DNA from: Octopus sinensis
Taxonomy: Eukaryota
Length of the DNA stretch: 64,000 bases
Direction: 5' to 3'
Assembly (NCBI RefSeq): GCF_006345805.1
Contig: NC_043013.1
Coordinates: forward strand, 42,222,001-42,286,000
The translations under genes and the position numbers were made by a program. This document shows, in pieces, positions 1 to 64,000 of this stretch. The notes below the pieces were generated by a model. It made no database searches, had not been told where the DNA came from, and saw only the letters and a list, made by a program, of their open reading frames with translations. Positions within the stretch are counted from its first letter, which is position 1. Each line of letters starts with the position of its first letter.

Positions 1-260
1 TGTTGTTACAGTTGTTTTTCTCCTCTGCTTTCTTCATCTCATTTCTTCTACTCTTTTTCCCCTCCCTCATTCTTCTTCTTCTCCTTCTTCCTTCTTCTTC
101 TTCTCCCCTTCTTCTTGTTCTTCTTCTTCTTCTTGTTCATCTTCTTCTTGTTCTTCTTCCTTCTTCTCTCCTTCTTCTTCTTCTTCTCCCCTTCTTCTTC
201 TTCCCCTCCCCCTTCTTCATCACCACCACCATTATCACTACCACCACCACTACCACTGTC
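1..260. repeat. (CTT)n/(CAC)n low complexity; similar trinucleotide tracts at 2130-2415, 6080-6360, 27040-27400, 28190-28400, 40405-40650 and 56450-56900
   Basis: Direct inspection. These tracts produce the poly-L/H/S/V/M/T ORFs in the track. Confidence 0.9.
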
Positions 261-2739
261 ATGGAAAAGGTTGCTCATGCATGCATTTATGCATCAAAAG
301 GAAAGTGCATTGCAGCATCTGTTTCAGCTAAATTATGTCCTGAGTTCAAACCTCACCGAGGTTAACTTAGCCTTTCATCCTTTCCCAGGTCAATTCAGAA
401 GAACCTCACTCTAAGTGTAAAGGTGCATGGTCTAGGGGTTATTGTGTTGCATTCATGATCGCTAGATCATGGATTCAATTCCCTGACTGGGCAATACATT
501 GTGTTCTTGAGCAAAACACTTCACTCCACATTGCTCCAGTCCACTCAGACTTTCCTTCTGATCAAGGAAAATGCTGGCCTGCCTTCTTAGCCAGCAGGGT
601 GATATCTTTTGAAGGCTGTAAACAATGCAAAGCGCATTGTGACCAGTGATTTCCTTTTGAGCATTAGGCATCACAGAAGCAAAGTGGTTGAGATTCCTTT
701 CAAGTGTTGGGCCTCACAGAGGCAATGACCGAGACCTTTGGCATTGTGTTGTGCTTGAGAAGACCCATCAAGCCAAGCAAAATTGCAGATACCAGTGTCA
801 CACAAATGGCACCCATGCCAGTGGCACTTAAAAGCACCCATTATGCTCTCAGAATGGTTGGCGTTAGAAAGGGCATCTAAGTTTTTTATATCACCCAACA
901 CTTACTGTATGCACATAAGTGCGATTCCATGAAATATTCATGCTTATTTACATTGCAGATATATGCCATTTAACAAAAGGTTGTATCATATGTAGAGGAT
1001 ATTTTTTTGGTTTTGTTTATAGAATAAATGGAAAAATAAAACTGAATATTTTATGAGTGCTGTGTATTAAGTCTATAAAATTGTGCATAAAGTATATAAA
1101 GTGTATAAAGTAATCATCATATTCCAACTTCTTTCGCTTTTCAATGAGGAGCAGATGAGCGACTATCTTTCCATACAGACACAACACAGGACACACTTTC
1201 AGGTTTTTTGGATAAAGTTTTCAGAAATAACTGAATAGGTTTACCATTAATTCCATGAAATCTTCACAGGTCCCACTAGTTGTTGTTGTTATTATTATTA
1301 TTATTATTATTATTCAGAGTGAGGACACATGGCCAACTGGTCAGGGTGTTGCGCTCACAATCACAAGGTCATGGTTCCAATCCCTGGGCCGAGTGATGTG
1401 TTGTGTTCTTGAGCAAAGCACTTCATTTCATGTTAATGACAAAATCACTTTGACACCTGACGCGTGGTACACAGTGCACCTGTTCAGGTAACATCGACTT
1501 GATGGACAGGAAGTGAGCTGATGCACAACATGTACATTTGATCGCTATAAACAAATAATTTGTGCAGGTCATTCAGCTTGAGCTGAACACTCATACATCA
1601 TCATCAACAGGAGAATCCATCATAATTACTGTTGTTGTTGTTGTTGTTGTTCTGGAGGTGGTGAGCTGGCAGAATCGTTAGCAGGCCAGACAAAATACTT
1701 TGCAGTATTTCATCTATTTTTACATTCTGTGTTCAAATTCCACCGAGGTCAACTTTGCCTTTCATCCTTTCGGGGTCAAGGAAACAAGTACCAGTCAAGT
1801 ACTGGGGTCAGTGTAATCAACTTACCCTCTCCCCCAAAATTTCAAGCTTTGGGCCAATAGTCAAAAGGATTAGCAGCAGCAGCAGTAGTAGTAGTAGTAG
1901 TAGTATGTTTAAAATATTTTTTTGTTGTTTCGAATTGCTGTTATTGTTTACATTCTCCATATTTGATGTTAAGCTTCATCTTTCATTTGTAATCCTTCCG
2001 GCTAATGCCACCCTCACCCCCACCCCACCATCTTTCACCCAAGTGGCAATGAATGAAATCATTGTTTGTTGCAGTTGTTGTTGTTGTTGCTTTTATTGGG
2101 GTGATAGGGAGGCAGAAACTGTAGAACTTCATCATTATCATCTTCGTAGTCGTCATTACCACCATAAACATCATCACTGTTATCATCATCATTACCATGA
2201 CCACCACCAGCACTACCATCATAATCATCAGTCTCATCATCATTATTGCAATGACCACCACCACCATCAGCAGCATTATCACTATAACCATCATCATCAT
2301 CATCACTGCAATGACCACCACCACCACTATTATCACCATCATCATCATCACCACGTACTACTATCACCAGTACTACCAACTTAACCATCATCACTTCTGT
2401 CATCATCATCATCAGTTTACTCTGTAAATCTACACTACACTCCTAGACTGTTCTAGATAGATATGACAACATCTAAAACAAACAGCAAGCACTATCTGTA
2501 AAGCTGGTAAAGTAGTTAGTTAATGGTGGCGGTGGTGATGGTGGCTGCAACGGCAGATCAGAGAGGAAATAAAACTAAGGGAGATGCTTGCAGAGTGACT
2601 AAATAAATGGTTTTACCGTCTGTAACAAAGGCCATGTTACCTCAAAGTGTTAAGCTGTCTTCTTGATCTAACATTACATATTGTGTTATTACACCTTGTT
2701 AGCGCATGAAGACAGTGGTACCTTGATGTTTCGGAATGT

Positions 2740-3835
2740 TGATTACTACAACACGGGCCTCAAGCACTAATGACTATAACAGCAGACAAAGCAGCCGGCG
2801 TAACAACAGCAGCAATAGACATGACAACAATAACTATAGACATAACATGTATAACAATTGCAACAGACTTAGCAACGATTGCGGCAGATGTGGCAATAGC
2901 AACAGACGTAGTGACTAGAGTAATGAAGCATGGCAATAGCAACATGCCTGACAAAATAAGCAGCAGGTATAACAACGTTAGCAAAAGTTTTAAAACAGTT
3001 GCAACAGGTTTAACAACCACAGCAACCGACATAGCAACAAGCATAAACAATAGCAACGTGCCTGGCAAAATTAGCAGGAGTTATACTGAAATTAGCAATA
3101 GATATGATGATGGCTGCAACAGACTTAACAACAATAGCACCAGGCATAATAGCAACTGCAATGGACATAACAACTATAGCAATTTTAACAGACATGACAA
3201 TAGCAAGAGGCATAGCAACATGCAAGAATTAGCAGCAAATATAACAACATTAGTGGCAGCGTGTGGCTTAGTGGTTAGGGTGTCAGCATCATGATTGTAA
3301 GATTGTGGTTTCGATTCCTGGACCGGGCAACGCATTGTGTTCTTGAGCAAAACACTTCATTTCACGTTGCTCCAGTCCACTCAACTGGCAAAAATGAGTA
3401 ACGCTGCTATGGACTGGCGTCCCGTCCAGCTGGGGAACACATACGCCATAGAAACCAGGAAACTGGGCCCATGAGCCTGGCTACACTTTAAAAGAGTGCA
3501 TTTATTTATTTGTATAACAGCATTAGCAAAAGATATGATGTTGATTGCAACTGACTTAATGACAATAGCACCAGGCATAATAGTACTTGTGGTGGACGTA
3601 ACAACTATAACAATTGCAACAAACATGACAATAGCAACAGGCATAGCAACATGCAAGAATTAGCAGCATATATAACAACACTAACAAAAGGTATGATGAC
3701 AATTGCAACGGACATGACAATAGCAATTGCAAGGGACATAACAACAATAACAATTGCAACAGACATGACAATAGCAACATACAACAATTATCAGCAAATA
3801 TGAAAGCATTAGCAAAAGATATGGCAATGATTGCA
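2740..3835. repeat. Degenerate A/C-rich minisatellite interrupted by a SINE
   Basis: Recurring gcaacagacatgacaatagcaac and taacaacattagcaaaagatatg blocks. Confidence 0.75.
3254..3512 (+). mobile_element. tRNA-derived SINE family B (also ~420-650, 1320-1620, 12050-12384-, 12458-12775, 22915-23225-, 30555-30900, 42885-43170, 48715-49050)
   Basis: A box tggcttagtgg and B box ggtttcgattcc. Body tgtgttcttgagcaaaacacttcatttcacgttgctccagt. 14-bp TSD tataaca(a/g)cattag at 3240-3253 and 3513-3526. Confidence 0.87.
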
Positions 3836-4152
3836 GGTCAGACTTGGTCAAACTTACCCATGACATGCAGTTTTTCTCAAATATTTCAGGTTAGCTCTGA
3901 ACTTGTCCTTGTACCTTAGCTATGGTGTGATTATGCTTCTCTTTGCATCAGGGAGCTGGCTGTACAAAGCTAAACATACAGTTTGGGTGTGTGTGTGTGG
4001 GGGGTTTATTTTAGTGGGTGGCTAGTTCAGAAAGAAGGTATGTCTCTCCAATAACTCAAATTTAAACCGAAAGGGGGATAAAAATAGTTAACGCCCAATC
4101 GTTAGACTAACAAAATATTCTATATCACCAATGGCTCATCAGGAATGCATAT

Positions 4153-4380
4153 ATTGGGTCATCCCATAAATAATGCAGTTTTTTATGCTTCTTTTATTTT
4201 TCAAAATTAAGATGAAGTTCTTTTTTTATCTACAATATACTCCCCTTCATTTTCTACAATGCTCTTCCATCTAGCTGATAGACTTGCAAGGTCCCTCTTC
4301 CAAAATTTACTTGTCCATGATGAAAAATACTCTTTCAGTACTGTTCTGACCTCATATACAGAATTCATATTTTTTCATCA
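4153..4380 (-). mobile_element. Mariner 3' end remnant
   Basis: TIR-like ttgggtcatcccataa. Minus strand EYFSS....FWKR...L..RWKSIVEN.GEYI. Confidence 0.6.
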
Positions 4381-4450
4381 CCAGTCACCATTACCCTAAC
4401 CGAAGCAAGGGTAGAAAGTTATTCAGGTTACATATAGGATTAACTATATA

Positions 4451-5396
4451 CGAGGGGTCCCAAAAGAAATTGGAATTTTGCATTATTGTTTTATCCACTT
4501 AGTTTTTTTATGTTTGGACTTTTATCACCTCCAAAATTACTCAAATTTCATTGGCAAAAGTTTCAGGACATGCCAGTTATATCAACAAGTTTGTCAATTG
4601 TTCAGTGATGGTCCTCCAAGATCAGTTCATGAATTTTCCTGGTGTTTCCATTTGTTCGGGAGGTCAACAGAGGCCCTGACAGAGGTTGGTCTTCAAGTGA
4701 CAAGTGACAATTCCTAAAGTGCAAAAACCACTCATAAACTTGTGTTTTTGCTCATGGCAGCACCCTTGTAAGCTGTTGGAAGCATGACAACTGTTTCGGC
4801 CACCATTTTCCCCAGCAGGGAGCAGAGTTTCACAGAAGCATGCTATTCCTTCGTTTCAGCCATTGCAAAAAAAAAAATCAATGAAGAGGTGGGAAGCACT
4901 GCAAAGCAAAAATGCACCGCCAATGCCAGCGCCGCCTCGACTGGCTTCTGTGCCGGTGGCACATAAAAAGCACCATCCGAACGTGGCCGATGCCAGCACC
5001 GCCTTGGCTGGCTTCCATGCCGGTGGCACATTAAAAGCACCAACCGATCGTGGCCAATGCCAGACTCCTCTGGCACCTGTGCAGGTGGCACATAAATAGC
5101 ACCCACTACACTCTCAGAGTGGTTGGCGTTAGGAAGGGCATCCAGCTGTAGAAACACTGCCAGATCAGACTGGAGCCTGGTGCGGCCCCTGGCTTCCCAG
5201 ACCCCGGTTGAACCGTCCAACCCGTGCTAGCGCGGAAAACGGACGTTAAACGATGATGATGATGTGGCTGTAGGACTACACTCGACAACACCAGTTGGCA
5301 TACTGATGGCTGGGGGTCGCATCAAGTGGCTTATAACGGGGGGGGGGGAAACCTGAGCTACAATCATCTTTTCTGATTACTTTTTGGCACCCCTAC
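4451..5396 (-). mobile_element. Decayed mariner element (N-terminal HTH region) with nested RTE-tail insertion
   Basis: Ends cgaggggtcccaaaa / tttttggcacccct. Minus-strand remnant LLGK...AETV.ML..AYK.AAMSKTQVYEWF. Confidence 0.6.
4915..5263 (+). mobile_element. RTE-tail element with internal 60-70-bp subrepeats and (GAT)n tail (representative; also ~9103-9431, 10613-11130, 18019-18460, 32905-33190, 33555-34030, 38497-39000, 43968-44141, 52765-52952, 63560-64000)
   Basis: Recurring gccggtggcacgtaaaaagcacc units and ggcgttaggaagggcatccagctgtagaaac...ggacgttaaacgatgatgat. The same module follows RTE coding sequence at 16140-16326. Confidence 0.8.
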
Positions 5397-6261
5397 ACAC
5401 ACACTTTAATAAACTTATTCAAACTGCATTTTTATCTCATGACTCAAATTTCACTCCCTGCAATTTTCAGGCAGAAGCATGTGTGTTTGTGCGTGAGAGA
5501 GAGAGAGAAAAAGTTGTATAATTTAAAATTTATTTTATTCTTTCATAATCAGCTCTGCTTGTGAAACAGTGTCTTTTTTCTCTGTACGGATTCTTGTACA
5601 GATCTGCATTTTGTGTGTGCATGTTTATGTATATGTATTTTGCTATGGAATTTTGGTATACTTCTGTAGAAAACTGTAACCTTTATGTGCTCAACTCTAT
5701 TTAGCGGCATTGTGTGTGTGTGTGTTTGTGCTTGCGAGTGTGTGTATATATGTATGTGTGTGTGTGTATATATAAGATGCAGCTGTCGTTAGCTGGAGGT
5801 GGGAGGCCGGTAAGTCCATCACTGAGCTACATTCCATGTGGTAGGGTTCATTTGGTGTGGGAGGAATGAACTGATGGTGGTGGTGGTGGTAGCAGTAGGA
5901 ATGGTGACGGCAGCAGTAGTGGTGGTGCTGGTGGCGGTGGTGATAAGGAAAATAAGTATTTTATCTCTGGAGGATTAAAGAAATTCTGGTTGATGTATGG
6001 AGTGGGTAGGGTGCAGCTGTGTGGGTAGCAGCTCTTGTTGTTGTTGTTTAGCCCCAGGTCACCTTGATCAAGCACACTTAGTAGTAATAGTAGTAGTAGT
6101 AGTAGTAGTAGTAGCAGCAGTAGTAGTAGTAGTAGTAGTAGTAGCAGCAGTAGTAGTAGTAGTAGTAGCAGCAGCAGTAGTAGTAGTAGTAGTCGCAGCA
6201 GCAGTAATAGTGGTGGTAGTAGTTAGTAGTAGTAGTCGCAGTGGTGGTGGTAGTATTAGTC

Positions 6262-6292
<31 letters not shown>

Positions 6293-8176
6293 TAGTAGTA
6301 GCAGCAGCAGCAGCAGCAATGATGTTCGTTGTTGTAGAGGTGGTAGTAGTGGTGGTGTGTAAGCCAGAGGAGAGAGTATCATTTACCCTGTAAATTTTAT
6401 GAGATTCTTTCTGTGAACGCTTGCCTAGCTAGAAATAGCAGTCAGATTGCTCTCAATCACATCCTACCATAATACAATAGCAGACATTAGATTGTATGTC
6501 CTTAGTTCCCCAGACATAGGAAACAAATGAGATGGTCACCGATGGATTGCCATTGATCATAGCTCTGCTTGCTCAGATTTACAATGGACTTAATGACCAC
6601 AACAATAAAAGACTGGACATTCAGCACATAACTTGCACTCACTCTGCTGTCTCCTTTCGCAATCTCTCTCCATCTCTCTCTCCCTCTACTTCTCTTTGTC
6701 TATGTCTCTCTCTCTCTCTCTCACTATCTATCTACTTCCCTTTGTCTATCTAGCTCTCTATCTATTTATCTTTCTATTTATCTACTTTGTCTGTCTGTCT
6801 GTCTAGCTCTCTCTCTCTCTCTCTCTGTCTATCTATCTACTTCTCTGTCTATCTAGCCCTCTCTCTCTCTCTTCCCTCTCTCTCTCCCCCACCCCACCTC
6901 TCTATGCTTACACAATGTCATCATTATCATAATTATTTTCCTTATCTTTCATGTTCCTTGCTGGCATGAATTGAGCAGTTTGACAGGACTGCAGTGGTTC
7001 CAATGTCTGCTTTGTCATGGCTTCTACAGCTGGATGACCATCTTAAAGCCAACCATTTTACAGCTTTGCATCAGTGAGGCCACCATGCATCTTACACAGT
7101 GATGAGCCCTGGGGGGGTTGGGCTTTATGCTAGAAGATATGAAAGGCTAAAGCATTTTTTTTTTACTTATCTCGGTCATTTGATTGCAGCCATGCTGGAG
7201 CACCACCTTGAAGGTTTTTAATTGGCCTAGTACTTATTCTATCAGTCTTTTTTGCTAAGCCAAGTTGCAGGGACATAAACACACCAGCATTGGTTGTCAA
7301 GCAATGGCAGGATTACATACACAGACACACACACATAGATACATATATATATACACACACACACATTCGACAGGCTTCTTTCAGTTTCCATCTACCAAAT
7401 CTACTGACAAGGCTTTGGTCAGCCCAGGGCTATAGTAGAAGACACTTGCCCAGGGTGCCATGCAATGGGACTGAACCTGGAACCATGTGGTCGAGGGGCA
7501 AGCATCTAACCGCACAGCCACACCTTGCCTCACCTGTCATATATAATATATATATACACACACACACACGCACATATACATATATATATCATCTTCAACA
7601 GTCTTTTCTTTTTCTGTGAGGAAGAAGGCAGTCACAATTTAAGCAATATTCTGTACTCAGTACTGGCCAATCTAGCTTCCACCACTGATCCCTATCTGCA
7701 GCAAGTTATCAGCCCCATCAATTCTTCTATCATATCTCACTAGATCCTGTATGTGTGTCTATTGTTAAACTTCTCCAACACAAAAAGGTTCTCTAGCTTG
7801 ATTTTTGTGATTCAGAAGATTGTCCGTTCACATTTCATCCCTTTCAGCATAAAGTGGTCTCAGTTCAGCATAAATTAGTATCTTGCAATCAATTCTTCAT
7901 TGTTCATTTTTTTAAATAACCTCCAGGCGCTAATTACAAAAGACAATGATGTCCAACCGTTTATCTCTGTTGGTGACTCTTATTATTATTGTCAATGTCT
8001 CAATACCATCCAGCAGAACAGTCTCAAATGGAAGCTGCCTTTTAATTCTAACACTGATAGAAATTAAATCTTGATAGAAATTGATGTATTGGTCTAAAAT
8101 TAATTTTACTGCCTGTCATGTGACATCATTCATAACAGATATCTGTGACAATAGGAAATTGAGCCCTTGAGGTGGA

Positions 8177-8357
8177 TAGATCGTTAGCCACTACACACAT
8201 TTTTTTTTCTCTCCTTGTTTTTTCTATGTCCCTTTCTGTAGAAGAACATAGGCTCGAAACGTAAAAGACTTTTTCTATTCCTGAGCGTTATACTAATACA
8301 TCTGTTTGTTTTGTACACTACCTGTCTTCGTCTTTTGTTTTTTTCATAAACTCTCCC
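8177..8357 (+). mobile_element. TA-abutting ~180-bp repeat with a hammerhead-like motif; other copies at 25161-25325, 49957-50125 and 50331-50500 in opposite orientation
   Basis: All four copies share the same terminus (gggag/aagtttacg) next to TA runs. Motif CUUU-CUG(UA/UU)GAAGA-GCGUAGGCUC-GAAA-CG-UA-AAAG. Confidence 0.6.
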
Positions 8358-8420
8358 TATATATATGTATATATATATATAACTGTGGAACTACATCTGC
8401 AAAAGTATGTATCATTCATA

Positions 8421-8812
8421 GGCTTGGCTGTGTGGTAAGAAGCTTGTTTCCCAACCATATGGTTCTGAGTTCAGTCCCACTGTGAGGCACCCTGGGCAAG
8501 TGTTTTCTACTATAACCTCTAGCTGGCCAAAGCCTTGTGAGCAGATTTGGTAAATAGAAACTGAAAGAAGCCCGTCATATGTATGTGTGTGTGTGTATGT
8601 ATCTATATGTGTGTGTGTCTTTGTGTCTGTGTTTGTCTCCCCACTACTGCTTGACAGCCAGTGTTGGTGTGCTCATCAAAAAGAGACGAATAGAATAAGT
8701 ACCAAGTTTTAAAAAAATAAGTACTGGGGTTGATCCATTCAACTAAAAATTCTTCAAGGTTGTGCCCCAGCATGGCCACAATCTAATGACTAAAACAAAT
8801 AAAAGGAAAAGA
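8421..8812 (+). mobile_element. tRNA-derived SINE family A, with internal (TA/TG) microsatellite and aaaagag tail (also ~7165-7530-, 10455-11440+, 16495-16860-, 20128-20520-, 23253-23625+, 26478-26930-, 39485-39810+, 47622-48055+)
   Basis: Pol III A/B-box-like head tggctgtgtggtaag...gttcagtccc. Body gcaccttgggcaagtgtcttctactatagc...gaaactgaaagaagccc. 3' part gataagtact...tgctccagcatggcc...actgaaacaagtaaaag. Confidence 0.85.
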
Positions 8813-9051
8813 AAATTACTTGGTCAGTTTCCCAGTGGCATTATCATAGATATCCAGAGAAGTCGATCTGGTGTCAACAGACATGTAAGCTCTCTCTTTG
8901 GAGTGCATGCTTTTGCAATCCAGGACCAGGAAGTAACAGAGATAATTTAACACTTAGTTGTGTTGTACTCAATACTGGCTGTGTGGAGTTAACATTAATA
9001 ACATATCGTACATAATAAGCAGCAGTCTGAAAATGTCATTTGACATTAGGT

Positions 9052-9670
9052 CAGGGGTTGAGGAACTTTTTTAACCAATTACCCCAAAATATATTTATTT
9101 GTGCTGACGACTGGCTTCCGTGCCGGTGGCACGTAAAAAGCACCAATCCAATTGTGGCCGTCTCCAGCCTCACCTGGCACCTCTGCCGGTGGCACATAAA
9201 AAGCACCAATCCGATTGTGGCCGTTTCCAGCCTCGCCTGGCACCTCTGCCGGTGGCACATAAAAAGCACCCACTACACTCATGGAGTGGTTGGCATTAGG
9301 AAGGGCATCCCGCTGTAGAAACACTGCCAGATCAGACTGGAGCCTGGTGCAGCCTTCTGGCTTCCTAGATCCCCGGTCGAACCGTCCAACCCTTGCTAGC
9401 ATAGAGAACGGACATTAAACGATGATGATGATTACCTGCTTCATTTGAAAGGAAGTAAATCATAGATTCTTTGAATTCAAAAGGTTTATTGAATCTATTT
9501 ACACGTTCATTACATTGGACAGATTCAGTGTTGCTAGAAGAAAAATGTCTGTCGTAACAAGGAACACATTTTTTTATGTAATTTTACTGATGTCTAATGA
9601 GTTCTCATTACCCCCAAGAATTTCATTTTTACCCTACTTATGGTAATTTACCCCTGTTTACTGACCCCTG
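9052..9670. mobile_element. hAT-type MITE with nested RTE-tail element
   Basis: Termini caggggt / acccctg. Perfect 8-bp TSD cattaggt at 9044-9051 and 9671-9678. Confidence 0.85.
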
Positions 9671-11128
9671 CATTAGGTAGTAACTCCATTGGCTCTATTG
9701 TTGGATTCCCAATATAGAAATCAAAATCTCCCCCAAATCACATCTTATCATCTTCAAAAAATAAGGGAGGAGTTATATAATATAATGCTAGATACTTATT
9801 GAGAAAGATGTTAAAGCTTTCGATACCATCCTAGCCAAGACCATCCTTGACTCTATGTTTCAAACATCCTGCTTTAAAAGGATCTAAATTATAGCCTTTC
9901 TAAATTATAGAAATTCAGGTTAATTGACATTCCAAACACCAAAGTTATTTTACTGAACAGTTCATTATTTTGGTAACTGCTTCTGGTGGTGAGGCTTCAT
10001 CTCAGGAGTTTTGGTGTTTTGGAGAGTATGAAGTTACCCTGCAGTAGCCACTACTCTGGTGCAGAGTGGTAGTATAAAGGGCCCCAGTTATGGGCCCAGT
10101 CCTCCTGCCTGTGGGGTACTGATTCACATGTGCCTCAAAGAAAATGTTGAGAGAACCAGAAGCCAGCAGTGAAAACTGTAAATGAATTGGTGGAAGGCAA
10201 TGATAAGCTAATGCTGTAGCTGTATCTTTCCCAAGAAAATTTACAGATCTTCAGACTTTGGCATGGAGGTCCACAGCTGCAAAGACCTGTAGACATGGCA
10301 CATAAAAAGAAAAGAGAGAGAGAGCGAAAGTGTGTGTGTGTGTGTGTTAGATACACTAAGTCAAAAAATATAAGAAGGGGAGATCTGAAATGTTTTTGAT
10401 TTTGGAGTTACTGGATCAGAGCTGATCTCAGATTAAACAATGATAATCGCATTGGTATGGTAAGAAGCCTACTTCCCAACCACATGGTTGTGGGTTCAGT
10501 CCCACTGTATGGCACCTTAGGCAAATGTCTTCTACTATAGCCTTGGGCTGACCAAAACCTTGTGAATGGATTAGGCAGACAGAAACTGAAAGAAACCCAT
10601 CATGTGTGTATATCATCATCATCATCGTCGTTTAACGTCCGTTCTCCATGCTAGCATGGGTTGGACGGTTCGACCGGGGTTCTGGGAAGCCAGAAGGCTG
10701 CACCAGGCTCCAGTCTAATTTGGCAATGTTTCTACAGCTGGATGCCCTTCCTAACGCCAACCACTCCGTGAGTGTAGTGGGTGCTTTTTACGTGCCACCT
10801 GCACAGGTGCCAGGCGGGGCTGGCAACGGCCACGGTCAGATTGGTGTATTTTATGTGCCACCGGCACGGAAGCCAGTCGAGGCGGTGCTGGCATCGGCCA
10901 CGAGTCGGATAGTGCTTTTTACGTACCACCAGACCAGGGATCCTGGCTGTTCAATTCGATTTCGATTCGCTTGCCCCAACATGTCTTCACAAGCAAAGGG
11001 GGTTGGCAAGGGTGCCTGTCGTACGGTCGCATTGGAGTATTTTACGTGCCACGGCCACGAGTCGGATAGTGCTTTTTACGTACCACCAGACCAGGGATCC
11101 TGGCTGGTTCAATTCGATTTCGATTTCG

Positions 11129-11174
<46 letters not shown>

Positions 11175-11563
11175 TATTTCGGAATGGTCATATTGCCAGT
11201 TTAAACGTATATATATATATATGTGTGTGTATGTGTCTTTGTGTCTGTGTTTGTCTCCACCACCACCACCACCCCTTGACAACTGGTACTGGTAGGTAAC
11301 TCAGCAGTTCAGCAAAAGAGATTGATAGAATAAGTACTAGGCTTACAAATTCCTGAGGTCAATTTGTTCAACTAAAAGCCTTTAAGGCAATGCTCCAGCA
11401 TGGCCACCGTCAAATGACTGAAACAAGTAAAAGAATAACAGAATATATAAAATAAGTTTGAATTTATATGTCTGACTGTATGCTTGTGTGTGTGTGTGTA
11501 CCAACTGGATCAACTCCATATTATCATTAATCATGTGTTGATAATTTTTCTTATTTGTTTCAG

Positions 11564-11692
11564 GTAATGACACAGGAATGTACTTTGGATGTTTCCGGGA
11601 CTCCCGTGCCAAAAGGGAGCTGGGAGGGCATCATAAGGATTTCCCAGAAACCAACTCACCTTCTGTGTGCATTGCTCACTGCTTACAAGCCG
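11564..11692 (+). CDS. oxt: Xylosyltransferase exon A (WSC domain, N-terminal half)
   Basis: Acceptor tttgtttcag|GT and donor G|gtaact; 129 nt, phase 1-1. Translates NDTGMYFGCFRDSRAKRELGGHHKDFPETNSPSVCIAHCLQA(G), matching the WSC-type YxGCFxD...CxxxC pattern. Splices in frame to exon B. Confidence 0.9.
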
Positions 11693-13220
11693 GTAACTAT
11701 GACAACCATTCTTCTTTTATATGACTGTAATCACTTCTACTCATTACTGTAGAGATACATGGCTTAGTGGTTAGAGTGTTAGATTCTTCATCATAAGATC
11801 ATGGTTTCGATTCCAGGCCTGGACAACACTTTTTTTTCTTAAGAAAACCACTTCATTTCATGTTGTTCTACTCCACTCAGCTGGTAAAAATAAGTATTCC
11901 TGTGAAATAAAAGAATAAGAGAGAGAAACAGAGAAAAACAAAAGAGTAAAAAGATCGTATAGTGTGCACATCAGAATTATTCAGATAAAACTTACTTGGA
12001 AGAGGGTGCGTGGTGTTCAACCATATAATAATATAAATAATATATATATAAAGGGGTAAAGACCCCCTTCGGTCATGAATGACCATGGGATTGCACCTAG
12101 AAAGTTACCCTCCTAGACACAAGTCCGGGCAAGGTTGTTTATGGAAGACCAGCAGTCGCCCATGCATACCAGCCTCCCCTCTCCACGCCACCAGTGTTAT
12201 CCAAGGGAAAGACAAAGGTCGATACAGCTTGGCACCAGTGACGTCGCAACTCATTTCTACAGCTGAGTGAACTGGAGCAACGTGAAATAAAGTGCCTTGC
12301 TCAAGAACACAACACGCAGCCCAGTCTGGGATTCGAGCTCACAACCTCACGATCGTAAGCTCGACGCTCTAACCACTGAGCCATATATATATACACATAC
12401 ATATATATATACATACTTACGTCAATATGTATAATATATATATAGACATATATATGTGAAGGTGCATGACTCTGGTTAGATGGTCGGGCTCACAATCACG
12501 ACCAGGCTGTTTTGTGTTCCTAAGCAAGACACTTTGTTTGAGGTTGCTCCAGTTCACTCATCTGTAGAGATTAATTGTGACGTCACTGGTGCAAAGCTGT
12601 ATCGGCCCTTTTGCCTTTTCCTTGGATAACATCAGTGGTGTGGGGAGGGGAGGCTGGTATGCATGGGTGACTGCTGGCCTTCCATAAACAACCTTGCCTG
12701 GACTTGTGCCTCAGAGAGGAGCTTTCTAGGTGTAACTCATAGTCATTCATCACTGAAGGGGGTTTTTACCCTTTATAGACATCTAAAAAGTGGGGAATTG
12801 AAAGTGATACAGCAGTGCTTTAAAAGCAACGTGCCTGATGAAGTGCCAGTATGCAAGTTGTTGGTGTATGATTAATTTACGTAATTATTTATAAAATAAT
12901 TTATGTAATGGTATGAGACTGAAAACTCAGCACAACACAGAAACAAATGTAATTTGTAATTAAAACATGTTCATTCCATCTTCTTGTATAAATTTGTGTG
13001 TGTGTGTTCTTTTTCCCACCTTCACTGCTTAACAACTGATGTTGGTTTGTTCTCATACTTGTAACTTAGCAGTTCAGCAAACGAAAACCAATAGAATAAG
13101 CTCCAATCATAAAACATTAGCACTGAGGTTGATTTGTCCAACTGCCCCAGCACAGCTATAATCCAGTGATTAAAACGAGCAAGGTGTAAAAGATAAAATG
13201 ATGATGATGATACAGTCGTT

Positions 13221-14654
13221 AGTTAGTTAGTTAGTTAATTTGGCTCAAAAGCAAATAGCAAGGCCATGTAGGGGGTCATGGAGTTAAGTACAGGGTGGTG
13301 TTCATGTAAAGAGTTCAGGCCACTTGAGGTCCAGGGAGGCTTTGAACAAAGCGGTCGTCGGCATCTTCACCATCTCGTCTGGCAGCTTGTTCCACGGATC
13401 CGCAACCCGGACGGAGAAAGCTCCTCTCCTTCGATTGAGATGAAATCGTCGCAGGTAGAGCTTTTTGGAATGACCCCGCAGCCGACGCTCCGGAGCAGGA
13501 GTGAAGAACAGCTCTTTCGAGAGGTTACACTTCCCGCTTATGATGATGTGGGCGAGAATGAGATCACCACGGCGGCGGCGTTTTTCAAGAGAATAAAGGT
13601 CGAGCGTCCTCAGCCTTTCTTCGTAGGACAAATTTTTGAGACCATGAACCACGCGGGTAGCCAGCCTCTGGACTCTTTCGAGGTGCTGTATGTCTTTGAG
13701 GAGATAAGGAGAAGAGGCTTGAATCCCATACTCCAATATGGGTCTCACCAGCGTGACATAGAGTGGCAGGAATATGGCTGCTGTGAGCATTCCGAATGAC
13801 CGTCGAATCAAAAACAGAATTACGCGCGCTTTGTTGGCAGCATGGACGCACTGGGCCGAAGGCGAAAAGGAGGAATCCACCAAGATACCCAGGTCCTTTA
13901 CCTGATCGGTCCTCTCCAGCAGCAGACGACCCGGCTCGAAATCAAGTTGAGTTGCAGGAGTAGAGCCGACAGGCAGATGACAGCACTTTGACACGTTCAG
14001 ACACAGGTCCCAATCGTTAGACCACTTCCAAATTTGGTGGAGGCATCGACGAAGATCCTCTATACTACCGCGAGGAGCGACCAGTTTGATATCGTCGGCA
14101 AATAGAAGGGTGTGTTGCGTGAGGTCGTCGGGCAAGTCATTTATGAAGACTAAGAACAACAAGGGCCCAAGCACTGAACCTTGAGGCACGCCACTGCTCG
14201 CACTGGAGACGTCGGACCGTGAACCATTAACTTGAACTTGGAAGGAGCGATCTGAGAGGAAGGCACCAACCCATCGTACAATATCCGGATGGAAACTATA
14301 TGCTTGAAGCTTGACAAATAGTAGGCGGTGGTTTACCGAGTCAAAAGCTTTGGCAAAGTCCAATAAAACGATGTCAACAGCATCACTATCATCGAGGATG
14401 CGCGTCACCAATTCTTCCATTACTAGTAAGTTGGTCAAGCATGATCTCTTCGGCACGAAGCCGTGTTGGGAATCAGTGATCGAGGCTGTGTTTAGGAGGT
14501 GGAGCATCATACTTTTCTTAAGGATGATTTCGAACATCTTGCTGATTATTGATGTAAGGGAAACCGGTCGGTAGTTAAGCGGGTCTTCGCGGCTCCCTTT
14601 CTTGAAAATTGGGCAGATTATCGCTGTTCTCCAGTCTGCAGGTATAACACCCGT
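13221..14654 (-). mobile_element. 5'-truncated CR1-clade LINE with uninterrupted RT and C-terminal ORF
   Basis: Open frame from 14654 (TGVIPADWRTAIICPIFKKGSREDPLNYRPVSLTS) to the stop at 13302. Motifs QHGF, LDFAKAFDSV, GVPQGSVLGPLLF, FADD and LERVQRLATR. Short 3' UTR and (TAAC)n tail at ~13221-13237. Confidence 0.93.
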
Positions 14655-14690
14655 GTTTGTGTATGTGTGAGAGAGAGAGAGAGAGATCTA

Positions 14691-15283
14691 CAGTTGCGGC
14701 CGAAATGTTCAGAATGGCATTGTTTTTGTCAGAAAAGTAGGTATAATTTTTATCAAAGTTGTTTTATATTCTATAATTTTCACAGACAATAAATACGATA
14801 TTAATTGTTATTGTCTGAGATTTTAGTGTAATTTGAAAGGATAATACAAAAGTTATGGATGATTTAGTGATTTACTGCAAAACCTATGGCAGCCAAAATG
14901 ATCAAAACGGTTGAAAAAATAACAAAATAATCAAAAATGACAGAGAATACTGGAATTATTTAATATTTAGTGTGAAGCCCTTTAGCTTCAATCACACTTT
15001 GACATCTTCGACTGCATGAGGAAATTAAATTTTCAATTTCTTGCTGGGTGATCTTATTCCATTCTTCCTGAAGGGCATTCCATAATTGCTCGGTTGATTT
15101 AGGATTTCTGGCTTTCGAACGTTCTCCTAGAATATTCCACACATTTTCAATAGGATTGAGATCTGGGCTTTGATCAGGCCAATCCATAACAATAACCTTT
15201 TCAGCCTTGAGGAAGTTCATGACCACCTTATACCTACTTTTCTGATGAAAACAATGCCGTTCTGAACATTTTGGCCGCAACTG
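14691..15283 (-). mobile_element. Internally deleted Tc1-family DNA transposon
   Basis: ~55-bp TIRs (cagttgcggccgaaatgttcagaa / ttctgaacattttggccgcaactg) flanked by TA. Retains the C-terminus WPDQSPDLNPIENVW...GLHTKY*. Confidence 0.92.
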
Positions 15284-15839
15284 TATACAATATTTAAGCT
15301 ATATTTATGTGTATTGTATGCTTAATGGAAAAAGTGCCATCTACTCTTTATATGTACACACATTTATCATCCACTTTTCCATGCTTGCATTAGTCAAACA
15401 GAATTTCTAGAAGCTGGATGCCCTTCCTGTCAACAACCCTGACCTATTTCCAAGCAAGGTGGTATATTTCCCAGTCGACTGGAAATGAATGACATCACTT
15501 GTTTCGGTGGTTCTCGTTTACAAATTTCGTTTCTATTTTTGACTCAAGGCCAGGAGTTTCGGCGGGGAGTGGGGTAAGTTGATTACACTAACCTCCAGTA
15601 TTTACTGGTACTTATTTTATTGAACCCGAAAGGATGAAAGGCAAAGTCAACCACAGCGGGATTTGAACTCAAGACGTAAAGCCGGACAAAACATCACCAA
15701 GCATTTTGCCTAAGATGCTAACAACTCTGCCAGCTCACCACCTGAAGCTCATCTATGAATATTAAACAATGTGAAGATATGGGAGATACAAACACACACA
15801 TGCATACATACGCACACACACACACTTCTATATATATGT

Positions 15840-16326
15840 GCAGTGTGCAAGAGAGGAGACTGTGCTGGTTTGGTCATGTAATGTGGATGGATGAGGACAG
15901 TTGCATAGAGAAGTGCTGATCACTTAAAGTGGAGGGAAGTTGTGGAAGAGGATGGCTCAGGAAGACATGGGACGAAGTGTTGAAGGCCAGCCTCAAAGCT
16001 CTGAGCCTTACCAAGAAGATGGCAGAGGACTGAGGTATGTGGCACTTTGCTGTACTCAAGAAGATTGGCCCTATACAACAGAATTGATATCCTAAAGCCA
16101 CAGGGCCACGTAAAAAGCAATGGTGTACTTGCTGGTGCCATGTTAAAAGCACCCAGCACACACTATGGAGTGGTTGGCATTAGGAAGGGCATGTAGCTGT
16201 AGAAACCAAGCCAAAACAGATTATGGAGTCTTGTGCGGCCTCTGGCCTTGCCAGCTCCTGTCAAGCCATCCACCTGTGTCAGCATGGAAAACAGATGTTA
16301 AATGTTAAAGATGATGGTGATGATGA
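15840..16326 (+). mobile_element. RTE LINE 3' end with 3' UTR and (GAT)n tail
   Basis: RRLCWFGHV...GRGW.RKTW, followed by the module aaaagcaccc...ggcattaggaagggc and gatgatg. Confidence 0.75.
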
Positions 16327-18967
16327 TATTCAATAGGCTTCTTTTAAGTTTCCATTTCTCAAATCCACTTATAAGACTTTAGTCACCACTAAGCTATAGT
16401 AGAAGACAGCTGCTCAAGGTGCCATTCAGTGGGACTGAACCCATAACTATGTGGTTAAGAAGTAAACTTTTTAATATCACACAGCCATGCCTTACTCTAC
16501 TCTTTTACTTGTTTCAGTCATTTGACTGTGGCCATGCTGGAGCGCCGCCTTTAGTCAAGCAAATCAACCCCAGGACTTATTCCTTGTAAGCCTAGTACTT
16601 ATTCTATTGGTCTCTTTTGCCGAACCACTAAGTTACGGGGACGTAAACATACCAGTATCAGTTGAGGAAACGAACACAGACACACACACACATATATACG
16701 ACAGGCTTCTTTCAGTTTCCGTCTACCAAATCCACTCACAAGGCCTTGGTCGGCCTGAGGCTATAGTAGAAGACATTTGCCCAAGATGCCACGCAGTGAA
16801 ACTGAACCCGGAACTATGTGGTTGTTAGCATGCCACTCCTACGCCTACACAGCTACTCCTACGCCTTCTTTATATCTTTCTCTGCTTTCCTTCTGCACTT
16901 CCATCACTAATCAGAAGATTATGGTAAACTTTTGGAAATGACTTGATTTAAATCAAAGTTAAATCTAAGATGTGTATAACTAGCAGGTGGTACGATAGCA
17001 TTAGAGATTAATGAAATAACAGATATAACAAGAGTACATAACAACACTATTTCACAGCCCTGAGTGGATGAAGGTTTCATAACCCTCTAGCATTCAGATT
17101 ACTCTGTCGAATGTTATGCTTATTTATTCATACTGTTTTGAATTAAGACTCTTGCTTCTCACAATATAGAAACATTTCTCATGGCACCAGCAGATGACAT
17201 GGTAAAAGCATTGCTCTGGGGGATAGCGAAAGAGTCATGCTGGAACAGCCACTCTGATTCACAGGGTTCACACTTGCAGACAACAATCTCTGCCCCGATC
17301 GTAGTGAGCAGGGATATGGTCCATGGGACCAAGAATGCCAGAGGTCTCACCTGTCATAGACTCAATTATAAGCCTGTCAGAGAGCGACGACATGATCGTA
17401 TATTTTTTGGATGACATTGTAAGGGAAGTGTGAAAGGTCAGATCTGGCCAGTTTGAACATAAAGCAGGTAGGTTATTTGGACCAGATATGGCCAGTTTAA
17501 ATGCTGAAGGGTTAAGAGAAAAATAGCTCAAAATTCATATAAATTAACTATTTTCATACCAGTTTCATCTCAGGGTGCTGAGAGTCAGAGTAAATACTGC
17601 AAGTCGTTCCAACCAAACACCTCTAACTCTGCCAATTTGCTGCTTTTAATTATTTAATTTTTTGATTATTTTATTAGACCTTACCAAACTTACGATTATC
17701 TTTATTGCTTGTCTTTTACTTGTGTCAGTCATTAGACTGCCACCATGCTGGGGCATCACTTTGAAGAATTTTAGTCGAATAAATCAATCCCAGGACTTAG
17801 ATTCCATTTTTTACAAAGCTTGGTACTTACTCTTTTAGACTCTTTTGCAAACTGTTATCACTGTGGTAGGAAAGACTTGCTCAAGGTGCTTATACAGTGA
17901 GACTAAATCCAAAACCATGTGGTTGCAAAATAAGATTCTTAACTACACACTCATTCCTGCACTATACACACAAACACACACATATACATATATGTGTGTG
18001 TGTGTGTATATATATATGTCATCATCATCATCATTTAATGTCCGATTTCCATGCTGGCATAGGTTGGACGGTTTGACTGAGGTCTGGAGAGCCAGCAGCT
18101 GCACTAGGTTCCAATCTGATCTGGCAATGTTTCTACAGCTGTATGCTCTTCTTAATACAAACCACTCTGAGAGTGTAGTGGGTGCTTTTTACGTACCACC
18201 GGTATGGGAGCCAGTCAGGGTGTACTGGCATTGGCCACATTCGGATGTTGCTTTTTACATACCACCGGTATGGGAGCCACTCAGGGTACTGGCATCAGCC
18301 ACATTCGGATGGTGCTTTTTATGTACCACCAGTATCGGAGCCAGTCAGGGGGTACTGGCACCAGCCACATTCGGATGGTGCTCTTTATGTGCCACTGGCA
18401 AAGTGGCCAGTTAGGGGGTACTTGCATCAGCCACATTCAGATGGGTTTTTTTACATGCCACACATACATACATGTATATACACACACACCAAGCCAAAAC
18501 AGATTATGGAGTCACACAACCATATACGTACCTCCTCTATGGTGAGACACCTTTTTCTACTTCTGTGTCTCTCTGTCACAGTCTAACCTTTCATCATCTG
18601 ATGCAAGATCACCTCCTTCAATGCCCTACTACTCTTTCAAAGATTCCTTGTCTTGCAAGTTACTTGGCAACCCTACCAGTGCTGGTGCCACGTTAAAGGC
18701 ATCCAGTCCACATTGTGAAGTGTTTAGCATTCGGAAGGGCATCTGGTTGTAAAAACCATACCAAAACTGACCTCGCCTGTGCTGGTGCCACGTAAAAAGC
18801 ACTCAGTCCACTCTGCTGGGTGGTTGGTGTTAGGAAGGGCATCCAGCTGTAAAAACCCTGGCAAAACAAACAAAGAAGACTGGTGTAGTCTTCTGCCTGG
18901 CCGGCTCCTATCAAACCATGCCAGCATGGAAGGTGAATATTAAACAATAATGATGATGATATAGATA

Positions 18968-19438
18968 CAAGGTGCTTATTAAGCCCTGGTAAGACAGAAT
19001 ATGCAATAGAAGGCCATATGTATTTCAGTAAGACTCTGCACTATCACACATGGCTCTAGTAACACAGGAATGGATAGCTGAAAATGTTCATGGTCACATA
19101 ACTCCTAACATTTGGGCCCCCTAATTCCCCAGATCTCAATCTATTGGACTATTACATGTGGAGCGTTGTTGAGAGAGAAGTCAATGAACACGTCCATAAC
19201 ACCAAAGATTCTTTGAAAGCTGTCAGAGTCAGAGTAACGTCCAGAATGAACTAGGACCACTTGATTCGAGCATGTAGATGATTTAGATCTCATTTAGAAG
19301 CAGTTGAAGCTGAAGGTGGCTTTATTGAATCACATTATAGAAAAAAATCCTCAGCATTTTTGGATAAATTCATTATCTGTTATTATATGATTTTTTTTAA
19401 TAAACATAAATCTGTCCTCAAATATCTTATGCACCCTG
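18968..19438 (+). mobile_element. Deleted Tc1/mariner-superfamily element (DD37D/maT-like)
   Basis: Ends TA-caaggtgc ... gcaccctg-TA. Decayed translation QxDSAxSH...TQEW...IW.PNSPDLN.LDYYMW...EAEGGFIE. Confidence 0.75.
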
Positions 19439-19697
19439 TATGTATGTATGTATATATATATATAATATATATATATATATATACTACATATATGTGTGTG
19501 TGTGTGTATAAGATCTTTTGAAGAAAAGATTGGAATTCATCCATGCATGCAAGTCCCCTTTCTCCATGCCACTAATGTTTATTTAACAGAAAGGATGCCA
19601 GACATTTGGTTAAGGCCATGCTGGAGCACATACTGATCACGAAAACCCCCAAAAAATCCCAAAATAACTTGATTCTTTGATGCTTTATTTATTTCAG

Positions 19698-19865
19698 GTT
19701 TTCAATATGCTGGAGTACAGTATACGAAAGAATGCTGGTGTGGGGACGAATATGGCAAATATGGTCTCTTAGCAGATATTCATTGTTCAAATCACTGTCC
19801 ACAGAACAGCACGGAAACATGTGGGGGTTTCCTTGCTATGAGGGTGTTTAGCACCGGACTTGGAG
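19698..19865 (+). CDS. oxt: Xylosyltransferase exon B (WSC domain, C-terminal half)
   Basis: Acceptor atttcag|GT and donor G|gtaagt; 168 nt, phase 1-1. Translates GFQYAGVQYTKECWCGDEYGKYGLLADIHCSNHCPQNSTETCGGFLAMRVFSTGLG, with the WSC motifs YAG.Q...ECWCG and CP...E.CGG. Confidence 0.93.
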
Positions 19866-20589
19866 GTAAGTTGGCACAAATTGTTTGCTTATTTCCAACT
19901 TCTCTTCTTTCTCCTTCCCTTCATCTTCTCCCTTTCTTCTTCTTATTATTATTATTATTAAGGCAATGAACTGGCAGGATTGTTAGCATACCATGACCCC
20001 TGGGAGTTCACATAACATTTTGTTGCAAAAATTTGTGTAAAATATTGATTATGTTTCTAAAATACATAGAATTTTTTCACAATTTTTTAAATGCAATTCC
20101 TAATAGTATTTAATTATATAAATACTTTTTACTCGTTACTCTTTTACTTGTTTCAGTCATTTGACTGTGGCCATGCTGGAGCACTGCCTTTAGTCGAGCA
20201 AATAGACCCCGGGACTTATTCTTTGTAAGCCTAGTACTTACTCTATCAGTTTCTTTTGCCAAACTGCTAAGTTATGGGGACATAAACTCACCAGCATCGG
20301 TTGTCAAGCGATGTTGGGGGGACAAACACAGACACACATATATATATACATATATACAACAGGCTTCTTTCAGTTTCCATCTACCAAATCCACTTACAAG
20401 GCTTTGGTCAGTCCGAGGCTATAGTAGAAGACACTGGCCCAAGGTACCACACAGTGGGACTGAACCCGGAACCATGCGGTTGGTAAGTAAGCTACTTACC
20501 ACACAGCCACCCCTACGCTTACTATAGGATTTTTTGAACATGGAAAAGTTATGAGGGTCCAGTCAAAAGGGTCCATAGGAAAAAAATGG

Positions 20590-21680
20590 TTGAGAGCCAT
20601 TGTCCTTGAACATTAGTCTCTTTGATGTTTTCTGAGAAGATCTTGTTTGTATCATCTATTTTTTGAGGGCTTTTCATAATCCCGGCCCAATTTCCAGTGT
20701 CTGAAAGCACTGAATTTGTTATGTGTGTATGTATAATTTCCTTCATTACTAATGCAGACAGAATATTGGTGCCTTCTACCTTATTCTTTTAACATTGTTT
20801 TAAGTACTAAATTAATAGATTTATAATATTCCTTCCTAACCTTTTCTTTCAATTGTGCGTATTTTACTTTTTCTAGGTCATTAACTCTGTGTTTTATCTC
20901 ATCCATTTATCTCTACTCCTTTACATAACATTACATGAATGTCCTTTATTTTATTTTCTTCACGGTTAACTTGTCAAATTTTAATAATCTGAATCTCGTT
21001 TCTATTCTTCTAGTAACTCTGTGCACAATCAGCAGCAGTGTTTCTAGTTGTTTATCATCTGCAGAGTAAACTTAGAGGTCACCAATATACAATATTTTAC
21101 TTCATATAACATTTATGTTTCTACTAAAGGTGTTAATGAGGCAGGGAAAAAAAAACGGAGAGTGGAATCCTCTTGCAACAGTTCTCTTTTAATACAGATG
21201 GTATTAATTTTAAATCCTTCTTTAGTATGTATCTGTAGAATTCTTTTCCATTTAGTAGTGTTCTTGTTTATTATTTATGCTCACCTACTTATGATTTATG
21301 TTCCCAGATCCATGTGTGGGTATCACTATCAAAAACCTTTCTGCAAATCAATCCATGCTCAGACCTCCTTTTCTCCTTTTACAGTCTTTTGTTATCATTT
21401 TATTGGCCAGCAATTGCTCTCTGCACCATTAGCATTCCTTTTGGTCTTCTGGAAATAAACTGTCTCTATTTTCTCCTATTTTTTTACCAAGATATTTTTA
21501 CATTTATCTTCTGCAATATTATTGCAGCTAAGGCTTTGTAAGCTGGTTATGGGTCTGTAGGTTTTAAGGGTGAATGTTTCTATAGTCTTGAGGGTTAAAA
21601 CGGTTTTCCTTTCAATGGGAACCAGTCATCTGCTGTTTTTGATTCTTTTTCTGTGTTATTAAATATCTTTGCTTGCATTT
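20590..21680 (-). pseudogene. Highly decayed R4/Dong-like non-LTR RT fragment
   Basis: Minus-strand remnants, in order and across frameshifts: YRPIT, PEDQK...CREQLL, AWIDLQK.FDS..HTWI, LLQEDS and YSADD. Confidence 0.65.
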
Positions 21681-22733
21681 CTATGAATGCTTGTTAAAAG
21701 ATGTCAACTAGAAAGTTTAGAATTTTTTCCATTTCTCTTGTGCTTCCTCTTTTTCATTTTTGTCACTTCTGGGTTGCTACTGCTGCTGCTACTAGTACTA
21801 CTACTGTTGCTGCTACTACTTTACTACTATTACTACCACCACCACAACTATGATAGTCCAGATGGAATGGTGGAGAGGAGGGGTGGAGGTGGAGAGGATG
21901 GGTGGAGGTGGAGAAGAGGAGTAGAGGAGGGGTGGAGGTGGAGAGGAGGGGTGTAAATCAGTGGAAATGTCAGAGCATCGGAGGATATTTTATTTGACTT
22001 GTATCCTTTCTGGTTCTTATATGTTCAGGGTTCAAATTCCATTCATCTAGGGAGTCAATTCCTGCTGGTGGCTAGGGCTAATCACTTGACCATGTGACCA
22101 CATTAGCTATAATGAGATGAGGAGGAGGGGAGGAGAATTTCAACCATCTCCAACTGCGATTAAATGATGATGATTAATGCTTCAGCATGATTTCATTTTT
22201 TCTGTTCCGTTTTGCTTTTATCTTGTTTCTTATCTCTTAACCGTTTCAATCATTGGAAATGCAGCCATACTGGAGCACCACCTTGTAGGGTTTCAGTCTA
22301 ACAGATCAAAGCTAATACTTATTTTTTAAAAGTTTGGTACTTATTGTATTGTTCCCCTTTTGCTGAACTGCTAAGTTGCAGGACCATAAACAAACCAACA
22401 CCAGTAGTCAAATGATGAGGTACAAAGACACACACACACATATATAACAGGCTTTCCATCTACTATATTTGCTCTCAAAGAATTGGTCAAGTCAGGCCTA
22501 TGGTAGAAAGCACTTGTCTAAGGTGCTGTGCAGTGGAACTGAATCCAAAACTAAATGGTTGCAAAGCAAGCTTCTTTACCATACAAGGGGTGGAAGATTA
22601 AGCTGACATATTTTTTATGATGCTTTTTTTTTTTTTGGTGGAGGGCAATATTCTGTGAAACATCATTGCTGAAATGGTGTCAATACAAAGATACACAAAT
22701 GCATAAACACACAAATATATGTATGTATGTATG

Positions 22734-22764
<31 letters not shown>

Positions 22765-22863
22765 GCTGGTTAGCACATAAGTGCAAAACAAGGTGGAAAA
22801 ATAGTACTCAAATACCAAAGGCAGAGTAATATACTTTTTATTAAAGCTGCGAAATTATCACAG

Positions 22864-22905
22864 AACTGTTACTCAGAGTTTTATGATCTCATTCATCAGA
22901 GAGTT
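22864..22905 (-). ncRNA. Decayed minimal hammerhead (G12>A) in a third family (~22780-22910)
   Basis: Minus strand: AACUCU-CUGAUGA-AUGAGAUCAU-AAAA-CUCUGAG-UA-ACAGUU. Same family as 37800-38000. Confidence 0.6.
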
Positions 22906-25900
22906 GTAAACAGACCCCACCCTTTCAGTCATGAATGACCATGTGATTGCACCTAGAAAGTTCCCCTCTGAGGCACAAGTCCAGACAAGGTTGTTTATGG
23001 AAGACCAGCAGTTGCCCATGCGTGTCAGCCTCTCCATGCCACCAATGTTTATCCAAGGGAAAGGCAAAGGTTAATACAGCTTGGCACTAATGACAACACA
23101 ACTCATTTCTACAGCTGAGTGAACTGGAGCAATGCGAAAGTGTCTTGCTCAAGAACACAGCCCGGTCCGGGAATCAAACTCACTACCTCATAATTATGAG
23201 CCTGACACTCTAACACTGAGCCATACTCTTTTTATATATATAAAGGAGTTGCAGGCATGGATGTGTGGTAAGAAGCTTGCTTCCCAACCACATGGTTCTG
23301 TAGCACCTTAGACAAGTGTCTTCTACTACAGCCTCAAACCAACCAAAGCCTTGTGAGTGGATTTGGTGGAGGGAAACTGAAAGAAGCCCATCATATATAT
23401 ATGTATGTATGTATTTGTGTGTCTATGTTTGTCCTCCCACTATCACTTGACAACCAATGTTGGTGTGTTTACGTCCCTGTAATTTAGTGTTTCAGCCAAA
23501 GAGACCAATAGAATAAGTACTAGGCTTATAAAGAATAAATCCTGGGATCAATTTGTTTGACTAACGGTGGTGCTCCAGCATGGCCACAGTCAAAATGACT
23601 GAAACAAGTAAAAGAATCAAAGAATATATACATTTGTATGATTAGATAGATGTGACAGCCTGTGGCCTAGCGGTTAGGGTGTTGTACTCATTATTGCTAG
23701 GTTGTGGGTTCAATTCTGGACTAAGCAACACATTGTGTTTTTGAGCAAAACACTTAGTTTTACGTTGCCCCAGTCCACTGAGCTGTTAATGGGTAACTCT
23801 GTGACGTATTAGTCTTCAGATTAGAGGGACTGTTGAGCTGCTCGCTTAGCCAGTGGGATGGCATCTTTCAAAAGCTAAAACAATGTAAAGTGCATTGTGA
23901 CCAGTGATATATAACAACATCCAATAGCTTGTCGATCATGTAATCACGTGATAGATAGATAGATAGATAGATTGATAGACATTTGCAAAGAAATGTTATA
24001 AAATTGATTTCATTTCTTTTTCTCTTACGTATCTTATTACTTTTCCTTCTCTGTAATAAAAGGAATAATACAGCACATTAGAACTTCTTGTCTTTTCATT
24101 TGGCATATTTATTTTCTCCGTACACATTTTTTGATTTTTATTGTTTCATTTTATATTCTTCCACATTTTCCACCATGTATCTTAATTTAGTAACTTCATG
24201 AATTATTTCTCTCTTCCTGACCTCATGATCCTTCTCATTTTAATTGCTTGCTTTTTATCCACGTAGATCTTCATGCTTACGCCCAACAAATCATTACTCT
24301 ATTGTGGATTGATTAACCATAACATCTATTAGATAGATAGATAGATAGATAGATACATACATACATACATACATACACACCTACATATATAGAGAGATAG
24401 ATACATACATACATACATACATACACACCTACATATATAGAGAGATAGATAGATAGACAGATACATAGAGAGAGAGAGATACACACACACATACATACAT
24501 ATATATGCATGTGTGCACACACACATACACACACACATACATACATATATATGCACACGCACGCACACACACACACACATACATACTTACAAATCATCCA
24601 ACCCATGCCAGCATGGGAGATGGACATTGAGTGATGGTATACACACACACACACACACACACAAGCGCACATGGAGTGTCATATTTCTCTTATAGCACAA
24701 TATATCTCTTGTGTCTTCACATGCAGTTTTTTTTTTTTTTATGTCACTGTGTAGTCTTTGTCTAAAATCTATGGACTGAAAATACCCTCCCTCATCCTCA
24801 CCTCCACTATATCGTACCTAAAAAGCCTGAGGTCACTGAACCAAACAAAATCTCCTTCTTTTCCCTTGCATATAGGCTCAGCCCCTGCAACCCTCTCCAG
24901 CTGAGCATCCATAATCTTGCAGGCTCGTAGGTGGTGGTGCCATGTAAAAAGCACCCATACCGGTGCTGCGTAAAAGCACCCAGTACACTCTGTAGAATGG
25001 TTGGCATTAAAAAGAGCATCCCGCCATAGAAACTCTTCCAAAACAATCAGGGAGCCTGAACAGCCCTTCAATTGGTCAGTTCCTGTCAAACCATCCAACC
25101 CATGCCAACATGAAAAACAATATTTAAATGATGATGATGATGATGATATATATATATAAAGGGAAAGTTTACGAAAATAAACAAAAGACGAAGGCAGGTG
25201 GAGTACAAACAAACAAATGTATTAGTATAGCGCTCAGGAATAGAAAAAATCTTTTACGTTTCGAGCCTACGCTCTTCAACAGAAAGATACACAGAAAAAA
25301 AACAAGGAGAGAAAAAATGCGTGTACACACATATATCATGGTATTGACTAGACTATTAGAGGTTGTTATACACCGCTGGTCACAATGCGCTTTGCTTCTC
25401 TTTAGCTCTCGAATGATGCTGCCCCACTGGCTAGGCAAGCAGGCCAATATTCCCCTCTAATTGGAAAGCTACTTTGTCACAGGGTTAACCATTTACAGCT
25501 GAGTGGACTGGAGCAACATGAAACGAAGTGTTTTGTTCAAGAACACAACGGATTGCTTGGTCCAGGGATCGAACCCGTGATCTTGCAGTCACGAGTGCAA
25601 TCCCTGAACCAGTCAGCCATGTGCCTTCATATATGTGGGGGAAGGCATGTGTGTGACTATGATTATGTCTGTGTCTCTGGGTTTTGATGTTGCATGATTG
25701 TCATAAATGAATGTCAATCATGTCTGACCATGAGGGAAATATCACCTTGCTGGGAAACTGGTGAAGGTTTGGCAACAGGAAAGGCATCCGGCCTTAGAAA
25801 GTCGTGCCTCAATGAGCTCCATTTGATCCATTGCAAGCATAAAAAAGGGGACTTAAAAACGATAATCATCATCATCATCATCATGACAGAATTATAGTTG

Positions 25901-26119
25901 TAGTCATCAGACACTGGTGGTGGCAGTGGAGGGAACAAGTGGATGGGACAGAGGAATTACAGTGTTGTTTTTGTTGTTGTTGGTGGTGGTGGTGTTTAGC
26001 CCCAAGCCTGCCCTGGTGTCACAGTAATGACCAATCCATTTTCTTGTTGTTGTTCTGTTCTTTTTCACGTTATAGAAAAATGGACGTTAAACGAGGACGG
26101 TGACAATAATTTTTTCTAC

Positions 26120-26328
26120 TATAGGCACAAAGCCTGAAATTTTGGGGGAGGAGAGGGCCAGTCGATTAGATCGACCCCAGTACACAACTGGTACTTAATT
26201 TATCAACCCCGAAAGGATAAATGGCAAAGTTGACCTCGGCGAAATTTGAACTCAAAACGTGGTGATGGGTGATATACCACTAAGCATTTCATCCAGCGTG
26301 CTAACGATTCTTCCAGCTCACCGCCTTA
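26120..26328 (-). mobile_element. SINE family C (also ~1655-1870+, 15540-15745-, 57905-58115+, 58145-58360+)
   Basis: Head aaggcggtgagctgg..gaatcgttagc...gagttcaaatt. Conserved core gcc(t/a)tt(c/t)atcctttcggggt(c/t)gataaa..aagtaccag. (ATT)n-like tail. Confidence 0.8.
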
Positions 26329-28582
26329 GAATGCTGACAACAATGACTTGTATTTGTCTTATGTGTTCATCATTTGTTCGTTTTTTTCTGTTCATGACAG
26401 TATCATGTCTTATTTGATGTGCTCTTATTTCTAGCATGTCAACCGACCATGTAGAAGCTTTCCTTGTTACTCTCTCTTTTTTACTCTTTTACTTGTTTCA
26501 GTCATGTGACTGACCATGCTGTAGCACCGCCTTTAGTCGAGCAAATCAACCCCAGGACTTATTCTTTGTTAGCCTAGTACTTATTGTATTGGTCTCTTTT
26601 GCCAAACCTCTAAGTTACAGGGACGTAAACACACCAGCATCGGTTGTCAAGCGATGTTGGGGGGACAAATACAGACACACAAGCATATACACACACGGCG
26701 TACATACACTTTGTTCTCTTATATGTAAGTACATATATATGTATGTATATATATATATATATACACCATGGGCTTCTTTCAGTTTCCGTCTACCAAATCC
26801 ACTCACAAGGCTTTGGTCGGCCATAGGCTATGATAGAAGAAACTTGCCCAAGGTGCCACACAGTGGGACTGAACTCGGAACCATGTGGCTGGTAAGCAAG
26901 CTACATACTAGACAGCCACTCCTACACCTATGTTAGTTCACGATGACATTGATAATAATCATTAGTAGCAATTTATCTTTATCATTAGTGTTAGTGACGG
27001 TGGTTGTAGTGTGGATTATTATAAGGATTAACTTAATTCTATGAAGATGGTGGTGGTGGTGATGGCGGTGGTGGCAGCGGCGGAGTAGTAGTAGGTGTAG
27101 TAGTAGTAGTAGTAGTATAAAGTTAACTATTAGTGGTAATGATAGTGAAGAGAATGGGGATTATTGGCAGCAGTGATGATGAAGATGATATGATTACAAT
27201 GAGGATTATCATGCTGATGGTGGTGATGATGATAATGATGGCAATCACGATGATGATGATGATGATGACTATCATGGTGAGGATGATTACGATGAAGATT
27301 ATGATGTTGATGGTTATCATGATGATGTTGAAGAGGATGATGAATATGATGATGATTACATTATGTTGATGGTAATGCTGATGATGATAATGATGGTTAT
27401 CATGCTGCCGATGACACCCACCCCCCATCAAACTTCCCCCCCTCTGTAAAACAAGACCTCTGTTTTTCTCTATAACATCTATAACAACAGATCTATTTTC
27501 TTTCCGAGACAACCTCCACCACCTCCACCACCAACATCACACTGACCCTCCACCAACACCCTCATTCAACTGCTGCCACCACCACCACCACCACCAACAC
27601 CCCTGCTGTCACCGTCACCACCTTCTTCCTAAGATACAATGCAAAGTTATTTATCTTTCTCTCGCTGTCCATGAGGGACATGTCCACATGTATTTGCTAG
27701 GGGTCACCCTAACTCACACACCCACTCACTGCCACACACACACACACACACCCCGCTTCTCTCCTAAGAACAGTGACATTCTTTCTGATGGCCTCTGCAT
27801 GTTAATAGGGTGGTGGTGGTAGTGGTCGTGCATATTTGCATGTGTGGTGTAATGGTGAAGGTGCTTGCAATTTTGGCTGTACAGATGATGGTGGTGGTGG
27901 TGGTGGTGATGTTGGTGCTAGTTGTGTGTTTATGATTGTGAGATGGGTGGGCAGCTGGGTGATACTGTTTATGAAAGCAGAGTAGTGTCAGTGGTGGTGG
28001 TGGTGAGTGTGTTTATGGATGGGGCGGGGGGGGTGATGGTATACTTTATGAATGTAGTGGTGCTGGTTGTTAATTTGGTGGTGATGCAGCAAGGGGTGGA
28101 AGGGCAGGGACATGTTTACATATGTGGGAGGAGGGGTAGGGTCATTGGATGATAGTGATAGTGTTGTTAGTAGCTTTTGTGAATGTGGGTTGTTACTGTC
28201 AGTAGTGGTGGTGGTGGTGGTTGTGATGATGATGGTGGTGGTGGTGATAGAGTGATGATAGTGGTGGTGTTGTTTTTGTGACTGTGGATTGTTATTAGTG
28301 GTGGTAGTGGTGATGATGGTGATGGTAGTAGAAGTATTGTGGGTGGTGGTGGCGGCGGCGGCGGTGGCAGTGATGGTATAGGCTGTGGATGGTGGCAACA
28401 GTGGTGTTGGGGGTGATGGTGGTTACTTTCCTCATTGTGCCATGTGTCAACTTGCTTATCTCCTCCATGTTATAGACTTCCTCTTTAGCTCTCCTTACAT
28501 TAACTATTGGTAGAATTAGCCATTGTCAATGATTTATTGAGTGGGATGTGAGAACAACAACAACAAGAACAACGATAATAAT

Positions 28583-28619
<37 letters not shown>

Positions 28620-28727
28620 GTGGTGGTGACTGGGGTGATGGAGTGACAGCAACAGTGAGGAGCAAAGGCTGTGTTCTGATAAATGACAGAGCTTGCACCA
28701 ATACAAGTATATGTGTATTTGTAAACG

Positions 28728-28865
28728 CTATATATATATATATAATATATATATATATATATACATACATGTATGTATGTATGTACACACACACATAGTC
28801 CCTGTAGATTCACCAAGAAGCAATAAATTACAATATATAAATGTAATGTGTGTGTTTGAATTGCA

Positions 28866-28896
<31 letters not shown>

Positions 28897-28923
28897 GTGT
28901 ATGTGTGTATGTATGTATGTACG

Positions 28924-28983
<60 letters not shown>

Positions 28984-29296
28984 CGTATATATATATATGT
29001 GTGTGTGTGTGTGTACGTATATATATATATATTATATATATATAAAACATTATTGGTGAATTGAAGAAATGGAGCTGAACGCAGATTGAACAGAAATCGT
29101 TTTATTTCATTCTACACGTGTTTCGAAAGGCACTGCTGTTTTACTGCTGTGATTTTTGCTACTAAGGTATCGGTTAAACTTTTGATTAATCTACTACAAG
29201 ATTATTCATCTTTCTATTTCACATAATATATATTATATATATATATAATATATATATATATGTTTGTATATATGTATGTATGTATGTATGTATATT

Positions 29297-29338
<42 letters not shown>

Positions 29339-29544
29339 GTATGTGTATATATTTATGTATGTATGTATGTATATATATTTATGTTTGTATATATATTTAT
29401 GAATGTATATATATATATTTATGTATGTATATATATTTGTGTGTATGTGTATATATATATATGTATTTATGTATATTTATGTATGTATGTAATATATATA
29501 TATATATTTATGTATATGTATTCATATATGTATGTATGTATTTA

Positions 29545-29587
<43 letters not shown>

Positions 29588-29590
29588 AAG
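28728..29590. repeat. Compound (TA)/(TG)/(TATG) microsatellite field; similar at 24330-24665, 40215-40385, 41060-41590 and 48190-48450
   Basis: Direct inspection. Confidence 0.9.
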
Positions 29591-29613
29591 GGTGAAAAGG
29601 AACACACGAGTTG

Positions 29614-29732
29614 ATATATATGAAAAAACAAGTAAAAAATAGAAAATGCTAAAATAATTTTATAGTGAACATTATACTGAAATGTTCACTATAAAATTAT
29701 TTTAGCATTTTCTATTTTTTACTTGTTTTTTC

Positions 29733-29740
<8 letters not shown>
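29614..29740. repeat. Perfect 60-bp inverted repeat with 7-nt spacer
   Basis: 29614-29673 is the exact reverse complement of 29681-29740. Embedded in TA microsatellite. Confidence 0.95.
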
Positions 29741-29773
<33 letters not shown>

Positions 29774-30970
29774 TGTGCATACACGTTGTGATTATCTGTA
29801 TACTCTCATACACACACACACACATTTGTATGTGATTATGAAAATATTTTTTCCTGTCAGGCCAACAAAGATACCTTCATGTTTTCCTATAGTTTAGTTG
29901 TCAACATATCTAAATAAGTGGATGTGTATGTGTTCGTCCATGTGTGGTGTGTGTGTGTGTGTGTGTGTGTACGTGCATGCATTTTAAATAAGTTTTTCTG
30001 CATGTAAGTATACGTGAGTCTATGATGAGGATGTGCATGGTCCTGTGGTTTGGGTGCTGCACTCCTGATCATAAGATTACAGTTTCAATTCCTGGAGCAG
30101 GTAATGTGTTGTGTTGTTGAGCAAAAACACTTTCATCTGATGTTGTTCCCCAATCACTTCGACACCTGATGTGTGGCACACTGTGCACCGGTTCTGGTGA
30201 GCTGGCAGAAACGTTGGCACGCCAGGCGAAATGCGTAGCCGTATTTCGTCTACCGTTACGTTCTGAGTTCAAATTAAGTACCAGTTACGCACTGGGGTTG
30301 ATATAACCGACTTAATCCGTCTTTCTGTCCTTGTTTGTCTCCTCTGTGTTTAGCTCCTTCTGGGTAGTAAAGAAATAGGTTCTGGCGACGCTGATTTGAT
30401 GGAGGGAGTGTGCTAATGCACAGCATAAACATTTGGTCTATACAAACGAATCATCTGTGCATGTTGTGGTGCAAGAAGTTGCACCACCATCTTTCCTGGA
30501 TTACCATCATACATCATATTTGTCTCTAGATATTTATGTAAATGCATGTGTAAGTGTGGTGTCAATAGCTCAGTGGTTAGAGCATTGGGCTCGCAATCAT
30601 GAGGGTAGCGAGTTCAATTCCTGGACAGGGCTGTGTATTGTGTTCTTGAGCAAGACACTTTTTTTCATGTTGCTTCAGTTCACTAAGCTGTAGAAATGTA
30701 TTGTGATGTCACTGGTGCCAAGGTGTATCAACCTTTGGCTTTCCCTTAAATAACATTGCTGGTGTGAAGATGCATGGGATGGTATGCATGGGTGACTGGT
30801 GGTCTTCTACAAACAACCTTGTGCCCCAGATGGGAACTTTTTAAGTGCAATCCCATGGATATTCATGACTGAAAGGGTTTTTTTTACTGTTACCCTTTAT
30901 ACACCACACACACACACACACATGTAGTGCATATAATTTTTAGTTCTGTCCCTATTATGTCCCTCTACAC

Positions 30971-31188
30971 CAGTGCTTTTCAAACTTTTTGCTGGAGCGG
31001 AACCCCAAGTAAACATTCCACTGGCTCGAGGAACCCCTGTGCAATTATTTAATAGTCATATGCACACATATCTGCACAGGAGAATTAAAAATTACTGCCG
31101 ATTTTAGCAGTTTTGTAACTTCTTGCAGAACCCCTGGACTGTACTGGCGGAACCTAAGGTTCCGCAGAACCCTCGTTGAAAACCACTG
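30971..31188. mobile_element. hAT-type MITE
   Basis: TIRs cagtgcttttcaa / ttgaaaaccactg. Perfect 8-bp TSD ctctacac at 30963-30970 and 31189-31196. Confidence 0.92.
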
Positions 31189-34100
31189 CTCTACACTCTG
31201 TGTTTGACTTTCTTCCTTGGTAGAATGATAAAAAGATTGAAAGAATAAATACCAAATTCCCAGTCATCAATGATGATAATGATATAGAACAAGCTTTCAC
31301 ACAGTTTCCATTTCCCAAATTCACTCACAAAGGTTACTGGTCAGCCCAGGGCTATTTTAAAAAGCACTTGCCTGAAGTGCCACTGCGCAGTGAGACTGAA
31401 CCTGAAACCACGTGGCTGCAAATCCAGCTTCTTAACTTTTACTTATCTATTTATGGTTAACTACGAACCTCTAAATTAATTATCAGTTCCCAGCGGGTGT
31501 TCATTGTGCTGCTGTAATTAAGTTCATTCATTCAGTCATTCATTCATGTAATGAAGTAGTCCAGTTGATCTATCAGGCTTGTACGACATATGCTCACTTT
31601 GGGGCGCTAAAAAAAAGAGAAATCCTAAATGTCACAAACTCGGTGAAATGTCACCTGAAGAAGCGCCAGCATGGTGAGGTGGTGGTGGTGGAGGTGGGGT
31701 GATAGGTCGGAAGCAAGGGATGAGGGTCGGTTGGATGTTTTAGCTAATGATTGCTATATAAACAGTGAACTCTTATGCAGGGAAATCTATACACATGCAC
31801 ACACACACACACATATATATATAAATTCTATGTTGAAAATATGTGGCTCAACAATACAAACATGATACACACAAACACACACACACACACTTGTATATGT
31901 GTATGTATGCATATGTATATAATATATATATATATATATATACACACACAAATATTCATGTGTATATATATGTACACACACAAATATTCGTGTGTGTATA
32001 TATATATACCAGGCCACTGGTATTTATAGAGTATTAAACACTTCCAGTATGCAAATTAAGGATCCTTCATAGAGTAACTGCTGCATTTGTTAAGTATATA
32101 AGCAGTTTGGCTGCTTGTTTCTCTGGAGATTGTCAGAATGATGTGGACGCCCCTGATGGGAACCCAATAAGGTTTGAAAATTGATTAAAGTTGTTTATCA
32201 TTTTCTCAGTCTGTGGAGAAATGACTAAAATTTGCCGTTTATAATTACATCATATGTTGCGTGTGTATATATATATATATATATGTGTGTGTGTATCTAT
32301 CTATGTCTGTCTCCCACCACCATTTGACAACTGGTGTTGGTTTGTTTGCAGCTACATAACTTAGCAGTTTGGCAAAAGAGACTGATAGCATAAGTACTAG
32401 GCTTTAAAAAAATAAGTTTGACTAAAACCCTTCAAGGTAGTGCTCCAGAACGGCCTTTGTCAAATGACTGTAACAAATAAAAGAATAACATTTTTTTAAT
32501 TGTTTTTTACAAGAATAGTATAATATGCAGTGTATTTTTAGCATTTTTCTTTAAGATTACAGGGTGTGACATGAGGGATTTTTTACTGTTATTTCTAGTA
32601 GGCCATGCGACCATGCAGAGGCATACTCTGTTATTAGGGTTGTTTTAGATTCTGGTAATATGATGATACACCAAGTAAATATTACAACAATTGACAATAG
32701 CTATCCCCAACAGAAACTGAATCCCTTTGAAATATCCATTTCAGAAGAGGAAATCATTATTATATAAAACCATTGTCAACTCTCCTAACATACTTGTGTA
32801 TGTGTGCACACGCACACACACTTACAAACTGACAGATATGAACTCTTTGTCTGTGAAGCCAGGAACGATTTCTTCACAGAGATATATAGCTATCATCATC
32901 GTTGTCATCATCGTTTAACATCTGCTTTCCATGCTGGCATGGGTTGGATGGTTTGACTGAGGGTTGGCGAGCCAGAAGGCTGCACCAGGCCATCTGCACA
33001 ATCCCATCTGGTAGAGTTTCTACAGTTGGATGCCCTTCCTAATGCCAACCACTCGGAGAGTGTAGTGGGTGCTTTTACGTGCCACCAGCACAAGGGCCAG
33101 TCAGGCAGTACTGGCATCAGCCACGCTCAGATGGGGCTTTTTATGTGCCACTCGCACAGGAGCCAGTCAGGCAGAGCTAGCAATGACCACGATTATATAT
33201 ATATATATATATATATGGGAAGAGAGAGTGAGGGATGAAAAATGCTCTGTCATTAAGAAGTCATTATTTACACTTGATGGATATTTATCCACCTTGTTTG
33301 TTGTTAACACAACGTTTCATCTGATATACCCTCCAGCCTTCATATCACATTCTAGTGTTGAAAAAAGAAAAATATGGAAGAACTATTGACTAATGGTACA
33401 GATATGGTTGTGGGGTAAAATGTTTGCTTCCCAACCACATGGTTTCAGGTTCAGTCTTAATGCATGGCACCTATGGAAAGTGTCTTCTACTTCAATCTTG
33501 AGTCAACCAGAGCTTTCCGAGTGGATTTGGTAGGTGGAAACTGAAAGAAACCCATCATCATCATCGTTTAACGTCTGCTTTCCATGCTAGCATGAGTTGG
33601 ATGATTTGACTGAGGACAGAGGCTGCACCAGGCTCCAATCTGATCTGGCAAAGTTTTTACAGCTAGATGCCCTTCCTAATGCCAACTACTCCGAGAGTGT
33701 AGTGGGTGCTTTTACGTGACACCATCACGAGGGCTAGTCAGGTGGTTCTAGCAAAGGCCACACTCAAATGGTGCTTTTTTACATGCTACCTGCACGGGAG
33801 CCAGTCCGGCGGCACTTGCAATGACCACACTCGAATGTTATTTTACACGTGCCACCAGCACATGTGCCAGTATGGTGACTCTGGCAACGATCACGCATGA
33901 ATGGTGCCTTTCATATGCCACCGGCACGGGAGCCAATCTGTGGTCTTGGCAACGATCACGCTTAGATGTGCTTTTAACATTCCACTGGCATGAGTGCCAA
34001 TCAGGCGGTACTGTCATCAGCTATGTCAGCAATTTTGATTTGTTTATATAAATATATATATATTGTATGTGTGTGTATATGTATGCATATATTTATGTAT

Positions 34101-34630
34101 ATATGGATATGCATGTGTGAATATATGTATGTATATATATGGATATATATGTATATGTTTATATATCCGTATGTATATTTATGTGTGACCATGCCTGTAC
34201 ACTTGTGCATGATTTCTTATTTCCCTTTGTGTTCTCTGGTTGTAAACAATGGCCGTGCTCTCCTTTTTGCTGTCTTCCACAAAAGCACATCCAGTCTTAA
34301 TGGGCTGTGCTTTCATTACACAATTTTTGCAAACAAAAATGGTTTATTTATATTCGTATTGCATCAGCTGTTTCCAAGTTTTCCATGTCACCATGTCCAG
34401 GCTGTTTGTAATTCAACAGATTATGACCTTGAATCGAAACAAGTGTGGCGGGGATGGAGATGTTGACATCAAGAAGGGCAACGTGCTGTTGAAAATTCTG
34501 TCCCAATATCCTCTCACCTGACACATGAACACCTGGGGAAATGGACATTAAAATGATGATGATAACAATAACAATGATATGATGATGATGGTGGTGGTGG
34601 CAACACTGATGATGATGATAATGACAATTG

Positions 34631-34666
<36 letters not shown>

Positions 34667-34889
34667 ATTAATCAATATAGGGGCACAAAAATTTTGTAGA
34701 ATTTTTTTGCCACCAGCGGCCTAGTGGGAAAAAATTAAATAGTCAAAGACCATTTTTAAGTTCAACATCAACATCAAGGAACGGCCATAATAGGCCATTC
34801 ACCCACTAGAAATAACAGCCAAGCTTCAACCGCAAATAAAAATCAATTCCGTAAACCAGGAGAAAATTTAAAAAACATTTACCCTGTAA

Positions 34890-34992
34890 TTTCTTATACG
34901 ATGCACCGTTTCATCTGCTGTTTAATGGTAAACTAACCTGATTAAATTAAATCAAGCCAATCTTCCATAGGCCCTCATTCTTCAGTAAGAAA
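34890..34992 (-). ncRNA. Hammerhead ribozyme, array unit 1 (2-nt deletion in stem II)
   Basis: + strand reads ctcattcttcag versus ctcagattcttcag. Core, stem I and stem III are intact. Confidence 0.6.
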
Positions 34993-35376
34993 TAGCCAAG
35001 TCGGAACAGATATTTTCACGAGGCATTTCCGACCCTGCCAAGGCAATATCTGACCTAAAATTTTCAAATCATCGCACTCGCGCCAAATTTATCGGCAGCA
35101 AATAAATATAAGCCGTCGATTCCATTACGGAATTAACCAGAAAATTCATAATTAATCAATATAGGGTGGCACAAAAATTTTGTGGAATTTTTTTGCCACC
35201 AGCGGCCTAGTGGGAAAAAATTAAATAGTCAAAGACCATTTTTAAGTTCAACATCAACAATCAAGGAACGGCCATAATAGGCCATTCACCCACTAGAAAT
35301 AACAGCCAAAGCTTCAACCGCAAATAAAAATCAATTCCGTAAACCAGGAAAAATTTAAAAAACATTTACCCTGTAA

Positions 35377-35480
35377 TTTCTTATACGATGCACCGTTTCA
35401 TCTGCTGTTTAATGGTAAACTAACCTGATTAAATTAAATCGAGCCAATCTTCCATAGGCCCTCAGATCTTCAGTAAGAAA
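35377..35480 (-). ncRNA. Hammerhead ribozyme, array unit 2 (1-nt deletion at the core/stem II junction)
   Basis: + strand reads cagatcttcag versus cagattcttcag in intact copies; core and stems otherwise the same. The difference may be sequencing error. Confidence 0.65.
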
Positions 35481-35862
35481 TAGCCAAGTCGGAACAGATA
35501 TTTTCACGAGGCATTTCCGACCCTGCCAAGCAATCTGACCTAAAATTTTCAAATCATCGCACTCGCGCCAAATTTATCGGCAGCAAATAAATATAAGCCG
35601 TCGATTCCATTACGGAATTAACCAGAAAATTCATAATTAATCATATAGGTGGGGCACAAAAATTTTGTAGAATTTTTTTGCCACCAGCGGCCTAGTGGGA
35701 AAAAATTAAATAGTCAAAGACCATTTTTAAGTTCAACACACAACAATCAAGAACGGCCATAATAGGCCATTCACCCACTAGAAATAACAGCCAAAGCTTC
35801 AACCGCAAATAAAAATCAATTCCGTAAACCAGGAGAAAATTTAAAAAACATTTACCCTGTAA

Positions 35863-35966
35863 TTTCTTATACGATGCACCGTTTCATCTGCTGTTTAATG
35901 GTAAACTAACCTGATTAAATTAAATCAAGCCATCTTCCATAGGCCCTCAGATTCTTCAGTAAGAAA
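35863..35966 (-). ncRNA. Type I hammerhead ribozyme (intact, array unit 3)
   Basis: Reverse complement of the 36324-36428 motif with all core nucleotides and stems present. Confidence 0.82.
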
Positions 35967-36323
35967 TAGCCAAGTCGGAACAGATATTTTCACGAGGCAT
36001 TTCCGACCCTGCCAAGGCAATATCTGACCTAAATTTTCAAATCATCGCACTCGCGCCAAATTTATCGGCAGCAAATAAATATAAGCCGTCGATTCCATTT
36101 TTTCCCCTAGGTGGCCCTGGTGGCAAAAAAATTCTACAAAATTTTTGTGCCACCCTATATTGATTAATTATGAATTTTCTGGTTAATTCCGTAATGGAAT
36201 CGACGGCTTATATTTATTTGCTGCCGATAAATTGGCGCGAGTGCGATGATTTGAAATTTTAGGTCAGATATTGCCTTGGCAGGGTCGGAAATGCCTCGTG
36301 AAAAATCTGTTCCGACTTGGCTA

Positions 36324-36428
36324 TTTCTTACTGAAGAATCTGAGGGCCTATGGAAGATTGGCTTGATTTAATTTAATCAGGTTAGTTTACCATTAAACAG
36401 CAGATGAAACGGTGCATCGTATAAGAAA
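36324..36428 (+). ncRNA. Type I hammerhead ribozyme (intact)
   Basis: Stem I UUUCUUA/UAAGAAA; core CUGAAGA at 36331-36337; stem II AUCUG/CAGAU enclosing 58 nt; GAAA at 36406-36409; near-palindromic stem III CGGUGCAUCG; GUA triplet, with cleavage predicted after 36421. Confidence 0.85.
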
Positions 36429-37094
36429 TTACAGATGTTTTTTTAATTTTCTCCTGGTTTACGGAATTGATTTTTATTTGCGGTTGAAGCTTGGCTGTTA
36501 TTTCTAGTGGGTGAATGGCCTATTATGGCCGTTCCTTGATTGTTGATATATATATATATATATTTATATTATTCTTTACTTTCTCTAAGTTAAAGAAATT
36601 TCAGATATGTTTTTCACAGAAATTTTAAACAACAACTGCAACACCATCTTCATCATTGTTGTTTATATCTAATAAAAATGGCTTCTTCTTTCTTCAGCAT
36701 AGAAACATCAGTAGGTTTCATTTACAAAGGGTTAAGACATAAACAACCATTGAATTAGAAATTCTTCGGTTATATATTTATTTTTCTTGAACAATATTCC
36801 ATCTAGAGAGACTGCAGCTAAAACAATAACTCTTGAAATCCTAACACTCATAAGAAAAGTATTATGTGACAGATAAATATTTGTTCATATAATGATATCC
36901 ATTAAGTAAAAAAAAACTTAAAAAACACATTTTTTAAAACTACATGTGGGGTCTGAAGTACTATTAATTTGAAGTGATACTATTGTGTTTTGTACAAGAA
37001 AGGAGAAAATATAAAAATGGAAGGGAGAAAACAATTTAGGAAAATGACTCTCTGAATGGTTTCTATCTTCTGGTTCTCTTCCTATACATATATA

Positions 37095-37141
<47 letters not shown>

Positions 37142-37158
37142 GTATATATGTGTGTGTG

Positions 37159-37202
<44 letters not shown>

Positions 37203-37748
37203 ATAATCATCGACATCCTTTAACATCCCTTTTTCCCAACTGGTATACATACATATGCACAGACACAAGCAGACACGCACATATAAACATACGTGTGCAT
37301 ATATTTATACATACATAAACGTGTGTGGATGTGTGTGTGTGTATACATAGTGAAATTCAATGACTGAATAACTAAATAACATTAGCTCGTACAAAACAAT
37401 TGAGGCTGATTTGTGGATATATACATGTGTTTATATGTGTGGCAATACATAGCTATGTATGTATACATATATATGTGCACTTACACACATGCACACACAC
37501 ATGTATATAGTATATACATGCATGTATGTATTGGTGCAGTTAGTATATATACTTGGTAATTGAACAAATCCTCTAGAGGCAGAGATAAATTTTATAAATC
37601 TAGAATTTATTGTATGGTACTTGATAAACCTGTATTTGTGTGTGCTATTCATGTGTTTCTCTCTAAACACTCTGAACTATATCTCTGAGCTCATTTATTG
37701 CTTTAATATTATATATCAATACATAGTTATCTGAGTACATATGCATGT

Positions 37749-37779
<31 letters not shown>

Positions 37780-37846
37780 ATATATATACATACCAGAGTA
37801 AGCACATAAATGCGAAACAAGGTGGAAAAAATACTCCTTGAATACT

Positions 37847-38000
37847 TTTATTAAAAAGCAGCACAAATATCGCAAAACTGTTACTCAGAGTTTCACATTC
37901 CCATTCGTTGGGCAGTTTTGTTTAGACAAAACTGTCTGACCAGCATGAACGTGAAACTCTGAGTAACAGTTTTGCGATATTTGTGCTGCTTTTTAATAAA
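37847..38000. mobile_element. Inverted pair of pLTR-like fragments, each with a decayed hammerhead
   Basis: ~75-bp arms forming a palindrome. The + arm reads AAAACUGU-CUGACCA-GCAUGAACGU-GAAA-CUCUGAG-UA-ACAGUUUU; the - arm core is CCAACGA. Followed by (TA)n. Confidence 0.7.
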
Positions 38001-38002
38001 GC

Positions 38003-38048
<46 letters not shown>

Positions 38049-39058
38049 CCTCCTTCTCTCCTTCCTTCCTGAGTGTCCAATAATACTATATTTGTTCCAC
38101 GTCCTCGCATTGTTGTGTTTTCTCTGTGTTTTCATGTTTGGATTAACTATATATATATATATATGAATATATGTGTGTGTGTGTGTACATATATACAATA
38201 GGTGTGGTTGTGGTTCTTTGTGCACTCACACTGCATGGTACCTCCAAGAAGTGTCTATTACTACAGCCTTGGATTGATCAAAGCCTTGTAAGTGGATCTG
38301 GTAGATGGAAACTGAAAAAAGCCCATTTGTGCCTATGTTTGTTACTCACTTTCTATAGAAAGACAAAATAGACAAAACAAAACAGGAAAAGACACATGGG
38401 ATGGAGAGTTGCTCAAGAGGTCACAGTTCATATGACAAAAGACATAAAATACGAACAATAATAAGATAAGTCTGAAGTGAAAAACGTATACATTCATCAT
38501 CATCATCATCATCATCATCGTTTAGCGTCCGTTTTCCATGCTAGCATGGGTTGGACGGTTCTACTGGGGTCTGTGAAGCCAGAAGGCTTCATCAGGCCCA
38601 GTCAAATCTGGCAGTGTTTCTACAGCTGGATGCCCTTCCTAACGCCAACCACTCCGTGAGTGTAGTGGGTGCTTTTACGTGCCACCCGCACTGGTGCCAG
38701 ACAGAGCTGGCAAACGGCCACGAACGGATGGTGCTTTTTATGTGCCACCGGCACGAGGGCCAGGTGAGGCTGGCAATGGACACGAAACGGGGCGGTGCTG
38801 GCAACGGTCACGAAACGGAAAGTTCTCTTACATGCCACCGGCACTGGTAACACATCTGCAATTTCCATTGATCGATTTCGATTCTCACTTGCCTCAACGG
38901 GTCTTCACAAGCAGAGTTTCGACATGCCACCGGCACTGGTAGCACATCCGCAATTTCCATTGATCGATTTCGATTCTGATCCTCACTTGCCTCAACACGT
39001 CTGCGTGTGTATATTTGGCAAAAGACAAAAAATGACTATCCCAAAATATAACAAATTG

Positions 39059-39092
<34 letters not shown>

Positions 39093-40008
39093 TATTATAT
39101 ATATATATATATATGTATATGTATATATGTATGTGTGTGTATATGTTTGTATGTCTGTGTTTGTCCCTCCAACTTTGCTTGACAACCGATGCTGGTTTGT
39201 TTACGTTCCTGTAACTTAGTGGTTCGGCAAAAGAGATCAATAGAATAAGTACTAGGCTTCCAAAGAATAAGTCCTGGGGACGATTTGCTCGACTAAAGGC
39301 GGTGCTCCAGCATGGTCACAGTCAAATGACTGAAACAAGTATAAGAATACTGTTTCTATTGCACAGATGTTCACCTATTGCCAAGGTTTTGGAACATAAC
39401 ACCCACAATAGTTGAGTTATCACTGTATATATATATATATATATGTATGTATATATGCATGCATATACATGGTGTTGATCGAACTACCAATCACATGGTT
39501 CCGGGTTCAGTCCCACTGCATGGCACCTTGGGCAAGTGTCTTCTACTATAGCCTCGGGCCAAAAAAAGCCTTGTGAGTGGATTTGGTAGACGGAAACTGA
39601 AAGAAGCCCGTCGTATATTTGTATATATATATGCATGTGTGTGTTTGTGTTTGTCCCCCTAGCATTGCTTGACAACCGATGCTGGTGTGTTTATGTTCCC
39701 GTTACTTAGCAGTTCGGCAAAAGAGACCGATAGAATAAGTACTGAGCTTACAAAAGAATAAGTGCTCCAGCATGGCCGCAGTCGAAAGACTGAAACAAGT
39801 AAAAGAGTATACATTGCCGGTCTGAGTGTGCTTTGCATTGTTATAGCTTTTGAATGATGCCACCCTGCAGAACAGGACACAAGTCCATGTCTAGGTTATG
39901 CATTATTTACTGCTAAATGAACTGGATCAACATGAAGTGAAGTGTTTTGCTCAAGATCATAATGCAGAGCTGCCCTGGAAACCGTAACTGTGGTTTCACT
40001 ATACCAGG

Positions 40009-40054
<46 letters not shown>

Positions 40055-40272
40055 GCATGGTTGTATGTTTAAAGAGAGCACTTTTCAACCCTGTGGCTTC
40101 TGGCTCGGTGCCACAGTGTGACACCTTAAGCAGGTGTCTTCTACTCTAGTACTGAACCAACCAATGCCTTGTGGGTTTCATAAGAGGGTTCTGAATACTG
40201 TGTGGAAGATTGTTGTGTGTATGTATGTATGTGTGCGTGCGTGTTATGTATATATGTGTGTATATATATGTA

Positions 40273-40313
<41 letters not shown>

Positions 40314-40328
40314 ATGTACATATGTATG

Positions 40329-40370
<42 letters not shown>

Positions 40371-41552
40371 AATATTATGTGTATGTGTTTGTCACTCAGC
40401 ACTAAACTGATGGTGGTGGTGGCGGTGGTGATGGCAGTAGCAGTGATGATGATGATGGCAGTGGTGATGATGATGACAGTAGTGGTGGTATCAGTGGCAG
40501 TAGTGGCAGTGGTAGCAGTGGCAGTGATGGTAGTGGTATCAGTGATGATGATAGTGGTGGTGGTGGTTGTATCAATGGTGGAGATTATGACGGTAATGGT
40601 GGTGGTAGTGTCAGTGATGATGATGATGAGGATGTTGGCAGTGATGATGATCTGTGTGTATCAAGAGTCTTGACTATATTCTTATATAATATTGATTACC
40701 CTATTACTGGTTCTGGGGCAATTTTTTCCTACAGATATTATTATGCTGTACTTACAAGCAGGACACACACCCCTCTCCTTACCACCTTTGTCTGCCTGAC
40801 TGGCCAACAGGTTCCACCCCTATTTCATGGTTGAGTGATTAGCAGTAAGAGAGGGTATCCATCTGTAAAATATACCATTACTCCAGCAAAAACAATTCTG
40901 ATTCTGCTGAAACACAAGAACGGATAGAAAGTTTGGCAAAATATCTACACACATACATGTACACACAAACACACACACATACGCAACACACAGTCAGAAC
41001 ACATATACAATCAGTTATGCATAGACTCATTCAATACAATTCTGTGACATGAACTCACTTTCATATATGTATATATATGTGCATGTGTCTATATATATGT
41101 TGTGTGTGTGTGTGCGTGTATGTTATGTATGTATATGCAAATATGTATGTATATACATGTATGCACGTGTTTGTATATATATATACATGTATGTGTATAT
41201 GTATATATACATGTATGTATATATGTATGTATATGTGTATATATATGTGTGTATGTATAAGCATATATAAATATATATATATATGTGTGTGTGTATGTAT
41301 ATGCATATATATAGGTATGTATATGCATGTATGTGTATATGTGTGTGTGTGTGCGTATGTATGTAAATTCATGTATATATATATATTATATGTATGCATA
41401 TATATATAAATGTATATGTGTACGTACAAATGTATGTGTGTATAACTGTATGTATATATATAAAAACACACATACATTCATGCATATACACATTCATGCA
41501 TATGCACCCATTCATATGCATTCACACATCCACGTGCATGCACGACTCTCTG

Positions 41553-41588
<36 letters not shown>

Positions 41589-41986
41589 AGCTATACACAT
41601 AGGCACACAGTAATTAGCGGAGAAGAGAAGGCAGTCGGTTCAATGAACTAGAATACGATAGAACGCTGGGAACCTCAACACCTGACTCTCGGTTCAAATC
41701 TCCCTCCGTCTCTCTCTCTCTCTTTGTCCCTCTTTTTTCTTGTTTGTCTTTTTCTCTTTTTCACTCCCACGTTTGCCACACTACTTCTCTAGCACATACA
41801 TGTACACACTTTTTCTCTCTCTCTCTCTCTGTCTCTCTCTCCCTGTCTCTCTCCCCTCCCTATCGCTCTCTCTTTCTTTCTCTCTCCTCCTTCTCTCCCT
41901 CTCTCTCTTTCTCCCTTTCACTCTTTAATACATACATTCCCTCTCATAAATAATGCACATACACATGTGCAAATATATATATATAT

Positions 41987-42017
<31 letters not shown>

Positions 42018-42399
42018 TATACATATACACACACGCATGCTCACACAACACGCACACACACACAAAACTGCTGCACACCATTTTTCAATCAGAAAGTGAT
42101 CCAGTCTTGGGGGAAGAGTTGGAGGAGATGGGGGCAGGTGACTGGTTGTATTATACACTCCATTTCATCAACATCCCCTACCACCAGCACCATATGCACT
42201 CTGTCTCTCTCTCTCTCTCTCTCTCCCTCACTCTCTCTTTCTCTCTCTCCCTCACTAACTTATAGAATTGATGGCAACAGATAATTGCATTTCATGATTC
42301 TCATCTTCAGATTTGTTTCCATCCAACCATGGTCCTCCTCTCACTCTCACACCTCACCCTTTCTCTCCTCTTCTTACTCTTCCTTTTTCTCCATTGTCT

Positions 42400-42431
<32 letters not shown>

Positions 42432-43697
42432 CTGCTCTCTTATTTTATGAGAAGCAGCATCCAATACACATATACACATGCCTTCTCACACACACACACA
42501 CACACACACAGGTGTGTCTGTATTCATATAATAAATTAGCATTATATGTATTTGTGTGTGTGTGTACTTGAAATATTAACTAGAATGGAGGGAGTGGAAA
42601 AGTGTGTTGGCACATTCAAGGCAGTGCTCCAGCTTGGCTGCAGTTGAAGGATTGAAATGAGTCAAAAGGCTGTGTACTTGAAGATGTTGAAGGATTTTAA
42701 GGAAATGCTCACATTAAAAAGGAGTAACAAAGTAACAGCCTGACTTAATGGCATGGTCTACCTTGGCTAAGACTAGTCCTGACTGGTAAGTTGACGTACA
42801 AAAGGAAATCAATATGGGATGGGCACTTGGAAGGAAGACCATAAGATATGGTGGACTTAGGCAATTGGACGAGGCATGGTGGAGATGTGTGGTTTAGTGG
42901 TTAGGTTGTTAGGCTCACCATTGTAAGATTGTGGTTTCAATTCTTGGACCAGGCAATGGATTGTGTTCTTGAGCAAAACACTTCACTTCATTTTGCTCCA
43001 GTCGACTCAGCTGGCAAAAATGAGTACCACTAGTGGAGGCGTAATGCTTAGTGGTTAGAGTGTTGGATTCACAACCGTAAGATTGTGGTTTCGATTCCTG
43101 GACCGGGCAATGTAATGTGTTCTTGAGCAAAACACTTCACTTCATGTTGCTCCGGTCTGTTCAGCTGTAGAAACGAGCTTAGCCTGGGAGAGGGATAGGC
43201 TCCACCAAGCTTTCTCACCCTGGATATGCTGCATGGCTGCAGTGCCCCAACAACCCCCAAGGGGTTAAGGGATTTGTCAATGGTGGCAGCAATGTATAGT
43301 CCTTTTGATGGAGATGAAATGTTGTGGGTTTTATAGCTAGATCAACATCTCACCTTGCTAATAGTGGACTTAGGAAGCATAGCAGGGTAGGAAAATGTTT
43401 CATCATGGATCTGGCGGAAGCATCATTGTCATCATTTAACGTCCACTTTCTCATGTTTGCACGGGTCATATGGAATCTGTGAGGCAGGCTTTCGACTACC
43501 TGAGATGCCCTTCCTGTCACCAACCCTCTCCTGCTTCCAAGCAAGATAGCTTGGACGACAGTGAAGCTTGTTTACAACCACCACAATGCCAAGACAAGGA
43601 TATACACACACTCACACAAACATATATATATATACACATATAAGTTGAATGAATAGAACCAACAGAAAGGAGTACATTTAGATAGCTATTTAATAAA

Positions 43698-43798
43698 CAC
43701 TACACATGTTTCGATACAACATAGATCCACATGTACATAGAGTTAAATTAAGCAATGGTTTACCTGTATAATGGGATCCAGTTGTATCTCCTCAGGTG
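43698..43798 (-). ncRNA. Minimal type I hammerhead ribozyme in a different TA-associated element (~43630-43950)
   Basis: Minus strand: CAC-CUGAGGA-GAUACAAC[60 nt]GUUGUAUC-GAAA-CAUGUG-UA-GUG. Perfect 8-bp stem II, short palindromic stem III, 3-bp stem I. Confidence 0.75.
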
Positions 43799-44159
43799 AT
43801 ATACAATCGCTTTCCCTGTAAGTAAATCTTTGACTTTGCTGTTAGCACACAATGAATGCCTAGACTTCGAATACTACTAGCTATTTCGTAATTCTAAGGG
43901 TGAATGAGCTCTATTTTGTACTCTAATATGTTCCTAATGGAATACACTTTAAATTTTTATATGTATATAAAAAGCACCCACTACACTCACGGAGTGGTTG
44001 GCATTAGGAAGGGCATCTAACTGTAGAAACACTGCGAGATCAAACTGGGCCTGGTGCAGCCTTCTGGCTTCCCAGACCCCAGTTGAACCATCCAACCCAT
44101 GCCAGCATGGAAAGCGGACGTTAAACGGTGATGATGATGATGATATATATATATATATA

Positions 44160-44790
44160 TGCAGATGCACAGGAACAGTAAGTACTAAGAGCATGAGGCA
44201 CTTAAACTCTCCCAAAGGCCCAGGAGGCTCTCTTGAAGTAGTAGTTACTTTCTGTTATTTAGGGGACCAAATTAGTAACAGTGGTGGATGCTCAGAAAGT
44301 GTTGTTTCGAGAATAAGAATAGGATGAAGGAAGTTCAGAGAACTACTACCTCTGTTGGTCGCAATAGGACTCTCTTTCAGAGTGAAAGGTAGATTGTACG
44401 ACCCTTGTGTGAGAACAGCTATGTTACATGGTAGTGAGACATGGGCTCTGACTGTGGAGGACAAGCATAGGTTCGAGAGGAATTAAGGTAGTATGCTCTG
44501 TTGAATTTGCAACAACAGTGTGCATGACTGACTAAGCATAACTGTGTTGAGAGAAAGGTTGGGCATAAGAGGGATTAAATGTGGCATGCAGGAGAGGAGA
44601 ATGAATTGGTTTGGACATGTGAGGCGTATGTGTAAAGACAGCTGTATACAGAAGTGCCTGTCATTGAAAGTGGATGGTACCTGTGGAAGAGGGAGACCCA
44701 GGAAGACATGGGGTGAAGTGGTGAGGACTGATCTTAGGATGTTGGGGCTCACAAAGGAAATGTCAATGGACCGAGAAGTTTGGTGATATG
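44160..44790 (+). mobile_element. RTE-clade LINE 3' fragment (decayed)
   Basis: LEVVVTFCYLGDQIS...KFRELLPLL...CVRTAMLHGSETWAL...RRMNWFGHVRRM...GRGRPRKTW, with stops. Confidence 0.85.
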
Positions 44791-46473
44791 AGGTTCTAGA
44801 GAAGGCCTGCCCATGTCAGCGAAACCGAGTGCCAGAAGAGTTGTGTCCCACCCACATGTAACAACACACTTTTCACCCACTCTACCCTAAGAAATCAAAC
44901 TACAACTCCCCTTCTAAACTGCATTTTTACTTCCTCACATTTCCTCTTCATAAATCATGATTGTTTTCCAATTCCTTTTCTTGCCCTCACTGCCCTATTC
45001 ACTGTATCGCTGCTTCCCACACGCGCAACACCCACACCCTATTTTTCTAACCAGGTTCAACGCTCATATTCTTGTTACTGGTGAGTATACCCTGGCACTA
45101 CATAATCTCTCTTTCTCTCTCTCTCCTTGTTTTTCTTCTGACCAGGTAACCAAGTATCTCCTTTACATCAGCACACTTGTTTCTGGCCTCTTTCTTGTAC
45201 ATCTCTCTCACTCTCTCTCTCTCTCTCTCTCCTTCTCCCTGGGTAAGTACTAGGCTTTAAAAAAGTCCTGGGATCAGTTTCTTCAGCTAAGACCCTTCAA
45301 AGCAGTGCTCCAGCATGGCTGCTGTCAACTGACAGAAAAGGATAAAAGAACAAAAGAATACAATGGGCTTCTTTTAGTTTCTGTCTACCAAGTCCACTCT
45401 CAAGGCTTTGGTCAGCCCAGGGCTATAATAGAAGCCATTTTCCCAAGGTGTCATACAGCGGGATTGATCCTGAAACCATGTGGTTGGGAAGCATGCTTCT
45501 CAGCCACATGACCACGTCTGCACCAATTTAATGTGGACCAAATAAAATGTCGGATATTCTGTGGTAGCGTCAGTGCAGCCAAGTACCACTTGAAGAAGCT
45601 ACACTGACCAGAATATGTCGAAATCTTTGTGATATCCAGTTAAATGTTGATGGTGAGAATGTCCTGTTGTGCAAAGCTGTGTGTTAAAATATATATTACC
45701 GGTGTAAAATGATGCACTTAAGATGTGTCCCTTTGTACATCAAAAGGTGACTTAGCCATTCAAGAGAGATCAATAAAAAGAAGTATCGTACTGAAATTGT
45801 ATGGTAATGTGGTCAATAGGATCAGCAGAAACCTTTGATGGTGTTGTCCCAGCATGGCACCCTCATCAAAGACGGAAACCAGTGAAAGAGGATAATGATA
45901 TAAATATTAAATGAACATGTTTATGCACGTGTGCGTGTGTATGTATCACATGAAATGAATGTGTGTGTAGTATATTAAATGAGTTTGTGTGTGTGTGTCT
46001 ATTAAATGAAGATATATGTATGTGTTAAATAAATGTATGTGTATGTGTTAGATATTAAATGAACACATGGGCCCGTGTGCGTGTGTGCATGCATCTATCT
46101 TTATCTTTCATAACCATTTCTGATCTTTTTCTCTCTCTCTCGGTATAAACTGTCTCTCTCTCCCCACGATTCTCTCTCTCCTCTCTCTCTTTTCGTTTTG
46201 CCCCCTCCCCACCTCATAATTATTTTGACATTATTTAAAAATGTAATCTAAACAGATGAGTTTTGTGTGACTGAGTTGTCGGAGAATTGTGCAGATATAT
46301 TTGTTGTCATTTAACCCCAGGTCAGTTGCGACGCAGTAAACCTATGATCAAAGACATTCCAGCCAAAGGAATCAACAACCACATCACACCAAACTACAAA
46401 CATAACTCACATTTCTCTTCACCCACACTCTCTCTCTTTCTGTGTATGTATATACATATATATATATATATAT

Positions 46474-46726
46474 ATAATTAATCAATATAGGGTGGCAAAA
46501 AAAATTATGTAGAATTTTTTTTGCCACCAGCGGCCTAGTGGGAAAAAATTAAATAGTCATAGACCATTTTTAAGTTCAACATCAACAATCAAGGAACGGC
46601 CATAATAGGCCATTCACCCACTAGAAATAACAGCCAAAGCTTCAACCGCAAATAAAAATCAATTCCGTAAACAGGAGAAAATTTAAAAAACATTTACCCT
46701 GTAATTTCTTATACGATGCACCGTTT
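46474..46726 (-). mobile_element. Dispersed truncated copy of the 485-bp hammerhead element
   Basis: Near-identical to the first ~250 bp of the array unit. Starts at the same ataattaatc terminus after (TA)n and ends inside the hammerhead (…tacgatgcaccgttt), followed by atatat. Confidence 0.9.
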
Positions 46727-46941
46727 ATATATGCACACTGCTCCTACCTCTTGCTAAACTATCCCAACAGTCTGCTATATAACTCAACAACACATCACGC
46801 CAAGCTCCAGCACCCATCCCACACCTCAAAGTATCTCATCCCTAATCTCCAATACTGCAATCTTGCAACGTATCCTTGTTATTTCATTGGTGCAGTGCAT
46901 TTCTTGGTAAAGATGACAAACGTTCATTCTCTCTCTCTCTC

Positions 46942-47010
<69 letters not shown>

Positions 47011-47589
47011 TATATATATATGAATATATGAACAAATAAATGGAGTTTAACACAGGTGTAATCAATATTTTTACTTTCGACACGTTTCGAAAATTCCACA
47101 CACCTTTGCTATAGCCCTGGGCTAGGTAATATTCAAAATATTCAACGTAAACACGAAGATTCTACCTTTATAAACAAGGAGTTACACAATCTTTACTTGT
47201 GAGATTTTTGCTACCCTGGTAACTATTTATTTATTTTTTCCGTGTTAATTGTTAACAAGGTAAAAATACACTCATCTATTTATATATATATATATATATA
47301 TTTTCATTTGAAGATGACATCCAACTGATTGATAAAACTTCACTGATGAGACAGGCATTTGTTGGCCTGGGGCTATAATGGAAGACACTTGCACACACTG
47401 GGACTGAACCTGAAACTATGTGATTGGAAAGCAAATTTCTTACCATACAGCTGTGTGTGTGTGTGTGTGTGTTGTTGACATCCTTTTTGTCTCGAGAGAC
47501 AATGGAGTTGTGCATAAAATAATCTAGTCAGGCTTTTACATTTCATGTCCTAATACATCTCCTGCTATGGCTGTGTAATCCTATCCTGG

Positions 47590-47624
<35 letters not shown>

Positions 47625-48224
47625 AGTGGCTGTGTGGTAAGTAGCTTGCTTACCAGCCACATGGTTCTGAGTTCAGACCCACTTCATGGCAACTTGGGCA
47701 AGTGTTTTCTACTTTAGCATCAAGCCAACCAAAGCCTTGTGAGTGAATTTGGTAAACAGAAACTGAAAGAAGCCCATCATTTATATATATGTATGTATGT
47801 GTGTGTATGTTTGTGTGTCTCCCCACCACCACCATCACCACTGTTGCTTGACAACAAATGTTGGTGTGTTTACGTCCTCATAACTTAGCGGTTCGGCAAA
47901 AAAAAAAAAAGAGACCGAAAGAATAAGTACTAGGCTTACAAAGAATAAGTATTGGCAGTGCTCCAGCATGGCTGCAGTTAATTGACTGAAGCAAATACAA
48001 GAGTAATAGAATATGACCGCAGCCGCACGGCTGAAACAAGTAAAAGAATAAAAGAACATACATATATATATGTGTGTGTGTATGTGCATGTATGTATACA
48101 TACTGAATTAATACAGGCATGATAGGGAAAAATTTAAATGAACAAGTATTGTGTCTTTATATCATTTATATATTTATTGATAATGTACTTTTATATATAC
48201 ACACACACACACATATATACATAT

Positions 48225-48255
<31 letters not shown>

Positions 48256-48368
48256 CATACACACACACACATATATATACATACACACACACACATATAT
48301 ATATATATATACACACACACACATATATACACATACACACACACACATATATACACATACACACACAC

Positions 48369-48409
<41 letters not shown>

Positions 48410-49243
48410 CACACACACATATATATACACACACACACATATATATATATAATGGGCTTCTTTCAGTTTCTGTCTACCAAATCCACTCACAAGACTTTAC
48501 CCAGCCCAGGGCTATAGCAAAAGAGATTTTCCCTTTTGTTTTTCTTTTGCACCACCTTTTCTTTTTATTTTTTATCTTTCTTCTGATAAAGGACTACTGT
48601 TCAAAATGTCAAGACTCTTTTCCTTCTGTTTTACATTAAACTAATACATTTGTTAAAACTTGTCCCTCTCATGTTGTTTTCTCTGTGTGTGTGCTTGCGT
48701 ATATATATGGTATGAAGGTGCATGGCTCAGTGGTTAGAATATTGGGCTCACAATCATGAGGTAGGGAGTTCAATTCCTGGACCAGACTGTATGTTGTGTT
48801 CTTGAGCAAGACACTTTATTTCATGTTACTCCAGTTGACTCAACTGTAGGAATGAGCTGTGAGGTCACTGATGCCAAGCTGTATCAGCCTTTGCCTTTCC
48901 CTTTAATAACATCGGTGGCATGGAGAGGGGAGGCTGGTATGCATGGCTCACTTCTGGTTTTCCATAAACAACCTTGCCCAGACTTGAGCCTCAGAGGGAA
49001 CTTTCTATGTGCAATCCTGTGATCATTCATGACCAAAGAAGGCCTTTACCTATATGCATATTTGTGTGTGTGTGTGTGTGTGTGCGTGTGTGTGTGTGCT
49101 TAAGTATATGTTTCTGTATGTGGTAAGCCTATCATTTCAGACATGTGATCAGTGTCCTGGTATTGACTCCTGTCTAGACTCTAATTTCATTTTTATTTAT
49201 TTATCTATTTATCTTGTTTTTTTTTTACCATTTCCTCTTTTAG

Positions 49244-49413
49244 AGAAGAAGAAGATCCAAGCAACGTTAGTGAAAGCCAATGAGATTTTGTCCGAGGAGC
49301 GAGTCAGAATTGCCTTTGTATTTACATTGAATGGACGTGCCATACGCCAAGTCTACCGTCTGCTTAAGACTCTCTACCATATCAACCACTACTACTTCTT
49401 CCATGTGGACGCT
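49244..49413 (+). CDS. oxt: Xylosyltransferase exon C (start of GT14/Branch domain)
   Basis: Acceptor cttttag|AG and donor GCT|gtgagt; 170 nt, phase 1-0. Translates EKKKIQATLVKANEILSEERVRIAFVFTLNGRAIRQVYRLLKTLYHINHYYFFHVDA, matching the XYLT pattern RIAF...GRA.RQ...HVD. Confidence 0.93.
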
Positions 49414-49794
49414 GTGAGTATAACTAATTACCTGTACACACACACACACACACTTTCCTTTACATAATTTTCATTTACTCACATGTTCACTAATTCACTT
49501 GTATACACGCACACACATGTGCAATATGTGTATATAATATATATGTATGATGTGTGTGTGTGTGTGTGTGTGTATAATGTAAAGGAATGTCTACCTTGGA
49601 TGAATGTATACTGCAATTGGAGCAACTAAATGCACACAAAAACTACATCAAAGGACATTAGGATACTTATGCAACAGAGACACCTGTCGGATTGGAATTT
49701 TATGTGAATAATACTGCAATAAACAAATTTTGCAGGTATATAATTCTTCTTTATGATGTCCTGATTTTATATATAAATAAATATATAGATATAG

Positions 49795-49826
49795 ATATCT
49801 AGGTATATAGATATCTCTCTCTCTCT

Positions 49827-49862
<36 letters not shown>

Positions 49863-49925
49863 TAGATAGATTGATATCTCTCTCTCATATATATATAGAT
49901 AGATAGATAGGTAGATAGATATATA

Positions 49926-49956
<31 letters not shown>

Positions 49957-50199
49957 GGGAGAGTTTACGAAAAAAACAAAAGACGAAGACAGGTAGTGTA
50001 CAAAACAAACCAACGTATTAGTTATAACGCTCAGGAGAGAAAGTATTCTATGTTTCGCACCTGCGCTCTTCTACAGAAAGGGACACAGAAAAAAACAAGA
50101 GAGAAAAAAATGTGTGTAATGGCTAGATAGATAGATAGATAGATATCTCATATATATATAGGTATATAGATATCTCTCTTTCAGTATATATATATATAA

Positions 50200-50230
<31 letters not shown>

Positions 50231-50555
50231 GATAGATAGATAGATTGATATCTCTCTCTCATATATATATATAGATAGATAGATAGGTAGATAGATATAT
50301 ATCTCTCTCTCATATATATATATATATATAGGGAGAGTTTACGAAAAAAACAAAAGACGAAGACAGGTAGTGTACAAAACAAACCAAGTATTAGTATATA
50401 ACGCTCAGGAATAGAAAAAGTATTCTACGTTTCGCGCCTACGCTCTTCTACAGAAAGGGACACAGTAAAAACAAAGAGAGAAAAAATGTGTGTAATGGCT
50501 AGATAGATAGATATCTCATATATATATAGGTATATAGATATCTCTCTTTCATGTA
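49795..50555. repeat. Tandem duplication with ~374-bp period (microsatellite mosaic plus the hammerhead-like 180-bp element)
   Basis: gggagagtttacg occurs at 49957 and 50331 with the same flanking GATA/TC/TA mosaic. Confidence 0.85.
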
Positions 50556-50569
50556 TATATATATATATC

Positions 50570-51614
50570 TCAGGTCATTAAGGATGAAATGCCCGATTTT
50601 GAACTGAGAGCTTTTCTGACTTTATCTCAACAAAATGTAATGCAGTTTATCAAAGTGTATACCTAAATTATCATCATAATTTTGCCATTTTATTGGTAGC
50701 TTATTTATGCCAGCGGTGAAGAATTCTGGAGATAAAGAGGTAATGAAATCATGAAAGGCTGTTTTTGCATCTTCTTCAGATTTGAAGTTTTTTCCTTGCA
50801 AAAAGTTGTCTAATGCTTGGAAAACATGATAGTCAGTTGGTGCAAGGTCTGGTGAATATGGTGGATGACAGAGTACTTCCAAGTTCAGTTCCTGTAACTT
50901 GAGTGGTGTTCCTTGTGCAACATGTGGTTGAGTATTGTCTTGCAAGAGAATTGGCCTGTCTCTATTGACCAGTCTCAGTTGTTTAATTGTAAGTTCACTC
51001 ACCATTTCATCCAATTGGTTGATGTACACACCCACTGGAATTGACATACCAGGTCTCATGAAGCTGTAGTGGATGATACCTGCACTGGACCACCAAATAG
51101 ACACCAAAAGCTTTTTTTGATGAATATTCTTTTTTGAATTGTGTTTTGGTACTTTGTCTCTATCCAACCACTGTGCAGAATGCTTGCTATTGTTGAAAAG
51201 AATCCATTTTTCATGTCAAAGTATGAATTTTGTTTAAGCCTCAAGTAAGGTGAAACGCATCTATCATTCTCATAAGTCACTGCAGCGAAAATCTTCATTT
51301 TGTTCTGATATAGTATATTGGATGCGTTAAAAAAATCAGTGATGATTGAAAATTTTGTAAATATAATTTTAAGTTTTCAGTGTTTACACAAATACCTTTT
51401 TTTTTTCTCTATCATGGGTTTATATGCTCCAATATTATTTTCTGTAGTCAATATATATTGTGAAAACTTATATTTATAATATATTGTGTTTTTAACACAA
51501 GTCTATAAAGAGATTTTATCTCAGACAATTCCACAGCATCATACATTCTAATGTGTATACATATGTATGACACAGATAGCAATATATATATATATATATA
51601 TATATATCTATATA

Positions 51615-51659
<45 letters not shown>

Positions 51660-52399
51660 TATGTATGTATGTATGTAAGTGTGTGTGTGTGTGTGTGTAT
51701 GTATATATATATATATAATCCTCATCTTTTAACTTCTGTTTTCCATACTGGCATAGGTTAGTAATGGTCCCACATACGATTCAAAAATGGTTTGCTTTTA
51801 TGCCGTGACAGTAAAGAACAGCAAGTTTCAAGACAGCATGTCATTTGATGGTCAGTGAGTTCATGTGGTACCCACTTGTCCTGCTTCTTTACCTTGCTGA
51901 TTTGTTTCAGATGGTCCACTACAGTTGGAATTGAAACATCAAACCTTGCTGCTAACTCACACATAGTTTGAGATGTATCTGCTTCCACTACAGTTTCCAG
52001 CACAGCATTATCCACCTTGGTCTCAGGTCTACCATGGGGTTGATTTTTAAGACTAAAGTCACCAGAGTGGAACTTCTCAAACCATCAACATAAAGTGCGC
52101 TCATCTGCCACATCTTCACCAAACACCTCGTTGTTTCGAGCTGTTTGGGATGCATTGGTTCTATGACAGAACTCATATTCATAAACAACACGAATTTTTT
52201 ATCTATCCATGGGTTCACAAAAATTGATTTACAAGAGAAAACTCACAATATAATGAGACACCATGAATTATATTTCGAAAAGTAATGATAGAACTCTTCA
52301 GTGTTATAAAACAAAGAATTGTCTGGATAAAACATTAGAGTTAATCACTGTCAAACTTGGTGCATAAGAAAATCAAACATTTTATTCTTAATTACCTGA
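50570..52399 (-). mobile_element. Mariner transposon (decayed, ~1.28 kb) interrupted by a ~550-bp insert at ~51215-51775
   Basis: TIRs tcaggtcattaaggatgaaatg / cattttattcttaattacctga. Motifs WVPHEL, DEKWI, LLQDN..PH and HPPYSPDLAPTDY. Confidence 0.92.
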
Positions 52400-52500
52400 T
52401 AGATATATATATATAATCAATAATAATAAAGGGTAAAATTAATTAATAATTTTACCAAGTAGTTCGGTATGTTAAAAGAACCAATATCAGTAACCTTATA

Positions 52501-52722
52501 CAAAAATTCTATAATTGTAAGCATACTTATGATTAGGTTTCAGTAAAAATTGCTTCACCACATACTGAAATTTAGAAATAGCAGTTAAATACAATTCCAC
52601 TACCATAACATATCTTATGGTAGTGGAATAGTATTTCACTGCTATTTCTAAATTTCGGAATGTGGTGAAGCAATTTTTCCTGAACCCTAATTATAATTAT
52701 GCTTATAATTATAGAATTTTTG
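52501..52722. repeat. ~105-bp-arm imperfect palindrome of an AT-rich repeat family (element ~52412-52722); related inverted structure at ~62855-63125
   Basis: caaaaattctataatt...taccataa | ttatggta...aattatagaattttt. The same family appears in reverse orientation at 62915-63125 with a ~55-bp inverted arm at 62855-62910. Confidence 0.85.
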
Positions 52723-54377
52723 TGTGTGTGTGTGTGTGTGAGTATATATATATATATATATCCCCTGGCACGTAAAAGGCACCCACTACACTCATGGAGT
52801 GGTTGGCATTAGGAAGGGCATCCAGCTGTAGAAACACTGCCAGATCAGACTGGAGCCTGGTGCAGCCTCCTGGCTTCCCAGACCCTGGTCGAACCGTCCA
52901 ACCCATGCTAGCATGGAAAACAGACATTAAACGATGATGAGGATGATGATGATATATATACACAGAGAGAGGCAGGCAGACAGACATTCTCTTATTCTTG
53001 GATTACTTCTAAGAAGCCTGCTTCTTAACCACAGGGTTTAGGGTTCAGTTCCACTGCTCAGCACCTTGGGCAAGTGTCATCTATTGTAAACCTGGGCCAA
53101 CTGATGTCTTATGAGGGACATGAGTTGATGGAATCTCTATGCAATTAGTGTGTACACATGTATATGTCTTTGTGAATGTCTACATTCCATGTTTCACATG
53201 GGAAAAACTCTGAACTACAAATGAAGTTTGTTGTCATTCCCTACCCACAACTATTTGCTAGCTCTGCTCTTTCAAAGATCCTTTACTTGTAAAACTGATA
53301 AGGGTTAGCAACAGTAAGGGTATCCATCCATCCATTACGTGGCACGATGCTGTGAAATTGTCTGAGATAAAACCTCTTCACTGACTTGTTCTGTTAAAAT
53401 CATAATATATATTGGAGCAAGATGAACATCATTATTGCAGTGACTCATTAGAACAACAGACACAAAAAAAAATTATTTTATTCATTCCAGTCATTGGATG
53501 TGGCCATGCTGGGGTACCACCCTTGGAGGGTTTCACCTTTCTAGAAGCTTTTCAACACCTGCTTGAATGAAATTTGCATCTTGATATAGAAAAACAGTGA
53601 ATAAAATATTCAGTGATATTACAAATGGTGTGTGTTCATTGAGTATGATACACATATGGCAATTTTAATTTAATGCCGTTTCAATTGCATACACTAAGTT
53701 TTTATTCAGCCCAGCAGCTATCGACAATACCAGCATATGTTTTGTTCATTTTTGACTATATATCAAAGTATGAATTTTGTTTAAGCCTCAAGTAAGGTGA
53801 AACGCATCTATCGTTCTCATAAGTCACTGCAGCAAAAATGTTCATTTTGCTCTGATATAATATATTGGATGCGTTAAAAAAATCAGTGATGATTGAAAAT
53901 TTTGTAAATATAATTATAAGTTTTCAGTGTATACACAAATACCTTTTTTTTTTCTCCATCATGGGTTTATATGCTCCAATATTAGATTATTTTCTGTAGT
54001 CAATATATATTGTGAAAACTTATATTTATAATATATTGTGTTTTTAACACAAGTCTATAAAGAGATTTTATCTCAGACAATTCCACAGCATCATACCTTC
54101 TAATGTGTATACATATGTAGTATGACACAGATAGCAATATATATATATATATAATCCTCATCTTTTAACTTCTGTTTTCCATACTGGCATAGGTTGGTAA
54201 TGGTCCCACATAAAAAAGCATCCAGTACATTCTGTTAAGCAGTTGGCATTAGGAAGGGCATCCAGTCATAGAAACCGGGCCTAAACTGATAAAGGAGCCT
54301 AGTGTGGTCCCTGGCCTTACCAGCTCCTATCAAACCATCCGATTCATGCCAGCATGGTAAACAGATGTTAAATGATG

Positions 54378-54446
<69 letters not shown>

Positions 54447-54596
54447 TATATGTACACATACGCGGATGTATTATATATGTTTTTGCCTCTCTGTTTTATC
54501 CGTAAAAGTCTGTGGGTCTGTCTGTTTGTCAGTATGTCTCCTAGAAACCCCGCTTCTGCTTTGTCTTAACCATTTTATTCTGTTACATTTTCGCAG

Positions 54597-54799
54597 CGTC
54601 AAGAATTTCTGCAGAGAGAGATGTTGGAGTTGGCCAAAAAGTTCCCGAATATGTATGTTACCCACAACCGGTTACCCACGATCTGGGGTGGTGCTAGTTT
54701 ATTACAGGCCCACCTGAACATAATGACGGAGTTACTGGCAAAGACCAACTGGAAGTGGGACTACTACGTGAATCTCAGTGAATCAGATTACCCTATCAA
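54597..54799 (+). CDS. oxt: Xylosyltransferase exon D
   Basis: Acceptor tttcgcag|CGT and donor AA|gttagt; 203 nt, phase 0-2. Translates RQEFLQREMLELAKKFPNMYVTHNRLPTIWGGASLLQAHLNIMTELLAKTNWKWDYYVNLSESDYPIK, with the TIWGGASLL and NLSxxDYP motifs. Confidence 0.95.
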
Positions 54800-55276
54800 G
54801 TTAGTCTTTTCATTTCATTTAATGTTTAGCCTTTTTTTAATAGCTTTTCTTTTGTAACTTCTTTAACGATCATCATCATCATTGTCATAACCATCTTCAT
54901 CACCAACATCATAACTGTCATCGTCATCATTGTCATTATCATGACTGACATTCTAAGACAGAAATTGGGAGACTAATAGTTGCTGCTTCTAATCTTGCTA
55001 TATTGATGTGGACAAACCTACCCAGAAGAACATTGGGGTGGATCTATTGGGACTTCAACCCTAGCCAGTGTAGTGACATTCTACCAGACCACCTGGTGCC
55101 AAGGGAGGCTCAATTGGAATTCCACCCTTAGCCAGTAACATTCTACAGAACTACCTAGCTGCAACAGAGTTGGACATACCCATCTCTTAAGCTTCTTGAT
55201 GCTGGCTTATATACTTTGAGTAGATTGTCTGCCACACTGAAATTTCTGTTACAGTTATTCCAATTATATAATTTTA

Positions 55277-55810
55277 GAAAATTATTATTTTAAAATCTCA
55301 TAATGTGAGATATTCAGTAACAGTACTTTGTAGTAAAGGTTGTTTGCCAACATAACATGGCAGTCCTGGTTTAGGACTAATCTTGCTGTAATTTCACCCC
55401 AGTAGACATCACTACCCGCTGGCTATACGACACAATCTGTGTCTTTATATTTTCGAACAAGGGAATCTAGCACCCCTATTCAGCTCAAAACAATATCTGT
55501 GTATCACGATTTCTAGGTTATTTTCTTTCATCAGCTCAGAATAATTGTTCAGCTAGAGGTTGTGCTGCCAAATTCCCGTTCAAAATATATAGTTTGCAAA
55601 GTGACAACTAGTCACTGATTTATAAATTAGGAAAATTACTATTTTAAAATCTCACAGCGTGAGATAGTCAGCAACAGTACTTTGTAGTAAAGATTGTTTG
55701 CCAGCATAACATGGCAGTCCTGGTTCAGGACTAATGTTGCTGTAATTTAGACATCGTCTCCAGCTGGCTATACGACAGACATGATCTGTGTCCTTATACT
55801 TTCGAACAGG
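55277..55810. repeat. Partial tandem repeat with ~354-bp period
   Basis: gaaaatta.tattttaaaatctca...cagtactttgtagtaaag...catggcagtcctggtt.aggactaat at 55277 and 55631. Confidence 0.8.
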
Positions 55811-55977
55811 GAAATAATTTTATATCACATCTAGCTTCTTTATTTTTTTTTTCCGTTGCCTTCAATAATTTCATCAACTCTACTTACATGTTATGTATTA
55901 TATTTTCCCCTCTTTAACCTGTGTTTGTTTCTTCTATATATATATATATATATATTTTTTTTTTTTTCCTAATCTAG

Positions 55978-56058
55978 GAAACTGGAAGAACTTGTGGCCT
56001 TTTTAACCAAATACAAAACATACAATTTTCTAAAAACACATGGCAGAGATACACCAAG
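55978..56058 (+). CDS. oxt: Xylosyltransferase exon E
   Basis: Poly-T tract, acceptor ctag|G and donor AG|gtgagt; 81 nt, phase 2-2. Translates KLEELVAFLTKYKTYNFLKTHGRDTPR, matching LVAFL...NFLK.HG. Confidence 0.93.
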
Positions 56059-56938
56059 GTGAGTAATCCTGCCTCTAATTATTTATGTTTTTGTATGATC
56101 GAGATCTTCCTCAGGTAGGTATCTGCTGTTTTTATGAAACCTCACATCAATAAAAACCAAGCTGCTATTGGCCTGGGCTTTAGTCAGCCCTGAGCTGAGT
56201 AGAAAATGCGGATTCGATGTGCCATGCAATAGGACTGAATCCAAAATCATTTTGTTTGGAAGTGAGCTTCTTAACCACATAGCTATACCTGCACCCCACA
56301 GTCGTGACTACCACATTACACTACTGCACAACAGCCTATACAACATGTCTTGATTCTCGTACTATACTCTAGAAAGGATATTATGTCTACCACACTAAAG
56401 CCCATATGTGTTCTAACTCCACCAATATTGCTGTCATTATTGACCCAACACCGACCACAATCACCACTACTACTATCACTGCTACAACCATCGCCAGCAT
56501 CACAACCACAACTACCATCACCACCACTGCTACTACTACTACCACCACCACCAATATCATAACCACAACTACCATCACCACCACTACTACTGTCACCACC
56601 ATCACCAACACTACTACTGTCACCACCATCACCAACACTACTACCAAGGCTGCCAACATCACAACCACTATTACCACTACCATCATCACAGCCACTACTA
56701 CTATCATCGTCACCACTACCATCACAATCATCATCACCACCACCACCCCACTGCTACCATCATCACAGCCACTACTACCATCATCAACATCACAACCATC
56801 ATCACCACCACCCCACTGCCACCATCATCACAACCACTACTACCACCATCACAACCACCACCATCAACACAACCACTTCCACTACTACCATCACTACAAC
56901 AAAACTAGTCTCACACCTCTCTGACCATAATCTTCCAG

Positions 56939-57155
56939 GTTTATTCAAAAACAAGGTTTGGACCAGACGTTCTTCGAATGCGAGAATCACTTATGGCGTG
57001 TTGGACCACGGAACATTCCAGAAGGTATCCGGGTTGACGGAGGAAGCGACTGGATCGGCATTCATCGGAACTTCTGTGAATATATCATTAAATCTGAAGA
57101 CAAACTTGTCCTGGGATTGAAACGGGTCTATGAATTTACACTTCTACCTGCCGAG
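56939..57155 (+). CDS. oxt: Xylosyltransferase exon F
   Basis: Acceptor cttccag|G and donor GAG|gtaagt; 217 nt, phase 2-0. Translates FIQKQGLDQTFFECENHLWRVGPRNIPEGIRVDGGSDWIGIHRNFCEYIIKSEDKLVLGLKRVYEFTLLPAE, with KQGLD, DGGSDW and TLLPAE motifs. Confidence 0.95.
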
Positions 57156-57293
57156 GTAAGTTAGCATTCCTGCTCCAGGGACCCTGAAGTAGTTTTATAA
57201 GAATTTTTTTCTTTTTGTGGATGATTGATCTACTAGAAACAACAGTTAAATGTACCAGGAATCATACTCTCCTCCTTCTGCATCTTCTCAGTA

Positions 57294-57332
<39 letters not shown>

Positions 57333-57334
<2 letters not shown>

Positions 57335-57889
57335 GGGTTGTCCGGAAAGCTCATGCCAATTTATAGTAGCTTACCTTTCAACTTTTTTTAGAACATGGTT
57401 GAGTCCATAAAATAGGATTTGACTACACCTCCATTTAGAGCACTGTTTAAGCTATCTTTTCATGGAAAAAGGTTTATGTTCCTATAACCTGTGTTAATTC
57501 TGTAACCCTTTAAAATGGAAGATAAGAAAGTTCATTTTCGGCACTTGATGCTTTGGGAACCAGACAAAAATTGCTGCAGCTCGGCTAGGATGTGTTACCC
57601 CACCCTCAATATTCACCAGATATTGCTCCTTCGGATTTCCACTTATTCAGGTCTCTGCAGAATAGTCTTAATGGTAAAAATTTCAATTCCTTGGATGATG
57701 TAAAAAGATACCTTGATGAATTCTTTACCATGAAAGCACCTCAATTCTGGGAAGAGGGTATTTGGAAGTTAATGGAAAGCTGGAGACGCATTGTGTAACA
57801 AAATGGTTCATATTTGGTTGATTAAAAATGTAATGGCAAGACCTTTTTCTTTCTTTTAAAATTCGGCACAAACTTTCCAGACAACCCAA
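57333..57889 (+). mobile_element. Internally deleted mariner element
   Basis: TIRs ttgggttgtccggaaag / ctttccagacaacccaa with TA flanks. N-terminus MEDKKVHFRHLMLWE joined to LPHPQYSPDIAPSDFHLFRSLQN. Confidence 0.9.
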
Positions 57890-59942
57890 TAATTATTACT
57901 ATTAAGGCAGTGAGCAAGCAGAATCGTTAACATGCCGGGTGAAATGCTTAGCGGTACTTCACCCGTTGGTATATTCTGAGTTCAAACTCTGCCAAGGTCA
58001 ACTTTGCCTTTCATCCTTTCAGAGTCGATAAAATAAGTACCAGTTCAACACTGGGGTTAATGTAAATGACTTTTTCCCTGCCCCGAAATTAGTGGCTGTA
58101 TGCCAAAATTTGTAACTATTATAATTATTACTGTTATTATTATTAAGGTGGTGAGCTAGCAGAATTGTTAGTGTGCTGGACAAACTGCTTAGCAGTATTT
58201 CACCTGTTGCTACATTCTGAGTTCAAATTCCACCAAAGTCGACTTTGCCTTTCATCCTTCTGGGGTCAATAAAATAAGTACCAGTTGAAGACTGGGGATC
58301 AATATAATTGACTCATGCCCTCCCCAAAAACTGCTGCCCTTGTGGCAAAATTTGAAACCATTACTATTATTATTATTATTTTTATTGTTGTTCTTATTGA
58401 GCGAGAGAGCAACACACACCATCAAAGTGATGCTGGGATGCAAATATGCTAAGTCCAATATACCCATCATGACAACCCATCTGATAAGGGTGCACCAGGC
58501 ACATGCATCACAACCATATGTGTGCGACATGGTGATCTCTACTCTAGATAAACAGCGCATGACCTTGCAGATGGGGCCCAGTTAGAATTTTCTTCAGGCT
58601 GAGTAGCCCACCCCGCTCAAAAGGTCCCTGAATAAGGGTTGTTTAAGGATGTTTAAGAAACCCATATTTCCAGAGGTGAATTATTCAAACCCCACAGAAT
58701 CCCTCTCTATACTTGGCTATGATGCTTTCCCCACTACTCCTGCCCCTGATCAGAGATGCACATATCAACCACTAAGGGACATTCTCAACTGTGATATTGA
58801 GTTGAATATTTACTGTAGCCAACCTTTTACATCAAGACAAAACATGTACAACTTAACACTTCCAATCAGTTAAAATCAGAAGCCAGGTGAGCCATTCCTG
58901 ATATTGCATTAGGGCACTTATTATTATTATTATTATTTTGATGGTGATTTATCAGAATCATTAGCACAATGGATAAAGTGCTTATGAGCATTTCTTCTGA
59001 CTCATTACATTATCAGTTCAAGTACCACCAAGGTCACCTTGACTTTCATCCTTCTGGGGTCGATTACTGAGGTTGATATAATTGATTAGCCCCTCCCCAA
59101 AAATTTCAGACCTTGTGCTTATAGTAGAAAGAATTAATATTATTCCAATTATCAATCTCAATTTTAGAGATGAAGCTTTTTTTATATTATTATTATTATT
59201 AATAATATTTGGTAGAATAGGTAAACTGGGGATCAGAAATGCCTTACAGGTATTGAGTTACATCTTTTTACATTCATCATCATCAATCATTTAACGTCTG
59301 TTTTCCATGCTGGCATGGGTTGGATGGTTTAACTGGAGCTGGTAAGGCCAGGGGTCACACCAGGCTCCATTGTCTGTTCTGGAATGGATTTTCTATGGCT
59401 GGATGCCTTTCCTAATGCCAACCACTCCATAGAGTGTACTGGGTGCTTTTAATGTGACACCCACATCAGTGCTTTTTATGTGGCATTAGCACTGGTATCA
59501 ATTCTGCAGTGGTGGACAGGTCCACTCAAGTACAGCAATGTGCCACATATCTCAGTCCTTAGTCATCTTCTTCATAAGGCTCAATGTCTTAAGATCAGCC
59601 TTCAATTATGAAGACTTCATACCATATCTTCCTGGGTCTCCCTCTTCCACAAGCTCCAGCCACTTTAAGCAATCGGCATTTCTTTATGCAACTGTCTATG
59701 CTTGGGGACCAATTTTACATTTCATCCTTCCAAGGGGTTGATAAACTGTGAACACCAGTGATATACTGGTTCAATATAAATAATTGCATCCACCCCTCCA
59801 CCACCCATTCCTACCTACATTGGAAACTACTATTAACACCAGCCCTGAAAGACATTAAAGGTGCACAGAAATGATAACAAAAACTATTCGCTAGAATCTT
59901 GGACTTTGGCATTAACCTTTTGTCTGTTTGTTTCCGTTTCAG

Positions 59943-60119
59943 TCATTTTTCCACACAGTATTACAGAACAGTAAGTTCTGTGGAATGTTTGTTGACAACA
60001 ACCTTAGAATCACCAACTGGCGCCGGAAGCTTGGCTGTAAATGTCAGTATAAACACATCGTGGATTGGTGTGGCTGTTCACCAAATGTCTTTAAATCTGC
60101 AGATCTACATCGGCTGATG
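59943..60119 (+). CDS. oxt: Xylosyltransferase exon G
   Basis: Acceptor gtttcag|TCA and donor ATG|gtaagc; 177 nt, phase 0-0. Translates [59 protein letters not shown], the hallmark XYLT Cys-rich segment. Confidence 0.96.
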
Positions 60120-60128
60120 GTAAGCATG

Positions 60129-60216
<88 letters not shown>

Positions 60217-60594
60217 CTGTTGTGTGTGTGTGTGTGTGCCTGCATCTCTGTGTTTGTGCAACTGTGTGTGTGTGCATCTGTGTCTATATGTGTGTGTGTG
60301 TGCAGATATTTTGTGTAGTTCACTGGGGATTTATCCTTCCACCAAAACATCTGCTACATACACACACCAACACACACATGTAGACAGACACACAAATGCA
60401 TACACACACACACACACACACAATAAAATATACACGTTTGCACCTCATTTATAAAGTCTTAACTACCATACTACACCCCCCCTATTCAATGTCCTATTTA
60501 CTACACCATACCCAACACAACTTGTCCTATCTTCCACTTTGCATTCCCCACACAACATTTTCAGACTGGAATGAGATTAAAATCTGTAAACAAT

Positions 60595-61990
60595 GATAAT
60601 AATAATAATAATAATAATAATTGTGTACAGTGCTCAGGTGCACTACAACTCATCTAAAGTGTATATATAATCAGGTGTAGTTTCGGCGGATTTCGGAAAG
60701 CATGAGGGCCTTAAAAGATGCAGTGTCATGGCAGTCAACAACTGACGCAGGCAGTTTATTCCATGCTTCAGCAACTCTGAGCGTGAAAAAATGTTTCCGA
60801 AAGTCATGAGAGCTGTATTGTTTTCTGACTTTGTAGGCATGTCCACGTGTGTTAGACACATGGAGACCAAAAAGGTGTTCAGTGTTGTTGTTGGTGAGGT
60901 GGTTGATAACTTTGTGGGTGTTTACCAAGTCCGTCGCCAGACGCCGGAGCTTCAGTGAATCCATGCCCAGGGAAACAAGGCGCTCAGAATATGGTAGGTG
61001 TCTGATGGAGGGTATGCGTTTGGTTGCACGTCTCTGGACAGATTCCAGGAGGTCAATGTTCTGTGCAAGATAGGGGTTCCAAACTGATGATGCAAATTCC
61101 AAGTGTGGTCGTACCATAGCTGTATACAGTTTTAAATAGATGGCTGGAGAGCGGCTAACAAAAGACCTGCTGAGTGATGCCAAGACACCCTCGGCCTTCC
61201 TGACAATCTTAGAGATATGCTTTGTCCAACGCAAATCACTGCTGACAGTGATGCCTAGGTCACGCTCGCAAGAGGATTTCTTGATATCAGTGTTGTGGAG
61301 GGAGTATGTGAACGCAGGGTTTTTTCTCCCAAAATGCATGGTGGTACACTTGTCCACAGCCAGTTTCAGTTGCCAGTCTGTGATCCATTGCTGCATTGTG
61401 TCTAGGTCTGATTGAAGGAAGAGTTGTAGACATCAGGATCTGTCCTCTTGATTTCAAGGTACAGCTTGATGTCGTCTGCATATTTCAATACTGTGGCATT
61501 CTTTAAATTGGCATCTATGTCGTTAATGTATGCCACAAACAAGAGGGGACCAAGGACAGATCCCTGTGGTACACCCGATGACATCTCATATGGTGTAGAG
61601 TGCTGTCCTAGAACTGTGACAACCTCCTTTCGGCTGAGGATGAAGGATTTCAACCAGTTAAAAAGGTCATCCCCCACACCCATTGCAGAGAGTTTCACCA
61701 TAAGCCTTTTGTGTGGCACAGAGTTGAAAGCCTTAGCAAAGTCAAGGTAGACAACATCCACCCATGAGCCACTGTCAGTAATCTGAGTAATGTCCTCAAA
61801 GAACTCGACAAGCTGGTCACTGCAGCTGGAGTTAGGGACAAATCCATATTGTGAGGGTCGGATGAGACTGTGAGAGCTCCAGAAGTTCCAGAGTGTTTCT
61901 CTGACACACGATTCCATCAGTTTTGCAATACAGCTAGTGAGACTGACTGGGCGATAGTTGACAGGTGATGTGCGGTCGCCCTTTTTGAAC
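60595..61990 (-). mobile_element. 5'-truncated CR1-clade LINE (second family, one frameshift near 61410)
   Basis: ORFs 61402-62004 and 60671-61396 carry NYRPVSLTS, YLDFAKAF, GVPQGSVLGPLLF, YADD and LESVQRRATK. (ATT)n tail at ~60595-60620. Confidence 0.92.
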
Positions 61991-62576
61991 AGATCTAAGC
62001 ACATACAGCTGTTTACCTACACAAATGAAGATCTATCAGTATACTGTGGTAGGGAACATCTACACCTGTGGTCCACGGACCCCTGGTGTTCCACAAAGGT
62101 AGTACTGGGGGTCCATGAACTAAATTCAAAATTTCATATATATATATATATATATATAATAGACCTTTATATAAATAAATAACGTGAAATACACGAAGGG
62201 ACGAACAAAAAGACAAACGGGTCATTCAAAGCCTTCATTCTTCAGTCAGAAACTGATCCCTCATCGCAGATTTCGGCTGTTTAATTCTGAGATCCGCTCT
62301 GAATCAGCCAGCCACAGAAGGAAAGAATGAAACGCAACAGAGACGAACATGAAACGAAAAATCTTTTTTGGGGACAGTAACGGTTAAAAACATGGATGAC
62401 ATAGGCGCCCTACGGCTTTGAGACAAACAGAGAGACACAAAAACAATATCAACAGCGTGGAAAAAATTACCTTTTCGGTGATGAGACACATGTTGTTAAG
62501 GTTAAGCATATTAAAAGGGGGTCTGTCTAGTTGCTGAATTGAGCATTTTTACAATTCTTTTGTTTTAATATTGCAG

Positions 62577-62682
62577 AACATGGATGAAAAACCAATTTTC
62601 TTTGCTCGGAAGTTTGAACCAGTGGTTAACCAGGACATAATCAACAGTGTGGACACGTATCTATTTGGATACAGTAACCAAG
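62577..62682 (+). CDS. oxt: Xylosyltransferase exon H
   Basis: Acceptor attgcag|AAC and donor G|gtatgt; 106 nt, phase 0-1. Translates NMDEKPIFFARKFEPVVNQDIINSVDTYLFGYSNQ, with the FFARKFE motif. Not in the ORF track. The gene continues beyond the window. Confidence 0.93.
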
Positions 62683-64000
62683 GTATGTGAAAGGTGGGGG
62701 TGTGGCCAGTTGGGTATTTGAGGGTGGGTATTACAACATGATTGGTGAGACATGCATACAATGAAACAGCTAGATAGATATGGTTATTTCATATATAATG
62801 ATGGATCAACAGATGGAGAGATAAAGTCAGACAAACATTATATATATATAAATAAACAAAAATTTTCATAATTATGAGTATAATTATAATTAGGGTTCAG
62901 CAAAAATTTGGTTCTTCCAGATTTTCTTATGGTAGAGAAATAGTTAGTTTTTAACTGCTATTTCTAAATTTCGGTATGTGATGAAGCAAATTTTTGCTGA
63001 ACCCTAATTATAATTATACTCATAATTATAAAAATTTTTGTTTAAGTTTACCACTAATGGTTCTTTAACATACTGAACTACTTGGTAAAATTATTAATTA
63101 TTAATTCATTTTGCCCTTTATTTTTTATATATATATATGTGTGTAGATTTATGTAAATAGCTGTGGCTGTGCAAGTAGACACAGTCATGACTGGGTAGTT
63201 AGGGATTTTGTTTCTCAACCATATAGTCTTGGGTTCAGTCCTACTGCATTGCACCCTGGGCAAGAGTCTTCTGCTGTATCATCATATAATGTCAAGATAA
63301 GAAGATACACACACTTCTTCATTGTCATCTTTTAATGGCTGTTTCCCATGCTGGCATGGGCTGGGTGGTTTGACAGGAGCTTGAAAGCTGGAGGGATGCA
63401 CCAAGCCCCAATTATCTGTTTTGGTATAGTTTTTACAACTGGATGCCCTTCCTAAGGCCAACCCCTTTACAGAGTGTGTTGGGTGCTTTTACATGGTGCT
63501 GGCACAGGTGCTTTTTACATGACATCAGCACGGATGCTTTTCTAAATGGCACCAGCACAGGAGCTTTTTATGTAACAAATGAGACCATAACCTTGTGGCC
63601 TATGCCAGGGGTGTAACCAGCCCACTTATGCATACCGTCCCTTCATTGGACACTGCTTGCGAAGACCTGTTGAGGCAAGTGAAATCAAAATCAAATTCAA
63701 TGACTGGCATCCGTGCTAGTGGAGCACTAAGAGCACCATCCGAGTGTGATCATTGCCAGAGTGGCTTTCTGGCATTCGTGCCAGTGGCACATAAAAAGCA
63801 CCATTCGAGTGTGATCGTTACCAGCATCGCCTTACTGGCACTTGTGCCAGTGTACGGGTGGCATGTAAAAAAAACACCATTTGGGTATGGCCATTGCCAG
63901 TACCACCAGACTGGCCCTCATGCCGGTGGCACGTAAAAGCACCCACTACACTCTCAGAGTGGTTGGCATTAGGAAAGGCATCCAGCTGTAGAAACTCTGC

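Follow-up and report, generated by a model that had tools for sequence, protein, structure and literature searches.

The window, a 64,000-nucleotide stretch of the Octopus sinensis genome, contains a two-armed, non-coding tandem element lying in a (TA)n tract, which is found at 34,633–34,659 on its left and at 36,548–36,565 on its right. The B arm (34,660–36,099, ribozyme sense on the minus strand) consists of 2.95 head-to-tail units of about 490 bp and is 5'-truncated at unit position 128. The A arm (36,097–36,547, plus strand) is an inverted 0.93 unit that covers unit positions 33–486 and terminates at a fixed site, site A. The arms meet head to head with an overlap of 3 nt (36,097–36,099). 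A first-pass annotation made from the letters alone had described about three head-to-tail units followed by an inverted one, and this arrangement is borne out by arm mapping and by Tandem Repeats Finder, which gives the array at 34,660–36,099 a period of 485, 3.0 copies, and 96% matches; elsewhere in the genome, the period is mostly 487–492 bp. A one-sided tail of 106–110 nt (34,660–34,767, minus strand) runs from site A to site B and includes a CTAG-hairpin-ACCCT motif common to sister families. Directly before site A lies a CTAG stretch with a hairpin (36,504–36,534, plus strand), and a pairing between this stretch and its CTAG counterpart in the tail is predicted. The unit has a GC content of 37%, and its longest ATG-initiated ORF in a circular reading is 34 aa in sense and 11 aa in antisense, in agreement with the earlier description of an element without an ORF flanked by TA on both sides.

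WSC-domain exons (11,545–19,966) and Branch-domain exons (54,570–57,161), both on the plus strand, bracket the insertion (87 of 140 candidate frames scanned). The insertion thus probably sits in an intron of a gene that we take, from its pair of WSC and Branch domains, to be xylosyltransferase-like, and the one intact predicted hammerhead (36,323–36,429) is in sense orientation to the host pre-mRNA. A second, short copy of the family (46,474–46,725, minus strand), made up of the tail and the 3' part, with its 5' truncation some 12 nt upstream of the cut site, sits in the same putative intron region.

Every unit carries a predicted type I hammerhead ribozyme, as had been claimed, but the motif quoted for all of them is exact only in the inverted unit. 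The intact ribozyme there has its core at 36,331–36,421 on the plus strand, consistent with the cut after 36,421 that had been predicted, and is composed of an 8-bp stem I, a 5-bp stem II extended by an 18-bp hairpin, and a palindromic stem III. Two of the four cores in the window, both on the minus strand, have small indels at stem II, namely a 2-nt deletion (34,897–34,985, predicted cut between 34,897 and 34,896) and a missing A beside the stem (35,384–35,473, predicted cut between 35,384 and 35,383), and a third minus-strand core is 1 nt short in loop II (35,870–35,959, predicted cut between 35,870 and 35,869). Single indels of this type are common across the family copies, and single-base indels may be assembly errors.

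Rfam returned no hammerhead at E ≤ 5 within 33,000–38,500, probably as the 68-nt stem II insert, a long hairpin at the loop 2 position, defeats its hammerhead models. The 116-nt motif folds at z = −3.5, and the compensatory stem conservation sought among genomic copies is present, with five pairs altered on both sides. Four of them lie in stem I and one in stem II, in an alignment of 25 rows, hand-picked from 74 loci for few indels and for diversity, in which 96.3% of the cells are paired. Covariation of five pairs was reached in 1 of 500 shuffles, and slid controls gave 0–2; related rows can inflate such a score, and the rows were chosen to be diverse. The 58-nt loop II contains the 18-bp hairpin, which is 99.6% paired and has one-sided changes only. 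Across 77 loci, N7 is the sole variable position of the 5' core, bar one G8 change, and the core pattern is intact in 214 of the 226 units covering it. The 3' core belonged to the search pattern used for the loci of contig C1; among five loci retrieved via the 5' half, it is intact in four, the fifth being the deletion locus L317. The fold is also retained, with additional compensation, in relatives at 81% and 71% identity.

The ribozyme thus combines a type I topology with a palindromic stem III able to dimerise, and it occurs in tandem rather than singly. Four different stem III sequences were found, all of them self-complementary, with duplex energies of −15 to −19 kcal/mol. As a monomer, stem III closes 4 bp, which sets the ribozyme apart from the minimal type, and the predicted active monomer fold lies 1.5 kcal/mol above the minimum. 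Given these duplex energies and the near-minimum monomer fold, cleavage is plausible both as a monomer and as a dimer. Among the matches listed, the base before the cut is other than A in a few (7 C, 1 T, and 3 G); the C form fills whole arrays, and the G forms are single matches. The impression that the loop II and the unit length are atypical calls for qualification. Long loop II inserts are common among the hammerheads of this genome, and further hammerheads with 43–76-nt stem II inserts and a palindromic stem III occur in the examined DNA. The unit of about 490 bp falls in the 51–972 bp range given by Li et al. 2026 (10.64898/2026.07.22.740005). A mussel retrozyme family is reported to lack most of the nucleotides for loop 1-loop 2 contacts (PMC7229834).

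Exact genome matches numbered 657 for a core 28-mer and 2,339 for a 19-mer of the 3' core, with none for the reversed-pattern control, so the hammerhead repeat is not a chance occurrence; the 5' core pattern gave 2,192 exact matches, again with none for its control. The proposed copy-number search describes a dispersed family. We estimate at least 1,100 insertions, the first 100 of the 3'-core matches listed corresponding to 49 loci. About 90 of these insertions were examined in sequence, comprising 39 of the best-scoring arrays, four more, 40 consecutive loci on contig C1, and nine further ones. The arrays are dispersed and multi-copy, have no LTR pair, and have a unit of a few hundred bp, and several subfamilies hold one common period. 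The unit is also present in contigs of public runs bearing three organism labels; those of X1, X5, X6, and X7 span most of it, which does not amount to evidence of expression. Identical insertions with identical flanks were seen at L167/L168/L169 and at L035/L041 and represent segmental or assembly duplicates; L041, L168, and L169 were left out as segmental duplicates, and L055, L100, and L116 were omitted from the flank analysis.

Among 84 insertion groups, 58 are simple head-to-head inversions, and their outer ends follow a strict rule, with 52 of the 58 pairing a site A end with a site B end, one pairing A with A (one of its ends being eroded), none pairing B with B, and five unscored. Site B lies 103–110 nt (typically 106) beyond site A. 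Inversions examined later were A/B in five of five cases, and the pooled counts (57 A/B versus 1 A/A) give p = 4e-16 against free pairing. TA tracts are found on both flanks in 70 of 78 loci, and no consistent direct flank repeat was seen in the 78 loci, where TA tracts mask target-site duplications. The coding Penelope-like elements (PLEs) of this genome keep the A/B rule in 13 of 13 inverted insertions, with tails of 36–38 nt; 20 stretches were examined for this comparison, the rest being single-armed or of a family left unscored. These local PLEs have intact reverse transcriptase (RT) frames with a C-terminal GIY-YIG domain, 775–883 aa in length, and a CX4CXXC linker. PLEs with a one-sided tail and a (TA)n bias have been described (Craig et al. 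2021, PMC8557442), and for one PLE protein both strands are reported to be cut and extended, with reverse transcription starting at two internal sites bracketing the tail and no difference between the strands (Frangieh 2024, PMC11167929). That the coding PLEs of the genome have this insertion anatomy too supports mobilisation by PLEs, and with it the earlier suggestion of a Penelope RT acting in trans; we are confident that the retrozyme family is a PLE-mobilised non-autonomous element. The strict A/B pairing suggests one start site for each subunit of a dimer. We discarded L1-type twin priming from a single linear RNA, as the 5' ends of the arms are independent of the start of the other arm. 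Insertion at the centres of larger palindromes was found in a few flanks only and is not general; at L056 and L031, the flanks outside the TA tracts are inverted repeats of each other.

The copies also carry information on the template. Units diverge by 0.9% both within an arm and between arms, compared with 2.4% between loci, and variants fixed in one arm are also found in the other in 89 of 101 cases, including five of nine among the private ones (indel-prone columns were excluded from the divergence, core-variation, and shared-variant analyses). The predicted cut site lies 130 nt short of A and 236 nt short of B, and it is passed by 47 of the 52 A arms and by 46 of the 52 B arms, which extend up to about 14 units; arrays of 12–14 near-identical units are present. 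Since most arms run past the cut site, the main template was not a linear monomer but a circle or an uncleaved multimer.

Three loci bear scars at the cut site. In L317, an untargeted find, an identical 48-nt deletion running up to the cut site is present in both units, with 3 nt of microhomology at the junction, and this is the only one of 11 deletions of at least 7 nt to end there (426 aligned pieces, with L317 once per unit). L336 and L328 came from a search confined to the cut site, with 26 matches listed. In L336, about 89 nt are deleted from both units, from just after stem I to the cut site, and in L328, a deletion of about 141 nt ends at the cut site in both arms. Five inversion junctions lie at the cut site, and in L330 both arms end within 2 nt of it. 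The 5' ends of the arms are mostly spread evenly, with a weak excess around the cut site (7 of 116 at a distance of 6 nt or less, against 3.1 expected; p = 0.04). The scars fit a ribozyme-made 5' end that was either joined to a shortened 3' end or reached by the RT as the end of its template, and the cut-site deletions and arm ends may be read as indirect signs of in vivo cleavage and rejoining. A repeated deletion could also arise by tandem duplication after insertion. Both arms of L328 contain a deleted unit and then an intact unit, which requires at least two different consecutive units in the template, so a monomer circle is not the only template. Unit-specific variants are present in both arms of L114 and L044. 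In L114, the outermost unit of both arms has one common variant and the two junction-proximal units have another, a pattern unexplained by a monomer circle.

The tail motif extends well beyond this family, with 8,228 genome matches for CTAG-hairpin-ACCCT versus two in the control. Its CTAG stretch pairs over at least 7 bp with an upstream stretch in 31 of 47 distinct contexts, versus 12.6% in shuffles, and the pairing encloses site A and is compensated between families. The module of CTAG stem and hairpin may therefore serve as a signal that recruits the RT. A 535-bp tandem family comprises 734 candidates at about 99% identity. The loci L103 (6,764–7,875) and L174–L185 hold this very young 535-bp retrozyme family as long arrays with a 51-nt stem II insert and a tail of about 130 nt. 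Other non-coding hammerhead elements in TA tracts were seen at L227, L228, L238, L243, L290, L158, L160, L142, L161, L054, L107, and L230; they have long stem II inserts, several have the tail motif, and several share a conserved block downstream of site B, a possible promoter element. A candidate Pol III B box was rejected, as it varies across subfamilies.

The search for a driver element covered GIY-YIG frames, 20 PLE stretches, a 3' UTR comparison, and a second PLE family and did not find the driver PLE. BLAST detected no similarity of the unit to the sampled PLE loci or ends, none of 80 tail-motif loci (20 + 60) has a PLE frame joined to it, and no coding element among those sampled carries the CTAG-stem/hairpin module. 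The 14 matches to a short-loop hammerhead pattern, designed to retrieve a PLE relative, include none that resembles the unit. One coding PLE family has in common with the retrozyme only a short CACCCT before its B end. The CACCCT/AACCCT word lies 10–18 nt before the B end in this family, its sister families, and the PLE family of L163, and it resembles the reverse complement of the telomere repeat, as in endonuclease-less PLEs. The coding PLEs at L101–L106, L163, and L186–L215 belong to young families that have an overlapping ORF upstream (479 aa in L101); these families bear hammerhead-like cores with a U3-A8 exchange, and one of them forms 4.4-kb tandems. A decayed PLE reverse transcriptase at L275 (2,026–3,035) is 26–31% identical to those of the other families and belongs to a different clade.

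On balance, we consider it probable that the repeat is a non-LTR retrozyme with PLE-type insertion anatomy. Its RNA likely cleaves itself and is then likely ligated again, in many cases to a circle, and a PLE RT/GIY-YIG protein acting in trans likely copies it back into (TA)n tracts. Read-through transcripts would be cut after GUA, either as a monomer or faster as a dimer joined through stem III, and the resulting 5'-OH ends would be ligated. A PLE dimer would then bind the CTAG-stem/hairpin module and nick both strands of a TA tract, and one cDNA would be primed at A and one at B, the outer end of the tail being the second start of reverse transcription, on the same kind of template. Both cDNAs would extend beyond the cut site, over as many as 14 units, before being joined head to head at short microhomologies. 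Cleavage is reported for one of nine predicted retrozymes (Li et al. 2026, 10.64898/2026.07.22.740005), and for the anole PLE, hammerhead mutants are reported to insert in vitro without a drop, with no RNA-seq reads ending at the cut site (PMC11167929).

The latter results bear on a reading in which the element is a PLE parasite copied from linear, mostly uncleaved read-through multimers, with a hammerhead that trims 5' ends or is incidental and circles that play no role. PAc uses unprocessed RNA in vitro (PMC11167929), the L328 template comprised two different units, the arm 5' ends are mostly random, and coding PLEs with variant cores also make tandems of 4.4 kb, all of which such multimers would accommodate. 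They account less well for the covariation of the hammerhead stems within the family and in relatives at 71–81% identity, for the near-identity of the 12–14-unit arrays, and for the deletions at the cut site that recur unchanged from one unit to the next in L317 and L336 and most simply fit a circle, and we regard this reading as unlikely. A lower probability still attaches to the proposal that the repeats are detached pLTRs or 5'-truncated ends of an unsampled ORF-bearing PLE family. It draws on the abundance of PLEs (5,029 GIY-YIG candidates, 150 of them scored), on the 21 Xenopus transposable elements matching retrozyme families that are PLEs (Li et al. 2026, 10.64898/2026.07.22.740005), and on the share of loci examined, about 90 of the at least 1,100 estimated. 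Against it, none of 83 stretches shows the repeat contiguous with an RT/GIY-YIG frame, in line with the first-pass preference for a retrozyme over a pLTR, and the PLE fragments in 11 of the 83 are never contiguous with the repeat. Beyond site B, moreover, the retrozyme continues into the next 490-bp unit, whereas coding PLEs continue into their coding 5' end, and one period is kept by several subfamilies. The two genomic observations named beforehand as speaking against a retrozyme were contiguity with an ORF and a lack of stem covariation, and neither was seen.

An ordinary minisatellite or a TA-tract assembly artefact with a chance hammerhead-like motif might be suspected from the many single-base indels of the assembly and from the local duplication patterns in a few arrays. 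The repeat occurs on many contigs with fixed A and B ends, its stems covary, and the unit recurs in the contigs of runs under three organism labels; the fixed ends and the covariation in the main refute this explanation, which we regard as extremely improbable.

The retrozyme reading places the element within a known kind of repeat. Non-LTR retrozymes are a recognised class of element, for which circles have been demonstrated in coral, mussel, and axolotl (PMC7229834), and vertebrate retrozymes have been tied to pLTRs in a study whose described sampling includes no mollusc (Li, Clavereau and Pollet 2026, 10.64898/2026.07.22.740005). As in the metazoan retrozymes of these two sources, the units are non-coding, low in GC, and arranged in tandem, each with a type I hammerhead, and they occur in thousands of copies alongside PLEs. 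Mussel units are 350–390 bp. The octopus family differs from the metazoan retrozymes described there in the 18-bp hairpin extension of stem II and in its two-armed, PLE-type insertions with a fixed 106-nt tail, followed copy by copy, and, unlike many Xenopus families, it has no similarity to the sampled PLE ends. With canonical EN+ PLEs, which have a Neptune-type linker, it shares partial tandems, an inverted and 5'-truncated partner, a tail at one end, (TA)n targets, and a hammerhead 70–170 nt upstream of the 3' end (PMC8557442, PMC11167929). It departs from them in its lack of an RT/GIY-YIG frame, its period of about 490 bp, and its tail of 106 nt, compared with 30–40 nt in canonical EN+ PLEs and 36–38 nt in the local coding families.

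The suggestion that such a family is undescribed in cephalopods agrees with a literature search whose scope lay outside Repbase, Dfam, and subscription journals and in which no cephalopod retrozyme was found. Cephalopods are absent from the available text of the two retrozyme papers (PMC7229834; Li et al. 2026), and a 2026 repeat annotation of O. vulgaris (PMC13282606) lists active Penelope families, with the words hammerhead, ribozyme, and retrozyme absent from its main text. The family is real, young, and abundant, and it is likely a non-LTR retrozyme of a known kind driven by PLEs. A broader picture, which we find possible but would not yet call probable, is that a whole clade of retrozyme families (about 460–560 bp, with more than 8,000 tail motifs) recruits a PLE dimer through one conserved RNA structure and that its copies are a fossil record of the process, in which each subunit would use its own start site, A or B, to prime one strand on a circle made by the ribozyme and would then travel around it. 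If this is true, the genome itself would be direct evidence for in vivo cleavage by PLE-type hammerheads and for ligated RNA as the template of transposition.

For genome annotation, the gain is more than 1 Mb of ribozyme-bearing repeats, some of them intronic and in sense orientation to the host pre-mRNA, and a compact RNA signal that directs PLE insertion would interest genome-writing work. The value of the family lies in its mechanistic record. Both the mobilisation of animal retrozymes by PLEs and the in vivo role of PLE-type hammerheads appear as open questions in the literature cited here. The young copies keep the PLE signature, the cut-site scars, and a candidate RT-recruiting module conserved across families, so the form of the template, the pairing of start sites, and the need for the ribozyme become testable in assays that combine a short RNA with an intact PLE protein from this genome.
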